Translations under genes and position numbers: made by a program | Assembly: GCA_963718895.1 (NCBI GenBank) | Contig: CAVRAG010000008.1 | Coordinates: forward strand, 544,001 to 608,000 | Reading direction: 5' to 3' | Source of the DNA: an uncultured Nitrososphaerota archaeon | GTDB taxonomy: Archaea > Thermoproteota > Nitrososphaeria > Nitrososphaerales > Gagatemarchaeaceae | Length of the DNA: 64,000 nt | Notes under the pieces: generated by a model | The model's database searches: none | Seen by the model: the letters and a program-made list of their open reading frames with translations, nothing else | Told to the model about the DNA's origin: nothing | Shown here: piece after piece, positions 1 through 64,000 of the stretch | Numbering within the stretch: the stretch's first letter is position 1 | Layout of the letters: each line of letters begins with the position of its first letter

Positions 1-2
1 AC

Positions 3-365
3 GACATAACCGCACCTACGACTCCGGGCGATTACGTTCTCACCATTTACTCGCAGGGTACTCTGCTGAATGTAATATCTATCCAAGTAGTCTCGACGAT
101 CACATCCACCACAACGTCAAATTATACAGCACCTACAATTGCGACGAGCACAGATGCGAAGCCGAGTGATTCCATCCCCGGCTGGGGATATTGGGTGTTG
201 GCGATAATCGTACTGTTCGTCGGCGCCTTCATCAGCCTCCCATTCGTCGGGACATGGTTGTTAAACATGAGGGATTCAAAACATCAAGAATCAGCGGGCA
301 AGGGATCCAAAACAAGAACCGAAACAGCGTCTTTTCAGCGCGCGGAGGATGAGTTGGGGGGGTAG
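3..365 (+). CDS. 3' end of a surface/membrane-anchored protein (Thr-rich linker + C-terminal TM helix), truncated by the window edge
   Basis: Open frame 3 from the window start to TAG at 363-365: ...STITSTTTSNYTAPTIATST...WGYWVLAIIVLFVGAFISLPFVGTWLL followed by a charged tail. Confidence 0.6.
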   Translation, partial: DITAPTTPGDYVLTIYSQGTLLNVISIQVVSTITSTTTSNYTAPTIATSTDAKPSDSIPGWGYWVLAIIVLFVGAFISLPFVGTWLLNMRDSKHQESAGKGSKTRTETASFQRAEDELGG

Positions 366-432
366 GCTACGGTCAAGAGCCCCGACGAGGCCGCCCTCCA
401 GCGATTGTCAGTCAATCGAAAGGTGAGTCGGA

Positions 433-883
433 TGGGTTCTGTTTGTGCGCATTGAGACCTCGAGTCGAAGCGTGATGGCGGAAGCATTCGCAAGGAAGAT
501 CGGTTTGGAGGCCTCGAGCGCGGGAACGTTTCATTCAACCCGCGTCAATCCCCTGGTCATGGAAGCGATGGGCGAGTTAGGAGTCGACATCTCCGAGAGC
601 AAACCGAAGCAGTGACCGAGGAGATGATAGAGGGCGCCGGCTTGGTGGTCCTTACCGACGCTCCACTGGAGACGGCGATCCCGGGCAACCTTGGGAAGAA
701 GAAGCGGAAGAAGGTAGCGCGGTGGAACTCCCGGACCCTCAAGGGAAGTCCATCGAGGAGATGGGGTACCACAGGGACCATGTCGAACGGCTGGTGAAGG
801 CTCTGGCGAGCCACTCTTCCACGATGAGCAGCTACCGGTTCGGACAGCTCGGGTTCCGAGTGGAGATTGAGCGACGCCTGTAA
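433..883 (+). pseudogene. arsC: Degenerate arsenate reductase / low-molecular-weight phosphatase (ArsC-like)
   Basis: Three frames give VLFVRIETSSRSVMAEAFA..SAGT..VNPLVMEAMGELGVDISESKPK / TEEMIEGAGLVV / LPDPQGKSIEE..RDHVERLV. The catalytic Cys of the C-x5-R loop reads Arg, and there are two frameshifts. Confidence 0.7.
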
Positions 884-998
884 GATGCAACGGGACTTCA
901 GCATGATCATGGAAATCGGCCCGGTGCGGTCCCTCACGGAAGGGCAAACGCATCGTTAGTTTCATATCCGGAGCTCATTGAAGCCGGGCTAGAAGTCT

Positions 999-1025
999 GG
1001 CGTCGTAGCTCAGCATGGCAGAGCG
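999..1025 (+). other. Intron-less 5' tRNA fragment matching the spliced 5' part of tRNA-Asn
   Basis: GGCGTCGTAGCTCAGCATGGCAGAGC versus predicted mature tRNA-Asn GGCGTCGTAGCTCAGCATGGTAGAGC (1 mismatch); no anticodon arm or T arm follows. Confidence 0.65.
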
Positions 1026-1218
1026 ACCCAGTATATCCTAAGTTACGTTTGGGATTGCTCTTACTCCACCCTCGACTTTCCGGTGACAATTGGCGCAAAT
1101 GAGAATACATTTGTCGAGTTCTGTTCTAATCGATTCCCACGATCTGATCATCCCCGTCTCAGATAACCCGAAACCTTTGGTCGCCTTGTCCAAATGGTGG
1201 AACTCCAGCGCGCCATTG

Positions 1219-1390
1219 TATCGATCGTATCCACATAGGGTTCTGTCAGGTCTTCGTCGGACGGCTCAGACCTGGCTTCGAGGCATCGACTCTGAGGATT
1301 ACCTGCTGTTTCCTGCCTTCAGGGTTCCCCTTCACCGCTTCAACTGCCCCGCCTTCTCCTCTTGACTGGGCGAACCTCACCCAGCCCCTG
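1219..1390 (-). ncRNA. Predicted omegaRNA (reRNA) overlapping the tnpB 3' end, running through the right TIR into the flank (candidate guide CTATGTGGATACGATCGATA)
   Basis: Nucleotide blocks conserved with 30285-30415 (TGAGGTTCG, AAGGCGGGGCAG, GGTGAAGGGGAACCC, GTAATCCTCAGAGTCGATGCC, CGAAGCCA, GACAGAACC), where no tnpB gene remains. The position is typical of TnpB guide RNAs; boundaries are approximate. Confidence 0.55.
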
Positions 1391-2581
1391 CGGGAGATGT
1401 TCATCACCGCGACCAGGTCGCGGTCATCCCACCGACCACACCTCTGGCACCACTGCTGCCGGTGATGCTGCAGATCACCGCGGACAGCCGCTTGGAGTCC
1501 CTCCCCGCATCGCGGACAGCCCGTCGTGGTGTCTCTTGTCTCCTTCACCGTGAGCGTGACCACCGGCACGCCCTCCCACGCCGCCTTGTACTCGACTTCT
1601 CTCTTCAGCTCGCCGAAGGGCCAGGAGTTCATCCTTCCCCTGAGTTCTCGACCCTGGAGGTTCTCTCTCCGGTACAGCTTCCTTAGGCCCCTGATCTCTT
1701 CGAAGACGATCGCGCGCCTGTCTCTCTTGGCTTCTTCCACGATGTGCTTCGAGACGCGGTTGAGGATCTGCCTGACCCGCTCCTGTCTCCTCCGACCGTA
1801 CTTGATGGCCAGCGGTCTCCTTACTCTTACATCGTTTCTCTTGAACGAGCGGATGATGCTCCTGGTGTTCTCCGCTATCTCCACCGCTTTCGAGATGTCG
1901 TAGTATGTGACCTTCCCCTCGTTCCCCGCCGTCACGTTTCGCAGGTTCCTATCGATGCCGGTGGCGTCAGTGACCTGGATCCATTCCACAGCCTTAGCGA
2001 TGCAGAGCGAGAGCGAGCTCTCCGTGACGGTAAAGGACCGAACGACGACGCCGGGCTGGGTTAGGATGCTGAGCGTGTGCGGAGTTAGAGGGACCTTCTC
2101 AAACTTACGTCTCCGACGGGCACGAGGAGGCCATCGCCATCGATTCTGAACCCATAGCATGATGTGAGCAGAGGCTTCGAGAGGTAGGGCCGCCTTGTGC
2201 GGAACCCCCGCCTGATGGATTTCCTTCTCGCCGCCAGGATGCCGGTCGCTTTCGAGATCGCGCAGAGCCGGTAGTACGACGGGATCTCGCTTCCGTACCT
2301 CCCGCTGAGATCTTGGTAGACGAGGAGCGGGAGCCTCTTCAGTGAATGCGCATCCTTCTCCAATCCTACCCGTATGCAGTCGTTGACCATGAGCCTGAAA
2401 GTTTCCATGAGGCCGAAGAGACGGAACGTAGGCTCGTGTCGCTGCTTGAGGGCCTTCCTGGCGACCGTTCCAGGTGCAAGAGCGGCGAGGCTCATGCGGT
2501 ATCAAGTAGGAGAACCATATAAGCACCCGGTTGCCGATCTATCCTGAGAGAACGTCACCCCGACGAAGACTTTACAGAGCC
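1239..2581 (-). mobile_element. Non-autonomous TIR element (IS6-like ends) carrying tnpB
   Basis: 22-bp imperfect TIRs (19/22): GGTTCTGTCAGGTCTTCGTCGG at 1239-1260 and the reverse complement of 2560-2581, GGCTCTGTAAAGTCTTCGTCGG. Flanks CCACATAG / CCAGATGG (6/8 direct repeat). No transposase inside. Confidence 0.8.
1246..2495 (-). CDS. tnpB: RNA-guided endonuclease TnpB (one frameshift near 2100)
   Basis: N-terminal ORF 2085-2495 plus C-terminal frame with RuvC-I GIDRN, RuvC-II VFEEI, Zn finger CPRC...CQRC and RuvC-III DRDLVAVMNI; TATA-like TTATAT about 25 bp upstream. Confidence 0.9.
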
Positions 2582-2630
2582 CCAGATGGTAAGAGTCAAA
2601 TATAGAAGAAAATGCCCGACGTCTTCGCTT

Positions 2631-2780
2631 GGCGTCGTAGCTCAGACCACGTTGGCGACAGCGTGTGGGGAAGCATGGTAGAACTCTGATAAAGAGCTCG
2701 CCAAAAGCAGCAGGCTGTTAAATCGCGCAGGACGCGATGCAAACACCTGTTGGTCGACCGTTCAAATCGGTCCGACGCCG
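2631..2780 (+). tRNA. tRNA-Asn(GTT) with three introns
   Basis: Acceptor GGCGTCG/CGACGCC, T arm GACCG-TTCAAAT-CGGTC, anticodon arm GCAGG-CTGTTAA-CCTGT. Removing ~2646-2673, ~2683-2706 and ~2721-2744 gives a canonical 74-nt tRNA. TATA-like motif at 2596-2604. Confidence 0.9.
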
Positions 2781-2904
2781 CTTCTCTCCCTCGCAACTTG
2801 ACGGAGGGTGTCTTTGACGCTTCCTGGCAGGACGCCCAACGAAGGTGCCGAGCTGAGCGGTCGCTCTAACGGAAGCCTAGTGAGACGTTCCGCGAAGAGA
2901 CGCA

Positions 2905-3540
2905 TTACACCTTGGGGATGCGCTTTCCAGTCACTGTGTAAGCGACCGACTCTCCCACGTCCTCGGCGTGGTCCGCTATCCTCTCCAGATAACGAAGAAT
3001 CAGGGTCCCGGTGACGTAGCACTTTGCGTCATCGTGGGTATCCAGGTTGACTTTGCGGAGGTAGTTACGATACAGCGCGTCGACCACGTTGTCCATGGCA
3101 GCGAGGCGCCCTGCGGACATCACGTCTCGTTCGGTGAATGCCTTGATGCTAATACGAATCATCTCTGATGCCTGCTTTCCGGCCGAAACCACATCGGTCT
3201 TGTCGCAGCTCTCAAAGTCCTTGAAGATGGAGAGTACGTCCGTGATGTCGTAGGCGTAGCGTCCAAATCGGGAGAACCCGTAAGCGATCTCCATGCTCGA
3301 CGTGATGTATCGGAGGTCGGACGCCACAGGCTGATATCTCGCTATCAACTCCGTGGCCAGGTCGTTGACCTCCTCTTGCTTCACTCGGAGGTCCTCGGAG
3401 TTGTCGAAAACCTGCCTATGCAGGTCCTCGCCCTTGGTGTAGGCCTCTATTGCGAACGCCACCGTCTTCTCGGAAAGTTGGCCCATCTCGATTAGGAGGT
3501 TCTTCAGTTTCTCCAGACCCATGTCCATTAGTCTAGCCAT
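2905..3540 (-). CDS. phoU: Phosphate transport accessory protein PhoU
   Basis: ARYQPVASDLR...LERIADHA motifs; last gene of the pst operon. Confidence 0.92.
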   Translation of the reverse strand: MARLMDMGLEKLKNLLIEMGQLSEKTVAFAIEAYTKGEDLHRQVFDNSEDLRVKQEEVNDLATELIARYQPVASDLRYITSSMEIAYGFSRFGRYAYDITDVLSIFKDFESCDKTDVVSAGKQASEMIRISIKAFTERDVMSAGRLAAMDNVVDALYRNYLRKVNLDTHDDAKCYVTGTLILRYLERIADHAEDVGESVAYTVTGKRIPKV

Positions 3541-3552
3541 CTCGATCCACTC

Positions 3553-4389
3553 CTACCCGAACTTCCCTGTGATGTACCGCTCCGTCAGCTCCTTGCTCGG
3601 GGCCTCGAACATCTTCTTCGTCGTATCGTATTCTACGACCTCGCCGAGGTAGAAGAACGCGGTGTAATCCGCGACCCTCGCGGCCTGCTGCATGTTGTGG
3701 GTGACTATCACGATTGTGTAGTCCTTCTTCAGCTCCGCCATCGCCTCTTCTATCTTAGCGGTCGCCGTGGGGTCCAGCGCCGAGGCGGGCTCGTCCATGA
3801 GGATGATCTCGGGCTCGACTGCAATCGCTCGAGCGATGCACAGCCTCTGTTGTTGGCCGCCAGAGAGCGCGGTCCCAGACTTCTTCAGCTCGTCCTTGAC
3901 TTCATCCCAGAGGAAGGCTAGCCTGAGGCTCCTTTCTACCGCCTCGTCCAGGACCCTCTTGTTCCTGACCCCGTTCAGTTTGAGACCGGCCGCGACGTTG
4001 TCATAGACCGACATTGTCGGGAACGGGTTCGGCTTCTGGAAGACCATCCCGATTCTTCTCCTGATAGCGACAGGATTGACCCTTGGCGAATAGATGTTCA
4101 TCCCATCCAGAATCACCTCTCCTTCGACGTTTGCTCCGGGAGTTAGTTCGTGCAGCCTGTTCAGGCATCTTATGAATGTGGTCTTCCCACAACCCGATGG
4201 TCCCATGAGAGCCGTTATGCTCTGGTCTTTGAACGAGAGACTGATGCTCCTGAGCACTTCCAGTGCACCAAAACCCGCCCTGAGGTTCCGAGTCTCCATC
4301 TTGGGGAGAAACGCTCCCATCGACGCCGGGACGCTCATTTCAACCGGAAGCTCCTTCTCGGTCTTCTCGTCCTGGATGATCATTGTCAT
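3553..4389 (-). CDS. pstB: Phosphate ABC transporter ATPase
   Basis: [50 protein letters not shown]. Confidence 0.97.
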
Positions 4390-4397
4390 CGTCCACC

Positions 4398-5283
4398 CTA
4401 TACTTCCGCTCGTACGTCGGCAAATCGTCTCCCTATGATAAACCTAACCCCGAGATTCAGAGCGAGCGCAATGGCGACGAGCACAAGCGCAGCCCCCCAA
4501 GCGATTGCGTGCCATTGGGCGTACGGGGACGTTCCATAGACGTAGATGAGCAGGGGGAGTGCTCCTGTGGGTTGGAACAGACCCTGTGAGAAGAAATTGC
4601 TCCCAAAGGCTGTGAAGAGGAGAGGAGCGGTCTCGCCCGCGGCTCGTGCGACTGCCAGGAGTATTCCGGTCGCCAGCCCGGCCTTTCCGGTCGATATCAC
4701 GACGCTCAGGACCGTCCGCCACCTCGAGACGCCCAGGGCCATCGAGGCTTCTCTCAGCGACCGCGGGACGATCTTCAGGGACTCCTCCGTCGTCCTGGCG
4801 ACAATCGGGATCATTATGATGCTCAGAGCGACGGCCCCGGCCACCGCAGAGAAGGAGTGGGTCGTGAGGACGATTATCAAGTAAACGAATATCCCAATCA
4901 CTATAGAGGGAAACTCGGCCAGCACGTCGTTCATGAAGCTGGAGAGCGTGGAGAGCCTGGACTCGGGCCACTCCGAGAAGAAGATGCCCGCGCCCACCCC
5001 GATGGGCACCGATATGAGCGTGGCAATCCCGACCATCACGAAGGTTCCCTCGATCATCGGTCCGACTCCCCCTCCGGGGACGCCCACCGGCGTGGGGATG
5101 TGAGTGAGGAAGGAGAGGCTAATTACGGGACCTCCGACCAGTATCGTCTCGTCCGAGAATCAGGATGAGAGGGACCAGGGCCAGCACGACGCCGAGCCAA
5201 ATCAGCCCGGTCATCAGCCTGTCGACCAAGACGCGCCGCCGACCTATGCCAACCTCATTCTCGATTTTGGTCATCTTGGTCAC
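4398..5283 (-). CDS. pstA: Phosphate ABC transporter permease PstA (frameshifted near 5100-5150)
   Basis: ORF 4398-5087 has [27 protein letters not shown]; the N-terminal TM segment lies in another frame from ~5283. Confidence 0.9.
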
Positions 5284-6246
5284 TCAGGTCCTGAACTTGA
5301 CTCCCCGGGTCATGCGCCAGATTAGGAACCTGGCGAAGACGTTTATCACGAGGGCGAGCAGGAACAATACAAGGCCAATCTCGATGAGCGAAGCGGTGTA
5401 CAGGCCGCCGGACGCTTCCCTGAACTCGTTGGCGATCACCGCGGAGAGCGTGTAGCCTCCCGAGAAGAGGTCGGCGGTGATCTTGGGTTCGTTCCCTATG
5501 ACCATCGTCACGGCCATGGTCTCTCCCACGGCCCTGCCGAGGCCGAGGATCGTCGCACCGAAGATTCCCGACCTTGCGTAAGGGAGCACGCTCTTCCAGG
5601 TCACCTCCCAATCGGTGGCCCCGAGCGAGTGCATCGCCTCCCTCTGACTGTTTGGAACGGCGTTCAGCACGCTTCTCGAGATCGCGGAGACCGTGGGGAT
5701 TATCATGATCGCCAGGATCACTCCTGCAGTGAAGAAGTCCAGGCCGAACGGGGTCCCTGAGAAGAGGGGAACGGCGCCCAGGTATTGGTGGAGGGGGTCC
5801 TCGACGTACTGCTTCAGAAGCGGGCTAAGGAAGAGCAGACCCCACAACCCAAAGATTACGCTTGGAACAGCTGCGAGAAGCTCGACCAGCGTACCTATCA
5901 GCTGGCCCAAGCTCCTCCTAGCGTTCAACTTCTCCGTGAGGAAGACGGCCACCGCCAAACTGATGGGGAGGCCTATCAGGAGGGCGAGCAGGGAGGTCAG
6001 GATAGTGCCGTAGATGAAAGGAAGCGCACCGAAAATCTGATGATACGGGTCCCAGTCCGAGGTCCACAGGAAGGAGAGGCCGAACTTCAGCATACTCGGG
6101 CCGGATCCCGTGTAGAGCTCGTAGCCAAGAGCCAGGAGCAGGACAACGATTCCCAGCGCCGCGGCGCCGACGATTACCTTCAGGACTGAGTCGCCCTTCA
6201 GTAGACCGGCCTCGGGAATCGATTTCCTATCTGTGTTTGAAACCAT
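5284..6246 (-). CDS. pstC: Phosphate ABC transporter permease PstC
   Basis: VELLAAVPSVIFGLWGL, LGLGRAVGETMAVTMVIGN, IANEFREA. Confidence 0.95.
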   Translation of the reverse strand: MVSNTDRKSIPEAGLLKGDSVLKVIVGAAALGIVVLLLALGYELYTGSGPSMLKFGLSFLWTSDWDPYHQIFGALPFIYGTILTSLLALLIGLPISLAVAVFLTEKLNARRSLGQLIGTLVELLAAVPSVIFGLWGLLFLSPLLKQYVEDPLHQYLGAVPLFSGTPFGLDFFTAGVILAIMIIPTVSAISRSVLNAVPNSQREAMHSLGATDWEVTWKSVLPYARSGIFGATILGLGRAVGETMAVTMVIGNEPKITADLFSGGYTLSAVIANEFREASGGLYTASLIEIGLVLFLLALVINVFARFLIWRMTRGVKFRT

Positions 6247-6261
6247 AGCTAACTCTCTCAA

Positions 6262-6296
6262 TAAAAAAGGGGGCGAGGACCCGCCCTAGGGCGGGT
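6262..6296 (-). terminator. Palindrome + oligo-T between pstS and pstC (terminator/attenuator candidate)
   Basis: Perfect 18-bp palindrome ACCCGCCCTAGGGCGGGT (6279-6296), followed on the minus strand by CCCCCTTTTTTAT. Confidence 0.55.
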
Positions 6297-6299
6297 ATC

Positions 6300-7576
6300 C
6301 TATCCTGAGTACAGAGGGGTCCCGTTGTACGTGATTGACTTGATTGTGGTGTCGTCAACCGCGATGACGTTCGCAGGGAGTGGGACGTAGCCGAGCGCGG
6401 CGCCAGCCGACTGGCCGCTGTTCACGACCCACCAGAGGAAGTTGACGATGTCGGTACCCAGCTGCTTGTTGGACTGTGCCTGACTGACGACGAGGTAGGT
6501 GAAGGTCGTGATGGGGTAGAGGTTCTTGACGGAGGTGTTGTTGAAGACGCTGTTGATGATGGAGACTGTGGACCACGCTGCGTTCCCGGCAGGCAGTCCT
6601 GAGGCGCCGGCCGTGGCGGCAGAGGCGATGGTGGTAAGGTTGGCCGTTATGAAGTTGCCCGCGGCGTTCTGCACGACTCCCGCGGAGATGAGGGCCGGGT
6701 TCTGGAGCACGTAGGCTATCTCGAGTGGGCCTATCGAGTACTGGGTGTTCTGGATGCAGCCGGCTACGCCCGCGTTCTGCGGGCAGCCGAGGCCGGTCGG
6801 CCAGTTGACGGATGTGCTGAAGCCTACCTGAGATGCCCAGACTGAACTGGAGTCAGAGAGGTACTGTGTGAAGGCGAACATCGTGCCGCTCCCGTCCGAC
6901 CTGTGAACCACAGTGATCGCGTGGGCGGGGAGGGTTACGCCGGGGTTGAGGGCTGCGATGGCGGGGTCGTTCCACATCGTGATGGTCCCGAGGAATATCT
7001 GGGCAAGCACTGGACCAGTGAACTTCAGTCCGTTGCTTATGCCCGGAATGTTGTAGGCGGGCACGACTGCGCTGATGGACTCTGGGACTACGACGGCCGT
7101 CGAGGGGAAGGCGGCGTACTGCGCGGCGGTGGGAGGAGCATCGCTAGCTCCGATGTTCAACGTGCCGGCTGTGAACTGCGTGATTCCTGCGCCGCTGCCG
7201 ATGCTCTGGTAGTTGACCTGGATGTTGGGTTGCACCTGAGTGTATGCGAACGTCCACTCAGACATGAGAGGGAAGACGAGGCTGGAGCCGCCGGCGTTTA
7301 TTGTGGCAGCGGGTTCGTGGGCCCGAAGTCGAGCTGGTGGAGGTCGAGGCTAGTGGAAGTTGAAGTGGTGGTCGTTGGGCCACCCGTGACCCGTAACGGT
7401 AGTAGTGGATGTTGTGGTGACTGTGGAGGTGCTGACACTGGTGGTCGTCGACCCGAGCTCGAAGCGGCATAATAGCCCGCCGCCGCGGCCACTACTATGA
7501 GGACGAGGACAACGACGCCTAGTACAGCTCCACCTATTCCGTGTCTTTTGTTGTATCTTTGAGAAAGAGATTTCAT
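6300..7576 (-). CDS. pstS: Phosphate ABC transporter substrate-binding protein PstS (N-terminal TM anchor + S/T linker; frameshifts ~7300-7450)
   Basis: VNYQSIGSGAG, VVHRSDGSGT, YPITTFTY; the anchor is in ORF 7298-7576. Confidence 0.92.
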
Positions 7577-7670
7577 ATTTTCGTAGCTTTCCTGCCTTTT
7601 TTAATCTATAAGTGAAAAGCGCAAGGGAAATATATTGAAGTCTTCACCCATATTGGCATCTATCTTCTAG

Positions 7671-8755
7671 GTGTTTTGGTTGTCCACAGAGCATGAAAAA
7701 GGCGAAGTGAGGAAGATTCAGTTCTCCGGGAAGTCGTCGTACATGCTCGCACTGCCCAAGAAGTGGGTGTCGGAGATGGGGCTGGGAGCGGGCGACTCCG
7801 TCGCAGTAGAGAGACAGGGAGACTCCTCGCTCATCATCACCCCGCGCGTGGGGAGGGTCACTGCTGCCAAGGCCGAGGCTGTCTTGGAGGTCCATCCGAA
7901 GAACAAGACCGACTCGATAGTGAGGCGGCTGATCTCGATATACCTGCTCGGCTACAGTACCATCCACGTCAAGGCGAAGGAGGGCCTACTCACTTCGGCG
8001 CAGAGGGACGCGGTGAAAGAGGCCTCGCGACGCCACCTGATCGGGACGGAGATAATCGCCGACTCGAGGGAAGGGATAACCCTGCAGGTCCTGCTCAGCT
8101 ATCCAGAGCTGAGCGTCAAGAACGTGCTCAAGAGGATGTTCCTCATAGCGGAGTCGATGCACCGCGACGCGATCCGCGCGCTGTCAAGCTCGACTTGGAC
8201 ACGGCCGCGGCGGTGACCAAGTCGGACGACGAGGTCGACAGGTTCAGCCTCTACGCCATCCGCCAGCTCAACATGGCGGTCCAGAACGACTTCATCCTGC
8301 GGGAGATAGAACTGAAGAGCAGGAGGGACTGCCTCGACTACAGGCTGATAGTCAAGAGCGTCGAGCGCGTCGCGGACCACGCGAACAAGATCGCCGAGGG
8401 GGTCTTGCACATCGACGGCCAGGTGAGCCAGAGCATCATCGACAAGATCGTCAAGATGAGCGAGTTCAGCGTGGGCCTCTTCGAGCGGGCGGGGCTCGCC
8501 CTGTCCAAAGGAGACTACGAGTCGGCGGACAACGTCGTGGAGCAGGCCAAGGAGGCCGAAGGTCTGCAGGAGGACCTCCTCAACCTTATCGAGAAGACGA
8601 AGGAGAGCGAGTCAGACCAGGTTCTCCCGCTCATAGTCGAGGACATCAGGCGAACAGCCGAGTACGCCGCCGACATTGCGGAGGTAGTGATCAACATGAA
8701 CACGGAAAGCTCGATGCCCAGGGCCGAAGAGGGGCCAATCCTCCGGGCGAGTTAG
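7671..8755 (+). CDS. Archaeal phosphate uptake regulator (AbrB-like N-terminus + PhoU domains), frameshifted ~8180
   Basis: RKIQFSGKSSYMLALPKKWV N-terminus; DDEVDRF, SVERVADHA, IRRTAEYAADIAE; divergent from pstS. Confidence 0.88.
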
Positions 8756-8774
8756 GCCGTCCTGCCAGAAGAAT

Positions 8775-9035
8775 CTAGTTCGTTGACTGGGAGAGCCACG
8801 GAAGCAGCACGTGCTCCGACTCGAAGTCGGCGTCGCTGCATTCCGCGGTGCAGACCGCAAGGCCTGCGAGGAAGAAGAAGTGCTTGTCCTGGCCCCTGTA
8901 GATTATTCTCGGCCGCTCGACGTGGACGATTTCAAGGAACTCCACTCTGCCGAAGTCCACCGTGCTTCTGCTCCCATGAACCCGACCGACTTCCTCTTCC
9001 GTCATTGCTGATGCCATTGCCATTTCTCTTTTCAC
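8775..9035 (-). CDS. Small hypothetical protein
   Basis: 86-aa ORF with plausible composition and an AT-rich upstream region; no motif recognised. Confidence 0.3.
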   Translation of the reverse strand: MKREMAMASAMTEEEVGRVHGSRSTVDFGRVEFLEIVHVERPRIIYRGQDKHFFFLAGLAVCTAECSDADFESEHVLLPWLSQSTN

Positions 9036-9714
9036 TCATCCACCCATATTCAATGAGAGGACTATAAGGGTTGTCTACCATAACCATATTGGCAATAGGG
9101 TTGTAGGGACTGCTTACTTGTGAACTTTTTTTTTTTTTTTTGTGGCTCCCTCTCGGTCTGTCGGTTGAGGAGGAGCGTAGCCGATGATTATGGAGCCGTT
9201 TCGTTGAAGACGGGGAAGGGTCCGACGTCTTCCACAGCGGGACGAGCGAATCCCTTGGCAAGGAAGACTTCCTTGTCCGAAGGCTTGAACATCGGGCTCA
9301 GATATTGGGACCCACCATCACGTGCACGCTGTCGGGCTCCTTCTGCAGTTCCTTCCGGAATGGACGGTCCAATTCATCGAGTCCGAGATAGACCGCGGAG
9401 CCTTCTCTCACCGAGTAAGTCAGCGCCTCGTGGCCGCTCGGCTGTGATTGTGCGCCATATCGGCCTTGAGAACGCGTCACTACCGGGCTCAACTTGTGAC
9501 CGCATCTGCTTGACCAGCTAGCCAGAGGAGGTTCTCGTGCGCTCGAGTATCATCGAGTTCCTATTGGTTCATAGCGCAGGGCCGGCCTAGGCTCTTGTAT
9601 CTCTGTCCCATATTGCTCTGCTTTGGCGCGCTGCCTCGACGAAGATTGTCTCGTAACGGATGCTCGAGCGTGACGTAGCGAGCCAGGCGAGTTATCGCTG
9701 AACTCAGGCGGCGC

Positions 9715-16763
<7,049 letters not shown>

Positions 16764-16770
16764 CTCACTC

Positions 16771-18240
16771 TCAAGGTCCGAAGATTATCCCGACGTTGTT
16801 GTCCGAGTAGTCGGCCACGTACATCCCGCCGTCGGCGACGTCGTAGGCCATCCCCTGGGGGAAGTTCCCGACCGGGACGATGAACGACGCCTTGTCCGTC
16901 AGCCCGTTGATCACCCAGACGTTGTCGTCACCCGCCGCAGGAGACGTAGAGCGTGCCGGTCGCCTGGTTCACCGCAACCCCGCCGGGGAGGTCCCCCACC
17001 GGTATCGTCGCGATTACCTGGTTGGCGTTGTTGACCACCGAGACGGTCCCGTCGGCATAGTTGGTCACGTAGACGTTGCCGTTCCACGGGTCGTAGGCGA
17101 CCGCTGTGGGGAAGGACCCGACCCGTATCGAGCCGATGACCGCGTTCGTGCCGGGATTCACCACAGTGACGTTGTTCGCGCCCTCCTGGGCGACGTAGAG
17201 GTACCCGTTGCCGGGGTCGAATGCGATGCCGGCAGGGAAGGACCCGATGTTGACCGTGTGGATGACCGCGTTGGTCGCGCTGTCGATCTCCGAGAGCGTC
17301 CCGTCCCCGTTGTTGGTCACATAGACCTGCCCGACCGAGGAAGCATAGGCCACACCCTGCGGGTTCGTCCCGACGGGCACCGTGGCGAGGAGAGCTGGTG
17401 CCGCTGATGACCGAGACCGTGTCCAGCCCGGCGTTCGCGACGTAGACGTCGTTGTTCGTCCCGTCGAAGGCCGCCGCGATCGGGCTCCCGCCCACGTTCA
17501 CCGTCGCGATGACCGCCAAGTTCGAGACGACGGAGACCGTGCCCGACTTGTAGTCCGTCACGTACACGTCAGTTGTTCGAGGTGTCATAGGCGAGCCCGT
17601 ACGGGTGCGCCCCAGCGTTGACAGTGGTCGAGCCGGACCCTTCCCCGTTGCAGTTCTGGACCACCGGGATGGCCTGGTTGATCGAGACGTAGACGCAGTC
17701 GCCGGCCGCCTCCGTCGCTGTCCTCCCCGGGAGAGTGCCTGAAGCCAGCCAGGTTCGCCAGCTCCGTATTGCTGGGGTTTGGCACGTGCCCCTCCGGTCA
17801 CGAGGTTGAGGCCCTCCGTGGCTGCTCGGGTTCGGGAGGCTGTCGGCGCCGCTAAGGAGCAGCGACTCGAGGTTCGATCCGGGCGGTCTGGACGTCTCCC
17901 GAGAGCAGGGCGAGCGCCTCCGACTGCAGGGTACCCAGGTTCTCCGTCGCAAGGAGCCCGAGGTTCTCCGTCCCTACCCTGCTCGGCAAAGAGTCGGCCA
18001 ACCCGAGGAGGAGGCTGTCGACGGCCGAGGCGCCGGGCAGCGAGTTCACCGGCCTGAGGTTGAGGAGCTCGTTCTGGACCGTGTTGGGGACGCCCTCGAT
18101 TGCCGAGAGCGTCAGCGACTCCATCAGCGAGGCGCTGAGGGCGTTTGCAGCGATCACAAAGGTGAAAACGGCGGCAAGGGCCGAGATGAGGAGTACGATC
18201 CGGCGTCTGCGCTTGCCAAGCCGCAACCCTAGTCTCGCTC
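16771..18240 (-). CDS. Membrane-anchored YVTN-family beta-propeller protein with N-terminal ESLxL-type repeats (frameshifted)
   Basis: KRRRR + hydrophobic helix; repeats ESLTLSA/DSLLLGLADSL/ENLGLLATENL/ESLLLSGADSL; then multiple VGxxPxGxAYD...VYVTN...GTVSV blades ending GIIFGP-TGA at 16771. Confidence 0.8.
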
Positions 18241-19516
18241 TCAGCTCATGCTCATCTCGAAGGTCGTGGTGATTGACGAGTCGGCGGGGACCGCGAGGGC
18301 GCTGAACGTGTTCCTGATCAGCAGGAAGAGTAGGTCGCGGAGCCGAATGACTGGTAGTAGCCCGCCTCGGTGAACGAGGTCGCAACGGGCGTCGGGATGA
18401 CCGCGGTCACGGCCACGTAGGGCGAGAAGACGAAGCTGTTCACCGCCGTGTACGTCAGGACCGGCTGGCAGAGGTTGACGGCGCTCCGGGACTGGGCGAA
18501 CCCGCCGGGGTTGTGACGGGCAGGTCGAGGCGGTGCCGGTCCCCACCCTTATCGCGGAGTCCGCGCCGGTGGTGCCAGAGCCGAGGTCCGCCCTCGGGGC
18601 CTGCCGTAGGTGTCGATGTAGCGGACATCCGCTGTAGGCCGAGGTAGCGAGGACGTAGACCCAGACCGACTGCGCGGTCCCGCTGGTGGGCGTGAGCATG
18701 ACGGACGACACGGTGCCGAGCGGGTTGGCGAAGATGGCCGCCAGCAGCGTCCCGAGGTTGTTGTTGTAGGCCGTGCTGCCCAGCTGGACAGTGTACTGGA
18801 TCGAGATGGTGTTCCCGGCCGAGACCGGCGACGGTCGAGAAGGTGTCGTGGAACATCAGGAAGTCGGCCCAGGACGTCGCCGGCGATGAACCAGTTCTCG
18901 AAGAACCCGACCTCGGATATGCTCGCGGCCGTCCCGGCGATGATCCCGGCGCCGAAGACGATGTTGCCCGTCGACGGGTCGTAGGTGGGCTGGGTCACGG
19001 TCACGAGGGACTGGTACTGGGCCGTCAGCTTGTGGTCAGTCCTGGCGACCGCCGTCGTGCCCGTCCCGACCGCGATGTAGCCCCCGGCGTAGGGCGCGGA
19101 GCTGACTCGCAGGCCCAGGTGCAGGTCGTGTAGGTGCTGAGCGAGTCCCTCCCGATCAGGGTGTCGACCGTCCCGGTGGTGTCGGTCATCGTGAACGTCG
19201 AGGGCGCGCTGCTGTAGCCCTCGTTGGTCAGCCAGGAAGCGAGGAAGTTCATGAAGTTGTTCATGACCATGTCGTCGTTCTGGGTCACCGAGGCCTTGAG
19301 GGCGCCGCTGGAGTCGTAGACCTTGACCGAGAGCTGCGCGGCCAGCGGAAAGTTGGGTGTGGGGGCTCCCGAGGAAGCCGCGCTCTGGTGAGCGAGAGAG
19401 AAACCGTAGACGCCTGCCATCGAGCTTACTGCGACTATCACGCCGAGGAATAGAACGAGGATCGCAGTCCTGTGCCCATGGCCAGTGACCTCAGCTGGAT
19501 TGGTGGCCAGTCTCAT
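18241..19516 (-). CDS. Membrane-anchored protein with two copies of a phage tail-fibre/collar-like domain (frameshifted)
   Basis: N-terminal TM helix; stitched frames give VKVYDSSGALK...YIAVGTGTTAVARTDHKL...ISEVGFF...LMFHDTFSTVAVSAGNTISIQYTV and a second copy IRVGTGT...FTEAGYY...LLIRNTFSALAVPADSSITTTF. Confidence 0.6.
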
Positions 19517-19716
19517 GGCATCACTTTTGGCCTGTAAGACATTGGCGAAATGGTTAGCAGAGTACAGTGGAGAAGAGGCACGATTACCGGTCGAGGCGGG
19601 TAATTGCTTCAGTGTCTTTTGTAAGATTCACAATAATATTTAAGCGCGAGACGGCGGAACGTCTCTTCTGTGGGATCAGGCCCTGGATTTGAACCTCGGC
19701 AGCCTGCTGAGGACAC

Positions 19717-20073
19717 CTAAGCAAGCTTGGACCCGTTGGGGACCATGCGCTCTGGTTGCGAAAGGACCACCTCCCCGTCGCCCACGATGAACCCCGTGGT
19801 GAGGACCTCGGAGACGAAACCGGCGACCCGCTTCGGGGGGAAGTTGGTGACACAGATGACCGGTCTTCCTATGAGCTCGTCGGTCGAATACAGAGTGGTT
19901 ATCTGCGCGCTCGACTTTTTGATTCCGAGAACCCCGAGGTCTATGGTTAGCTTGTAGGCCGGCTTTTTGGCCTCCGGGAATTCATCCGCCCTGAGTATCG
20001 TACCAACCCTGAGCTCGACCTTCTCGAAGTCTTCCCACGTGATATGATCCTATGAATTGCGTTCAGGTTCCAT
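19717..20073 (-). CDS. csaA: CsaA tRNA-binding/secretion chaperone (missed by the ORF track; in-frame TAG at codon 8)
   Basis: [84 protein letters not shown]. Confidence 0.88.
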
Positions 20074-21882
20074 TAACTGGGTCGCCTTCTCCTTACTTGC
20101 CTTCATCCTGGCATCCCTGTGACTCGCAGTCTCGCCCCACTGTGAAACCTCCAGGGCCTCCACGTTTCTCGAAGTGGGAATCGGAGCTTGCGGATGTGGT
20201 TCACTCGCGACTCGATCCCCAGGCCGCGCCCTTATGGCCTCATCGAGCGAGGCACCTCCCCGGAAGTAGGAGATGACAAGCGCGAGGACCGAGATCCCCA
20301 ACCCGATGTAGAAGGTGACGCGCAGCGCAGACATGAAAGCGGGCGCTATGGCGTTGGGGAAGAAGGTGTTCCCGGTCAGATACGTGGTCGTCGCCGCGGA
20401 TCGACGAGGTCACAGAGGCAGGGAGGCTCGTCAGTATCGAACTCACGGGGTTGAAGCCGAGAAAGGCGGCGAAGACCGCGCTCGTCGCGGGTATGTGATA
20501 GAAGTACTGGGAGAGCTGCGGGGCTCCGGCCGAGGACATCGCGGATGTGAAGGCACCCGGGAGGCTGCTCGTGAGGGACGAGATTATTATCGTGAAGAAG
20601 ATCGCGAGGCTGATGTGGGCGTGTTCTGGAGGGTAGCGCGCACCCCGGAGGCGACGCCCCGGTCCTGGGGCGGGACGGAGTTCATGATCGAGAGGACGTT
20701 CGGTGACGCGAACATCCCGCTGCCGATTCCCATCACGAAGATTATCAGGGCGAAGGGTACGTAGTTGAAGTTGTAGGGAAGGAACGTGAGGGCGAAGAAG
20801 GAGACCGCCGAGACCCCCAGGCCCAGGGTCGTGAGCGTCCTTGTGCCGTACTTGTCCGCGAGCGAGCCGCTCACGGGCCCCATGACCACGAAGCCGACCA
20901 GCAGAGGGAGGATGAAGATCCCCGACCAGAACGGAGTCGAGTTGTAGGTGTACCCGTGGAGCGGGAGCCAGATCCCCTGGAGGAGTATTATCAGCATTAT
21001 CTGCACGCCGCCCCTCGCTATCGACGCGAGCAGCCCGGCGATGTTGGCGGCGGCGAACATCCTGTTCCTGAAGAGCCCGAGGTTGAACATCGGCTCGGCG
21101 ACGCGGGACTCGATGAAAGGGAAAGCCACGAGGAGGGCCGAACCGATGACCATCGAAGCGATGACCCATGGGTCTCCCCAGCCCGTGCTGGCCGACCCGT
21201 AGGGGATCAGCCCGTAGGAGATCCCGATGAGCAGGAGGGTGAGGCCGATCCCGAACGTGGCGTTCCCCCAGACGTCGAGCTTCTGGTTCGCCCGTATGTT
21301 CGCGGTCTCCTTGAGCTTCCAGTAGGACCAGATCGTCCCGACTATCCCCACAGGGACGCTTACGAGGAAGACGTACCTCCAGTTGAAGGTGGCCAGGACC
21401 CCGCCCAGGATGAGGCCTATGGTCGACCCGGCGAGGACCGAGATCATGTTGATTCCCAGGGCACGGCCCCGTTCGTTCGCAGGGAACGCGTCGGTGATTA
21501 TGGCGGCCCCGTTCGCGAAGAGGAAAGCGCCTCCGACCCCCTGGACTATCCTGAATACGATCAGCTCCTCGGCTCCCAGGTCTCCGGTGCTGGGTGTCAG
21601 GTAGAGGAGGGTCGACCCCACCGTGAATATGGCAAAGCCGAGGTTGTAGAGCTTCACCCTCCCGAACATGTCCGAGATCCTTCCGAACGTGACGAGGAGG
21701 GTCGAGGTCACGACGCTGTAGCCGAAGAGCAGCCAGAGAAGGTACTGGAACGACGTCAGAGGGTCGATTTGAATTCCCCTGAATATCGCGGGAAGCGAGA
21801 TTAGAACTATCGTTGTGTCGATTGACGCCATCAAAACGCCGATGGTGGTGTTCGAGAGCGCGATCCACTTGTACTCGACCAT
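20050..21882 (-). CDS. MFS drug:H+ antiporter (DHA2-like, 14 TM), frameshifted in the C-terminal part
   Basis: [13 protein letters not shown] motif [18 protein letters not shown]; the C-terminus continues in two other frames. Confidence 0.88.
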
Positions 21883-21999
21883 GGGGCTTGTTGCGAGAAC
21901 AGCTCACTGGCAGATATTTAACCAGTCGAGCATCCTCCAGCTCAGGACCGTCCGCTTCGTGGGCCTAGTTTATCTAATCAACGCGGTTGCTTGCGGGGC

Positions 22000-22451
22000 A
22001 TGATCGGGAGAGGGGACGAGCAGGCGAAGGCGGAGGTCGCCGCGTTCATCCGGTCGTTCTTCGAGGTGGGGAAGAGCAAAGATCTTACGTCCCTGCTGGA
22101 CTTCCACTCGCCGGCCAGCCTCTTCACGAAGTTCGACGAGAACCCGCCCTACACCCGGCAGAACTCCGAGGAGGCGTTCATCTACGAGCAGGCTGCCTTC
22201 GCAAACATCTCGGACTACGAGTACAAATCGACGGGCAGAAGATAGACCTCGTAGGGGAGGTGGCAATCGCGACATTCTACCTCACGTTCACGGGGGTCTT
22301 CGTCAACGACTATTCCTTCGAGGGGATGACGGTCGGCTCGAAGTCGAGGGTCACGATGGTGCTGGCGAGGTTCGGCGGGTCATGGAAGATTGTCCATGCG
22401 CACTTCAGCCCCTTCCCCGACATCCCGAAGGAAAAGAGCCCCCGTCGCTAG
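22000..22451 (+). CDS. SnoaL/NTF2-like (YybH-type) protein, frameshifted ~22228
   Basis: FTKFDENPPY...EQAAFANISDY, then VAIATFYLTF...SRVTMVLARFGGSWKIVHAHFS. Confidence 0.75.
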
Positions 22452-22457
22452 CCGGAT

Positions 22458-24033
22458 CTAACCTAGACTGTGCCGGAGCTTGGCCGCCTGATTGAAAGCG
22501 TCGCGCGCCTCTGCATCCTCGCCCTCCACATAGGAGATGAGGAAGTTGTTGGTGAAGTTCTCGTGCTTCTTGCTGTCGTTGCTCCTCGGGCCTAACTTCA
22601 GCGAGAACCGCTCCTCGACCGCGGAGAGGTCTGCCACGAGCTTTCCGAGCGAGTCCCTGAAGTTCTCTCTGCCGACACCCGCGACCTTCGCGACGCGTGG
22701 GTACAGCTCCATCATCATGTTTATCGTCTGCCAGGAGACGAGCGAGCCTACGGCCCTGAAGTCCTTCCTCAGGTTGACATAGGTGTTCTCTAGTGCTTTC
22801 CATTCCTCCCCACTCATCTCGGCGAGCGCGCTCGCTCCGATAAACTCTGGAGGGATGCCGACTGAATAGAAAGCGGCGGCGAAGGGTATCGCCCTTGGCA
22901 TGGCCTTTCCCTTCACCATCCTGCTGTACCCGAAGAGGCCTATGTGCAGCTTCCTGGCCCGACGCCTTGGGACGAACTCGGCTATGCTATTGATGAAGGG
23001 CGCGAGTTCCTCGATCCTGGACTGATAGGAGGCGATCAGCTTGTACATTGCGGTCCGGAGCAGCTTCTCGTCGCCGTCTCCTATCATCGAGGGCTTCCGG
23101 TCGGGAAGTCTGGAGTTGAGCGCGGCGATGGCGGCTCGCACCTTCGCGAGCGGATAGTCATACCTGAAGGCGGACTGGACGGTGACCGTGCTCAGACCCT
23201 TGTACTCCTCGAGGAAGCCGTCCACGTTCGTCGGCGAGAGGTGCCCCCTGAACGGCATCGAGCCCACACCTATCATGGGGTGCATCTCCACCCCCGTGGA
23301 GACCTCGAGCGAGTGGAGCTTCGATAGCGCTATCTTGGCGAGGAGGACCGCGGGAACGAGGCCGTAGTTGAGGGCCGGGTCGGAACGGGCGATGAAGACG
23401 CGCAACCTGTCGACCTTCACCAGACCCAGATACTCCTTCAGCAGCTCGTCGATCAGGAGCAGGTGCTCCATGTCCTCGATGAGCGGGATGACGTCGATCT
23501 CCTTGGGCCTGATCTCTCCGATCCAGTCCCTCACCGTCATGGAACCTGAGAGCTTCATGTTCTGGACGCCCGGCGATCGCCTTGCCATAGTAGTCATGGA
23601 GCCACGCGAGTTCCCTTCCGCTCGTAGTGAAGGGCAGTATGACCTCGAAGACCGGCACCGCCTCCCTCTTGTGGAAGACGGTGGCGACGTCGGAGCTCAG
23701 AGGAATCGTGTCCAGCGTCGTGGTCACGATCTTCCGCTCAGCGATCTCGATCTGGGGGTTCGGGATGCGGTAGGTTAGGTAGATGTCCTCCCCGATTACT
23801 TTCTTATGGAAGTAGTCGGGATAAGAGCTGAAGAGCTTGCGGACGACGTTCGTGTCGACGTCCTTTCCTTCTGAGTCCCACATCACCTCGTCGCAGCCAA
23901 GGTCCCTGTACGCGAAGACGGCCTCTCGAAGCTCGGCCTCACCCTCTATGATCTCGTTCTCGGCCCACGGCGGCGGGGAGACGTTGTCCGGGTGCTGGGT
24001 GGACATCGTGCGAGGGATTCTTCGGTCTTTCAA
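22458..24033 (-). CDS. ppcA: Archaeal-type phosphoenolpyruvate carboxylase (frameshift ~23575)
   Basis: IPRTMSTQHPDN, EVMWDSEGK, RVFIARSDPALNYG, PFRGHL, RKLHIGLFGYSR, PRAIPF. Confidence 0.95.
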
Positions 24034-24132
24034 GCTGCCGGGGTCGGAGCGGCCCTCTGGGTTCGAAGGTAGATTAACTAATCGGGGCTCCGAATAGTCT
24101 ACCGGTCTCCCGAGACGAGAAGGCGGCCCGAC

Positions 24133-24877
24133 TCAATGGTTGATGGTGTTGAACGCTTGGTCAAGCTCGTTCTTGGAGCTGGACATCCACCTCTTTGAGG
24201 GGCCAATGGCGATCTCAAGGACATCCTCTTCCAGGCCTCTGACGACGGCCTCGGCCACCTCCGACGAAGACGCGGTCCACTCGGCCCTTTCTATGGGCTT
24301 GCCCTTCAGCTCGGTGTCGTAGACTGTCGGAGGGATTACCTCATAGACCTTCACGGATGTTCCTCTCAGTTGATGTCTCAACGACATCGTGAAAGAGTGA
24401 ATCGCGGCCTTCGTCGCAGAGTAGATGGGGAAGACTGTCAGGGGCACGAAACCCAGACCGGAAGATACATTGACTATCGCAGCCTCCTTGCGCTTCAGAA
24501 GCATCGGCACAAACTGGGCGGACGAGATAGACCTGCGCCTTGAAGTTTATGTCGATTTCGTCCTCTTGGTCCAGCAGGTCCTTTGTTCCCTTGGTGAAGT
24601 CCACCCGCCTCTGAATCCCCGCGTTGTTGACCAGCACATCGAGAGTCTTGAAATTATCCTCGACCCAGGCGTAGAGGGCCTGGCGATCGCTCTCCTTTGA
24701 GACATCGCACTGCCTAACGCTCAGAGCAGGGAGCATCTTCTTGGCGTCCTCTAACCTGTCCAATCTTCTGCCGCAGATTATCACCCTGTTCCCTAGCTTC
24801 ACAAAGGATTCCGCCAGGGCCCAGCCTATCCCGGTGGCACCTCCCGTGATCAAGATGATCTTGTCTCTTGTCTTCAC
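24133..24877 (-). CDS. Short-chain dehydrogenase (DltE-like), frameshift ~24515
   Basis: ILITGGATGIG, LVNNAGIQR, NVSSGLG, YSATKAA. Confidence 0.88.
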
Positions 24878-24989
24878 TTGTATCTGAATCTCGGTTGCAC
24901 TTGGAAGACTACCCGGCTTTATAGCGTATCGCTCTTGCCTGAACACGTCTTCGCGGTATGATCTGCAACCTACTCTGGGTCTAAAGCCG

Positions 24990-25009
24990 GTGGGCCCGGA
25001 GAGATGTGA
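24990..25009 (-). repeat. Copy of the tRNA-CAT 3' end (att-like direct repeat)
   Basis: GTGGGCCCGGAGAGATGTGA versus GTGGGCCCGGAGAGATTTGA at 26270-26289 (19/20). Confidence 0.75.
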
Positions 25010-25161
25010 CTACAGTTGTGTTCAAATCAGCATCAAGGAATGGTCCACAGGTTCAAGTCCGGCAGCATCTAGTCCCTAACTAGGTTCAAGCCCATGGCGA
25101 CAGCGTTCGATGAGAAGAAACACTTAAATCTGATTATAGCATTATCTCCGATAGAGCCTGG

Positions 25162-25407
25162 TTGTCGGAAGAAACGATTGTGGTCGGAAAGCGCGGCGAG
25201 ATATACACCGACGAGAAGCTGCGGAAGAAGGTGGGAATAAGGAAGGGCGGGCGCGTCAAGGCCACCGTGGTGGATGGCAAGCTGGTGATCGAGCCCATCG
25301 CTTCCGTTGAGGACTTAATCAAGAGCAGCCCTCTAATCTCTACGAGCGTGGAGAAGGTCGAGGAAGTGAGCGAGGAGGCTCAGAAGGAGGAAGAGGCCTT
25401 TGGTTGA
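25162..25407 (+). CDS. AbrB/MazE-family antitoxin (VapB-like)
   Basis: VVGKRGEIYTDEKLRKKVGIRKGGRVKATVVDGKLVIEP with an acidic tail; overlaps the PIN gene. Confidence 0.85.
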   Translation: MSEETIVVGKRGEIYTDEKLRKKVGIRKGGRVKATVVDGKLVIEPIASVEDLIKSSPLISTSVEKVEEVSEEAQKEEEAFG

Positions 25408-25858
25408 GCCACTCCTGCTAGACACAACGTACTTGCTTCCAGTGTTCGGAATCGACGTCGGACTCGCTAGGTTCGAGATCAAATTCCCGGAAATGCTCGA
25501 TGAATACGATATCCGCTACAACCCCGTCAGCCTACTCGAGGCCAAATGGATCAGCCTTAGGATTGGTCGACATGCCGACCGAGACAAGTTTCTCGCGAGG
25601 TATAGATCAGGCCTCGGCGCCATCATGGCCGACAAGAGGATGAAGCAGACCCGGCTCACCGATGGTGCCGTCGAGCTAATAGCCGATAGACTACTTGCTG
25701 ACAACCGCCTCGACGACTACTTTGACAGGATGATCTACGCCACAGCTGCAGCCGAGAACAGCTACCTCCTCACCGAGGACAGGGTGCTGCTGGGCTTGAT
25801 GCGTGCCAAGGGTGAGCCCATGCCGCGCAGCATCTATTCTTGGAAGGGCGTTCCATAA
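25400..25858 (+). CDS. vapC: PIN-domain toxin (VapC-like)
   Basis: LLLDTTYLLP, SLLE, DYFDRMIYATA, LLTED. Confidence 0.85.
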   Translation: MVEPLLLDTTYLLPVFGIDVGLARFEIKFPEMLDEYDIRYNPVSLLEAKWISLRIGRHADRDKFLARYRSGLGAIMADKRMKQTRLTDGAVELIADRLLADNRLDDYFDRMIYATAAAENSYLLTEDRVLLGLMRAKGEPMPRSIYSWKGVP

Positions 25859-26270
25859 GTCGCCGGACCGAGCTCGTTTGGGCTCGCCGGGCGGTTCGGA
25901 CCTATCCGAAGAGAGCAGGGTGTGCGCATTGCCACTATTTCGCCGGCGAGCCCTGCCAGGCCCGCCCGTGAATGGGTTCTCAAAGCGGACTCGGGCGAGA
26001 ACGGTTTTGCAGATTCGGTTACGCGCCGAAGTCTTAGATCGAGCACAAAGGACAGCAAGACGCGTATCGATCCAATTCCTCCGAGAGTCTTTGCCTGACT
26101 TGCATGTGATTCTTCGAACCGTGGTGCGGTGAACCCCCTACGCACAGCAGAGCTCAACTCTCTTTTCAAGACTAATGCTCAGAATGGAATTGACCTGGCC
26201 GTGGAGTCACCACATTAGCTCAATATCAGCTCAGAATGCCGAACGGAGTGATATCTGAGCTTGTTATCAG

Positions 26271-26403
26271 TGGGCCCGGAGAGATTTGAACTCTCGACCG
26301 CTCCCGCCAGGAGTATCACTGGTACCGGTTTCTCACGGGCTTCGATATGAGCCGGTCGCTCTAACCGAACTTCCCGCTAGCAACAGCTCTGAGCTACGGG
26401 CCC
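26271..26403 (-). tRNA. tRNA with CAT anticodon, probably tRNA-Ile2, with three introns
   Basis: Acceptor GGGCCCG/CGGGCCC-A (Ile-type), ACCGG-CTCATAA-CCGGT, GAGAG-TTCAAAT-CTCTC. Removing 19-, 16- and 23-nt inserts (D loop, 37/38, variable region) gives 75 nt. Confidence 0.88.
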
Positions 26404-26520
26404 TTGACTTCAGAGGCCCATACCGGCTCCTTTAAGACATTTCGAACTTTGCTAGTTCATGGTCTCCTGATACTCGCCTAGGGTCCATCCTGTTTTGAAC
26501 CTCAACTTAGCATGGCGTCG

Positions 26521-27726
26521 CTAGGGTCGACGTGCCGAAATCGTGAGGACAATGACTCTGGTAATCCAGCTTGTATCCGTAAGGGAGAGCGTAACATGTC
26601 CTGTTTGAGCGGCGGGAATCCTCTTCATGTCCCTGCGGAGTGACTTCAGCATGTCGGTCATCTGCTTCCTGATCGAGTCGTTCATCTCCGCCGGCACCCG
26701 ATAGTGTCCTTCCACCAGTAACCGAGCTTGGATGACTGTCCTACCTGCAAGCGAAAACAAATCGACGCCCGGTTGAGAGGGTTCTATCAAAGTTATGTCC
26801 GTCAGGCCGAGCTTGATCTTGGCCACGGCAAAGGCTATTTCGGCGCCAATACGACCGACATCGTACGGCGTCCCCACCTTTTGGACTAAACTCTCGAAGG
26901 ACCGAAGGAATCTCACGTGGTCTACCATGAATGCGCCTGAGACGTCCTCCATACCCTCAGGAATGGGGCAAGCTGCAATCTCTCCCAGACCGTACAGTGT
27001 CGTCGGGTCGAGTAGATAGACGATGGCTACATGGGGGTTGAACTTGCAATCACGGTATGCCCATCTGAGTCTTGCGCCGTCAGATGAAACAGAGAAGACT
27101 GGAGAGAATTCTCGACCTACACGTATTCCAATTCTAGGATAATGACGCCCATCATGATACAGTCTCAGGATTCGAGAGTTTCCGATGGCACCTCTGACAC
27201 GAATGTCAAGGTGTGCGCTGCCTTTGTCGAACTCAACTTCGCCTGATATCTCTCCCCGAATCTCGAGTCTCGAGACGTCGTTTACTGGAGGGCTCTGCAT
27301 CATCCGAAGAATTACGCCTCCAGGGAAAGTGCTGGAATCCAATTCAACCACATCAGACATCCATCTCATCCCGAGTTCATTCGCCAGCACGAAACCGGAG
27401 AGTCCGCTGAGGAAGTCATCCGGATTTGGTTCCGTAACTTGGGTCGTGAGGATGTCTCCCTGGCTCGCGAGATCGGGAGGAATTGTGGGAACCCATCTCT
27501 TACCACCCCGATAGCAACTATACATTCGGCAGCTCTTCTTGAGGAAAGTCAACATGAGCGTTATCGGAATCCCTTCCTCGAGACCACGGATTCTCTCGAC
27601 AAGACTGCTGCCGATAATGTAGCGGGAAGTCTGAGCTGATGAATACTCAAACGCGCGATTCTGGCTTCCGACCCTGAGCTGAATTTCCGCACCCTCGGGT
27701 CCTGGTCTTGAGTCGCTGGTGGGCAC
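26521..27726 (-). CDS. Hypothetical protein with a possible C-terminal PD-(D/E)xK-like domain
   Basis: Intact 401-aa ORF, visibly lower GC; C-terminal GRIGAEIA...PGVDLF...VIQAR. Confidence 0.6.
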   Translation of the reverse strand: MPTSDSRPGPEGAEIQLRVGSQNRAFEYSSAQTSRYIIGSSLVERIRGLEEGIPITLMLTFLKKSCRMYSCYRGGKRWVPTIPPDLASQGDILTTQVTEPNPDDFLSGLSGFVLANELGMRWMSDVVELDSSTFPGGVILRMMQSPPVNDVSRLEIRGEISGEVEFDKGSAHLDIRVRGAIGNSRILRLYHDGRHYPRIGIRVGREFSPVFSVSSDGARLRWAYRDCKFNPHVAIVYLLDPTTLYGLGEIAACPIPEGMEDVSGAFMVDHVRFLRSFESLVQKVGTPYDVGRIGAEIAFAVAKIKLGLTDITLIEPSQPGVDLFSLAGRTVIQARLLVEGHYRVPAEMNDSIRKQMTDMLKSLRRDMKRIPAAQTGHVTLSLTDTSWITRVIVLTISARRP

Positions 27727-27794
27727 GCCTAAGCAAATTCCTTGAGGTTATATCCGCCACTGACCTGTAGAAATCCCAGATTCAGAGATTAGGG

Positions 27795-27846
27795 GCCGGT
27801 CGCTCTAACCGAACTTCCCGCTAGCGTAGCTCTGAGCTACGGGCCC
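27795..27846 (-). repeat. Copy of the tRNA-CAT 5' half including a variant D-loop intron
   Basis: Identical to 26351-26403 except within the intron (AGCTACGCTAGC vs AGCTGTTGCTAGC); has its own TTAAAA box at ~27874-27879. Confidence 0.85.
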
Positions 27847-27917
27847 TACGCCGCGACGGGTTGGACCCGGCCGTTTTAAGTCATTATTGGGCGACACCTA
27901 AGGTCTAAATATTATAT

Positions 27918-28241
27918 GTGAAGAGGCCTAAACCCGTAGCAGTGAGTAGCAAAGACCCCGATGAAGGTTTCGACGACATTCTGGCCGAGCTCGACCGCGA
28001 GGAGGCTCGAATCAGGGTGAGAATGGAGATGCGGAGGTTCGGAAAGCCGACCACCGTCGTCGAGGGTCTGAAGATGAGCGAGAAGGACCTTCACGAGCTG
28101 GGAACCAAGATGAAGAAGATCCTGGCGACGGGAGGCACCGTGAAGGACGGGATCATTATCCTGCAGGGGGACCACAGGGATCGCTGCGTGGAGATCTTGG
28201 TGAAGCAGGGCTTCTCCGAGAGCTCGATTGAAGTGATCTAG
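27918..28241 (+). CDS. sui1: Translation initiation factor aIF1 (SUI1)
   Basis: RRFGKPTTVVEGL, LATGGTVKDG, LQGDHR. Confidence 0.93.
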   Translation: MKRPKPVAVSSKDPDEGFDDILAELDREEARIRVRMEMRRFGKPTTVVEGLKMSEKDLHELGTKMKKILATGGTVKDGIIILQGDHRDRCVEILVKQGFSESSIEVI

Positions 28242-28337
28242 CCAGCCGGCCTCGCGGACCGCTCGAGTCGGCGAGCTGACGGTCTCAGCCCCGATAACAC
28301 TTAATTCGAGAGGTCTTAGGCGGGCACCACATATCAC

Positions 28338-29204
28338 ATGACAGGCATCTTCGAGTACATCGTCCTGATGCTCCTGGTCTCTGTCATCGCCGGCCTGATT
28401 GGATCGCTCGTCGGCGTCGGAGGAGGAATCCTGGTGGTCCCCGCCCTCACTCTGCTCTTCGGAGTGCCCATCCAGTACGCAATCGGGGCGAGCATCGTCT
28501 CTGTGATCGCCACCTCGAGCGGATCCGCCGCGGCGTACGTACGTGACCACATCACCAACCTTCGAATCGGGATGTTCCTCGAGATAGGTTCCACCACCGG
28601 TGCGATAGTAGGCGCCGTCGCCAGCATCGCGCTGGTCAGAAGCGGATATGCCTCGGTCGTCTTCCTAATCTTCGGGCTGATGCTGTTCTTGTCGGCCTAC
28701 AGCTCCTCCGTAAGGTTGCGGAGCGAGAAGAGGAAAGGCTCAGAGATAATCAACCAGAGGCCAAACAGGCTCTCTGCGACTCTGAAGCTCAGCGGCGACT
28801 ACTACGACGGTGCCACCAAGATGAGAGTCGGCTACATAGCAGACAGGGTGTTTCCGGCGTTTGGTGTGATGTTCCTCGCCGGGGTCCTCTCAGCGCTCCT
28901 CGGGGTCGGAGGAGGAGTCCTCAAGGTCGTCGGACTCGACTCCTTCATGAAGCTCCCGTTCAAGGTATCCACAACGACGAGCAACTTCATGATCGGCGTC
29001 ACCGCGGCCGCCAGCACGACAATTTACTACATCGGCGGGTACGTCAACCCGGTCCTTGCCGCGCCGGTCGCCATCGGGGTCCTCATCGGCGCATTCGCCG
29101 GTACCAAGGTTCTGGTCCGCACCAAGCCCGGAGCCCTCCGATGGCTCTTCGTGGCGGTGCTGATCGTGATAGCCATCGAGATGATACACGAGGGCCTGCC
29201 TTGA
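28338..29204 (+). CDS. TauE/SafE (TSUP) family permease
   Basis: GSLVGVGGG, SALLGVGGG, KVSTTTSNFMIGVTAAAS. Confidence 0.9.
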   Translation: MTGIFEYIVLMLLVSVIAGLIGSLVGVGGGILVVPALTLLFGVPIQYAIGASIVSVIATSSGSAAAYVRDHITNLRIGMFLEIGSTTGAIVGAVASIALVRSGYASVVFLIFGLMLFLSAYSSSVRLRSEKRKGSEIINQRPNRLSATLKLSGDYYDGATKMRVGYIADRVFPAFGVMFLAGVLSALLGVGGGVLKVVGLDSFMKLPFKVSTTTSNFMIGVTAAASTTIYYIGGYVNPVLAAPVAIGVLIGAFAGTKVLVRTKPGALRWLFVAVLIVIAIEMIHEGLP

Positions 29205-29614
29205 CTGCCAGCGCGAGCCGTCCCAAGGCGGACATGAACGTCGTGATCAGCGACGTGTTGAAGTATGGTGTGATGATCAGCGCGGTGCTGATCGGGCTCG
29301 GGGTCGCCATCCTCTTCCTGCACACGCCCCAGGCCCTCCCCAGTACAACGGGACAGCTGCTGGCCAACGACTACGGTAAGCCCACCCTCGACCTGTCACA
29401 ACTTCTCGGCGGGGTGGCCGGAGCGAACCCGATCTTCATAATCCAGCTCGGGTTGATCGTGCTTCTCGCAACCCCTGTCGCGAGAGTAGCCGCCTCGGTA
29501 CTCATGTTCGCGGCTGAGAAGGACAGGCTGTACGTGGCCATCACGCTCTTCGTACTCGTCGTCCTCCTCTTCGGGCTCTTCGTAGTCGGGCCGATCGAGG
29601 CTGCGGCCGCGTAG
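29201..29614 (+). CDS. DUF1634-like membrane protein
   Basis: IIQLGLIVLLATPVARV...EKDRLYVAIT; usual partner of TSUP genes. Confidence 0.8.
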   Translation: MTASASRPKADMNVVISDVLKYGVMISAVLIGLGVAILFLHTPQALPSTTGQLLANDYGKPTLDLSQLLGGVAGANPIFIIQLGLIVLLATPVARVAASVLMFAAEKDRLYVAITLFVLVVLLFGLFVVGPIEAAAA

Positions 29615-29641
29615 TTCAGGGAAACCCTGGGAAGGCTCTGC

Positions 29642-30113
29642 TCACCTTATGACCAGGACGGAGCAGTGTGCGTGGGAGACGACTCCGGTGGAGACGCTTC
29701 CGAGCAGGAGCTTCTTGAAGCCGCCCAGTCCTCGGGTCCCCATTACGATCAGATCCGCTTTCTCCCTCTCCGCGAACTCAACGATTGCGCCGACCGTGGA
29801 AGCGACAGGTTCGATTACCTCACCCCGGGCATCCACTCCGGCTTCCTTGGCAAGAACCAGCGCCGAGTCGATCGCGCGTCTTAGCCTCGGTTGTTCCGAG
29901 CTTGTAGTACTCGGTCAGGTCAGCCGGCGCGCCTGCCGGGCCGCTGAAAGAAAATCCAGGTGAGGCGACGACGCTTAGAACGACGACCTTTGCGTTGTAC
30001 GCGCGGGCAAGCTCGAATGCGATCTTGGCGGACCTCTCCGCCGACTTGGAACCGTCCACGGGCACTAATATCAAACGCGTCGTGATACCCTCGTTCGCCT
30101 TGGTTGCTTGCAT
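29642..30113 (-). CDS. uspA: Universal stress protein (frameshifted)
   Basis: ILVPVDGSKSA ... ADLIVMGTRGLGGFKKLLLGSVS...HAHCSVLVIR. Confidence 0.9.
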
Positions 30114-30166
30114 CCCAAACACCGTGCACCGCCGCCGGCCTGACGTATTTAAGGGAAGAAGGCGAA

Positions 30167-30415
30167 GGCTCTGTCAAGTCTTCGTTGGGTAAGGGTGGGC
30201 GCTTGAGTATGCTCTCAGCATGTTGTATCCGAGCAGTGAGGACGGGTCCCGGGCGAATCCGTCTGACCCATTGGCAAGATGGGCGGTTGAGGTTCGACCG
30301 TTCATTGAAAACAAGGCGGGGCAGGTGAAGGGGAACCCGACGCGGACCGTAATCCTCAGAGTCGATGCCCCGAAGCCAAGTCTTTTTGGTTACCCGACAA
30401 AGACTTGACAGAACC
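30167..30415 (+). mobile_element. 249-bp MITE with IS6-like TIRs containing only the omegaRNA-like region
   Basis: 26-bp TIRs (23/26): GGCTCTGTCAAGTCTTCGTTGGGTAA / reverse complement GGTTCTGTCAAGTCTTTGTCGGGTAA. Flanks AAGGCGAA / AAGGCGAG (7/8). Interior homologous to the tnpB 3' end at 1239-1385. Confidence 0.85.
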
Positions 30416-30524
30416 AAGGCGAGGATAGGAAAGCGCACTGCGGCAATGCGGGCTGTTCCATGGAGCGGTGACGGGGCGGCGTGTGAGCCTAACTTAAATA
30501 GAAGCGCCGCTGTCTCCCTTCAAT

Positions 30525-30788
30525 ATGAAGACCAGCCCCTTCGTCGGCACAAGTCAGCTCCAGCAGCTTGCAGTTTCAAGGTCGCTCGACGCGCCTGGCA
30601 TGAAGAAGAGGGTGGCTGAAGCGACCAGGCCTTTGGCTGTCAACATCTCTCTGGTCCAACCGGTCACCGAGACGAGCACAAAGCAGACGAGCTCCACCGC
30701 TCTGGATCAATCAAAGACTCTCGAGCAGGCCAATGCAGCCTCGCCGAAGGTGGGCTTCGGGCTTTCCAGCCAGTTTCTCGAGCTCTGA
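30525..30788 (+). CDS. Small hypothetical protein
   Basis: ATG about 25-30 bp downstream of TTAAATA; low-complexity S/T/Q-rich; no family recognised. Confidence 0.35.
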   Translation: MKTSPFVGTSQLQQLAVSRSLDAPGMKKRVAEATRPLAVNISLVQPVTETSTKQTSSTALDQSKTLEQANAASPKVGFGLSSQFLEL

Positions 30789-30886
30789 GACAGCAACCTC
30801 CCACGTCCTCCGGGAAGACCTTCAGGGTCGGCCATGTTGGGTCGATTATGGATTCCGTCGTCTGCTGGATTGCGTTATTGCCCGAA

Positions 30887-32387
30887 TCAGGATGAACTCT
30901 GCCGAGCAGAGGTCTCCGGCGATTGGGGCTGCAGGTGCCTGCTCAGGTTCATGGACTTTAGGGTGAAGATGCCGAAACCAGCCAGGGTGAGCGACAGGAA
31001 CCAGACCCCATCAAAGAGTACCTTCACGGCCAGAAGTATGGCCGCGACGGCCAGGATGATCTCCACAATGGCGTTCTTGTCGTTGGTGAGGTGGTGGAAG
31101 TACGACATCTTCGTCGCCTCGCCGGATCCGCCATGGGGCGTCCTGTACGGAAAGAATCCCGTCCTGTCGAAGATTCCGTAGAAGAAGGCGACGGACCCGA
31201 GGCTCAGCATCGCCCCCGTTGCGTACCCGAGGAGCGGGATCAGCACTACGTTGCGGACGGTCATGAGGCCCTGCACCCACAGGGCCCAGATCCCGGAGGC
31301 CATCGATATGGCGAAGGGGACGGCGACGAAGCCTATGTAGAACGGGTTGTTGAATATCGAGTCAGCCGGCTGGATCGATCCCCGCCACGACCGCCGATGC
31401 GGACAGGAAGGTGACAAGGATCCAGCTGAAGCCGGAGAAGGGACCCAACAGCATCAGCAGCAACCCCGCCTTCGTCCTGAGGCTGACGTTTGGGGCTATG
31501 ATGATGCTCCTCCAGTACTTCGCGATGCACCTCCACCATCCCTGCGAGGTCCTCGCGACCTGCTTCTTCCATGCCTCGAGGGTAGAAGGGTCCTCGCTCA
31601 TCACCTTGACGCTGCTGAGGTAGATTCCGCGCTTTCCAGCGAGGTACATCTTGATCGAGACGTCCCCGTCGTCGGCTATCCTCTCGTTGGACCACTGACC
31701 GACTCCTCTGAGATCCTTCGCCCTGACGAGGGCCAGCCCGCCCTGGAAGGAGAACGGGGCATCGATGCGGTAGGCCCCCATCTTCGACAGCGTATCCCCG
31801 ATGTCTTGGTACAGCGCGAAGAGGCGGGTTATCAGGTTGTAGTTGCGGTTGTAGTGCCCATACCGGAATGAGACGAAGGATGAGCGCGGATGGCTCTCCA
31901 TGGCGTCGATTCCCTTGGTCAGGACGTCGGGCGGGACGATCGAGTCGGCGTCGAGAAGCAGCACGAAGTCGCCGTCGACCTGGTCCATGGCCTTGTTCAG
32001 GGCACCGCACTTGTAGTGCTCCCTGCTAGGCCGCCTCGACACGACAGTCCTTATTCCGAAGTCGTTGAGGTCCCTAACCTTCTCGTCGACGATCTTCACC
32101 GTCTGGTCGTTGGAATCGTCGGCTATCACGACCTGCAGCATCTCCTTGGGATAGTCGATATGCTTCAGCGCCTCCAGCGAGCGCTCGATCACGTATCTCT
32201 CGTTGTAGGAAGCTATCAGCACAGACACCATCGGGTGGCTCTTCAGCAGGACCGTCCGGCTCTCAAGATCCCTCGGATACCTGGTCGAGGTCCCGAGAAG
32301 GACCAGCCAGTAGTACTCGAGGCCGAGAACGGGGACCGTTATGGCCAAGGTGACGATTTCGATGAGGAACCAGACTTGTACTACCAA
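30887..32387 (-). CDS. Processive GT2 membrane glycosyltransferase (frameshift ~31370)
   Basis: ASYNE, ADDSND, KCGALN, LDADS, ADD, QVART in place of QxxRW; C-terminal TM helices. Confidence 0.85.
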
Positions 32388-32689
32388 TTATCTGAAACCC
32401 TAGCCGACGCAATGCCACCGTTTCGACTTGTTATGTAAGCCTTTGGATAGTTTTCCGTCGATATTACGTCGTTTTCACCCGTTTGCGGGGATCGGCCCGT
32501 CGGGTTGAGACGTCACTCGCTAGTCCAGATTCAATCCGCCCGTTGGCAGGCCATCTTCGGCCCCCCTTGTCCAGGTTCAGAAAAGGCGAGGTCGGAACCG
32601 AACTGATGACCCAACCCAACAGAGATATAGCCATTCCAGGCGCGGACTGAGAGGAACAGGCGGCCTTCCAAACCGGTAGAGAATAGAAA

Positions 32690-33868
32690 ATGGTCTTGCG
32701 CAGAGTTTACTTCGCCGTCTTCGGCTCCGGGCTCGGCCATGCAAGCCGAATCGTGGAGATAGCACAACGTCTTAGAAGGGGCGGTGACGAGTTCCGCTAT
32801 TCGTGCTCCGGACAGGCGCTGGACTACATCGCGACGCAGGCCCAGGGGGGGACCTTGGTGAAGAGCCCATCCCTGGACGTCGAATGGACGGAAGAGGGGA
32901 GCTTCGCCTCCAAGGATTTCATCCCTCGTTTCCCTTACATGTTCAGCGCCTTCCTGAGGCAGGTCGCGTTCGAACGCGAGAGCATAGCCAAATTCAACCC
33001 CAAGGTGGTCGTCTCGGACTCCAGGCTCTCGCCCATCCTGGCTTCAAGGGCCAAGTCCTATCCGGTCATCACCATGCTGAACCAGTTCAAGGTCAGTTTC
33101 CCGCCAAGGTTCAGCGGGAAGGGCGTGGGGCGGATATACGAGCGGTTCGCCGGCGACGTCCTTGGGCTCCTCTGGTCTCTCAGCGACGAGATACTGATGA
33201 CCGACCTCCCGCCCCCTTACACGATCGGAGAGGCCAACCTTGCCGGGACGGACGTCTCGAACATCGTGAGATATGTCGGATTCACTTCGCCGGAGGCCAG
33301 GCCCAGCGAGGAGAGCGTCCAGAGGGCCAAGAGGGCGCTCGACATTGACGACAGACCCCTCGCGTTCTTCCAAATCAGCGGACCAGACGTCACCAAGAGG
33401 ACGTTCGTCGACACCGTCATCCAAGCCACGGATGCGCTCGCGAAGAGCTACAACATGGTCATCTCGATGGGGCACCCGAACGGTTCCGGGAAGCCAAAGA
33501 AGCTCGCGAACGGGGCCTGGATCTACGACTGGTGCCCCATCAAGGACGAGCTCTTCTCTCTATCGAGCCTGGTGGTCGCTAGGGCGGGTCACAGGACGAT
33601 AGGGCAGTGCATCGACGCCGGGAAGCCCGCGGTCCTCGTCCCCATTCACAACCACTCCGAGCAGATAGGAAACGCGAACAAGTTCAGCAAGCTGGGGCTC
33701 GGGATAGACATCAGGTCCGAGAAGCTGACCGCCCAGAATCTCACGGAGTCGGTAGAGACCTGTCTCGGCGACCCCAGATACAGGGACAGCGTCGAGAGGC
33801 TTCGGGCCATTTCCAAGAAGTATAACGGAATCCAACGATGCTCCGAGATAATCGAATCGTACACCTGA
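32690..33868 (+). CDS. GT-B glycosyltransferase (GT28/MJ1255-like)
   Basis: GSGLGHASR, VVSDSR, ARAGHRTI, HSEQIGNA. Confidence 0.85.
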   Translation: MVLRRVYFAVFGSGLGHASRIVEIAQRLRRGGDEFRYSCSGQALDYIATQAQGGTLVKSPSLDVEWTEEGSFASKDFIPRFPYMFSAFLRQVAFERESIAKFNPKVVVSDSRLSPILASRAKSYPVITMLNQFKVSFPPRFSGKGVGRIYERFAGDVLGLLWSLSDEILMTDLPPPYTIGEANLAGTDVSNIVRYVGFTSPEARPSEESVQRAKRALDIDDRPLAFFQISGPDVTKRTFVDTVIQATDALAKSYNMVISMGHPNGSGKPKKLANGAWIYDWCPIKDELFSLSSLVVARAGHRTIGQCIDAGKPAVLVPIHNHSEQIGNANKFSKLGLGIDIRSEKLTAQNLTESVETCLGDPRYRDSVERLRAISKKYNGIQRCSEIIESYT

Positions 33869-33908
33869 CGTGGCGCGGGGCTCGCTCCTCGGCACTCGGG
33901 GCACAGGC

Positions 33909-34889
33909 TCAGATGTTGTAGATTACCTTGCTGCCCTGGAAGTCGAACCTGAACCGGTATTCGACCAGGCCCTCCTTCTCGAGCGCGGCCTTGACCTTGC
34001 GCCTCCCTTCTTCGCAGTAGAGCATCAAGAAACCGCCGCCGCCTGCACCGACGACCTTCCCGCCGAGTGCGCCGTTCTTCAGTGCGATGGAGTACCAAGA
34101 GTCTATGCTATGGTTCGTAATGCTGTCCGCGACACCCCGCTTGACGGTCCAGTGCTCGTGGAGCAACTCACCGAACCTCCTCAGATCTCCCTTCTCGAGG
34201 CTCTTCTTGCTCTCGAGCCCTATCGACTTGATTCGGTGCATCTTCTCGACCGCGTCGTCGTCCTCTGTGACCCTCTTCTGCTGCTTGCCGAGGATCTCGC
34301 TGGCGCTCCTCTTGATCCCCGTGTAGAACATCATGATCCCGTACTCGAGCTCCGAGAGCGTGTCTTCGGCTATCTTGAGTTCCTTGGCGGTCACCTTCCC
34401 CCGTCTGTCTATCTCGTACGCCCTCAACCCACCCAGGCTCGCCGCATACTCGTCCTGCTTCCCCGACGGCTCGTGGAGCCTGTTCTGGGCGATGTCGCAG
34501 GCGGCTTCTGCCACCTGCCCGGGCGTCTTGACGATCCTCTGGTGAGCATAGAGGGCATTGAGGAGCCCGACCGTGAAGCTCCCGGAGGAGCCGAGTCCGG
34601 TGGCCGCCGGGACGTCCGCCAGGGAGACGATCTCGATCCTGTCCTTGAAGTTGAGAAGCTTCAGGGCCTCCCTCACCAGGGGGTGGCGGATAGACAGCGG
34701 AGAATCGACGATCTCCGTCTGCGAGTAGCTGACCCTGATCCCGGGCTCGAACCGGTCGTTGACAACGATGTGCATGTACTTGTCGACAGCTCCGGAGATG
34801 AAGAAGCCACCATACTTTGAGTAGTAGAAGGGAAGGTCAGTCCCGCCACCTCCGAGCGGCAATCTGAACGGCGTCCTCGAGACAATCAT
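33909..34889 (-). CDS. hddA: GHMP sugar kinase (heptose-7-phosphate kinase HddA-like)
   Basis: TPFRLPLGGGGTD, PAATGLGSSG, GKQDEY, GKVVGAGGGGF. Confidence 0.85.
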   Translation of the reverse strand: MIVSRTPFRLPLGGGGTDLPFYYSKYGGFFISGAVDKYMHIVVNDRFEPGIRVSYSQTEIVDSPLSIRHPLVREALKLLNFKDRIEIVSLADVPAATGLGSSGSFTVGLLNALYAHQRIVKTPGQVAEAACDIAQNRLHEPSGKQDEYAASLGGLRAYEIDRRGKVTAKELKIAEDTLSELEYGIMMFYTGIKRSASEILGKQQKRVTEDDDAVEKMHRIKSIGLESKKSLEKGDLRRFGELLHEHWTVKRGVADSITNHSIDSWYSIALKNGALGGKVVGAGGGGFLMLYCEEGRRKVKAALEKEGLVEYRFRFDFQGSKVIYNI

Positions 34890-35034
34890 TGGCTACCCGT
34901 TGGGCCCCTGTCTGGGCGCATTTATGCCTAGGACCTAGTCCGCAGCCGCCGGCAAGAGGCACGAAAGAAGGGTCGACTGTCACCGAGCCCAACGGACAAA
35001 GCTAATTAACGAAGCGACGGGCGGCGAAAAGGAC

Positions 35035-35652
35035 TTGTCGCGCACGCACGAGTACCTAGACGAAGTCTCGGAGATAGTCGGGAAGCTGGACAGGCGCTCC
35101 ATCGACAAAGCGATCGCGATACTCTACGGGGCCTGGAAGAACGACCGTCAGGTGTTCACCATCGGCAACGGCGGGAGTGCTTCGACAAGCACTCACTTCG
35201 CCTGCGACCTCAACAAGTGGGTCTCCGACGAGGCGGGGAGGAAGTTCAGGGCGTTCTCCCTCGTCGACAACATCCCCCTGATGAGCGCGCTGACCAACGA
35301 CAACGGGTGGAGCGACGTCTACTACGAACAGCTGAGGAACTTCTTCCGGAAGGGTGACGTCCTCGTCGCAATCAGCGTCCACGGAGGCTCGGGCAGCGAC
35401 AAAGCGGGCCCGTGGTCCCAGAACCTCCTCAAGGCCGTGAAGTACGCAAAGGAGAGCGGCGGGAAGGTCATCGGACTCTCCGGGTTCGACGGAGGCGTCC
35501 TGAAGACCGCCTCGGACGCGTGCGTGGTCGTCCCGGCAGACTCCACCCCCCACGTCGAAGGGATGCATCTTGTTCTCACGCATCTGATGTGCGAGCAGCT
35601 GAGAGAGAAGATCTCGGTTCGGGGCAAGAAGCGCGAGAAGGGAAGCTACTGA
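35035..35652 (+). CDS. gmhA: Phosphoheptose isomerase (SIS domain)
   Basis: IGNGGSASTSTHFACD, SALTND, GFDGG, VEGMH. Confidence 0.85.
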   Translation: MSRTHEYLDEVSEIVGKLDRRSIDKAIAILYGAWKNDRQVFTIGNGGSASTSTHFACDLNKWVSDEAGRKFRAFSLVDNIPLMSALTNDNGWSDVYYEQLRNFFRKGDVLVAISVHGGSGSDKAGPWSQNLLKAVKYAKESGGKVIGLSGFDGGVLKTASDACVVVPADSTPHVEGMHLVLTHLMCEQLREKISVRGKKREKGSY

Positions 35653-35768
35653 GGAGCGGTCGTCCCCTTGCAGGCTGAACGGCCGGGGGCCGCAATCCCG
35701 TCATAGGTCCGACCAAGGTCAGCAATTCTTATAGTCCTTCTCCCACCCCCGATGACAAGTGTAGACGG

Positions 35769-36446
35769 TTGGTACAGATATTTCTCGATACCGCGTCCCT
35801 GGCAGAGATTGAGGAGTTCGTGCGATGGGGGATTGCCGACGGAGTCACCACGAACCAGAAGATCTTCCTCTCCGAGGGGGGCGTGGACTTCAAGAGGCGG
35901 GTCCTGGATATCTGCGGCCTCGTCAACGGCCCCGTCAGCGTGGAGACGACCAAGAACACGGTTCCCGAGCTGATAGAGGAGGGCAAGGAATACGCTTCCT
36001 GGCACGGGAACGTCGTCGTGAAGGTGGCGATGTTCGGGGACGGGAGAGGCCTCCATGTAGTGAACCAGCTGGCAAGGTCAGGCATCAAGACCAACATGAC
36101 CGTCATGATGACCTTCAACCAGCTGATCCTCGCCGCCAAAGCAGGCGCGACCTACGTCTCCCTCTTCTACAACCGATCGAAGGAGGCCGGACAGGACCCA
36201 GTGCAGATAATCAGGGACTACGCGGCGACTTCCAAGGAGCAGAACATCCCGGCGAGGCTGATAGTGGGCAGCATCAGGACCCCGGAGGACGTCGCGACCG
36301 CCATCGCGGCGGGCGCCCACGTGATGACCATCCCCTCGAAGGTCCTGAGACAGATGCCCTTCAACAAGAGGAGCGAGGAGACCGTCGCAGAGTTCGACAA
36401 GGCCTGGCAAGAGTTTCTCGCCGCCAATGCAAAGAAACCAGCCTAG
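35769..36446 (+). CDS. tal: Transaldolase / fructose-6-phosphate aldolase family
   Basis: FLDTA, GVTTN, GPVSVE, NVVVKV, AGATYVS, GSIR. Confidence 0.9.
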   Translation: MVQIFLDTASLAEIEEFVRWGIADGVTTNQKIFLSEGGVDFKRRVLDICGLVNGPVSVETTKNTVPELIEEGKEYASWHGNVVVKVAMFGDGRGLHVVNQLARSGIKTNMTVMMTFNQLILAAKAGATYVSLFYNRSKEAGQDPVQIIRDYAATSKEQNIPARLIVGSIRTPEDVATAIAAGAHVMTIPSKVLRQMPFNKRSEETVAEFDKAWQEFLAANAKKPA

Positions 36447-36509
36447 GGACCGGATCTCCACTTTCGAAGAGTTCAGTTATTAAACAGGACAGGAGGAAGG
36501 CCCGTTTCG

Positions 36510-37490
36510 ATGAGAAGAGCCCTGGTCACCGGCGGCCTGGGGTTCATCGGGAGCCACCTCGTCGACAGGCTGCTCAGAGACGGTTGGGAGGCGGTCGTCC
36601 TCGACAACCTCCTTACCGGAAACCGTAGCAACCTGGAGCAACACAGGGATGACCCGAGGCTACGAATCATAGAGGGGGACATCCGGGACCTCCAAACGGT
36701 CATCGAGGCTTCGAGAGGGTGTGACGCCGTCTTCCACCTGGCTGCGCACGCCCTGATGCGCGTCAGCCTCGGCGATCACAGAGCCGACCTCAACTACAAC
36801 GTCATCGGGACGCTGAACGTCCTTGAGGGCATGTCCGCGAACAGGATACCAGACCTCGTCTTCGCCTCCACGTCGGCGCTCTATGGGGAAGCGGAGGTTG
36901 TGCCGACGCCGGAGGAGTACTCGGGGATCCAGACGTCACTCTACGGCGCTGCGAAGCTCGCCGGCGAGGCGTACGCCTCGGCCTTCGTTCAATTCACACC
37001 GATGAAGTTCTGGGCCTTCAGGTTCGGGACGGTTCTGGGCGAGAGGTGCAGGAGAGGCGCCATCTGGGACTTTGAGCACAAGCTACAGAAGGATCCCTCG
37101 GAGCTCGAGATACTGGGGGACGGCAGGCAGAGCAAGGACTACCTCTCTGTCAGTGACTGCGTCGACGGCATCATGGTGGGGTACGAGAGGAGTTCGAGAC
37201 CCGTCAACATCTTCAATCTCGGTCTTCAGGAGCAGACGACGGTCGACGAGCTGGCGGACATCGTGATCCAGGAGATGGGGCTCCAGAACGTAAGGAAGAG
37301 ATACACGGGAGGGCCCCGGGGGTGGGTCGGGGACAACCCGGTGGTCTACCTCTCGATCAAGAAGATTCACGACTTGGGTTGGAGGCCGAAGTCCTCACCA
37401 AGGGACGTCATAAGACAGACCGCGAGATGGACCCTCAGGGAGATAGGCGGAGCGAAAGGGGGACTCCAGCCCCGATCAGGTCGGTTGATC
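36510..37490 (+). CDS. NAD-dependent NDP-sugar epimerase/dehydratase (first unit)
   Basis: VTGGLGFIGSH, YGAAK, GDGRQSKDY; read in frame with the next unit in this assembly. Confidence 0.85.
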
Positions 37491-37493
37491 GGC

Positions 37494-38474
37494 ATGACCA
37501 AAGTCGCAGTGACCGGAGGTGCGGGGTTCCTCGGGTCCAACCTCGTGAAGCGCCTCCTCGACGACGGCCACGATGTCTCCGTGGTCGACAACCTATCTTC
37601 CGGGTCCCTGGAGAACCTCAGGGGGCTCGGCATCGACCAAGAGTGCACTGTCGGTGACCTCAAGGACCATGGATTTGCACGCGACTCGCTTCGGGGAGCC
37701 GAGGCGGTCTTTCACCTGGCTGCGGAGGTCGGCAGCGTGGCGTATCTCCACGGGTCGGACGCCCGGGAGTTGGCAGCGCTGCAGGCCAACCTGGTGATCG
37801 ACACAAACGTCTTCCGGGCTTGCTTGGAGAACGGGGTCCGCAGCGTGGTGTACGCTTCCAGCGTCTCGGTCTACCCCTTCGACCAGCAGCTGGGCTCTCA
37901 CGTCCGGTTCAAAGAGGAGGACTCGGAGACGCACCTGAACCCCGAGGGAGGGTACGGGTGGTCGAAGTACATGGGGGAGAAGCAGCTCTCGCTGATGCGG
38001 GAGACCTCTGTCGGCGTGGCGAGGATCTTCCATGCGTACGGACAGAACTTGTACCTCAGGCCGGACCGGAGCCAGGTCATCGCCTCACTGATGAGGAAGG
38101 CCATAAGGTATCCAAAGGAAGGGTTCGTGGTCTGGGGCGACGGTAGCCAGAGGAGGTGCTTCGTCTACGTGGTCGACGCGGTCGACGCTCTCGCGAGGTT
38201 GCTGGATAGAGCCGAAAAGGGCGAGAGCCTCACCGTCAACGTGGGCTCAACGGAGGAGGTCACCGTCCGCGAGCTCGCAGACATGGTTATCTCCAGGTCC
38301 GGGAAGAGAATCCCCCTCAGCTTCGACAAATCAAAGCCCACGGGCGCCCTTAACAGGACTCCCGACCTGAGCAGGGCGAAGAGGGTCCTCGGTTGGGCGC
38401 CGACAACGACTCTCTCGGAGGGCCTGAGCAGCACGTACACGTGGGCGGAGAAGAGGCTCGCCGAGGATCGCTGA
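37494..38474 (+). CDS. NAD-dependent NDP-sugar epimerase (second unit, GDP-mannose 3,5-epimerase-like)
   Basis: Own ATG at 37494; VTGGAGFLGSN, PEGGYGWSK, WGDGSQRR. Confidence 0.82.
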   Translation: MTKVAVTGGAGFLGSNLVKRLLDDGHDVSVVDNLSSGSLENLRGLGIDQECTVGDLKDHGFARDSLRGAEAVFHLAAEVGSVAYLHGSDARELAALQANLVIDTNVFRACLENGVRSVVYASSVSVYPFDQQLGSHVRFKEEDSETHLNPEGGYGWSKYMGEKQLSLMRETSVGVARIFHAYGQNLYLRPDRSQVIASLMRKAIRYPKEGFVVWGDGSQRRCFVYVVDAVDALARLLDRAEKGESLTVNVGSTEEVTVRELADMVISRSGKRIPLSFDKSKPTGALNRTPDLSRAKRVLGWAPTTTLSEGLSSTYTWAEKRLAEDR

Positions 38475-38589
38475 AGACGGGGCGAAGGGCCGCGCAGGGT
38501 GCTTGCTCGCGCCCAGGAGCGACGAGACGGTCATCCCCCGGAGCCTGCAACCCCACAGGAGATCCGAATCTAGGCTCCCACCTAGGTCG

Positions 38590-39081
38590 ATGCTAAATAG
38601 AGAGTCGTCGGAAAGCACGAGGGAATCGCCTACGCGCCTCACCACGACGTTCCATCGAAAGCTGAACGCGCCCAGGAGAACGGTGTTCCGGTTGATAACC
38701 GACTACGAGAAACTTCAGGAGACGTTCCCGCAGATCTTCCTCTCGTTCAGGGTCCTGGAGAGGTCGAGGGGCGAGGTGGTCACTGAGGAGAAGGTCTTCA
38801 TGGTCGGGGTGACGATGACGCAACTATGCAGGCACATGACCAAGTCGCAGACGACCCACATTGTCCGGATAATGACCGGTGACCTAGCAGGAAGCACGAT
38901 TGTAGAGCGTTACTCCTCGGATTCAGACGGCGGGACGACCGTCCACGTCGAGGCCGATTTCGTGCTGGGCGGGTTGCTGTCATTGCTTCCAACGTTCGTC
39001 GCCCGGCCACTCATCGAAAACAACGTGGGACGAGTCTTCGACGAATTGGACGCCGTGCTAGGAACTGGCGCTAGAGCGTGA
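38590..39081 (+). CDS. SRPBCC/START (polyketide cyclase-like) protein; start uncertain
   Basis: APRRTVFRLITDYEKLQETFP ... GGTTVHVEADF ... C-terminal helix. Confidence 0.7.
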   Translation: MLNRESSESTRESPTRLTTTFHRKLNAPRRTVFRLITDYEKLQETFPQIFLSFRVLERSRGEVVTEEKVFMVGVTMTQLCRHMTKSQTTHIVRIMTGDLAGSTIVERYSSDSDGGTTVHVEADFVLGGLLSLLPTFVARPLIENNVGRVFDELDAVLGTGARA

Positions 39082-40135
39082 TCATCTGCGCGAACGAAAT
39101 TGCCTGTTGGAGGAACGCTCTGGGGTCAATGGTAACACTGGTCGGCTGAAGCTCTACTCCGTATCGGGCCTGGTTCTCCATCATGTGCGACAGGACGGCC
39201 TGAGACAGACTCGCCTGCTCTAGCAGTCCCATTTTCCTACGGAACACGGGCATAAGAAAGTCATAGGCCGTTTCGTAAAAGGCGTATTTTCTGAGCACCC
39301 TCCGACCATATCTGTCGAGGTCGTCGATGTTCTTGACGAGGAGCTCGGAGCACTCCAGTGTCGGGATTATGCCCTCGCCCAGCAGGGGAAAGACGGTCCC
39401 GATGCTCTCTCCCACGCCGACGACCCGGCCGGATCTGAAAGGTTGGCAGAACCTCGGAGGGCAGAGTCGTATCGGCCTTCCTACGATCTTCTCCCTTTCT
39501 CCCCCGTGGCGCTCGAAGAACGCCTCTATCGCTCTAATGTGGCCATGATTCAGGTCGCCCGCGCCCACGTGAGCCCAGCCTCCGCCCAACGGGAAGTACC
39601 ACAGATAACCGCCCATCCCCTCCAGAATCTCGATGTAAAAGTCCCGGAACGGCGGTCGCTCATACTTTACCCTGTACTGCACACACGGAATCCGTAGCTC
39701 GTGGCTCTTTATCTTCGGAAGGAGGACCCTCAGCCCGGTGGCGTCGATTACGAGGTCGTAGCCCTTTAGATCTTCTTCGTTCTTCACCCAGGTGCCGTAC
39801 CGGATGTCGTGTCCACGGCGCATCTCCTCCAATAGACTGTGCTTGTCGAAGCTGACTAGCCCGCACGTTCGGCTCTCGATCTCCATCCCTCCCACAGAGG
39901 TGAGGATGCTACGCCCCTCGTGCAGGATGTGGTCGTCGAAGTCGATGTCGCAATCCTCGGCGAACCGACGGATGTAATCCTTGCTCGTCCCCCAAGCGCA
40001 GACACACTCGAACCGCTCCTTCGGATAGCGTTCGAAGCCGGTGACCTCGTTAGTGCGGCTCAGCTGATTAATGAGATAGGAGCCAGCTACGCCCATCCCA
40101 ACAACCGCAATCTTCAATGCCTCGATTTGAGCCAT
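39071..40135 (-). CDS. FAD-dependent oxidoreductase, geranylgeranyl reductase-like
   Basis: VVGMGVAG, CAWG, IDATG, GYLWYFP, VGESIGTVFPLLGEGI. Confidence 0.85.
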   Translation of the reverse strand: MAQIEALKIAVVGMGVAGSYLINQLSRTNEVTGFERYPKERFECVCAWGTSKDYIRRFAEDCDIDFDDHILHEGRSILTSVGGMEIESRTCGLVSFDKHSLLEEMRRGHDIRYGTWVKNEEDLKGYDLVIDATGLRVLLPKIKSHELRIPCVQYRVKYERPPFRDFYIEILEGMGGYLWYFPLGGGWAHVGAGDLNHGHIRAIEAFFERHGGEREKIVGRPIRLCPPRFCQPFRSGRVVGVGESIGTVFPLLGEGIIPTLECSELLVKNIDDLDRYGRRVLRKYAFYETAYDFLMPVFRRKMGLLEQASLSQAVLSHMMENQARYGVELQPTSVTIDPRAFLQQAISFAQMITL

Positions 40136-40291
40136 CGTGCTCATATATCCTTTCCCTGGCCGGGCAGACCGATTTCATCAGGTCGCGCTTCATCTCATAT
40201 CGAAGCCAACTGAGTTGGAGAAAGAACTCACCCTCGAACATCCTAGAGCCCGCAAAGGCTTAAATCGAGCCGCACCTGAAATCACCCTTGG

Positions 40292-41245
40292 ATGCCTACA
40301 GGAATCCTCATCCCCTGTTCTGAGATAGAATCGAGTTCAGGTGGGCCGATAACGGTCGACACCATCGAAGTCAGTGCCGTCGCAATACCGAGCGTCGAGC
40401 TGAAGGACTTCAATGGAGTGTTCAGCTACGCGTCGTCCAAGGCCAAGAATGTTGAAATCGAGATGGAACTGTCTATTTGCAGCACGTTCTGCGGAGTGGT
40501 ATGCGTGCCATGGCCCATTTGCTGCGTCGGCGTCTCCGGAGGGCTCGCCATATCCAGCTTCACTCAAACCAGCAACCTGGGAGACATCACCATGAACAGC
40601 GGAAGCTTCTGCATGTCGTCGCCGGTGATGGATTTCGGTCCGTTCAGCATGAGCATTCCTCCTCTCGGAGGGGCCGTAAAGACCACAGTTGCAAAAATCC
40701 AGGTCGGCGAGATAAACATGCAGTGCACCGACGTCCCGATGCAAAACCCACTTGGGATAACCCTTGGCGACTCTTTTCAGGTGCCCAACCCGATGGCACC
40801 GATGGACGTTAACATCAAAGGCACTGAGATAGATGAAATCTCTTCGACCACCATATCCACTCCTCCGGCCACGGTGAAGAACATCAAGGCGCTGAACATT
40901 AACATCCCCTCTGTCACGACCAAACCCATCAACATAGCCTCGTCAACGGCGATGTCCGTGAGCATGTCGATGCCATTGTACAACGACGGTTCTACTCTCG
41001 GGAAGAAGGTAACCAGGACCGGGAGCGCCGAATGCGGGCAGATAAAGAGCAACGTGACTCTGAACGTCTCCTCGGTGTTGCTGAAGATAAAGTGCGGACT
41101 GGAATTCACCAACGTGAAGGGTAACGTTACCACCAGCTCGGCGAGTTCGGGGCCGTTTGACATAGATCTCGACCTCAAAGGACTCACGATCAAGGGATTG
41201 AGCATCCTCGGTCTGCAGATGCCCGAAGTCGAGGTTGACCTCTAG
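40292..41245 (+). CDS. Cys-containing, beta-strand-rich hypothetical protein
   Basis: Intact 317-aa ORF after a TTAAAT box; rich in S/T/I/V; CSTFCGVVCVPWPICC cluster; no signal peptide. Confidence 0.75.
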   Translation: MPTGILIPCSEIESSSGGPITVDTIEVSAVAIPSVELKDFNGVFSYASSKAKNVEIEMELSICSTFCGVVCVPWPICCVGVSGGLAISSFTQTSNLGDITMNSGSFCMSSPVMDFGPFSMSIPPLGGAVKTTVAKIQVGEINMQCTDVPMQNPLGITLGDSFQVPNPMAPMDVNIKGTEIDEISSTTISTPPATVKNIKALNINIPSVTTKPINIASSTAMSVSMSMPLYNDGSTLGKKVTRTGSAECGQIKSNVTLNVSSVLLKIKCGLEFTNVKGNVTTSSASSGPFDIDLDLKGLTIKGLSILGLQMPEVEVDL

Positions 41246-41560
41246 GTGGCAAAGGCGCCGAGCAAATCCGCCAAGACCCATCCGGCGAGCGCCGCTCCAC
41301 GGGGGACGGTGCACCTGAAGCAGGAGGAACTGCGGAGGGTGGACGAACTGCGCGTCAACATAGTAAAGAAGAGCAAGACGCAAGCCAAGCCGGACATAGA
41401 ATCGACGCTCGAACTGATGTATCTCCGGGTCTTGAGCCGAGTCAAGAACAGAGGATCGATGGAGAAAGAACTCAAGGACCTGAAGAGCCTCCTGGACAAG
41501 GCGGGCGCCAAGATGACAGAGATACTCGACAAAGCAGACTCGCCGACCGCTTCAAAGTGA
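41246..41560 (+). CDS. Small charged helical hypothetical protein
   Basis: Starts immediately after the stop codon of the preceding gene; 104 aa, K/E-rich. Confidence 0.65.
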   Translation: MAKAPSKSAKTHPASAAPRGTVHLKQEELRRVDELRVNIVKKSKTQAKPDIESTLELMYLRVLSRVKNRGSMEKELKDLKSLLDKAGAKMTEILDKADSPTASK

Positions 41561-41704
41561 AGATTCGGTGTGTCCACAAACTCCGACCAGTAGATGAGAT
41601 AAGGTGTAGGCGGTGCGGACCACCCGGACTCCCGAGTCCCACCACGGGTAGGTGACAGGTGGGTAACGTTTATTACCGGAGGCTTCCCGAGAAATTCGAT
41701 TAGG

Positions 41705-41998
41705 TTGCCAGCTGCGAAGACCATGAAGCAATCAGCGGTAGAGGCCGCAAACCCTGCGACGATAACCATACCCACGCTTTCATCTCTCTTTGCGCCGATC
41801 AGATTCGTCAACAATTCCACTACAGTCCCCAAGGCTTCCGGTAACTGCAACTGCGGATGCTGCGAACAAAGGTCGACCACCGTGTGCCTCACCTTCGATA
41901 CCTCTCTCCTGCAGAGCCTGGTCAACATGTTCCCCAAGATCCAGGTAACGAACAACGTCACCACCTGTGACGACGAAGAAGACGAAGACGAGAAGTAA
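41705..41998 (+). CDS. Small protein with a CNCGCC motif and acidic tail
   Basis: GNCNCGCCEQR...TTCDDEEDEDEK; converges on the next operon. Confidence 0.55.
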   Translation: MPAAKTMKQSAVEAANPATITIPTLSSLFAPIRFVNNSTTVPKASGNCNCGCCEQRSTTVCLTFDTSLLQSLVNMFPKIQVTNNVTTCDDEEDEDEK

Positions 41999-42084
41999 CG
42001 CGAGAATGGTCGGAACCTAGGCGAGACTTCGGGGTCTCTCCGCCGCCAGGGCGGCCGTCGTCCACGCCTACACTTGAACAAAGA

Positions 42085-42483
42085 CTACCGCAGTTTGTAC
42101 GTCAGGAAATAGAATCGGGGGGAGGTCCGGGCCAGTGAAATCACCCGCTCCCATATCTTGTAACATCGCAGGAGCGTCAGAGGATCGCCGAACACCAACA
42201 GATCTCCGGCATTGATAGCTTCTTCAAGAGTCAAACGTCCTTCCAGAACTTTGAAGAGGCAGTCTCTGCTCATGTAGACGCGGGCGTTTATCTCGTTCTT
42301 CCTGGCCCGCGAGGTAATCCTGATCCTTCGGTTTCGGACCTCGATTATGGCCGTCTCTTTGTCGAGCATCTGGAAATAGGTGAGACCCTTCGCCTCCCTG
42401 ATTATCCCGTCGAGCTGCTCGGGATAGTCTTCGCGCAGCAGATCGAGCAGCTCGTTCAGGAACCGTCCGAGTCTCAATGCCAT
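42085..42483 (-). CDS. SCP2 sterol/lipid-binding-like protein
   Basis: SRDCLFKVLEGRLTLEEAINAGDLLVFGD matches the SCP2 C-terminal pattern. Confidence 0.7.
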   Translation of the reverse strand: MALRLGRFLNELLDLLREDYPEQLDGIIREAKGLTYFQMLDKETAIIEVRNRRIRITSRARKNEINARVYMSRDCLFKVLEGRLTLEEAINAGDLLVFGDPLTLLRCYKIWERVISLARTSPRFYFLTYKLR

Positions 42484-43595
42484 CTTGTGTTCCCAGTGTT
42501 CCCTCGCGGTCTTACTGACTCGAACCAGGCAGGGATGGTCCCATAGTATTTTTCACCGCCCAAAGTGGCGCTGAAAGCTGCGCTGCAGTACATCTCGTTG
42601 AAAGTAGTTTCAGCCTCTTCAATGCCGGCGACGACTATCGTGCACACCGCCTTGGGCGTGAAGACGACACCCACGCTGTCCGAGTCTTGAGACGCTGAGA
42701 AGGTCGTTGTCTCCGGGATCTTGGGTCGATAGTCAGGGTAGAGCAGGCGGGTGACCCCGGGAAGGTAGGCCCTCTCACCGGAGAACTCGCCCGACTTGAT
42801 GACCTTGACATTCTCGGACTCGAAGAATCTCTCGGTGCCATCGGGCGTCTTGACGATGATCCCACCGTATTCAGACTCGCCTGAGGGGCCGTATCTGTAG
42901 AACAGGAAACTGACTTTGTCCGGTTCACCCTTGTTCGCCGGGTCGCACAGTAGAACCCCGGTGTCCCAACCGGTCACGCTCCCCCAATCGAACCGGCCGC
43001 CTTCGTGGTCCTGATAGCCGGTTGTGGTATCAATCAAGTAGTTGGACCCGTCCACCCCTATGCTTCCGACGACGCTCAGCCTTGGAAGCTCCACCCACTT
43101 GTCCCAGATCTGAGCCATCTCGTTGGCTGCCCCTAGCATCCCCAGCGTTATCCGGTTATTGGCTAGAATGTCAGAGCCAATCTGGTTCATCGTCACCGGA
43201 GGCAAGACCACTGGGAGGTTCAGGTCAAGCGATACTCCGTCTATGTTTCCCTTTATCTTGAACGAGCTGTCACCCAGGTAAGAAACCGATACGCTCCCTG
43301 CCATGAAGTCCGGACTGTAGGGGGATACGCTCAACTCAGTGAGGGGAATCAACTTCATAGCCGTGTGGACCTTGCCGTCTGGCGCCACCAGGAAGGCGAG
43401 GGTCGCTCCGTAGCCGAGCGCGGCATCGTAGGGGTTACCATGAATGGCGAAGTTCAACAGGCCGAAGAGATCTCTCTTGCGGTCAAAGAAGACGAAGTCG
43501 TGCCACTCCTTGTAGAGAGACAGGCGCGGGTCGAAGACCGAGGGGAGGTCGAAAGAGTCAACCCAGGTTACGTCCGCGATGGTCGATGAAAGCAC
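42474..43595 (-). CDS. Lipocalin-like / CrtC-AttH-tocopherol-cyclase-fold hypothetical protein
   Basis: KEWHDFVFFD near the N-terminus and GYQDHEGGRFDWG centrally, resembling the EW(W)YF and GyxDHxWG motifs. Confidence 0.55.
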   Translation of the reverse strand: MLSSTIADVTWVDSFDLPSVFDPRLSLYKEWHDFVFFDRKRDLFGLLNFAIHGNPYDAALGYGATLAFLVAPDGKVHTAMKLIPLTELSVSPYSPDFMAGSVSVSYLGDSSFKIKGNIDGVSLDLNLPVVLPPVTMNQIGSDILANNRITLGMLGAANEMAQIWDKWVELPRLSVVGSIGVDGSNYLIDTTTGYQDHEGGRFDWGSVTGWDTGVLLCDPANKGEPDKVSFLFYRYGPSGESEYGGIIVKTPDGTERFFESENVKVIKSGEFSGERAYLPGVTRLLYPDYRPKIPETTTFSASQDSDSVGVVFTPKAVCTIVVAGIEEAETTFNEMYCSAAFSATLGGEKYYGTIPAWFESVRPRGNTGNTRWH

Positions 43596-43614
43596 GGGTG
43601 GGGCGCACCTCGCC

Positions 43615-44010
43615 TCACTTCTCGCGCGATTGATTGTCTAAAATCTCTAGGGTCCGGGCCGAGAGCTTCTGCAGTAGGACCATCTGGTCGGTGTTGAACT
43701 GGAGGAAAGCCCTCGTCAGGTCCTTGATCGAGGCTTCCACCACGGTCGACATGTCCTTGCTGTCCAGCTTGGACAGCCGACCCGAGAGAGCACCCATCTT
43801 CTGAATCGATTGGAGGGAGTTCGCCAAGGACGCCTGGGTCAGCTTCGTTATCTGCGCCTGGTATTCAGGACTAGAGAGGGTCTTGACGGCCTGGTCGAGG
43901 ACGCGCTGTACCGTCTTCGGGTCGACGTTGATCGTTGTAGTGCTGGTGGACGAGGCGTGGCGGTGATGACGAGCCGAGTCACCCTTCTTGGTTGTTCTCT
44001 TCGACGACAC
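43615..44010 (-). CDS. Amphipathic helical hypothetical protein
   Basis: 131 aa, Q/S/L-rich, packed between operon genes. Confidence 0.65.
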   Translation of the reverse strand: MSSKRTTKKGDSARHHRHASSTSTTTINVDPKTVQRVLDQAVKTLSSPEYQAQITKLTQASLANSLQSIQKMGALSGRLSKLDSKDMSTVVEASIKDLTRAFLQFNTDQMVLLQKLSARTLEILDNQSREK

Positions 44011-44035
44011 GACAAAACTTGGCTCGGTCGGGCAC

Positions 44036-45058
44036 TTATCTCTTTCGATGTATCAGGTAGTTGGTTTGGTCTAAAAAGAAGTCCTTCCAGCGCCTCTCGG
44101 TCATCCAATCGCATTCATTCTGAAGTATCTCCTTCGCGTCCTTGGCCAATCCCAGCGCGACCTCCCTCGCATTCTCAAAACTGGAGTACTTCACCATGAG
44201 CTCACGCACGAAGGAGACGTCCGACTCCGTCTTCTCCTCTCTCGGCTTCCTGAGGATTCTCCTCATCTCCTTAAGCTCACGGGCGTCGCAAGAGTTGAGA
44301 AGGTGAATCAGGATGAGCGTCCTCTTTCCTTCGAGGATGTCACCGTTTATCTCCTTGCCGTAGACCTTCTCCGAGGCCGACAGGTTGAGAGTGTCGTCGG
44401 TGATCTGGAAGGCCAGCCCGATGTTCAGCGCGAACCGGGTGAATGTCTCGAGCTGTTCGGTGGTAGCAGAGTCGCTGCCGATGATCAACCCCGTCCTGCA
44501 CGGGGTGATGGTCGTGTACCAGCAGGTCTTGTCCTCGCAGAGACGGAAATAGTCGCTGGGCCTCAGGTCGGTCGTGTTGTTCTTCACGTACGTGAGCTCG
44601 GTAATCTGCCCCGCGACGCTCCTGTTCGCCATCGTCTGAATCTCAAGAATCACCTGGAGGGACTTTCTGACTCCTATCACACTGAGGTTGTCTATCAAGG
44701 GGGACATGCTGAGTATCTTCAGAGCGTCCCCCGCGTTCGCTGCGAGGGCGAGGCCGTACTTCCTGTTCAGGGTGAGGTCCCCCCGCCGATAGAGAGACTG
44801 GTCAACCACGTCGTCCTTGATGAGAAAGGCGTTGTGGAGGAGTTCGATAGCGGCGCCCGTGTTCAGAGCGTTCTCGTAGTCTCCCCCGACCGACGCCGCC
44901 GCAGCAAGACAGAATGCGGGCCGGATACCCTTTGCCGGTCGCGTGGGGTAGTCTGAGAGGAGCTTGTACGCGAGGGTGCTAGGACTAAAGTTCTGTCTCA
45001 GGTAATGCTGCATCCGCTCGCCCACCTTCCTCCTAAGCAGTGACATGTCCTCCTTCAA
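44036..45058 (-). CDS. Trans-polyprenyl diphosphate synthase (GGPPS-like)
   Basis: KGIRP, HNAFLIKDDVVD..RRG, GQ..E, KT, FQITDDTLN, GKE..GDILEGKRT. Confidence 0.92.
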   Translation of the reverse strand: MKEDMSLLRRKVGERMQHYLRQNFSPSTLAYKLLSDYPTRPAKGIRPAFCLAAAASVGGDYENALNTGAAIELLHNAFLIKDDVVDQSLYRRGDLTLNRKYGLALAANAGDALKILSMSPLIDNLSVIGVRKSLQVILEIQTMANRSVAGQITELTYVKNNTTDLRPSDYFRLCEDKTCWYTTITPCRTGLIIGSDSATTEQLETFTRFALNIGLAFQITDDTLNLSASEKVYGKEINGDILEGKRTLILIHLLNSCDARELKEMRRILRKPREEKTESDVSFVRELMVKYSSFENAREVALGLAKDAKEILQNECDWMTERRWKDFFLDQTNYLIHRKR

Positions 45059-45246
45059 ACGATTCCCAACCTTCTCGAGAGTTATTTTAACAGTGCCGTC
45101 GAGCGGCGGTTCACGGTTGGAGACCGGGTGTGTTTGCGCTTCGGACTCGGCAAGAATCGCGTATCCCCCGCAGGCCGACTAGGGACTTGTGCACTGATTC
45201 CCGTTCTTCGGAGACTCATCAGAGCTACGGGACGACCCGCCGCCGG

Positions 45247-46407
45247 TCAGGGCGACCGAGGTTCGTGAATCGCAGCCCGGAGGCAGGCCGGGTCCGAGGA
45301 GAGCGGATCGCCGTAGAAGGAGTAGGCCCTCGCTCTGCTCCCGCCACAGACCTCCCTGAACTCGCAGACGCTGCAGGGGCCGCGCATCCGCCTCATCCTT
45401 ACGTCCAGAAGGAGGTCGTCCTCCCTGTACACGCGTACCAGGTCGTCCGTCTTCACGTTGCCGATCTCGACCGGGACCAGGCCTCCGGGGTGGATCTTGC
45501 CGTCGTACCCGACGAAGATTATCCCGTCACCGTCGAGCGTGCCCCTCGGGTTCAGCGTGGAATGGCCCGTTGGCTGACCCTCGGCCTCGAGGAGTCCTGC
45601 CTTGAGCTTGAGGTACGCGTCCTGCGTCCAGTAGCCGCCCGACTGAGACCTCTGTCTGACGACACGTCTTATGAAGGGCGCCTCGACACACCGCACGATC
45701 ACCCCGTAGAAGGAAGCGTCATAGAGGAAGTTGCAGACACTCTCACACTCCTCTGGCGTGAGATCGTCTACCTGCGAGCCTCTTCCGACTCGGACCAAGA
45801 AGAACAGCTCCCAGGTCTTGACCCCGAGGCTCCTTATCAGATGAAAGAGCTGGGGTAGCTCTGAATAGTTCCGTTCCATGATAGCGGTGTTGATCTGGGG
45901 ATTCAGGCCGAGGCTCACCGCATCCTTCATCGCCTGAATCGTCCTATCGTAGGTGCCCGCTTCCCCCCGGATCGAGTCGTGGGTCTGCGCCAGAGCGCCA
46001 TCCAGACTGAGCGAGACAGAGGTCGCTCCGGCATCTCTGATCCGCTTGAGCACGTCGTAGGTCAGCAGTTCGGTCGCCGCAGGCGAGACCGCGAACCTTA
46101 CGCCCGACTTCGTCGCGTGCGTGAGAAGCTCGAAAAGGTCCTTCCGGAGGAGCGGATCCCCGCCCGTGAAGATTATGGTGGGGCTCGGCCTTCCGAAGGA
46201 TGCGACCTGGTCGATGAGCCGCCGCCCCTCGTCCAGCGTGAGCTCTCCGGGCAATGCCTCCTTGATGGCCGAGGCCCTGCAGTGGACGCACGAGAGCAGA
46301 CAGGCCCTGGTCATCTCCCAGAAGACCAGGACGGGCTTCTCGGAGAACAGCTTTCCCGGCCTAGTCCCGTTGCTCACCACCGCCGTGGGCGTCTGACTCG
46401 TTTCCAT
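45247..46407 (-). CDS. Radical SAM/SPASM protein, NirJ/AhbD-like
   Basis: WEMTRACLLSCVHCRASA, FTGGDP, CSVCEFREVCGGSRARAY...DPAC; located in the heme operon. Confidence 0.88.
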   Translation of the reverse strand: METSQTPTAVVSNGTRPGKLFSEKPVLVFWEMTRACLLSCVHCRASAIKEALPGELTLDEGRRLIDQVASFGRPSPTIIFTGGDPLLRKDLFELLTHATKSGVRFAVSPAATELLTYDVLKRIRDAGATSVSLSLDGALAQTHDSIRGEAGTYDRTIQAMKDAVSLGLNPQINTAIMERNYSELPQLFHLIRSLGVKTWELFFLVRVGRGSQVDDLTPEECESVCNFLYDASFYGVIVRCVEAPFIRRVVRQRSQSGGYWTQDAYLKLKAGLLEAEGQPTGHSTLNPRGTLDGDGIIFVGYDGKIHPGGLVPVEIGNVKTDDLVRVYREDDLLLDVRMRRMRGPCSVCEFREVCGGSRARAYSFYGDPLSSDPACLRAAIHEPRSP

Positions 46408-46413
46408 GTCAAA

Positions 46414-47320
46414 TCACTCGAAGTGCTTTCCAACGACGAGAGAGTGCAGGCACCCTATAAGCTCGCTCGAGTCGTTCAGGGACTCGCACCTCGCGAGCTG
46501 AGCCCCATGGTCGTTGGCCCACTGCCTGCATTCGACGTCTATGTCGTAGAGTATCTCAAGATGGTCGGAGACGAACCCGACCGGCGCGATCAGGAAGCTC
46601 CTTCTCCCCTTCGCCAGCAGCGACTGAAGGTGGTCCAGTATGTCTGGTCCCAGCCATGGCTCGCGTGTATGGCTGGCGCTCTGGAACGCGAAGCTCCACC
46701 TGTCCGTCCCGACCTTCGCGGCTATCATCCCTGACGTCTCCAGTAGCTGATCTCTGTAGGGGTCCCCCTGGGCCAGTATGCTCTCTGGGAGGCTGTGCGC
46801 CGAGAAGACAAGGGAGTAGTCCTCGGGAAGGGCCTTCTCGGCCTCACGGATCCTTCCAGCCCAGGCCTCGATCAGCAGAGGATCGATTGTGCCACGAGGG
46901 AACCGAGTCGAGCTTCATCTTCTTGCTGAGGGATTCGTTCGCCAGCTCGACCGCAAGCAGGTACGTGCCCGTGCTCATCTTTGAGTAATGGGGCGCGAGC
47001 GCTATTGAGAGGAGTCGATCGACACCGTCGTCCGCGGCCTTGGCAACTACGTCGGAGATGAACGGCGGGGAGTGCTTCATTCCCGTGTACACGCGAGTCT
47101 CTGAGCCTCCGCTGCGGAGTCGAGCCTGCAGCCCGTCTCTCAGGCTCTCCGTGATCCGAATCAAGGGAGAAGTTCCCCCGATGGCTCGGTATCTCGCGAC
47201 GAGGTTGGCAACGTCGGCCTCGGAGGGCGTCCGACCGCCCCGGATGTTGGTATAGTACGTCCCGACATCTTCGAGGGAGCGGGGCGTCCCGTAGGCCATG
47301 AGGATGACGCCTTTCATCAT
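46414..47320 (-). CDS. hemH: Coproporphyrin ferrochelatase (frameshift ~46870)
   Basis: LMAYGTP, RYRAIGGTSPL, LAPHYS, FSAHSLP, WLGPD, GFVSDHLEILYDID. Confidence 0.92.
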
Positions 47321-48354
47321 CTTCTGCTCCTGGTCCTCTCGTGGACCAGCTTGACGATGCTCTGGAGGTTCTGCGGGTTGGTCTCTCGCGCGACACCGTG
47401 TCCAAGGCTGAAGACGTGGCCCATGCGTCCCCGGGCCGCCGTGAGGATGCCGGAGACCTTCCTCTCCATCAACTCTCCGCCCGCCACAGCAGCTGCGGGG
47501 TCGAGGTTCCCTTGAACCGCGGTCTCCCCGACGCACCTGGTCCAGACATCCTCTATCGGCACTCTCCAGTCGACGCTCAGTACATCCGCTCCCGACCTGT
47601 GGAAGAGCTCTATCAGGGACGCCGAGTCTGCACAGAAGTGTATTTTGGGAACTCCGCTGATCGCGGCTAGGACCTCTGTGGTGTATGGGAGCACAGACTG
47701 CTCGTAGTCTTCGGGAGCCAGACACCCGACCCAGCTGTCGAAGAGCTGGACCGCTTGAACGCCATGCTTGACCTGGGCGCTCAGGTAGTCCCCGACCATC
47801 TTCGTCAGCTTGGCCATCAGCGACCTCCAGAGCTCCGGCTCGGAGTACATCGTCGCCTTCGTCCTCTCAAGATTTCTGCTCGGGCCTCCCTCGATCATGT
47901 ACGCCGCGAGCGTGAACGGAGCGCCTGCGAACCCGATCAGGGGCACCGTCCCGTCTAGTTTCCTCAAGGTCGCCGCTATCCCGTCGTAGAGATAGGCCAT
48001 GTCGTTCTCAGGCTCGAGGACGCCGAGCGACTCGACGTCTTCGAGGGCTCGGATCGGGTTTGAGACCACGGGCCCGACGTTCTCCTGGATCTTGAAGTCC
48101 ACCCCGATGCCCTCCAGAGGGAGCATGATGTCTGCGAAGACGATCGCGGCGTCAACTCCGAGCACTCTCACCGCATCGACCGCGACCTCTGAGGCCAGCT
48201 CCGGGTCCCTTGCCAGATCTGTGATCACCATCTCGCCCTTGATCCGTGCGTAGCTCGGGAGATACCGCCCGGCCTGGCGCATGAACCAGACGGGCGTGGA
48301 CTCGGTCTCCTTCCTGTTGCACGCCTCAAGAAAAGACGTGTTCACAGCGCTCAC
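47317..48354 (-). CDS. hemE: Uroporphyrinogen decarboxylase
   Basis: PVWFMRQAGRYLP, GFAGAPFTLA, QLFDSW, QGNLDP, LGHG. Confidence 0.97.
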   Translation of the reverse strand: MSAVNTSFLEACNRKETESTPVWFMRQAGRYLPSYARIKGEMVITDLARDPELASEVAVDAVRVLGVDAAIVFADIMLPLEGIGVDFKIQENVGPVVSNPIRALEDVESLGVLEPENDMAYLYDGIAATLRKLDGTVPLIGFAGAPFTLAAYMIEGGPSRNLERTKATMYSEPELWRSLMAKLTKMVGDYLSAQVKHGVQAVQLFDSWVGCLAPEDYEQSVLPYTTEVLAAISGVPKIHFCADSASLIELFHRSGADVLSVDWRVPIEDVWTRCVGETAVQGNLDPAAAVAGGELMERKVSGILTAARGRMGHVFSLGHGVARETNPQNLQSIVKLVHERTRSRR

Positions 48355-49640
48355 CTCCGGATCTCCCTGAAGGCACGCCCCGCCGTGTCGATCGTATGGT
48401 CGAGATCCTCCTCTGAATGGGCTGCGGACACGAAGATGGTCTCGAAGGCGGACGGGGGGAGGTACACCCCGCCTTCAAGCATCGCCCTGTGGAACCTGCC
48501 ATAGAGCTTGAAGTTCGTGGCCTTTGCCTCTTCGAAGTTCCTCACTCCGTAGGGACCGAAGAATAGTCCGACCATCGAGGCGGCCCTGTTGATGGTGATC
48601 GCGCGACCTGCAGAGGCGGCGGCGTCTCTCATCCCGGCTTCGAGTCGAGCCGACCGCCTCTCGAGCTTCTGGTAGGTCTTCTGGTCGAGAAGGGAGAGGG
48701 TGGCAAGGCCCGCGGCCATGGCGACGGGGTTCCCCGAGAGAGTCCCTGCCTGATAGACGGGACCTTCGGGCGCGACCATCTGCATGACCTCGCGGCGGGC
48801 ACCGTAAGCGCCGACCGGGAATCCGCCGCCGATTATCTTGCCGAGGCACGTTATGTCGGGCCGAACGCCGAAGATCCCCTGGGCGCCGCCGGCGGCGACC
48901 CGGAATCCCGTGATGACTTCGTCGAATATCAAGAGGGAGCCATGCGCTGTGCAGAGCTTCCTTAGGGCCTCCAGGAATCCGGGCTCCGGGACCACCACGC
49001 CCATGTTGCCCGCCACTGGTTCGACTATCGCGGCCGCGATCGTGTTTCCGTAGAGCCGGAACGCCGCCTCAAGCGCCGGGACGTCGTTGTAGGGGACCGT
49101 CACGGCGTCCGCGCCGATGTATCCCGGCACACCCCCGGAGCTCGGGAGGTCCAGCGTGGCCAGCCCCGAGCCCGCATGCGTCAGGAATGGGTCCGCGTGG
49201 CCGTGGTAACATCCGTCGAATTTCAGTAGCTTCGTTCTCGAGGTGTAAGCTCTCGCCAGACGGAGGGCGGACATCGTAGCCTCGGTGCCCGAATTCACGA
49301 ACCGGACCTTCTCGATGCTCGGGACCAGGGAACACACTTTCTCGGCCAGTTTCAGCTCGGAGACGGTCGGCGCTCCGAAGCTTGTGCCCCGCTCCACGGC
49401 CCCGATGGTCGCCTTCACCACCGCCGGATGAGAGTGTCCAAGAATCATGGGCCCCCACGAACAGACGTAGTCGATGTACTCGTTTCCGTCGACGTCGCGA
49501 ATCTTCGAGCCCCGACCGCTCGCCATGAAGATGGGCACCCCTCCGACGGCCTTGAACGCCCTCACGGGGCTGCTCACCCCTCCGACCATTACCCGCTCCG
49601 CCTTTTCGTAGAGCTCCTTCGAGCGAGTTGTCTTCAGCAA
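48351..49640 (-). CDS. hemL: Glutamate-1-semialdehyde 2,1-aminomutase
   Basis: GGVSSPVRAF, NSGTEATMSA, GCYHGH, FDEVITGFR, GKIIGGG, YQAGTLSGNP. Confidence 0.97.
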   Translation of the reverse strand: MLKTTRSKELYEKAERVMVGGVSSPVRAFKAVGGVPIFMASGRGSKIRDVDGNEYIDYVCSWGPMILGHSHPAVVKATIGAVERGTSFGAPTVSELKLAEKVCSLVPSIEKVRFVNSGTEATMSALRLARAYTSRTKLLKFDGCYHGHADPFLTHAGSGLATLDLPSSGGVPGYIGADAVTVPYNDVPALEAAFRLYGNTIAAAIVEPVAGNMGVVVPEPGFLEALRKLCTAHGSLLIFDEVITGFRVAAGGAQGIFGVRPDITCLGKIIGGGFPVGAYGARREVMQMVAPEGPVYQAGTLSGNPVAMAAGLATLSLLDQKTYQKLERRSARLEAGMRDAAASAGRAITINRAASMVGLFFGPYGVRNFEEAKATNFKLYGRFHRAMLEGGVYLPPSAFETIFVSAAHSEEDLDHTIDTAGRAFREIRR

Positions 49641-49646
49641 GGTCGC

Positions 49647-50363
49647 CTAGCCTATCAGGTCCAGCATTCTCTGGGCATCGACCCGCCGGCACGTGAAGAT
49701 GGGCGTCTCGAGCTGGGTGTACATGCTCGCGTCCGACCCCCTCAGGTCCTCGACGAGGGCGAGAAACTCAGACGGGTCATCGCCCTCGAATGCCAGCATG
49801 AACTCCTGGTCGTCGAGTCCGAACGAGTAGCCTGTGTTGATCTTGATTCGTGGATACTTGTGGCCAACCTTGAAGTGCTCGGCCATCATCCGCTGCCGTT
49901 CTACGAAGGGGAGCTTGTACCATTCCCTCTTCTTGACGAACGGATAGACGAAAAGGTACTTTGAAGTGGAGGGTGTTTCTCCTCCTGTTCCTTCTTGCCC
50001 AGGGTGCCTGTGCGAGCCGAGGTAGCGGGACCGGCGGGTCATCGTCAGGTAGGAGTAAGGCGTCTCAAGGTATCTCCCCAGCCTGGTGAGCTGAAGGCTG
50101 GAGAACAAACCTTGGAAGGGGTCGAGGTCGGTCGAACTCGCGAGAATCATGAAGTCGGCATCCCCCCTGATCCCGACGAGCGAGAAGAATGAGAGCTCCA
50201 CGTTCCTCTGATTCGTGAGAACGTCGAGGAACTCGCTCCGACCCTCTTCCCTGTCACTCCGATCGAGGAACCTCCACTCCCGGGCGGTCTTGAAGAAGGT
50301 ATACCTGAGGTACCGCTTCTCGACCTCCATCTTCGAGGGTTCGCCGCTCGCCCCTTCCTCCAT
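49647..50363 (-). CDS. hemQ: Coproheme decarboxylase (chlorite dismutase family, ChdC/HemQ)
   Basis: YPFVKKREWY, MMAEH, SFGLDDQEF; located in the heme operon. Confidence 0.85.
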   Translation of the reverse strand: MEEGASGEPSKMEVEKRYLRYTFFKTAREWRFLDRSDREEGRSEFLDVLTNQRNVELSFFSLVGIRGDADFMILASSTDLDPFQGLFSSLQLTRLGRYLETPYSYLTMTRRSRYLGSHRHPGQEGTGGETPSTSKYLFVYPFVKKREWYKLPFVERQRMMAEHFKVGHKYPRIKINTGYSFGLDDQEFMLAFEGDDPSEFLALVEDLRGSDASMYTQLETPIFTCRRVDAQRMLDLIG

Positions 50364-51359
50364 CTAGCTCGTCTCCCTGAGCCAGCCGGCGGCCTGCTCC
50401 GCGTAGTAGGTGACCAGAATGTCCGCGCCCGCTCTCCTTATGGCGGTCAGCACCTCCATCGCGGCCCTCTTCTCGTCCAGCCATCCTCTCTGACTGGCGG
50501 CCTTTATCATCGAGTACTCGCCGCTGACGTTGTACGCCGCTATTGGCAGATCGAACCGCGACCTAGCCTCCGCTATGACGTCGAGATATGGAAGAGCTGG
50601 CTTCACCATGATGATGTCTGCGCCTTCGTCGACGTCTCCCTCGATCTCCCTCATCGCCTCTCGCCGATTCGCACCGTTCATCTGGTACGCTCTCCTGTCC
50701 CCGAACGAGGGAGTCGAGCCCGCGGCCTCGCGGAAAGGTCCGTAGAACGACGAAGCGAACTTTGCGGAATACCCCATCACGAGCGTCTCTTGAAATCCCG
50801 AGTCGTCAAGGGCAGTCCTTATGGCACCGACCTGCTTGTCCATCATTGCGCTAGGAGCCACGATGTCCGCTCCAGCCCGTGCGTACTCCACAGCAGCCTT
50901 CGCCAGCAGGGGGAGGGTCAGGTCGTTGTCGACGCGACCGTCCTTCAGGACACCGCAGTGTCCGTGTGAGGTGTATTCGCAGAGGCAAACGTCAGCGATG
51001 ACCAGGGCGGAAGGATTCTTCCTCTTGATCTCCGAGATCGCCTTCGGGACTATTCCGTCGCCGGAGTAGGCCTGGCTCCCCATCTCGTCCTTCGTCTCTG
51101 GCACTCCGAAGAGGAGGACTGTGTGGATTCCTAACTCCCAGAGGCGATTGACGTAGTCTCCCAGTCGATCCACCGAGTATCTGTAGACTCCGGGCATCGC
51201 CTCGACAGGCTCGAACACGTTCTCCCCATAGCGAACGAATATGGGTGCAACGAGTCGCGAGACCTGCAGGTCGGTCTCGTTGACGAGCCTCCTTACCGAC
51301 TCCGACCTTCTCAGCCGTCTGAGCCTGACGCCTTCTCCCCCGTGCTCAATCAACGCCAT
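50364..51359 (-). CDS. hemB: Porphobilinogen synthase
   Basis: DVCLCEYTSHGHCG, SSFYGPFREAA, MVKPALPYLD, AYNVSGEYSMIKAA. Confidence 0.97.
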   Translation of the reverse strand: MALIEHGGEGVRLRRLRRSESVRRLVNETDLQVSRLVAPIFVRYGENVFEPVEAMPGVYRYSVDRLGDYVNRLWELGIHTVLLFGVPETKDEMGSQAYSGDGIVPKAISEIKRKNPSALVIADVCLCEYTSHGHCGVLKDGRVDNDLTLPLLAKAAVEYARAGADIVAPSAMMDKQVGAIRTALDDSGFQETLVMGYSAKFASSFYGPFREAAGSTPSFGDRRAYQMNGANRREAMREIEGDVDEGADIIMVKPALPYLDVIAEARSRFDLPIAAYNVSGEYSMIKAASQRGWLDEKRAAMEVLTAIRRAGADILVTYYAEQAAGWLRETS

Positions 51360-52107
51360 TCAGCTCCAATATCCTCTCGACAAGTGAATCGAACGTCTGA
51401 ACCTTGGGCGTGATGACATGCCCGAATCCGTGCGCTCTTGCGGCCTTGGCCGTGACCGGGCCGATGCAGACCACGCGCATCTTCCTGCTGCTCTCGAGTT
51501 CTCCCGACGATACCAACTGGCAGAAGCCCTCCACAGAGGAGGGGCTCGCGAACACTATGAGGTCGGCGCCTTCGAGCTGCACCTCTGCACCTTTCCCTCC
51601 ATACTCGGTTCGATAGATTGCAAGCTCCTTCACGTCGAAGCCGCGGCCTCTGAGCTCCTCGGACATGGCCGGATCAGCGATGTCAGCCCGGAGCAGGAGC
51701 ACCCTCCGTCCCGAGTTGCCGGGCAGTTCCTCGGCGAGCCTCCGGGTGAGGTAGCTCGACGGCGTGAAGACCGTAGCGGCTCCCATCTTGGAGAGCGCGC
51801 CCGCGGTACCCTTGCCGACGGCGGCAAAGCTCGGAGGCGCCTCCAGAGGCAGTTTGAGTGAGAGTTTCTTCATACGTCGGGCAAAGAACTCGACCCCGGT
51901 TGCTGAGGTGAAGACCAGCCAGTGGTAGGAGTCGAGGTCCTTCAGGCTTGCGTCGATGGCGGACCAGTTTCGTGGGGCGAGAAACGAGATAGTGTCCACG
52001 GATATTGGGTTGAACCCCCGTCGTCGCAAATCTGCTGCGAGCGCTCTGTTGCCTTCTTTCGACCGCGTAATCACGATGTTCTGAATCCGCGCCGTTCTGA
52101 GGGTCAT
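51346..52107 (-). CDS. hemD: Uroporphyrinogen-III synthase
   Basis: ITRS, VFTSATGV, AVGKGTA, FASPSSV, CIGPVTA. Confidence 0.92.
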   Translation of the reverse strand: MTLRTARIQNIVITRSKEGNRALAADLRRRGFNPISVDTISFLAPRNWSAIDASLKDLDSYHWLVFTSATGVEFFARRMKKLSLKLPLEAPPSFAAVGKGTAGALSKMGAATVFTPSSYLTRRLAEELPGNSGRRVLLLRADIADPAMSEELRGRGFDVKELAIYRTEYGGKGAEVQLEGADLIVFASPSSVEGFCQLVSSGELESSRKMRVVCIGPVTAKAARAHGFGHVITPKVQTFDSLVERILELNGVD

Positions 52108-53024
52108 GCGACGAGACTCCTGAGGATCTCCTCTCCTCCGAGCTTCAGCATCTCATCCCCGAGTTCTCTCCCGAGAACCTCGGCGTCCGCGGAATGCGAA
52201 GCACGGGTCCTCCTCAGCATCTGTCTGCCGTCGGTCGACGCGATCATGCCGCACACCGTGAGCGATTCGGCGCTCATCCGAGCGCAAGCCCCGACAGGCA
52301 CGAAGCAGTCACCCCCGACCCTCCTTGCGAACGCCCTTTCGCAGTCGGACTCCAGCCTCGTCTTCTCGTCGTCGATGGTTGAGACGATCCTCTCAGTCTC
52401 GCCGTCTCCCTCCCTGACCTCGACGGCAAGGGTGGCCTGACCCGCAGCAGGGACCATTTCCTCCGTGGAAAAGAACTGGGAGACCTTCCGCGACTCGGAG
52501 ATCCTCTCCACTCCCGCTGCCGCGAGGACTATCGCATCCAGTCGGAGGAGTTCCATCCTCTCGATTCTCGACTCCACGTTCCCATGCAGGTCGACTACAG
52601 ACAAATCTCTCCTGAGGTTCAGGAGCTGCGCCCTCCTCCTCAGGCTGCTTGTACCGACGACTGCTCCTGGATGAAGGTCCCGCAGTCGTTCTCCGCGTAG
52701 AGAGATTAGCGCGTCGCGAGGGTCGCCCCGCGGGGGCGTCGCGGCGATCTTCAGGCCGTCCTTGAGCTGCACGGAGACATCCTTCATGCTGTGCACGGCG
52801 GCGTCTATCTCGCCGCTCAGCAGTAGCGATTCGATCTCCCCTGTGAAGGCCGTCTTCCCATCTATGGCCGTTCGCCTCTGCGGAGGCAACCGGTCACCGG
52901 TCGTCTTGATCGGGACGACCACAATCTCGAGGCCGGGGACCCGCCTCGAGAGCATCTCCACGACTGTCCGGGTCTGCGCCCGGGAAAGCCTGCTCCCCCG
53001 GGCGCCGATCTTCAGGGTGCACAA
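52104..53024 (-). CDS. hemC: Hydroxymethylbilane synthase
   Basis: GARGSRLS, AVHSMKD, GTSSLRR, GNVESR, GGDCFVPVGA. Confidence 0.95.
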   Translation of the reverse strand: MCTLKIGARGSRLSRAQTRTVVEMLSRRVPGLEIVVVPIKTTGDRLPPQRRTAIDGKTAFTGEIESLLLSGEIDAAVHSMKDVSVQLKDGLKIAATPPRGDPRDALISLRGERLRDLHPGAVVGTSSLRRRAQLLNLRRDLSVVDLHGNVESRIERMELLRLDAIVLAAAGVERISESRKVSQFFSTEEMVPAAGQATLAVEVREGDGETERIVSTIDDEKTRLESDCERAFARRVGGDCFVPVGACARMSAESLTVCGMIASTDGRQMLRRTRASHSADAEVLGRELGDEMLKLGGEEILRSLVA

Positions 53025-53025
53025 G

Positions 53026-54307
53026 TCATTTGCTCGCCTCGGGACAGAACAGGGCCTCGAGCACGCGCAGTCTCTCGGCCTGGTTGTTCTCACCCCCTGG
53101 TTGTTTCAACCAGTTTGTGTGGGGCGCTAGGAGCTTGCCCACCAGGCTCCTGCTCATCGCTTCGAGCACCTTCCTGTCGCTCTCGGAGAGATTCGGGAGC
53201 ATCCTCAACGCGACCTCTGTCTCAGAGCTGCGGACATCCTCAGCCCACCGATAGATTATCGCAAGGATGGGAGACAGTCGACTTGCCACAAGCCGCCTCG
53301 TGAACCTCTCAGCCTCCTCGCGGACCATCCTCTCGCTGGAGGCAAGCGCTGGCGTCGCTGGGACCGACCTCGCATGGTTAGCAAGGTCGTCTAGATCATA
53401 GAGCTCTATGAATTTGGAAGTCCTGAAAGCGGGGTCGATATTCCGCGGGAAGGCTAGATCGAGCAGGATCATCTTCCGTTTGTCAGCGAGGTCGCCCTTC
53501 TTCATAACGTAGCCCGAATGTCGGGTGGCCGATATCACAAGGTCTCCCTCCCAGCCCTGTCGCCTGAGCTGCCCGTAGGTCAGCAGTGTGGCATTGGGGA
53601 AGCAATCGAGCGCGTCCTTCCGTCTCGAAGCGAGATGAGATCCTGGCTCCCTTGAGTTGGGTCGCAGCCAGCCTCGCGGTCTTCCCTGTACCGATTAGGA
53701 GAATCTTCTTTGGGCGCCTTCCAAGCTTCTTTAGCGCGAACTCCAGTGCAAATGCGCTCACGGAGCTGTTTTGCTGGGCGACGTCAAGTGACCCTCTCAC
53801 GCGCTTGCCCACATTGAAGGCGGCGACGAAAAGGGCCGATAGAATCGAACCTGCTGACCCGACGGCTCTGGCCTTGGCTCCAGCCTCTCTGATTTGCTGG
53901 AGTATCTGCTCCTCGCCTATAACCAGGGAGTCCAGACCTGCCGCGACTTCAAAGATGTGCGAGACGGCGTCGAGGTCTGTCTTTACGTAGAAGCCATCAT
54001 GTCCTTCCCCTTGGCTTGGCAATCCGGAGAGGACCGATTCAGCGACCCACTCCGGGTCGTCCGTCGCCACATAGAGTTCCATCCGGTTGCACGTGACTAG
54101 CAGACAACTCTCGAGAGCGTGCGGCCTGGCACGTCGGACGGCTCTACGACCTCTCGCTTGAAATAAGCTGAGCGTACGTTCTCGGTACCCTATAGACGAG
54201 GTCTTGAACGACGTGCCGATGAGGACGATCGATGTGAGCGGAGCGACGCCATGTGGACGCAGCCTAGGGACGATACCCTCGGTTCCAGAGGTGAGTGAGA
54301 CCTCCAT
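53026..54307 (-). CDS. hemA: Glutamyl-tRNA reductase (frameshifts ~53540-53630)
   Basis: TCNRMELY, AAGLDSLVIGEEQILQQ, DLAFPRNID. Confidence 0.93.
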
Positions 54308-54337
54308 TGCAGCATCCGGAGCGGGCGCCAGGCTGGT

Positions 54338-54410
54338 TTATTTAACGTTTGTTAGCATCGGAAAGTCGCACGAATCCACCGCTGACGAATCCAAATGTTT
54401 AACAAACGCT
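54338..54410. promoter_or_regulatory. Divergent hemA/hemY promoter region with inverted and direct repeats
   Basis: CGTTTGTTA (54346-54354) inverted with TAACAAACG (54400-54408); ACGAATCCA occurs twice between them; AT-rich TATA-like boxes. Confidence 0.45.
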
Positions 54411-54476
54411 CGCTAAACGGTCTAGCCCGAGGGAGCTTGGTCATGGCCCTGGGCACTCTTTCCAAGATGGCTTGAA

Positions 54477-55970
54477 ATGAACAGAGCGGTGGCAGTCGTC
54501 GGAGGCGGGATCTCGGGTCTTGCAACAGCCTACTTCCTTCAGGACTACGCTTCCAGGTCCGGACTTACACTCGAATGCGCCGTTATTGAGGCAGAGCCGC
54601 GGCTGGGCGGGCGGATCCTGAGCGAGAACGTAGACGGGTGCGTCATCGAGGCGGGCCCCGATTCGTTCTTGACGTTGAAGCCCCAGGCGGTGGATCTTTG
54701 CGAGCGGCTCGGTCTCTCCGACCTGCTCATCGGGACGAATTCCGAACGGTCCAAGGTCTATGTGCTCGTCGCGGGAAGACTCAGAAGATTGCCGGATGGC
54801 CTCACCTCAGTTGTGCCACGGAAGCTGACGCCCTTTCTCTGGACGGGCTTGCTCACGCCCTGGGGCAAGTCCAGAATGCTCCTAGACGTGGTAATCCCGC
54901 GCAAGAGCGATGGCGTCGAGGAGACCCTTTCAGGTTTCGTCAGGAGACGCCTCGGTCATGAAGCCCTCGAGAGAATCGCCGAACCCCTGATGGCAGGCAT
55001 CTACGCCGGAGATGCAGCTCAGTTGAGCATGTCGACCAACTTCCCACAGTTGGTCCAGCTCGAACTCAAGAAGCGCAGTCTCGTCCTGGGGACGATTGCA
55101 AACAGCCGACATCCCGCCCCAGGAACGATCCAGGCGGTTCACCGTCCGACGTTCATGGCGCTCAGGGGAGGCCTTGAACGCATGGTCGACGCCCTGGTCT
55201 CTCATCTTGAAGGGACAACGCTCCTCACGGGTAGGAAGCCCGTCATTCTCAGGAGAAAGCATTCGCACGAGAAGGGTGGATACGAGCTTGAGCTCGATGA
55301 CGGGAGTCTCGTCTACGCCGACTCCGTGGTCCTGGCGACGCCCGCCTACGCATCGGCCGGCCTCCTGAAGGACCTGAGCCCTGAAGCGGCATCCATCCTG
55401 GGTAGCATCCCCTACGTCTCGACGGCGACGGTTTCTCTGGTCTATGATCGCTCCAGTTTCCCGCACCCTCTCGACGGGTCGGGTTTTGTCATTGCTCCGA
55501 CTGAGATGAGGAAGATAACCGCCTGCACATGGGTATCCTCGAAGTGGCCCACACACTCACCCGGTGACCGCGTTTTGCTGAGGTGCTTCCTAGGCCGAGC
55601 CGGACACGAGGAGCTACTCCAGCGGGGAGATGCTGACCTGTGCCAGCTTGCCGAGGACGAGCTGAATTCCATCCTAGGCATAACCGCCAAGCCCTTGCTG
55701 AGGCGGATACATCGGTGCGGCAAGTCCCTTCCTCAGTACAACCTGGGGCACTCGGAGAAGCTCGTAGCACTTGGACAGGCAATGGAAGACCTACCGGGGA
55801 TCTTCCTGACCGGCGCGGCCTACAGGGGGGTCGGTCTCCCGGACTGCATAAAGCAGGCTGCGCTGACCGCCTCGGGGACGATAAACTTCCTTGGCGAAAC
55901 GGAGAACAGGGAATATGGAACACCAAGTGTCGTCGCTGGGACGGCGCGAGGGGCCCCTGGATCCTGCTAA
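54477..55970 (+). CDS. hemY: Coproporphyrinogen/protoporphyrinogen oxidase HemY (CgoX)
   Basis: VVGGGISGL, RLGGRI, EAGPDSF, GIYAGD, LPQYNLGH, GVGLPDCI. Confidence 0.95.
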   Translation: MNRAVAVVGGGISGLATAYFLQDYASRSGLTLECAVIEAEPRLGGRILSENVDGCVIEAGPDSFLTLKPQAVDLCERLGLSDLLIGTNSERSKVYVLVAGRLRRLPDGLTSVVPRKLTPFLWTGLLTPWGKSRMLLDVVIPRKSDGVEETLSGFVRRRLGHEALERIAEPLMAGIYAGDAAQLSMSTNFPQLVQLELKKRSLVLGTIANSRHPAPGTIQAVHRPTFMALRGGLERMVDALVSHLEGTTLLTGRKPVILRRKHSHEKGGYELELDDGSLVYADSVVLATPAYASAGLLKDLSPEAASILGSIPYVSTATVSLVYDRSSFPHPLDGSGFVIAPTEMRKITACTWVSSKWPTHSPGDRVLLRCFLGRAGHEELLQRGDADLCQLAEDELNSILGITAKPLLRRIHRCGKSLPQYNLGHSEKLVALGQAMEDLPGIFLTGAAYRGVGLPDCIKQAALTASGTINFLGETENREYGTPSVVAGTARGAPGSC

Positions 55971-56132
55971 CCGCAAGCTGACCTCCTGGATGACCGAAGA
56001 CTCTCGTTCGACCCCATTCTCGGCCGAACCCTGGTCAAGAATCCCACACTATTGAGAAGCGCGAAGAAGGGTGGCTTCCTCCCCCCGCTGCTAACGTCCA
56101 AGCGGCGGACTGACTGTGCGCAGGGGTGTCGA

Positions 56133-57434
56133 TTATCGGACTGCCGAGATTGGACCGGGAACTATGTGAACGGGTGAGACGGGGTTGCCGGAGAACGCGG
56201 AGATGGTGTATTGCTCGTACGCGCCGGTCCTCCACCTGCCCTTGTAGACGTCGTAGGTCTTGGCGGCGATCTGGTTCTTCTCCATGTCAAATGTGAGTAT
56301 CATGACCGTCGATCCTCCGACCTTGTCCCCGTCCGGAGTTGTAGAATCGGAAAAGTCGACCCCCCGTCCCGTCGGGCAGCTCGGGTCGTCCGTGCAGTCC
56401 TGCCTGTCGAACATCAGCTGGTTCCTGTTGTTTATCGGGGTCCCCGTATTGTATCCCTGATCCGTCGCAAAGTGCCCGTTCAAGCTGAGAAAGACGTTGG
56501 AGGAGTGCGCGTCCATGGCACCCTTCAGTCCCGTCACGAAGTCCGCCAGCGTCGGCCCCCACCTCGCGTCGTTGATCTCCCCGTACGCATCCATGTACGC
56601 GTGAGGCGCGATTATGACCTTATGGTCGGCGTACAACGGATCATCTAGCAGACCGGCGACCCATTCTAAAACATCCGGCTGACCGTTCCACTCGACATTG
56701 ATCACGAGAAAGTTCCACCCGTTGGCGGAGAAGGTCACAGCCGTGTTCATCCCGTTGTGATAATCGCTGGCCCAGGTGGTGTAGCCCAGCGCATTCAGTT
56801 TTGGCTTGATGTTCGAAGGATCGAAGGCCGGAGCCCAGACATTCCCCATCCAGCCGGAGGCTGCTTCGCCGCCGATCAAATCGTCGTGATTTCCGGCACA
56901 CCAGCTGTAGGGAATCTTGTTCTTTAGCAGGATGGACATGGCCTCATCTGCATTCTGCCACTGCACCTGCGTTGCGCCAGTCTCCACGATGTCCCCCGTG
57001 TGGATAACCATCTTTCCGTTGTAGGCGCTCCAGTTGTCGACTATCCAGTTCGTCGCCATCCTGAAGAGGGCGGGATTTGACTCTGAGAGAAACTGCGTGT
57101 CGGTAATCCAGAATATCGAGAAGCCGTTGGCGGGTAGTTCAGTCGCGGGCTGTGCCCCACTGCCTGCCGCCGAGGTTACGCTGGTCGTCCGGGTCGTCGT
57201 CACGGTCACAGTCTGAACACTCGAGGCGACGTCGGAGCCAGAAGCGGCGCTAGTCGTCGATGACGTCAGAGACCCAGAAGCGGCGGGTGATGCGCCATGG
57301 TTCGACTTTGCACGTACGTCTGCGGCGTAACCTAAACCTACGCCGGCAACTCCGGCAAGAGCCAGTGTACCTGTCCACTTGAGGAAACTCCTCCGAGCAA
57401 TCTTCTTCTCCCCCTCTGCTTCCGATCGTGACAT
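56133..57434 (-). CDS. Tat-exported calcineurin-like metallophosphoesterase
   Basis: RRSFLK twin-arginine signal, S/T linker, TDTQ, HTGD, GNHD, PHAY, NGH. Confidence 0.85.
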   Translation of the reverse strand: MSRSEAEGEKKIARRSFLKWTGTLALAGVAGVGLGYAADVRAKSNHGASPAASGSLTSSTTSAASGSDVASSVQTVTVTTTRTTSVTSAAGSGAQPATELPANGFSIFWITDTQFLSESNPALFRMATNWIVDNWSAYNGKMVIHTGDIVETGATQVQWQNADEAMSILLKNKIPYSWCAGNHDDLIGGEAASGWMGNVWAPAFDPSNIKPKLNALGYTTWASDYHNGMNTAVTFSANGWNFLVINVEWNGQPDVLEWVAGLLDDPLYADHKVIIAPHAYMDAYGEINDARWGPTLADFVTGLKGAMDAHSSNVFLSLNGHFATDQGYNTGTPINNRNQLMFDRQDCTDDPSCPTGRGVDFSDSTTPDGDKVGGSTVMILTFDMEKNQIAAKTYDVYKGRWRTGAYEQYTISAFSGNPVSPVHIVPGPISAVR

Positions 57435-57638
57435 TGCGACAACCGGAAAAAAGTGCGAGAATTCGTCCGTAATAAGAGTAACGATGTTAATTGCGGCCGT
57501 AACGGTGGGCGTCCTAGGGGAAGGTTTCGAGCGGAAAGTGAAGGATGTCTTCCGGCTATAAACGGAGCCCAAACCAATGCGGGTAATCGAATATATATAC
57601 ACCCGGAATTTTGGTGAGAAACTGGGTGTAACTCTAGA

Positions 57639-58145
57639 ATGAAATCCTCGAGCGCTATATCTGACTCAAGAAAGTATGCGATTAGCCACACGATTGTTGC
57701 CGTGGTAGTCATTGTCTTGGTCTTCGCGGCGGGCATCGCCTATCTCATAGCCTACCCGCCTTCGTCGACATCTGGAGCGACCGTCTCGAGCAACGAGCTC
57801 TCTTACACTAACTACGGCGCAACCCAGTCGTTGACCACGAACACGACCACCGCAGTCACTCCTGCAAACGCAGTGGTGGTGGACATTCCGAGTGACAATG
57901 GATATCCCTTCGCCCAGTTCACGCCTCAGGTGATCACTGTTGTCATCGGTGTGAACAACACGGTGACATGGACCAATCACGACGTACTGACCCATAACAT
58001 CCTGACCGCCTCCGGCCTCTTCGCTTCGGGTGATCTCCCGACCGGTGCGTCCTACACCTTCACGTTCACCCAGGCTGGAACGTTCCCGTACTACTGCTCC
58101 TACCACCCGAGTCACACTGGGATAGTCATAGTCAAGAACGCCTAG
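57639..58145 (+). CDS. Membrane-anchored cupredoxin (plastocyanin/halocyanin-like)
   Basis: TM anchor; FTPQVITV..NNTVTWTNHD..HN...GTFPYYCSYHPSHTG. Confidence 0.88.
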   Translation: MKSSSAISDSRKYAISHTIVAVVVIVLVFAAGIAYLIAYPPSSTSGATVSSNELSYTNYGATQSLTTNTTTAVTPANAVVVDIPSDNGYPFAQFTPQVITVVIGVNNTVTWTNHDVLTHNILTASGLFASGDLPTGASYTFTFTQAGTFPYYCSYHPSHTGIVIVKNA

Positions 58146-58367
58146 TCCCGAACAACCTAGTACCGCGTCCAGTCTTCGGCCGGCCATGTGTCTCCGACCG
58201 TCCCCATTGACAATAGTCAGGGTTCAGGGCACGCACAGACTCGTGCTGACGCGTTATACACAAGAGCCCTACCGGATCAAGCCTGCGAGGTCAGACCAGC
58301 GTGATGCATTCGGAATTCTCGCATGGTCCGGGGAGCTTCGATCGCCGGGAGCCGCGGTGAATTGGCT

Positions 58368-58622
58368 CTACGCGACGGTAAGGAGTTTCTTCTTGTAGGC
58401 GTCGGCGCAGGCCTTCGCATGGAAGGTCAGCTCCTTCTTCCCTATGGTTTCCACGTAGGGCTCATAGACGATGGCTCCCCCGCAGAATCCGCACTTGCGG
58501 GCTTTGAAAGCTACGGCGCACTGTCTGGCGTGAAACGAGTACTTCTTCCCGCCGATTGTCAGATTGTATGGATCGTAGGCTATGACACCGCCGCAGTAGC
58601 CACACTTGACTTCCTTTGTCAA
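58368..58622 (-). CDS. Small tandem TRASH/YHS-like metal-binding protein
   Basis: Two repeats, CGYCGGVI...FHARQC and CGFCGGAI...FHAKAC; TTATAA box about 30 bp upstream of TTG. Confidence 0.8.
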   Translation of the reverse strand: MTKEVKCGYCGGVIAYDPYNLTIGGKKYSFHARQCAVAFKARKCGFCGGAIVYEPYVETIGKKELTFHAKACADAYKKKLLTVA

Positions 58623-58763
58623 TCTCTGTCGTGCCTTTCGGGACTCTCTTCTCTTATAAGCGTTCGAGTCCCACCCTCGGGGTCGTCCTCTGTTGACGCC
58701 CGGCCGGCGACAACTTGGGGCGGCCCAGCCAAGAATCCGGTCGGAGTCTTGAACTCGCCAGGG

Positions 58764-59288
58764 ATGACCGCGAATAAATATGATTTCGTAGTGGCGAAAC
58801 TGGCGCATGGGTTGGTGAAAACTGCGGGGGAGGCAGAGGGCTCGACAGACTACACCTGGACAGTCCGGGTTCATGGGTTAGCGGTCAAGGAAGCAAAGGC
58901 CTATTCGGGCATGCACGCGTTCTCCATAGGGAAGCAGGCCGGTTTCACAGAGGGAGATCCTCTTCCCAGCGCAGTCGAGTACACCCTGGGGGCCCTCGGA
59001 GGCGATTTGGTCGCGGGTTTCCGAAACCAAGCGGAGAAGCGCGGAGTCGATATCGACGCCGTGGAGTCGGTGGTCACGGGTCGTCTCGGCAATCCGATGG
59101 TCTTCCTGGGAGTGATCGGGGCCGAGGGCAACCCCGGCCTTGAGTCGGTCACTGCAACTCTCTATGTCAGCGCTGAAGCTGATGAGGCCGTATTGCAGGA
59201 GGTGTGGCTCGCCACCCTGGCGACCTCACCACTGGTCAACACGTTCAAACGCTCTGCTCCACTTACGCTTACTTTACGTCGGTCATAA
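58764..59288 (+). CDS. OsmC-like protein lacking the canonical Cys pair; start uncertain
   Basis: PSAVEYTLGALGGDL..GF...RGVDIDAVE...NPG...TSPLVNT. Confidence 0.75.
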   Translation: MTANKYDFVVAKLAHGLVKTAGEAEGSTDYTWTVRVHGLAVKEAKAYSGMHAFSIGKQAGFTEGDPLPSAVEYTLGALGGDLVAGFRNQAEKRGVDIDAVESVVTGRLGNPMVFLGVIGAEGNPGLESVTATLYVSAEADEAVLQEVWLATLATSPLVNTFKRSAPLTLTLRRS

Positions 59289-59457
59289 CCCGCGGTCGCG
59301 AGCGCGACGGTAAGATGGAACTAACCTTGCCGCCCACAGGCCCCGGCTCGTTCCTGCCAGAGGGTCAAATGCCTCGAGACTTCGACCATGGTGTGGCCTC
59401 AGAAAAGGAACACCGTAAGCACATTTAATTACGTGGCAGCCTCGGCATACCCAACCA

Positions 59458-60620
59458 ATGACGGCCTATAGACTGAACGCAGAACAGACCGGTGTCGTTG
59501 AGCGCGCCCGCAAGATCGCCGACGAGGAGATAGCCCCTCACGCCGCCGACGTCGACGCAAGGGGGCGCTTTCCGCAGCGAAGGAATCGACGCACTCGGAC
59601 GTGCCGGGTTTCTCGGGCTGAACATCCCGAAGGAAGAGGGAGGTATGGGCCAAGGGTTGCGCGTCGCAAGCGCCGTGCTGGATGAAATCGCTCAGCGAGA
59701 CGCCTCGCTCGCGATGGTCTACAAGATGCACCTGTGCGGTTGCTCCTGTTATGTCGCTTTTCCTCAGACGGGTAAGGAGTACTTCCCCAAGATCGTCGCC
59801 GGCAAGCACCTGAGCACGCTCGCGTGGAGCGAGCAAGGTTCGCGGAGCCACTTCTGGGCGCCCGCGAGCCAGGCCACAGAGGAGGGCGGGAAGGTCGTCC
59901 TGAACGCCCAGAAATCCTGGGTGACCTCGGCCGGTGAAGCCGACGGATACGTGGTCTCCACGCGGACTGCAGGCGGAACCGCTACGACCGATACCATGCT
60001 CTATCTTGTCTTGAAGGGAGATGCTGGCGCTGCGGGTCGCAGGTGCCTGGAACGGGCTCGGCATGCGGGGCAACGCCAGCAACCCGATGGTTCTGGAGAA
60101 CTGCAGCATCGCTGCCAGCCGCTCACTCTCCAAGAAGAGCGAGGGTTTTCAGACAATGCTCGGTGTTGTTCTTCCCTGGTTCAACCTCGGTAACGAGGCG
60201 ATCTCGGTGGGAATCGCCGAGGCAGCGGTGGCTGCGACCACGACGCACCTCACGTCGAGACGCTTTTCGGACATGAACGATGCCCCACTCTCTGACTTAC
60301 CGACTCTGCGGGCCCGTCTTGCGCAGATGCGGATCGCGACGGATACCGCCCGCGCCCATCTCTCTTCGGTCCTCGACTCGGTCGAGCAACCCGGGCCACA
60401 GACCACCCTGATGGTTCTCGAGTCGAAGGCCGTCGGCGCCGATGCCGCGCTAACCGTCACCGACCTCGGCATGAAGGCCTGCGGCGGAGCTGCCTTCAGC
60501 AGGCACCTCAGCATAGAGCGGAACTTCCGCGACGCTCGAGCGGCCTATGTCATGGCACCTACGTCGGACGTCCTGCAAGAGTTCATCGGGCGGGCCCTCT
60601 GCGGAATGCCTCTGTTCTAG
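59458..60620 (+). CDS. Acyl-CoA dehydrogenase family protein (frameshifts ~59580 and ~60030)
   Basis: IAPHAADVD..RFP, TLAWSEQGSRSHFW, KSWVTSAG, WNGLGMRGNAS, GGAAF, ERNFRDARA. Confidence 0.88.
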
Positions 60621-61464
60621 CCGAGGTCCCAGACCCACGAAGCCCCGTGTCCTAGTGGGAGCGGTGATCTATGACCCGAAGGTCGTGACCATCTGGGAGA
60701 TCATCAAGGGCTTCTTTGTAGACCAAGGGTACGCCATGGACTGCGTCTTCTACAATAGCTACGACCTGATGACGGACGCGCTTGTGGCAGGTCACATCCA
60801 AGTCGCCTGGAACTCTCCCCTTGCCTGGGTCGATGTCGTCCGACGGACAGGTGGCGCGTGCCACGCTGTCGCGATGCGTGACACAGACCGCGACCGGAGG
60901 ACTCACTTCGTGGCACGCCGGAGCAGCAGGCTCGTGCGCCCGGAAGACCTGCGCGGGAAGACCCTGGCCACGGGGGCCAGCGATTCACCGCAGTCCCACC
61001 TGATCCCGCTGCACTACCTGAAGCAGAAGGGTCTAACAGCCGGTCGCGACTTCAACGTTAGGCGCTTTGATCTTCTTGTCGGCAAGCACGGCGACCACGT
61101 CGGTGGTGAGCTCGAAGCCCTGCGGAGCGTGCAACGCGGCGAGAGCGACGCTTGTGCGATACTCGATTTGAACTGGGCGCGCTGGCAGGCGGAGGGGATT
61201 GCCGACGCTGCTTCACTGGTGTCTCTTGGGACGACGGAATCCTTCGACCACTGCAACTTCAGCGTCCTGGAGTCCTTCCCCATTGACGAAGAACGCCGCT
61301 GGGCGACGACGCTCTTCTCCATGAGATACGATAATCCGTCTCACCGGGAAATGATGGACCTGGAGGGACTCAAGGCCTGGCTACCCGGTCGGACATCAGG
61401 CTACGCCGCTCTGACCGAGGCGGTGGTGGAGCAGAAGTTCTTCGAGGGACGCCCAGACCTTTGA
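60547..61464 (+). CDS. PhnD/phosphonate-type substrate-binding-fold protein without a signal peptide; start uncertain (~60620-60655)
   Basis: GAVIYDPKVVTIW, AWNSPLAW, MRDTD, LRGKTLATGASDSPQ, GKHGDH, FDHCNF. Confidence 0.8.
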   Translation: MSWHLRRTSCKSSSGGPSAECLCSSRGPRPTKPRVLVGAVIYDPKVVTIWEIIKGFFVDQGYAMDCVFYNSYDLMTDALVAGHIQVAWNSPLAWVDVVRRTGGACHAVAMRDTDRDRRTHFVARRSSRLVRPEDLRGKTLATGASDSPQSHLIPLHYLKQKGLTAGRDFNVRRFDLLVGKHGDHVGGELEALRSVQRGESDACAILDLNWARWQAEGIADAASLVSLGTTESFDHCNFSVLESFPIDEERRWATTLFSMRYDNPSHREMMDLEGLKAWLPGRTSGYAALTEAVVEQKFFEGRPDL

Positions 61465-62627
61465 CGCGGGAGAATCCCCTGTTCCCTGTCACGTCGGTCG
61501 GGAGCTGGCCGCGCTCCCCCGAGGTGCTGAGGGCACTTCGACAGAGACACGAGGGAGGGGCCTCGGCGGAGACGTTCGAGCGCGTCACAGACGAGGCCGT
61601 GATCGAGGCGCTCCACGCCCAGGAGAGGGCGGGCGTCGATCTCGTGACAGACGGAGAACAGCGGAGGGACAACTTCTACTCTTTTGTTGCCGAGAAGCTG
61701 GACGGCGTGAAGCTCATGACCCTGGCCGAGATGCTGGAAGTGGTCGAGGACAAGGCCAGGTTCGAACGCATCCTCCAGACGCTAGACGTTCCGGCCTACG
61801 CCATGAAGACTGCCACGTGCGTCGGCAAGATCAAGCGGCGTGAACCGCTGGCGCTAGACGAGTACCAGTTCCTCCGAAAGCACACGAAGCGCGCCATCAA
61901 GGTCCCGCTCCCGGGGCCGTATCTGCTGACCCGAGCCATGTGGGTCAGAGAGGTATCGCAAGCCGCGTATCCAACAAAGGAGGACCTCGGGGAGGATGTC
62001 GTCCGGATGATGCGGGAGGAAGTTTTCGCCCTCCGCGACGCCGGCGTGGATTTCATCCAGTTTGACGAGCCGGTCCTGACGGAACTCGTCTTCACCCAGG
62101 GACAGACCAGGACCTTCATGTGCGCCGCGCTCGCCGCGCGCCACGACCCGGCAGAGGAGCTGGAGTTTGCCACCTCTCTCCTGAACCGCGTAGTCGAGGG
62201 GTTGGATGGGGTCAGAACGGGGTTGCACATCTGCCGGGGGAACTGGAGCCAGAACGAGAAGGTCCTGCTGGAGGGCTCCTATCACCCCCTGCTGCCTTAC
62301 CTGAAGCGCATGAAGGTACAGCAGTTCGTGCTGGAGTTTGCCACGCCACGAGCAGGAGGATTGGAGGCCATCGCCGGGCTGCTCGAGGACAGGGAACTGG
62401 GCCTGGGAGTCGTCAATCCTCGCACAGCGGAGATTGAGACGTCCAATCAGATCGTTGCCAGGGCTAAGGAGGCCCTGCGCTACATCCCAGCGGAACGCCT
62501 CTTCCTAAACCCCGACTGCGGCTTCGGGACCTTCGCCCAGAGGCCCCTCAACACGCCCGAAGTAGCGACCCAGAAGCTCGCGGCAATTGCAAGGGCCGCC
62601 GCCAAGTTGAGAGAAGCGTACTCGTGA
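61461..62627 (+). CDS. Cobalamin-independent methionine synthase II-like (single-domain MetE-like) Zn enzyme
   Basis: VGSWPR, QERAGVDLVTDGEQRR, IQFDEP, LHICRGN, LEF, NPDCG. Confidence 0.9.
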   Translation: MTRENPLFPVTSVGSWPRSPEVLRALRQRHEGGASAETFERVTDEAVIEALHAQERAGVDLVTDGEQRRDNFYSFVAEKLDGVKLMTLAEMLEVVEDKARFERILQTLDVPAYAMKTATCVGKIKRREPLALDEYQFLRKHTKRAIKVPLPGPYLLTRAMWVREVSQAAYPTKEDLGEDVVRMMREEVFALRDAGVDFIQFDEPVLTELVFTQGQTRTFMCAALAARHDPAEELEFATSLLNRVVEGLDGVRTGLHICRGNWSQNEKVLLEGSYHPLLPYLKRMKVQQFVLEFATPRAGGLEAIAGLLEDRELGLGVVNPRTAEIETSNQIVARAKEALRYIPAERLFLNPDCGFGTFAQRPLNTPEVATQKLAAIARAAAKLREAYS

Positions 62628-62682
62628 TGGAGGACGCTGCCACCATCCCACCGCTCCAATTGGACTGACTGAGGCCGCTCGA

Positions 62683-63342
62683 TCAGCGTCTAGAAGCGCG
62701 GCGCGGCTTGCCGACGTGGTCTGCGACTATCTTGCCTTCGGCGCGTCTGAGTACCTCATCGAGCGTCGATGGCGAGATCCCCAGCTCGGCCGAGAGAGCC
62801 TTCAGGCTCGTCTCTCGAGGAAACCGGAAGTAGCCGTTCTGTACGGCCAGGCCGACGGCCCGCTCCTGCTTCAGAGTCAGGGACCTGCTGCCCATCTGCT
62901 TGCCGACCTCCGTCACGCTCGCCTCGATGCCATCGCGCTTCAGCTCGGCCAGGAAGCTCTTGACCGATATCTTCCCCGGGAAGACGACGTGCCACTTCAT
63001 GGCAACCTGCCCCCCCGTCCGGGCCACCATTGCGCAGTTCGTGCAGAAGCCCATCATTGAGGACACCGCCTTGCACACAGGTGAGATCTTTGTGACGACA
63101 ATTCCCGAGGCCCTGTGCTTGTCAAAGACACTGAAACTGGTGTAGACGATGTTTGGCTCGGCGCTTATGGCTCGAAGAACGTCTTTGACCGACGAGTGGC
63201 TTGTTACCTCGATCAGCTCTATCATCCCTTTCCGGCCGAACGGTCTGCAATCGACCATCTTTATCATGGCGTTCGACTTGTTCACTACCGAAGTAGCCCA
63301 CTGGTCGACGTGGTCCACCGCTTCGATGGTGACTTCTTTCAA
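62683..63342 (-). CDS. Bacterio-opsin-activator-type HTH-10 transcription regulator
   Basis: LTLKQERAVGLAVQNGYFRFPRETSLKALSAELGISPSTLDEVLRRAEGKI. Confidence 0.9.
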   Translation of the reverse strand: MKEVTIEAVDHVDQWATSVVNKSNAMIKMVDCRPFGRKGMIELIEVTSHSSVKDVLRAISAEPNIVYTSFSVFDKHRASGIVVTKISPVCKAVSSMMGFCTNCAMVARTGGQVAMKWHVVFPGKISVKSFLAELKRDGIEASVTEVGKQMGSRSLTLKQERAVGLAVQNGYFRFPRETSLKALSAELGISPSTLDEVLRRAEGKIVADHVGKPRRASRR

Positions 63343-63562
63343 GTAAGGTGCCTCATTTCTTCGGATCGAAACATTGGTAGGATTACTCTTTGTTTCAAAC
63401 GTGACACCGCGCTGTGATTTCCGTGTTGTGCGTCAGGCACGTTCGTATAAAAAGACATCCCCAATCAGTTGGGGATGTGCATCTCCGCGGAATCGGACGC
63501 GCCCGCTGGCTCAGGGGACCTGGCGCAACTGGGACCTCTTCCTTGCCTCGGTTGAGAAACCT

Positions 63563-63976
63563 CTACACGAGTGAGATGGACTTTTTCTTCACGTCAACGG
63601 TGAGTTTGAAGTTCCTCAGGAAGCTTCGACCGAGCATGAAGTCGAAAGTGATGAAGCGTGGGGTCTCCAGCTCGAGCACGACGGCCTCAACATCCTTTGC
63701 GACGAGGCTCCCCACGGACACCTTCTGGAGCTTCACGAGGATTCCCCTTTCTATCCCGCGCATCTCCGTGAACCGTGGCACGGCCTCAGGGTGGAGTCTC
63801 TCCTCGTCAGGATGCTTGTTTCCGGCTTGGGCGTAGCCCATGTCCACCGCATCCATGGAGAGAATCGTGCAGTAGGGGGAGTTGAAGTTGATAATCGAGC
63901 TCAGCTCTCGCACGACGCCCATCCTGCCCTCTACACGAGCGGTCACCAGGGCGGGTTCCTTCAGCGGAAGCTTCAA
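63563..63976 (-). CDS. Retropepsin-like (clan AA) aspartic protease homolog, apparently non-catalytic
   Basis: V.ARVEG...SIINFNSPYCTI at the DTG position; C-terminal DFMLGRSFL. Confidence 0.55.
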   Translation of the reverse strand: MKLPLKEPALVTARVEGRMGVVRELSSIINFNSPYCTILSMDAVDMGYAQAGNKHPDEERLHPEAVPRFTEMRGIERGILVKLQKVSVGSLVAKDVEAVVLELETPRFITFDFMLGRSFLRNFKLTVDVKKKSISLV

Positions 63977-64000
63977 CCTTGCACCCCCTTCCTCACGTCC

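Follow-up and report, generated by a model that had tools for sequence, protein, structure and literature searches.

We found a tnpB unit between IS6-type inverted ends in the window, the whole 64,000-nucleotide stretch of DNA analysed (positions 1239–2581; Table 1). With a probability of roughly 0.6, we interpret this unit, the mechanism proposed below included as a whole, as a degenerate copy from a family of non-autonomous IS6-type transposons that carry a TnpB–omegaRNA module as cargo. The window copy is dead, with a frameshifted tnpB, terminal inverted repeats (TIRs) matching at 19/22 positions, and a flanking repeat of 6/8. The first-pass annotation had pictured a TnpB–omegaRNA module grafted onto DDE ends. 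The DDE ends are upheld by a 13/13 match to the TIR tips of same-genus IS6 elements and by 8-bp duplications, while the picture of a one-off graft is not. The family is an old and widespread lineage, large in Nitrososphaeria and other soil archaea, with carriers that by record title include Nitrososphaera, Nitrosotalea, Nitrosopumilaceae, Gagatemarchaeum, soil 'Bathyarchaeota', and Methanomethylicota.

Table 1. Features of the tnpB element, its flanks, and a related MITE in the window.
Feature	Position	Strand	Basis and details
Non-autonomous IS6-type element, sole gene tnpB	1239..2581	-	1343 bp; TIRs and start of similarity in other copies
Right-end TIR	1239..1260	-	GGTTCTGTCAGGTCTTCGTCGG on the + strand; holds the tnpB stop codon
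Left-end TIR	2560..2581	-	GGCTCTGTAAAGTCTTCGTCGG on the sense strand; 19/22 to the right end
tnpB, N-terminal part	2112..2495	-	ATG at 2495
tnpB, C-terminal part, RuvC D/E/D and zinc finger	1246..2106	-	Frame differs from N-terminal part
Putative BRE/TATA promoter of tnpB	2515..2529	-	GGGTGCTTATATGG on the sense strand; aligns with the conserved TGGGCGCTTAAATA block of relatives
omegaRNA-like scaffold, overlapping the tnpB 3' end	1239..1386	-	DNA conservation with MITEs and other copies; covariation
Right-side flanking 8-mer	1231..1238	.	CTATGTGG on the sense strand; putative decayed duplication and first 8 nt of the predicted guide
Left-side flanking 8-mer	2582..2589	.	CCATCTGG on the sense strand; host DNA absent beside it
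TAM-like triplet TTA (sense strand), directly 5' of the left 8-mer	2590..2592	-	Motif in 22/24 relatives
Predicted guide, read-through past the right end	1219..1238	-	TnpB paradigm and TAM geometry
MITE of 249 bp with left TIR, promoter, and omegaRNA-like scaffold, no tnpB	30167..30415	+	Flanks AAGGCGAA / AAGGCGAG, 7/8

An inverted-repeat search recovered the two ends of the window element as arms of 30 nt (1231–1260 and 2560–2589) with 80% complementarity. Read directly, the right end matched the reverse complement of the left end at 19 of 22 positions, and the local alignment score was equalled in none of 200 shuffles of the upstream region, which bears out the 1343-bp unit with 22-bp imperfect TIRs described at first. 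Both repeats begin GG(T/C)TCTGT, and the tips (GGTTCTGT / GGCTCTGT) carry the GG and the CTGT motif of short IS6 TIRs. The element encodes no DDE_Tnp_IS240 transposase. As the first-pass annotation stated, tnpB is its only gene and retains the three RuvC-like acidic residues (D, E, D, in GIDRN, FEEI, and DRD) and the CxxC...CxxC zinc finger (CPRCG...CQRCG). The product matched the Pfam family Cas12f1-like_TNB (PF07282) with 50.6 bits, and an intact relative matched TIGR01766 (54.8 bits, cut-off 32) and, below the cut-off of 100, NF040570 (81 bits). The tnpB stop codon (TGA, 1246–1248) lies inside the right TIR, as had been noted, and in 17 of 24 copies it is at most 16 nt from the right tip. 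The BRE/TATA-like sequence just inside the left end probably drives tnpB.

The reading frame of the window copy is broken. When the gene was mapped by tblastn with an intact relative of 423 aa, residues 14–134 fell on 2474–2112 and residues 137–422 on 2106–1249. Because the two pieces are in different frames, a single 1-nt deletion is placed at 2107–2111. The frameshift is probably real and not a sequence error, because the covering contigs of two separate studies (X1 and X5) are identical at the site.

The 8-mers flanking the window element, CCACATAG (1231–1238) and CCAGATGG (2582–2589), agree at 6/8 positions as direct repeats (binomial chance of at least 6/8, about 0.004) and at 5/8 as an inverted extension of the TIRs. 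In two same-genus genomes the left flank consists of ~436 nt of an intact HNH gene up to a tRNA, compared with 48 nt in the window, so that ~390 bp of host DNA are missing beside the left end. ARAGORN found no tRNA in the window. Given the missing host DNA, the 6/8 repeat counts only as a putative duplication. The 8-bp target duplication claimed from the sequence was thus established for the family and not for this copy. Contigs of four runs showed no joint across the element that would represent an empty allele, and the orthologous same-genus loci contained the intact HNH gene together with the ~390 bp absent from the window. For a MITE of the same genome, the orthologous region in genome G002 was shorter by a fitting amount, but the intergenic region was too diverged to give a clean junction.

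Tabulating the ends and duplications of relatives, as had been suggested, confirmed the duplication at family level. Among 85 distinct insertion sites, 24 had an 8/8 and 18 a 7/8 duplication (42/85 in total), compared with 2 and 2 in the control (4/85), and 43 had none in the searched interval. A full-length relative of 1313 bp (L034) is flanked by a perfect duplication, GCCTGAGA. The 24 elements with a detectable TIR had duplications of 8/8 (six), 7/8 (four), and 6/8 (four), and no control reached 7/8. Four MITEs of the same genome showed a perfect 8-bp duplication (two), a 7/8 duplication (one), or none (one). Many left ends in the family are poor TIRs, and only 6 of 24 elements with perfect duplications had left and right tips that agreed at 12 or more of 16 positions. 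An intact tnpB was not associated with a perfect duplication (20/24 at 8/8 sites vs 37/43 at sites with at most 6/8). Four pairs of elements at the same site, too few and with too many indels in their flanks to serve as evidence, differed at 3/64 duplication positions, 21–31% of flank positions, and 29% of left-end positions.

The last ~150 nt of the element, which include the 3' end of tnpB, form an omegaRNA-like structure whose end coincides exactly with the right tip. In an alignment of 26 sequences, we found 27 consensus pairs, nine of them with compensatory changes, and a terminal hairpin followed by an unpaired tail in all 26. The right TIR corresponds to the 3' half of this hairpin plus the unpaired ACAGAACC tail, in agreement with the earlier proposal that the TIR doubles as the end of the RNA scaffold. 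No Rfam family matched the scaffold, and the Rfam search of window positions 1–6000 gave nothing relevant. The family MITEs (~250 bp) have kept only the promoter and the omegaRNA-like scaffold.

Directly 5' of the left duplication we found a TAM-like motif, [A/T]T[A/G], at 22 of 24 perfect-duplication sites (background 4.2%), while at the mirror position on the right it occurred at 4 of 24 (left vs right, Fisher p = 2e-7). This one-sided motif, which is new here, would fit a guide whose first nucleotides are the duplication and whose target is the empty site, as first suggested. Only 5 of 10 MITEs carried the triplet (scored by eye). Guide-directed choice of new sites was rejected, as near-identical MITEs of the same genome have unrelated duplications and flanks. 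An unlikely, though still considerable, alternative is that an IS6-type transposase makes the ends and duplications and that the motif reflects its preference for a landing site or orientation, for example at AT-rich promoters, with no homing by TnpB. A mild excess of the motif is indeed present in autonomous IS6 copies (5 of 20 flanks), the right-hand count in TnpB elements also exceeds the 4% background, and several insertions adjoin TATA-like sequence. However, the excess is strongly one-sided relative to tnpB, and target preferences of DDE transposases are normally symmetric. The motif is also at zero spacing from the duplication, the exact place required of a TnpB TAM, and beyond 3–4 nt the sequence upstream of it is unconserved and often GC-rich.

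A candidate for the transposase was found in the same genus, as the check proposed in the first-pass annotation had called for. Same-genus elements of the IS6 family (DDE_Tnp_IS240) have tips, GGCTCTGTCAAGT, that match at 13/13 positions, and 8-bp duplications. In one of them, the G002 copy (TIR GGCTCTGTCAAGTTAAGG), the 13 tip bases are identical to the MITE left end. The IS6-family element of the genome that carries the window is 794 bp long, with TIRs matching at 18/18 (GGCGCTGTCAAGTTAAGG) and a duplication, GTCGCTCA; the match of its TIR is limited to the first 13 nt. Its protein, with NF033587 (IS6 family transposase) as best match at 87 bits, is divergent, with 29.8 bits for PF13610 (cut-off 27) and a score below the NCBIfam cut-off. 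Ten of 14 autonomous IS6 loci examined had 8/8 duplications. Among longer IS240-type loci, considered as possible partners of GTAGAACC-type TnpB elements, clear TIR elements of ~1.9 kb were seen in 2 of 10. The IS6-family transposases come in a short type of 221 aa and a long zinc-finger type of ~300 aa. No IS6 transposase lay inside or beside any of 209 TnpB and MITE loci, and no autonomous IS6–TnpB composite was among them. Because tnpB is the sole gene and these loci have no IS6 transposase, the element is non-autonomous and would have to be mobilised in trans, most plausibly by an IS6-family DDE transposase.

Less likely than a landing preference is that another enzyme making 8-bp staggered cuts, either of another DDE family or acting one-endedly on the right end only, moves these elements, and that their likeness to IS6 tips arose by convergence or was dictated by the omegaRNA tail. 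The (Y)AGAACC right tail is conserved across the clade, including in copies whose left end can no longer be recognised, and between 16 and 43 nt separate the left tip from the TATA box. The left ends were rejected as copies of the seven sampled IS6 TIRs, with only 8 of 24 resembling one at p ≤ 0.05, and a two-ended DDE reaction on such poor left ends is not obviously possible. However, GG tips, a CTGT motif, and 8-bp duplications together are the IS6 signature in the relevant passages of a review of that family (PMC7986276). Also against another enzyme are the 13/13 tip match within the genus, elements with other cargo that share the TIR types and have 8/8 duplications, and IS240-type DDE genes (PF13610) in 19 of 23 genus genomes. 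That the element is an ordinary IS200/IS605 (IS1341-group) insertion moved by a Y1 TnpA, with the 'TIR' no more than the usual resemblance between the hairpins of the two ends and the flanking repeat due to chance, is very improbable: elements of the IS1341 group typically contain tnpB alone, as this one does, and the window repeat is just 6/8 with host DNA missing beside it, but the repeats are located at the very tips, duplications of at least 7/8 far exceed the control across the family, and the Y1 domain (PF01797) was found in one of 23 genus genomes and not in that of the window (80.5% complete), so that an origin from this family, which lacks TIRs and duplications, has subterminal hairpins, and uses Y1 TnpA in cis or trans, is disfavoured.

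Under the preferred reading of an IS6-type element with TnpB–omegaRNA cargo, an IS6-family DDE transposase encoded elsewhere would bind the GG(T/C)TCTGT... ends and insert the element through an 8-bp staggered cut. Transcription of tnpB would start from the BRE/TATA promoter, which lies just inside the left end. The folded last ~150 nt of the transcript would serve as omegaRNA scaffold, with the final hairpin and (Y)AGAACC tail also acting as right TIR. The guide would come from read-through, and its first nucleotides would be the right copy of the duplication. An allele without the element, consisting of 5'-[A/T]T[A/G], the duplication, and the right flank, would then present a TAM and a full target, and therefore TnpB could cut empty alleles, into which the element would be copied by recombination (homing). 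The occupied locus would be protected, with ...ACC and no TAM in front of the right junction and a match to only 8 nt of the guide at the left junction. MITEs with promoter and omegaRNA alone would borrow both proteins.

We also put forward, tentatively and at somewhat less than even odds, that two engines drive the family, with rare IS6-type transposition making the insertions and TnpB acting as a homing drive that uses the 8-bp duplication as the seed of its guide. If so, only insertions directly 3' of an [A/T]T[A/G] TAM and in the right orientation would persist, and decay might then affect the left TIR but spare tnpB, the omegaRNA end, the TAM, and the two copies of the duplication. The role usually proposed for TnpB is to keep IS605/IS607 elements from being lost through the scarless excision that they undergo. 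Contrary to an IS605/IS607-centred view, a natural prokaryotic TnpB would here serve a replicative DDE transposon.

The present elements share features with several known systems. According to the IS6 review (PMC7986276), the IS6/IS26 family and its MITEs have GG tips with CTGT, TIRs of 15–25 bp, 8-bp duplications, non-autonomous derivatives, and duplication-free copies, the latter expected from replicative or intramolecular events. That review counts two MITEs and a single member that carries a passenger, and its passages matching our term search do not mention TnpB. In contrast to IS6/IS26, the elements described here have no internal transposase, carry a TnpB–omegaRNA module, have a right TIR that doubles as the end of the RNA scaffold, and often have poor left TIRs. 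With the IS1341 group of IS200/IS605, in which ISDra2 is the TnpB–omegaRNA paradigm, they share a TnpB with RuvC D/E/D and zinc finger, an omegaRNA that overlaps the tnpB 3' end and ends at the right end, and, as predicted for the present elements, a TAM on the left flank and a guide from the right flank. IS200/IS605 elements lack both TIRs and target duplications and are inserted 3' of the TAM by a Y1 TnpA (relevant passages of PMC13565253 and PMC3119063), whereas here both TIRs and 8-bp duplications are present, 8 bp of duplication separate the TAM-like motif from the element, and hardly any genome of the genus has Y1.

Associations between TnpB and DDE transposons have been described before. 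The main text of Altae-Tran et al. 2023 (PMC10691335) reports prokaryotic TnpB branches DDE-1 to DDE-6, for instance IS630 with symmetrical ends, which likewise place TnpB in a TIR/DDE transposon and not in IS605/IS607. Those branches are defined there by a DDE gene adjoining tnpB, whereas here tnpB stands alone and the DDE enzyme would act in trans. Our literature search turned up no publication that connects TnpB with IS6-family ends, and IS6/IS240 is absent from that main text; its supplements, outside the search, may list an IS6-linked branch. A 2026 review, in its passages on the subject, calls links of prokaryotic TnpB to DDE transposons rare and gives reasons for expecting so (PMC13565253). 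The same review describes Fanzor1 as a TnpB homologue inside eukaryotic DDE transposons with TIRs and duplications, for which homing has been proposed. In Fanzors the 5' duplication (TA, TTAA) belongs to the TAM, and the 3' one lies within the scaffold. In the present elements, by contrast, the duplication is an arbitrary 8-mer with the TAM-like motif outside it, and its 3' copy would supply the first 8 nt of the guide.

A widespread archaeal lineage thus has TnpB–omegaRNA units built into IS6-type ends, in which one sequence may serve as both the transposase-binding end and the end of the guide-RNA scaffold. The sites in which the elements are naturally inserted suggest a short TAM and a guide whose start would fall in the target duplication. 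RNA-guided homing in the service of a replicative DDE transposon, the co-evolution of RNA scaffold and TIR, and the use of compact archaeal TnpBs (~410 aa, 3-nt TAM) as nucleases become testable questions. For annotation, the 'IS1341-type' tnpB genes of these archaea have definable ends.

As the first-pass annotation had stated, the sole gene of the 1343-bp unit at window 1239–2581 is a tnpB. It lies on the minus strand and has the RuvC residues (GIDRN, FEEI, DRD) and zinc finger (CPRCG...CQRCG), and a Cas12f1-like TNB domain was detected by Pfam. When an intact 423-aa relative was used as a tblastn query, residues 14–134 matched 2474–2112 and residues 137–422 matched 2106–1249, both at 81% identity and in different frames, which places a single missing base at 2107–2111. 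Since contigs of two separate studies span this site and showed no difference, the window tnpB is probably a real pseudogene rather than an assembly slip. The arms found by a repeat search were 80% complementary across 30 nt. Direct reading of the terminal 22 bases gave a 19/22 inverted match, and 0/200 shuffles reached the alignment score of the ends, bearing out the imperfect 22-bp terminal inverted repeats (TIRs) reported from the first reading. Also confirmed were the degenerate 8-bp flanking repeat (CCACATAG / CCAGATGG, 6/8) and the position of the tnpB stop (TGA, 1246–1248) within the right TIR.

The same ends and duplications were sought in the genome and its relatives, and they recurred. 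The unit's left 150 bases (1239–1387) have further copies in the same genome, four of which are 249–258-bp elements (MITEs) that start with GGTTCTGTCAAGTCTTTGTCGGG and end with CCCAACGAAGACTTGACAGAGCC. They lack tnpB but retain the left repeat, the RNA-like 3' portion and the BRE/TATA block, which is conserved; the 8-bp duplication is perfect in two (TCTGTTCC, TGTTTGCG), 7/8 in one and absent from one. Elsewhere in the genus, element DNA was matched in 18/22 genomes. A full-length relative (L034, 1313 bp) carries TIRs of 22 bp, and its duplication, GCCTGAGA, is perfect.

Coordinates of elements and flanking features
Feature	Position	Description
Inverted-repeat arms of the unit	window 1231–1260 / 2560–2589	30 nt
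MITE	window 30167–30415	one of four in the same genome
HNH remnant	window 1038–1193, minus strand	CANCH motif; PF01844 17.4 bits, below cut-off
16-nt direct repeat	window 998–1013 / 2630–2645	TGGCGTCGTAGCTCAG
tRNA-like gene	window 2632–2782	~150 nt; acceptor and T arms, extra inserts (apparent introns)
IS240-type element, ~1.9 kb	L278 815–2708 (G020:C18)	22–24-bp perfect TIRs, 8- or 9-bp duplication
IS240-type element, ~1.9 kb	L275 751–2663 (G009:C3)	22–24-bp perfect TIRs, 8- or 9-bp duplication
688-bp element	same genome, C7:118683–119370 (L171 284–971)	TIRs GGTTCTGT(T/C)AATTCATCGGC, perfect duplication GACAAACC
774-bp element	L264 425–1198 (G016:C14)	22/25 TIRs of GGTTCTACTGCGTC type, perfect duplication GGGCTCAG

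A wider census, with an alignment of 15 intact proteins as the query, yielded 80 loci in named genome records and as many in metagenome contigs. By record titles, the family occurs in Nitrososphaeria (Gagatemarchaeum, Nitrososphaera, Nitrosotalea, Nitrosopumilaceae and Conexivisphaerales), in soil MAGs titled Bathyarchaeota, and in Methanomethylicota. Among the genome loci, 52/80 were evaluable, the rest being without the RNA core, the tail motif or sufficient flank. In the metagenome set, the start of the match was usable at 68 loci and 52 of these were evaluable; 8 lacked the core, 4 lacked the tail and 4 were too short. Merging near-identical sites left 85 distinct ones. We sought the 8-mer following the right end in the 130-nt interval upstream of tnpB; the control was an identical search with the 8-mer from 12 nt further out. 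Duplications were perfect at 24 sites and 7/8 at another 18, compared with 2 and 2 in the control. A TIR-first analysis of 24 elements (TIR p ≤ 0.05) gave six duplications at 8/8, four at 7/8 and four at 6/8, and none at ≥7/8 in the controls. Because both analyses exceeded their controls, the 8-bp target duplication is a property of the family, in contrast to IS200/IS605 and IS607 elements, which make none (PMC13565253, PMC3119063). The 43/85 sites with no duplication could reflect IS6-type intramolecular events, as described in passages of the IS6 review (PMC7986276), or limits of the search.

Two elements (same genome, C7:~547.7–548.9k; L038/L089) had identical flanking repeats of 11–12 nt rather than 8 nt (GACTCAGTATCG; ATCGTTGTGCC), the left copy abutting a left end without TIR likeness. 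Two elements (L016/L095 and L023/L075), from different subfamilies and at sites with unrelated flanks, shared the duplication GAAAAAGT, which could be chance or site preference.

We aligned the 3'-terminal 180 nt from 26 copies (the window copy, 21 relatives and four MITEs). The consensus fold had 27 pairs, of which 9 showed compensatory changes; most of this stretch also codes for the TnpB C-terminus. All 26 sequences finish with a hairpin, variable in sequence, and beyond it an unpaired tail of 6–8 nt, (AC)AGAACC or TAGAACC. Read from the opposite strand, the right TIR contributes the tail with its tip and the 3' half of the hairpin with its inner part, in agreement with the earlier proposal that the right TIR doubles as the end of the RNA scaffold. 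In 17/24 copies the tnpB stop lies ≤16 nt from the tip, as TGA in CCTGACAGAACC or TAG in GTAGAACC. Because stop codon, RNA tail and hairpin, and TIR coincide, a single stretch ends the coding sequence, the RNA scaffold and the transposon. No Rfam family matched this 3' region; from its position, its structure and the TnpB paradigm, we infer it to be an omegaRNA.

Directly 5' of the left duplication, 22 of the 24 perfect-duplication sites carried the TAM-like triplet [A/T]T[A/G] (TTA 9, TTG 7, ATG 4, ATA 2; the others were CTT 1 and TTC 1), and the window copy has TTA at 2590–2592 (sense strand) in this position. The motif makes up 4.2% of triplets in the 200-nt flanks (binomial p = 2e-28) and occurred at the mirror position past the right copy in 4/24 (Fisher p = 2e-7). 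It was found at 5/20 flanks of autonomous IS6 copies, which encode their own transposase, and less frequently in MITEs (5/10, read by eye). Insertion that seeks promoters might also produce TAM-like flanks, but the one-sidedness of the motif argues against this as the whole story. The arrangement of motif and duplication appears to be the geometry required by a TnpB. An empty site would read TAM, the 8 bases destined to become the duplication, then the right flank, and the guide would be transcript past the right tip, reading those same duplication and flank bases. The occupied locus would be immune, with ACC preceding the right junction and the left junction sharing only 8 nt with the guide. 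Fanzors have a different layout: according to section 6.2 of PMC13565253, their duplication forms part of the TAM and its 3' copy lies within the scaffold; here the TAM-like motif lies outside the duplication and the putative guide reads the 3' copy.

No Y1 TnpA was found in the window's own genome (80.5% complete), which has one DDE_Tnp_IS240 gene. This gene lies in a 794-bp element whose 18-bp TIRs (GGCGCTGTCAAGTTAAGG) and target duplication (GTCGCTCA) are both perfect; the best NCBIfam match of the encoded protein was 'IS6 family transposase', below the model cut-off. Across the genus, PF13610 (DDE_Tnp_IS240) occurred in 19/23 genomes and PF01797 (Y1 TnpA) in 1/23, and 10/14 autonomous loci examined had perfect 8-bp duplications. 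An IS6-family transposase with matching TIR tips, also anticipated in the first-pass annotation, was found in a same-genus copy (TIRs GGCTCTGTCAAGTTAAGG) whose first 13 bases are identical to the MITE left end. Some DDE genes of the genus are longer: in a ~1.9-kb element (TIRs G(G)ATTCTGTTAACTGATTTGCAC, 8- or 9-bp duplication) the encoded form has ~300 aa and a zinc finger at its N-terminus. In each of the L278 and L275 elements, three small ORFs accompany the gene for a ~300-aa transposase that bears an N-terminal CxxC...CxxC domain, and some TnpB left ends are closer to TIRs of this type than to their own right ends. Since 0/209 TnpB or MITE loci held an IS6-type transposase, mobilisation would require a transposase acting in trans. 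The same TIR types enclose other cargo with perfect duplications: the 688-bp element carries a 167-aa VOC/PhnB-like gene (PF06983, 30.9 bits) and neither transposase nor tnpB, and the sole ORF of the 774-bp element encodes a hydrophobic 146-aa protein (small membrane protein), with no [A/T]T[A/G] triplet at either flank.

TnpB genes beside DDE transposases (IS630 and others, with symmetrical ends) are reported in the main text of the 2023 TnpB census (PMC10691335), and such links are called rare in a 2026 review (PMC13565253); the absence of an IS6-type transposase from the 209 loci sets the present family apart from those of the census. The relevant passages of the IS6 review (PMC7986276) list one passenger-carrying member and two MITEs without mentioning TnpB. 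Our full-text search, which covered the main text of PMC10691335, found no paper tying TnpB to IS6-family ends, so this link may be unreported. What is new here is the putative TAM–duplication–guide geometry, together with the shared RNA/TIR end.

The left ends were often poor. Among the 24 perfect-duplication elements, tips matched at ≥12/16 in only 6, left tips were nearly all different, and only 8 left ends resembled any of seven sampled IS6 TIRs; the spacing between left tip and TATA box ranged from 16 to 43 nt. Poor left ends with intact duplications are at odds with neutral decay, under which the duplications should erode too. The two would be reconciled if homing does not need the left TIR: it would depend on TAM, guide seed and RNA end, so that long-lived homing elements would keep perfect duplications as their left ends drift. 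Comparison of four same-site pairs showed duplications differing at 3/64 positions, flanks at 21–31% and the left end at 29%, which is only a hint of this.

In two same-genus genomes, where the HNH endonuclease gene is intact, the left flank comprises ~436 nt of it and then a tRNA; in the window, the element lies only 48 nt from that tRNA. The HNH gene may have been truncated before the element inserted, or sequence next to the element may have been lost later; the 6/8 repeat (chance about 0.4%) tends to favour the former. The HNH remnant holds the element, and ~390 bp of the gene, which is intact in the relatives (L173 1500–1960 and L180), are missing from the window. ARAGORN called no tRNAs in the 64-kb window, nor did Rfam in 1–6000. 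The 16-nt direct repeat marks two tRNA-like 5' parts, the second of which starts the tRNA-like gene, and relatives likewise have the HNH gene between a duplicated tRNA 5' fragment and a full tRNA gene.

Follow-up and report, generated by a model that had tools for sequence, protein, structure and literature searches.

The window analysed here, that is, the whole stretch of 64,000 nucleotides, carries two mobile elements with terminal inverted repeats (TIRs) of the IS6 type, each of which lies beside a host gene that reads away from it. The first, element 1 (1239-2581, minus strand), is a 1343-bp non-autonomous element with 22-bp TIRs at 1239-1260 and 2560-2581 and a tnpB gene as cargo. This tnpB (1246-2495, minus strand) is apparently frameshifted near 2085-2100, with open reading frames at 2085-2495 and 1246-2526, and its frame ends within the right TIR. 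It matches the Pfam family Cas12f1-like_TNB (E 2e-13; TNB domain, RuvC-type family) and reaches 85.5 bits against NCBIfam guided_TnpB, which is under the cut-off of 100. The TIR of the left (GGC-type) end stops at 2581 and is followed by one copy of the target-site duplication (TSD), CCAGATGG (2582-2589), by a 6-bp spacer, TAAGAG (2590-2595, plus strand), at the position where a BRE would lie, and by the heptamer TCAAATA (2596-2602, plus strand), the TATA box of a tRNA-Asn gene that starts at 2631, 28 nt past the heptamer. The other copy of the TSD, CCACATAG (1231-1238), borders the right (GGT-type) end, and the duplication is imperfect, with 6 of 8 positions matching.

The tRNA-Asn(GTT) gene (2631-2780, plus strand) contains one canonical intron of 24 nt and extra non-canonical introns, and because of these several introns it is invisible to standard tools: no tRNA was reported at this site by plain ARAGORN run on the window or by Rfam run on 900-2900. 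When two or three non-canonical introns were removed by script, tRNA-Asn(GTT) was called by ARAGORN in 159,040 of 269,892 variants, a result that does not fix the exact intron borders; the top-listed forms start at 2631, and the gene has conserved counterparts in relatives. A further tRNA-like 5' segment was found at 998-1031 (and around position 805 of locus L231), 1632 bp upstream of tRNA-Asn and about 31 nt after a TTCATAT box; its first 16 bases are those of tRNA-Asn at 2630-2645 (repeat D2). The relative G012 has a similar pair of tRNA-like starts, 658 bp apart, and a downstream stretch, ...CTTACTCC...CGACT, is common to both. Judging from its sequence, the 998-1031 segment may be another multi-intron or split tRNA gene. 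Between this segment and element 1, a 51-aa ORF (1038-1193, minus strand) contains a C-x2-C-H motif, which we take to resemble a remnant of an HNH endonuclease.

At the second site, the plus strand reads TATTTAA (30146-30152), the spacer GGGAAG (30153-30158), the TSD AAGGCGAA (30159-30166) and a 249-bp MITE with IS6-type TIRs (30167-30415, plus strand), whose GGC-type end is at 30167 and whose right half resembles the tnpB 3' end of element 1. The second TSD copy of the MITE, AAGGCGAG (30416-30423), matches the first at 7 of 8 positions. Read outward on the minus strand, the duplication (30166-30159) is followed by CTTCCC (30158-30153) and by TTAAATA (30152-30146), the TATA box of uspA, whose ATG (30113-30111) lies 32 nt from the heptamer. 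The uspA gene (29642-30113, minus strand) encodes a universal stress protein, residues 1-94 of which match Pfam Usp (E 1e-9); its frame is broken once near 29830-29900, the C-terminal part being in another frame, and the break marks either a pseudogene or an assembly error. On the far side of the MITE, CTTAAATA (30493-30500, plus strand), conserved in the relatives G011 and G001, is the TATA box of a divergent neighbour gene (ATG at 30525) and is not used by the MITE. The inverted-repeat arms of both elements (1231-1260/2560-2589 and 30167-30192/30390-30415) were also recovered by an independent repeat search made without prior knowledge of them.

The same two promoters could be compared with relatives. 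At the tRNA-Asn locus, the positions of the spacer and of the TSD hold similar sequences (CAAAGG and CCAGAGC, respectively), and both are therefore native DNA; CCAAATA is found 27-28 nt before the tRNA in five relatives. At the MITE-free orthologous uspA loci of G011 and G001, TATTTAA lies at the same place. Since the heptamer is kept at the empty orthologous sites of both genes, it is a pre-existing host promoter element, as had been supposed in the original prediction, which described it as the TATA-like box of an outward-facing host gene.

The MITE is short, non-coding, TIR-bounded and multicopy, with four copies of 249-257 bp and 86-100% identity in the genome. Three of the four have an 8-bp TSD (two perfect, one 7/8). 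The fourth, at C8:877640, has none, and no orthologous flank that would represent its empty site was found in 22 relatives. The right flank of this copy (L270 1596-1680; G000:C8:877895-877978) is a repeat of about 80 bp that also occurs at G000:C8:883492-883575 and in G001, and which may explain the missing TSD. When the whole genome was searched for the TIR with mismatches allowed, 19 matches were obtained, ten of which form five pairs, namely the four MITEs and element 1. A segment of about 45-50 bp in the MITE/tnpB 3' region (30324-30375, MITE positions 158-209 approximately) recurs, at 84-95% identity, dozens of times in this genome as well as in most genus relatives. In known elements, omega-RNA scaffolds lie in the 3'-end region of tnpB, and this repeat probably represents an omega-RNA core conserved within a large TnpB family.

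The same 22-bp TIR was found in 52 stretches of public archaeal genomes (with titles including Bathyarchaeia, Nitrososphaeria, Methanosarcina, Methanoperedens and others; four are titled bacterial) and in at least 125 metagenome stretches, 80 of which were fetched. The identical TIR bounds autonomous elements of 2.3-3.4 kb that encode a DDE_Tnp_IS240 transposase. The transposases of these same-TIR elements match Pfam PF13610 (E 1e-14) and score 114-120 bits against NCBIfam transpos_IS6, just below the equivalog cut-off of 125. In complete elements they are 377-409 aa long, and their N-terminus comprises a SWIM finger (35 bits in L257) and an IS1-type Zn ribbon. The TIR, GGYTCTGTMAAGTCTTYGTYGG at both ends, has GG tips and a CTGTC/AAAG core rather than CTGTTGCAAA; GG tips and a cTGTt...caaa core are given for the IS6 family in the consulted sections of a review (PMC7986276). 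Perfect 8-bp TSDs flank 28 non-redundant elements, of which L240 and L244 may share ancestry. An ISL3 identity, considered on the grounds of a GGCTCT tip and an 8-bp TSD, was rejected, given that PF01610 has no match in the genome and that the autonomous relatives are IS6. A transposase model computed with AlphaFold2 from a 12-sequence alignment had a mean pLDDT of 58.7, with only residues 22-100 or so at 77-86, and a Foldseek search of the PDB with this low-confidence model gave no match at E<=0.001.

The present assembly, which is 80.5% complete, holds only two weak transposase fragments and no intact copy, whereas transposase matches with E<=1e-8 are present in 19 of 22 genus relatives, several of them as full-length open frames without stops. 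Sequence comparison thus shows element 1 and the MITE to be non-autonomous derivatives of archaeal IS6-family elements, and, since only fragments occur in the assembly and intact copies in relatives, they are moved in trans by a DDE transposase. At L220, in a relative, the same TIRs enclose an intact TnpB of 415 aa and are flanked by a perfect TSD, so that the tnpB-cargo form must be regarded as a lineage and not as an accident.

The closest known system is that of the IS6/IS26 family insertion sequences, as treated in the consulted sections of two papers (PMC7986276, PMC6807381). The likeness lies in the GG-tipped TIRs, the CTGT..AA core, the 8-bp TSD and the DDE_Tnp_IS240 transposase of the autonomous relatives. 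The archaeal autonomous relatives differ in their size of 2-3.4 kb, most of them having extra ORFs, and in their transposases of 380-410 aa, which bear the N-terminal extension of SWIM and Zn-ribbon domains. Long Zn-finger IS6 forms are placed in Clostridia (clades h and i) in the same sections of the review, which also describe hybrid -35/-10 promoters and IS-targeted insertion for the family and mention no fixed-distance target motif, no promoter targeting and no tnpB cargo (PMC7986276). In L083 (approximately 578-629) and L257 (1706-1757), two IS6 copies were seen back to back, their inverted ends parted only by the 8-bp duplication, an arrangement that recalls the habit of IS26 of inserting next to an existing copy and that gives a hint of the cointegrate-forming transposition (replicative or conservative) of the IS6/IS26 family. 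With IS200/IS605-type elements, the present ones share the cargo gene of element 1, which belongs to the TnpB family, and the tnpB 3'-end region retained by the MITE. That group is marked by the absence of TIRs and TSDs, by subterminal hairpins and by TnpA-dependent insertion beside a TAM. The present elements, by contrast, are bounded by TIRs and 8-bp TSDs, contain no tnpA and are moved by IS6 machinery, and their A/T motif stands 14 bp from the element end.

The original prediction had placed both elements exactly 6 bp from a T(C/T)AAATA motif, with the same spacing and orientation at two independent sites, and had proposed a genome-wide alignment of the flanks of all copies as a check on enrichment of the motif at this offset. 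Direct reading of both flanks confirmed the distance, and the pattern was found to hold well beyond the window. In each of the five TIR pairs of the genome, the GGC-type end is accompanied by an A/T heptamer at one and the same offset (TATTTAA, TATAAAT, TATTTGA, TATTTAA and TATTAAG). A TSD-seeded scan of the genome added two IS6-type elements with other TIR variants, one of which, on C7, has TAAATAA at the offset and the other, on C1, has none. Thus six of the seven IS6-type elements in the genome show a TATA-like heptamer (TATWTAA when read towards the element) exactly 6 bp beyond the TSD, and all six face an outward gene or ORF start.

The analysis was then extended beyond this genome, to archaeal genomes and metagenomes that supplied 134 distinct element ends, with offsets counted from the first base of the TIR. 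An exact TATWTAA starts at -21 in 10 of these ends, compared with 0-1 at each of 38 other offsets; when one mismatch is allowed, the numbers are 20 at -21 and 0-4 elsewhere. An iterated PWM gave 39 of 134 ends, a count for which the matrix was trained at the very offset at which it was then applied, and the fixed-pattern counts are preferred. Among the 28 elements with perfect TSDs, the motif lies on exactly one flank in 18 (11 by the strict and 7 by the relaxed pattern), on both flanks in none and on neither in 10. Expressed per flank, it is present at -21 in 18 of 56, as against 48 of 2016 control flank-offset tests (2.4%; binomial p of about 5e-16). A chance resemblance could be entertained as long as the observation rested on two sites; this excess over the control refutes it, and we give it practically no credence. 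The logo at -21 to -15 reads T-A-T-W-T-A-A, or tTTAWATA in the outward direction, and a distance of 6 bp between the 8-bp stagger and TATWTAA corresponds to one of 5 bp between the stagger and the downstream octamer TTTAWATA, read as the gene runs. We regard the target rule itself, namely insertion at a fixed 6-bp spacing upstream of a TATA box, as very probably correct.

The rule is a strong preference and not an absolute one, since the motif is absent from 10 of the 28 perfect-TSD elements, from one MITE copy of G021 (L020) and from the C1 element of this genome. In a TIR subgroup represented by two loci, L287 and L288, the heptamer starts at -27 instead of -21, that is, 12 bp away and not 6. 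At L250 (2188-4748), the insertion sequence has a divergent promoter on each side, with TATA-like boxes (TTGATAG and TTTTGTA) only 20 bp apart, and it is 6 bp from both. The element end that faces the motif is only partly fixed. In the MITE/TnpB-derived family, the motif lies to the left in 8 of 9 copies, two of which (L215 and L216) had to be shifted by 1 nt by eye, and no copy has it at its right end. For autonomous copies, a fixed polarity was rejected, as the motif was found at either end: at 8 of 14 ends towards which the transposase gene reads and at 3 of 20 from which it reads away. Both arrangements of element ends relative to the motif occur in the genus.

Two further explanations bear on this register. 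If insertion were random and only harmless copies near promoters survived, the intergenic position of the surviving copies in these compact genomes would follow. Selection, however, has no way to set a single-base register, and the exact motif has one peak offset, with 0-1 occurrences at the 38 others; moreover, 18 of 28 elements have it on one flank and none on both, and the same register recurs across phyla. Selection as the only cause is therefore highly improbable. The original prediction had also offered the heptamer as a displaced TAM or target signal, which would here belong to the cargo TnpB/omega-RNA system and not to the transposase. The TAM of IS200/IS605 elements lies beside the left end, and here, too, element 1 and the 8 of 9 MITE/TnpB-derived copies have the motif at the left end, upstream of tnpB. 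This part of the prediction was nevertheless not upheld, because the same motif at the same offset accompanies IS6 copies that have no tnpB (L083, L255, L257, L251, L252, L258 and L283) and because the 14 variable bases between motif and element end prevent it from abutting a guide-matched target. The TSDs and TIRs, in addition, belong to DDE-type transposition and not to TnpA/TnpB chemistry, and we consider a TAM even less probable than selection as the only cause.

The archaeal box A has a TTTAWATA-like consensus about 25 nt upstream of the transcript start, and the outward logo tTTAWATA matches it. Genome-wide, start codons peak 20-30 nt after TTAWATA. At the 207 exact TATWTAA sites of the genome, the start of an ORF of at least 100 codons lies 12-70 nt away in the outward direction in 125 cases and in the inward direction in 61, the random background being 28%. 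This association is confined to exact sites: outward and inward starts accompany 60% and 29% of the 207 exact sites, 40% and 35% of the 2125 one-mismatch sites, and 31.5% and 33% of the 9786 two-mismatch sites.

The genes beside the insertions were inspected for 16 motif-bearing cases in the GC-rich genus. Twelve insertions precede a Pfam-matching start (a C2H2 protein among them only below the Pfam cut-off) or a tRNA, three precede ORFs without a family, and one has no ORF within 130 nt. In this genome the outward genes are tRNA-Asn, Usp, a TRAM-domain protein and three ORFs without a Pfam family; one outward ORF has no DNA match in relatives. In genus relatives they are SufB (G001, G012), TatA, a phosphoribosyltransferase, Fe-S_biosyn, the C2H2 protein mentioned above, ATP synthase subunit c (G007, G018) and aIF5A. 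Apart from the C2H2 protein, all of the named genes start 22-56 nt past the heptamer; for ATP synthase subunit c, one of the two insertions follows the 6-bp rule. Weaker cases in the genus are L254, with only a family-less TTG ORF, and L288, with no ORF within 130 nt. The original prediction that target choice is tied to archaeal promoters, with insertion just upstream of the TATA box, is thus supported by both the conserved heptamers and the outward starts.

For the mixed metagenome set, 9 of 33 motif ends have an outward ORF called with its start at 34-60 nt, as compared with 9 of 84 other ends (p=0.043, with a window that was picked after seeing the data). A cruder test of the coding strand of the flanks in the same set showed no difference, the motif ends having 20 outward and 11 inward and the others 51 and 31.

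The insertion sites show the following arrangement. The transposition machinery joins the element ends to the target with an 8-bp stagger, 6 bp from a TATWTAA heptamer that is the TATA box of a gene reading outward. Insertion leaves the core promoter native, together with the BRE position and the 13 bp that precede the TATA box, and the host gene therefore keeps its promoter. We propose, further, that the recognised target is not the bare heptamer but a promoter that TBP/TFB have occupied or bent; the transpososome would dock at the upstream edge of the TFB-BRE contact, as a prokaryotic counterpart of Ty3/TFIIIB-type tethering. Taken as a whole, with the TBP/TFB step included, this explanation appears to us about evenly balanced between right and wrong.

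The main alternative is direct reading of the A/T heptamer, and perhaps also of an AA in the spacer, by a DNA-binding part of the transposase (the SWIM/Zn-ribbon N-terminus or the catalytic core), which would place the cuts at a distance of 6 bp; promoters would then be hit because TATA boxes are the main carriers of the sequence, and selection would clear harmful insertions. The logo is indeed a defined sequence, and with 60% of the exact sites already promoter-like in the outward direction, reading of the sequence alone would yield mostly promoters. Many metagenome motif ends have no obvious outward ORF, the transposases possess extra N-terminal Zn-binding domains (SWIM and IS1-type Zn ribbon), and the 12-bp spacing of L287 and L288 would fit a different domain geometry. 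Against this, the heptamers that were used are often degenerate (TCAAATA, TTTTGTA, GTAAATA, CTTAATA), of kinds that are not enriched at promoters genome-wide, and yet all 12 insertions of the genus with a non-exact motif at the 6-bp spacing are followed outward by the start of an ORF or tRNA. These comprise four in this genome and those at L257, L258, L250, L251, L252, L283, L285 and L254; nine of them have a Pfam match (one below cut-off) or a tRNA. Direct reading of the heptamer by the transposase seems to us possible, although on the doubtful side.

The lean towards TBP/TFB rests, in the first place, on this discrepancy: only exact heptamers mark promoters, and still all twelve non-exact insertions precede starts. 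In the second place, the same orthologous promoters have been targeted repeatedly, which also speaks against a bare sequence signal. The sufB promoter was targeted in G001 and G012 by elements of opposite orientation with different TSDs, and the ATP-synthase-c promoter in G007 and G018 by two different IS6 subgroups; both promoters were thus targeted independently in different genomes. Third, the L283 transposase has no SWIM domain and its element obeys the same rule. This single case (n=1) tells against direct reading by the transposase and weakens the SWIM domain as a candidate target selector, and a shared host factor would be a simpler common denominator than a shared DNA-reading domain. 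Fourth, the spacer at motif ends has A at -4 in 69% and at -5 in 62%, which is what generic promoters show at the BRE position (A at -4 in 51% of the generic promoters of this genome). Finally, by the known geometry, the cut falls just beyond the point where TFB would contact the BRE.

Several points count against the TBP/TFB reading. Purifying selection would remove insertions within genes and between TATA box and gene, inflating the share of harmless upstream copies under any model, and the extra N-terminal Zn-binding domains of the transposase could read DNA directly. The weak link to ORF starts in the metagenome set, the null coding-strand test and the three of six ORFs of this genome without a Pfam family also weigh on this side. 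Within the target rule, we infer that recognition dependent on TBP/TFB has an even or very slightly better chance of being correct, and we judge direct DNA read-out as tentative, distinctly below an even chance. The broadest form of the proposal is that the TBP/TFB-promoter complex serves as a tether for archaeal IS6 transposases, with integration one helical turn before the TATA box, that this is common to very different IS6 lineages (with or without SWIM domains, from Nitrososphaeria to methanogens) and that it is used by MITEs and by hitch-hiking TnpB nucleases; we put it forward as conceivable, at somewhat less than an even chance. As a separate observation on the factors concerned, G001 has five TBP loci and about 11 loci with TFIIB repeats, and a tnpB lies directly beside one of the TBP genes (L261 2008-3228).

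Promoter tethering is known from retrotransposons such as Ty3 (through TFIIIB), Ty1, TRE5-A of Dictyostelium and Tf1 of S. pombe. These resemble the archaeal elements in integrating at a fixed short distance upstream of the transcription start, beside DNA bound by TBP and a TFIIB-like factor, and in leaving the promoter intact, a "safe harbour". They are, however, reverse-transcribing elements with retroviral-type integrases that are directed mostly to Pol III genes by an experimentally shown tether, whereas the archaeal IS6 elements are prokaryotic DDE insertion sequences found at ordinary archaeal promoters, with a tether that we only infer. A second parallel is Tn7, in which TnsD and attTn7 likewise tie insertion to a recognised sequence that lies to one side at a fixed distance, without harm to the host gene. 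Tn7 differs in having a dedicated target-selector protein, one site per genome and a strict orientation, whereas the archaeal IS6 elements have thousands of promoters as potential sites and an element end towards the motif that is only partly fixed. In full-text searches of the freely accessible literature, we found neither a description of TATA-directed targeting as a habit of the IS6 family nor one of a tnpB gene lying between IS6 ends.

Insertion sequences usually choose their targets loosely or by sequence alone. If the TBP/TFB reading is true, the archaeal IS6 elements would be the first prokaryotic counterpart of Ty3/TFIIIB-type targeting, and their insertion sites would form a natural map of occupied archaeal promoters. 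With a promoter rule of fixed register in archaea, the "safe harbour" strategy known from eukaryotic retrotransposons would prove to have arisen in prokaryotic DNA transposons as well, or to predate them. The rule explains how insertions are tolerated beside housekeeping genes such as those for tRNA, SufB, ATP synthase subunit c and aIF5A, and it provides annotators with a free marker of TATA boxes in uncultured archaea. It also offers a direct experiment, in which it is asked whether TBP/TFB can recruit other DNA enzymes. The tnpB-cargo derivative, for its part, represents an RNA-guided nuclease gene riding on a prokaryotic DDE transposon.

Follow-up and report, generated by a model that had tools for sequence, protein, structure and literature searches.

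A gene-less IS6-type element that probably retains the omegaRNA scaffold of a tnpB passenger in a Nitrososphaerota archaeon

Background

TnpB and its guide RNA are mainly understood as helpers of the IS200/IS605 and IS607 transposons, which excise scarlessly. Neither of these groups has TIRs or TSDs, according to the survey given in a review (PMC13565253). Gene-less IS605 derivatives, named PATEs, carry omegaRNAs that are served in trans by TnpB, thus the idea of such a cassette is already published (Meers et al. 2023, PMC10055086). As described there, PATEs have hairpin ends without TIRs or TSD and are moved by the Y1 transposase TnpA beside a fixed TAM. A further line of work placed TnpB within DDE transposons with inverted repeats, forming six branches (Altae-Tran et al. 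2023 PNAS, PMC10691335). The main text of that study names IS630 (branch DDE-6), not IS6, the supplements may list IS6; the later review gives ISL2, IS630 and IS1031 as TnpB-associated DDE families (PMC13565253). Marks of the IS6 family (IS26, IS257, IS240), of which archaeal members exist, are 8-bp direct repeats, short TIRs, GG tips, a cTGT motif and a DDE_Tnp_IS240 transposase (Varani et al. 2021, PMC7986276). The family overview of that review reports that ISfinder lists only two MITEs and a single passenger-carrying member, and mentions neither tnpB nor a fixed distance to TATA-like boxes, the latter unlike the elements described below. In eukaryotes and viruses, the Fanzor nucleases (eukaryotic TnpB) and their RNA ride DDE transposons that have TIRs and make TSDs (PMC13565253).

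The element studied here, M1, is 249 bp long and lies in a 64,000-nucleotide stretch of a Nitrososphaerota genome, referred to as the window. Like the PATEs, it has no protein gene, keeps both transposon ends and the omegaRNA region, would need TnpB and a transposase in trans, and would have its guide defined by the right-end flank (PMC10055086). It differs from them in its TIRs of 23-26 bp, the 8-bp TSDs, the IS6-type ends, the archaeal host and a promoter-like box fused to the scaffold. With the DDE-associated branches its family shares the location of tnpB in inverted-repeat elements, with the tnpB 3' end within 250 bp of the transposon end, and the common ends of solo and transposase-bearing copies; the description of those branches contains no MITE derivative, unlike the present case (PMC10691335). 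Compared to the Fanzors, the vehicle belongs to another transposon superfamily and resides in a prokaryotic genome. No paper linking TnpB to IS6 came up in the literature search, and no description of an insertion preference at the side of TATA-like boxes was found either. As read from the sequence, three points are new here: the IS6-type vehicle, a scaffold fused with a promoter-like box, and a preference for targets on the promoter side. We regard it as probable that M1 is an internal-deletion MITE of the IS6 type which kept the TIRs, a promoter-like box and an omegaRNA scaffold of about 185 nt, and that tnpB had been a passenger of the parent element.

Results and discussion

Anatomy, copies and empty site

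An earlier note on this DNA, made from the letters alone, had described a 249-bp MITE with 23/26 matching TIR positions and a 7/8 TSD, and direct reading bore out these values; the TIR identity was obtained by comparing the left end with the reverse-complemented right end. The following features were located (window positions; + is the forward strand, a dot means no strand assigned).

30146 to 30152, dot: TATA-like box of the host, TATTTAA, separated from the TSD by 6 nt
30159 to 30166, dot: TSD, left 8-bp copy AAGGCGAA, 7/8 against the right copy
30167 to 30415, +: MITE copy M1, 249 bp, non-autonomous IS6-type element (sequence, BLASTN)
30167 to 30192, +: left TIR, GGC end, GGCTCTGTCAAGTCTTCGTTGGGTAA, IS6-like with GG tip and CTGT motif
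30193 to 30209, +: promoter-like box GGGTGGGCGCTTGAGTA, read from the sequence, putative in function
30238 to 30266, +: hairpin H1, GACGGGT...ATCCGTC, at the position of the RuvC-III-codon hairpin in tnpB relatives, helix 1 of the 36-sequence fold
30281 to 30303, +: hairpin H2, the best-conserved core, GGGCGGTTGAGGTTCGACCGTTC, helix 2 of the 36-sequence fold
30317 to 30323, +: long-range helix (helix 4), 5' arm CGGGGCA, within block AAGGCGGGGCAG
30323 to 30324, +: site of an 8-nt deletion (GGTGAAGC missing), in M1 only, which takes out part of helix 5
30366 to 30372, +: long-range helix (helix 4), 3' arm TGCCCCG, within block GTCGATGCC
30377 to 30407, +: terminal hairpin (helix 7) CAAGTCTTT...AAAGACTTG, its 3' arm inside the right TIR
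30390 to 30415, +: right TIR, GGT end, GGTTCTGTCAAGTCTTTGTCGGGTAA, inverted match to the left TIR
30416 to 30423, dot: TSD, right 8-bp copy AAGGCGAG, 7/8 against the left copy
30416 to 30435, +: predicted guide AAGGCGAGGATAGGAAAGCG, from TnpB biology, provided that the RNA is transcribed with read-through

Both junctions of M1 were confirmed by short DNA contigs from read run X2, in which other copies were visible too; a joint across an empty site was not present among the short read-derived DNA contigs. In the orthologous intergenic region of the sister genome G001 the element is absent, and the flank matches lie 52 nt apart versus 314 nt here. The flank on the side of the neighbouring usp-like gene and the downstream flank are adjacent in G001, thus M1 is an insertion.

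The earlier note had proposed a collection of all genomic copies as a check, and M1 proved not to be a single copy: BLASTN revealed four full-length copies in the host genome with 86-100 % identity, the other three being

M2, C4:191798-192054, 96 % to M1, perfect 8-bp TSD
M3, C8:385683-385939, 93 % to M1, perfect 8-bp TSD
M4, C8:877640-877894, 86 % to M1, no TSD

Twelve copies of 249-271 bp, falling into three subfamilies, were obtained from three genomes of the genus; full-length matches among the genomes of 60 relatives were limited to G021, with 6 copies, and G003, with 2. Many tnpB ends were matched by the 3' part of the MITE, and of the 22 genomes of the genus 16 contained some match. Ten of the 12 MITEs had a TSD scoring 6/8 or better (8/8 in five, 7/8 in three, one of these by eye, and 6/8 in two); for the 16 elements with clear TIRs, MITEs together with full-length elements, the TSDs were 6-8/8. 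The reading frame of the MITEs is broken by 8-nt and other indels, leaving no gene. A TIR scan of the host genome with up to 6 mismatches returned the four MITEs and the full-length relative P only, while a family HMM recognized nine scaffold modules: M1 to M4, P, T1 and T2, the latter three with tnpB, the 468-bp deletion derivative T3 and the 165-bp fragment T4.

IS6-type transposon ends

The TIR tips GGCTCTGTCAAG / GGTTCTGTCAAG possess the GG tips and an internal CTGT, and the part corresponding to the 'caaa' motif reads CAAG. A TIR pattern scan of four sister genomes led to an autonomous element in G001 (L052/L058), which is 3250 bp long, has the TIRs GGCTCTGTCAAGTCTCCGTCGG and GGGTCTGTCAAGTCTCCGGCGG and is flanked by an 8/8 TSD, TCGAGAAG. 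It encodes a 433-aa protein (L052:1941-3242) with the domain PF13610 DDE_Tnp_IS240 (1.4e-15, 58.1 bits, cut-off 27), besides an ArsR-type HTH protein and two further ORFs. A homologue of this transposase is encoded in G022 on a 2645-bp element (L065) with the TIR GGTTCTGTCAAGTCTCCGTCGGA and an 8/8 TSD by eye; the TIR has 1/23 mismatch to the right ends of several sister-genome tnpB elements and MITEs, and 3/23 mismatches to the right end of M1 itself. In G012, a further homologue is located in an element with a TIR of the GGTTCTGGTAA type, as in T1, and homologues were present in 19 of the 22 other genomes of the genus. These partner elements have a size of 2.6-3.3 kb, extra ORFs and a transposase of about 400-430 aa with an N-terminal cysteine-rich extension. 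From the IS6-type TIRs and TSDs, together with IS6 transposases enclosed by near-identical TIRs, it follows that the tnpB elements and the MITEs are non-autonomous elements of the IS6 type; judged by its ends, M1 is a non-autonomous member of the IS6 (DDE) family and not an IS200/IS605 element. The earlier note had missed the IS6-type nature of the ends (DDE transposase, 8-bp TSD).

The host assembly G000 is 80.5 % complete, and a TIR scan with up to 6 mismatches and tblastn detected no autonomous IS6 element with the MITE TIR in it. The sole IS6 transposase in this assembly belongs to an 800-bp IS (C1:30553-31352, TSD 8/8), in which 12 of the first 13 TIR bases are identical to the MITE. The L052 transposase had no match in the MITE-bearing genome G021 and a fragment only in G003.

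Relation to the tnpB elements

Within the window, the family is represented by a full-length relative on the other strand.

1239 to 2581, -: full-length relative P, 1343 bp, same TIR family, 6/8 TSD, carries tnpB
1246 to 2495, -: tnpB of P, PF07282, 4.2e-13

The earlier note's view that M1 and P have TIR family and polarity in common was confirmed by BLASTN, which aligned positions 115-249 of the MITE with the terminal 149 nt of P in reverse complement (72 % over 153 columns); in both, the RNA lies at the GGT end and away from the GGC end. M1 contains the three conserved blocks and the two upstream hairpins that the note had listed, and its proposed derivation from the tnpB element family, with the gene lost and a structured RNA kept, is supported. 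The extent of the retained part had been given too short, as about 130 nt: the tnpB homology begins at the RuvC-III-codon hairpin (H1), so that the tnpB-derived part comprises about 185 nt (approximately 30230-30415) and extends into the RuvC-III coding region, and the left 65 nt of M1 also retain the promoter-like box of the parent family.

In the full-length relatives, the right TIR contains the stop codon of tnpB and also forms the 3' terminus of the scaffold. TnpBs from elements with a MITE-type TIR end in ...PTKT, their ORF entering the right TIR and stopping at a TGA within it. Because the tnpB ORF runs into the right TIR, the conserved blocks also encode the TnpB tail. Intact homologues in relatives have 410-430 aa and all end in ...KGN...ILRVDASK...; one of them, the L051 TnpB, matches the solved Cas12f and ISDra2 TnpB over RuvC-II, zinc finger and RuvC-III. 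The search for TnpB relatives yielded 2476 proteins at E <= 1e-20, with many intact ones in related MAGs, and the source names of the close relatives are Nitrososphaerota/Thaumarchaeota MAGs, including Ca. Gagatemarchaeum.

All three tnpB loci of the family in the host assembly are frame-disrupted, each at a different place; the tnpB of P lacks one base at about 2111 in comparison to an intact homologue of 81 % identity, and the other two loci are located at C7:139.5-140.7 kb and C7:547.7-548.9 kb. The usp-like gene beside M1 is frameshifted at 29881, and an independent contig of run X1 lacks one base there and reads intact. Since the frameshift is absent from that contig, indel errors in the assembly are plausible, and they are possibly the cause of the disrupted tnpB frames. 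In contig C8, 76.5 % of the initial 600 kb is still taken up by open frames of at least 200 aa.

Fold and covariation of the RNA scaffold

Thirty-six element 3' ends of 195 nt each were aligned, consisting of 13 gene-less copies or fragments and tnpB-linked ends. From the full gapped alignment RNAalifold recovered just the long-range helix, and from a 23-sequence subset seven helices. Scored on all 36 sequences, this fold had 92.0 % of 1549 cells paired, against 81.1 % in shuffles and 28-43 % with slid partners; the comparison with slid partners is biased towards the fold, as 23 of these 36 sequences had been used to derive it. Changes on both sides were observed for 25 of the 47 pairs (16.9 in shuffles, a count of 25 reached by 0 of 500), and the covariation score was 0.274 versus 0.118. 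The long-range helix joins two of the blocks of the earlier note, pairing CGRGGCA (in AAGGCGGGGCAG) with TGCCYCG (in GTCGATGCC); among its pairs one is CG in 27 and GC in 8 sequences, one GC in 27 and CG in 8, and one AU in 14, GU in 10, UA in 5 and CG in 3. Five pairs of H2 showed compensatory change among the 36 sequences. The terminal hairpin is variable, with all 7 of its 7 pairs changed on both sides, compensatory between subfamilies. The compensation in H2 (CGGT/ACCG, TGGG/CCCA, CTGGT/ACCAG) alters the encoded amino acids R/W, L/V, D/A and R/Q/H, and in the long helix a serine codon swap from TCG to AGC is mirrored on the opposite arm. Judged by these substitutions, compensatory change overrides coding. 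The single-sequence fold of 30230-30415 was only weakly better than shuffles (z = -1.99). Rfam families gave no hit anywhere in the window at gathering scores, and over 30100-30480 none up to E = 10 either. By its alignment and fold, the interior of the MITE is a structured RNA region, the putative omegaRNA scaffold, which in full-length relatives overlaps the tnpB 3' end and which terminates at the right tip.

The strand is indicated by near-invariant G-U pairs: pair 62/85 is GU in 31 sequences and pair 68/79 is UG in 30, followed by 158/223 (GU in 34) and 168/214 (GU in 33). Frequent G-U pairs are restricted to the tnpB-sense strand, whose RNA is thus indicated; the other strand would have C-A mismatches at these positions. 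The same pairs speak against hairpins that act as DNA, be it as sites for the transposase or a host factor or as single-strand hairpins like the ends of IS200/IS605. Covariation by itself cannot separate RNA from DNA, and IS200/IS605, the usual home of tnpB, does use subterminal DNA hairpins (PMC13565253). Yet the ends found here are TIRs with 8-bp TSDs, a DDE-type transposase requires TIRs only, and the Y1 TnpA (PF01797) was encoded in 1 of the 23 genomes of the genus and not in the host assembly. A function of the hairpins at the DNA level is accordingly considered very improbable.

Conservation in the absence of the gene

A more serious alternative, which we nevertheless hold to be rather unlikely, treats M1 and its kin as dead internal-deletion derivatives, that is, mobilisable junk in which the blocks reflect tnpB descent, recent spread or gene conversion, and no selection acts on an RNA. 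It draws on the coding content of the blocks, which specify the conserved TnpB tail G(G/E)AVEA(V/M)KGN...ILRVDASK, on the low copy numbers of 2 to 6 per genome, on the lack of an intact tnpB in the host assembly and on the mutated boxes of M1 and M4, which also have indels. Furthermore, compensatory pairs within the MITEs alone did not exceed shuffles: 4 double-change pairs compared to a shuffled mean of 4.0, a number reached by 317 of 500 shuffles. Most stems are invariant within the 12 MITEs, and the MITE-only alignment (MAFFT) misaligned subfamily C around the long-range helix.

Against decay stands the distribution of identity between the MITE subfamilies. H2 is conserved at 0.91-0.98 and H1 at 0.79-0.88, together 79-98 %, whereas the left TIR, which is needed for transposition, reaches 0.61-0.68; the right TIR is at 0.79-0.86. 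The other segments range over 0.25-0.83 (0.61-0.83 for 147-165), and the neighbours of H1 and H2 at 25-73 % are exceeded by both hairpins. Such a mosaic is hard to reconcile with neutral decay. Despite the loss of the reading frame, 94 % of cells are paired in the MITE-derived fold of the 12 copies, and 99 % in H1 (helix 2 of that MITE-only fold). Subfamily C has its own variant of helix 4, GGCCTGCA paired with TGCAGGC, and a tnpB parent for this subfamily was not found in the 41 genomes searched. The selection on RNA structure suggested by the earlier note is thus indicated by the family-wide covariation and the mosaic identity, and not by covariation among the MITEs, which stayed at the shuffled level.

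The promoter-like box GGGYGCTTAAGTA to the left of the scaffold is another point that decay does not account for, being kept in 10 of the 12 MITE copies; apart from M1, it reads TTAAGTA, TTAAGTG or TTAATTA in 9 of 11. In four full-length relatives (L021, L027, L028, L033; by eye) TTAAATA or CTAAATA is positioned exactly 20 nt before the ATG of tnpB, a spacing typical of leaderless archaeal genes. The homologous TTAAGTA of the MITEs is located 28 nt before H1, hence the same spacing would place the start about 8 nt before H1. The placement of box and scaffold gives the MITE the order TIR, promoter-like box, scaffold, TIR.

M1 itself departs from this pattern. Its box is TTGAGTA, an A>G change with respect to the other copies; GGTGAAGC, one unit of a direct repeat, is absent from M1 alone; and in helix 6 a CCG in place of CGG (G>C) breaks one pair. 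The family HMM scored M1 with 145.5 bits, M2 with 168.9 and M3 with 157.3. With a mutated box, 8 nt of a helix deleted and one pair broken, M1 is probably an impaired member of a family whose scaffold has been retained.

Insertion beside TATA-like boxes

Target sites were analysed for the 16 elements whose TIRs were clear and whose TSDs scored 6/8 or better. On the left-end side, an A/T run of at least 6 was present within -18 to -4 of the TSD at 13 of 16 sites, and a run of at least 5 at 15 of 16; background values were 1.3 % genome-wide and 4.0 % outside long ORFs for the longer run, 3.9 % and 9.6 % for the shorter one (binomial p between about 1e-14 and 1e-22). The distance from the end of the run to the TSD is 3-8 nt. 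Full-length tnpB elements share this preference with the MITEs, and the autonomous element of G001 has the same TATA-like arrangement from one of its ends, so that the preference is to be seen as a property of the transposase rather than a selected function of the MITE. The three nucleotides before the TSD are TTG, TGA or TTA at 9 of 16 sites, without a strict TAM motif. Added MAG contigs made 5 of 15 loci analysable and contributed no new clear TIR/TSD site.

The TATTTAA at 30146-30152 is most likely the promoter of the usp-like gene, which reads leftward, away from the MITE, and has its GTG start 23 nt from the box. The gene downstream of M1 retains a box of its own, TTAAATA (30494-30500), with a distance of 24 nt to the ATG at 30525. 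Across the sites, ORFs of at least 50 aa starting 16-45 nt past the box were found on the far side in 13 of 15 cases and on the element side in 5 of 15, a soft test in a GC-rich genome. The neighbouring boxes were also considered as host promoters firing into the element; this was rejected on the fit of the M1 box to the usp-like gene and the commoner far-side ORFs. Insertion thus seems to take place immediately upstream of promoters and to leave them intact.

An insertion at such a place could have been co-opted for regulation, with the MITE serving as portable promoter or structured 5' leader that alters the expression of a neighbouring gene. The insertion 3-8 bp from TATA-like boxes and the outward-facing promoter-like box would suit this function, and hybrid promoters formed by members of IS6 have been described (PMC7986276). 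However, both neighbours of M1 retain their own TATA boxes, the target preference is equal in tnpB elements and the autonomous IS6 element, and the insertion sites differ between genomes, none being common to two of them. We attribute a very low probability to this explanation.

Proposed mechanism and guide function

For the favoured reading of an IS6-type MITE with a retained scaffold, the following course may be envisaged. Internal deletion of an IS6-type element with a tnpB passenger would have created the MITE, which an IS6 transposase could move in trans. Transcription from its own promoter would begin near 30230, some 20 nt past the box, and proceed over the right tip; the adjoining 16-20 nt of the flank, beginning with the TSD copy, would thereby become the guide. 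TnpB of a full-length relative might take up this RNA and cleave the same site wherever it is unoccupied, and the cutting would favour copying of the insertion.

It is plausible that the dispersed MITEs form a guide repertoire used in trans. Counted against an active repertoire are the few copies (four MITEs, one other deletion derivative and one fragment), the disruption of all three tnpB frames in the assembly, the three lesions of M1, and the number of compensatory pairs among the MITE copies, which was no higher than in shuffles. A second exact target of the guides was not found in the genome, with AAGGCGAGGATAGGAAAGCG matching only itself.

IS6 transposition is thought to be replicative, thus the classical role of TnpB, to restore the excised donor, is not directly applicable. 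A wider proposal, which we put forward tentatively and regard as unlikely at present, is that IS6 transposons captured a TnpB-omegaRNA module, and that the insertion at promoter edges supplies the motif for TnpB and arms the guide against the element's own empty site. The transposase would read the promoter architecture and insert 3-8 bp from the TATA box on the upstream (BRE) side, a safe haven in which the host promoter is left intact. The insertion could then be driven into sister chromosome copies, despite the lack of an excised donor in IS6 transposition. The MITE would be the minimal form of such an element, a promoter-omegaRNA fusion between IS6 ends that depends on transposase and TnpB in trans.

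Conclusions

A constant distance to TATA-like boxes would make these elements one of the rare archaeal examples of target choice directed by promoters, and it provides a testable connection between the choice of target and the TAM. Experiments can draw on the compact scaffold, whose fold has been mapped with support from covariation, and on the many intact TnpBs encoded in related MAGs. In this family, a TnpB module and its gene-less derivative appear to ride target-duplicating elements of the IS6 type, thought to be replicative, which raises the question of what use an RNA-guided nuclease is to a transposon that is not excised. A candidate role would be the drive into unoccupied chromosome copies, as it has been proposed for multicopy plasmids (PMC11870625).

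IS6-family transposase in the genome and in a sister genome

The only source of IS6 transposase found in the genome carrying the window (G000) was an insertion sequence on another contig (C1), present as one copy. A sister genome (G001, contig C88) carries an autonomous IS6-type element.

G000:C1:30553-31352, outside the window: 800-bp IS6-family insertion sequence, terminal inverted repeat GGCGCTGTCAAGTTAAGG
L052 1046-4295 (G001:C88): autonomous IS6-type element, 3250 bp

The 800-bp element is flanked by a perfect target site duplication (TSD; GTCGCTCA, 8/8) and contains an open frame of 232 aa in which the DDE residues are present. At 3250 bp, the L052 element is unusually large. In addition to its transposase gene, it has one for an ArsR-type HTH protein, together with ORFs of 149 and 194 aa that are both of unknown family.

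Surroundings of M1 and a right-end variant

The gene-less 249-bp element M1 (30167-30415) adjoins a gene for a putative universal stress protein.

window 29820-30122, minus strand: usp-like gene

In the window assembly, this gene is split by a 1-nt frameshift around 29881. A contig from the DNA sequencing run X1 has one base fewer at this position, which would result in a single continuous Usp-like frame; this suggests assembly indel errors or else a strain difference. A right-end variant shortened by 4 nt was seen at a locus (L073) of a MAG labelled Ca. Gagatemarchaeum stordalenia, reading …GACAG followed by GTGGGATGCTCGC…; a run X1 contig, with a loose end at window position 30411, contains a near-identical form of it.

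tnpB elements and their deletion derivatives

G000 contains a full-length tnpB element, P, and two scaffold-bearing remnants, T3 and T4.

window 1239-2581, minus strand: P, full-length element with tnpB
G000:C8:432174-432641, outside the window: T3, 468 bp, derived by deletion from a second tnpB subfamily
G000:C8:511523-511687, outside the window: T4, solo 3' fragment, 165 bp

The TSD of P matches in 6/8 positions (CCATCTGG / CTATGTGG), a TATATTT box lies 8 nt from it, and one base is absent from tnpB at about 2111. In T3, the start of the gene region (first ~190 nt) is fused to the last ~200 nt; the element is bounded by a perfect TSD (8/8), and a TATA-like box is also present.

In a relative (L049, G003:C106), a tRNA-like sequence is located upstream of a tnpB element, in the left flank. 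Nineteen nucleotides of it are repeated in the right flank, after which the 3' part of the tRNA seems to occur a second time, in interrupted form. Judged from these flanks, the element may have inserted into one of two tRNA paralogues. Two elements of a tnpB subfamily without detectable TIR, L026 and L031, share a common right flank in two genomes (G009 and G018); this looks like an old insertion, inherited vertically.
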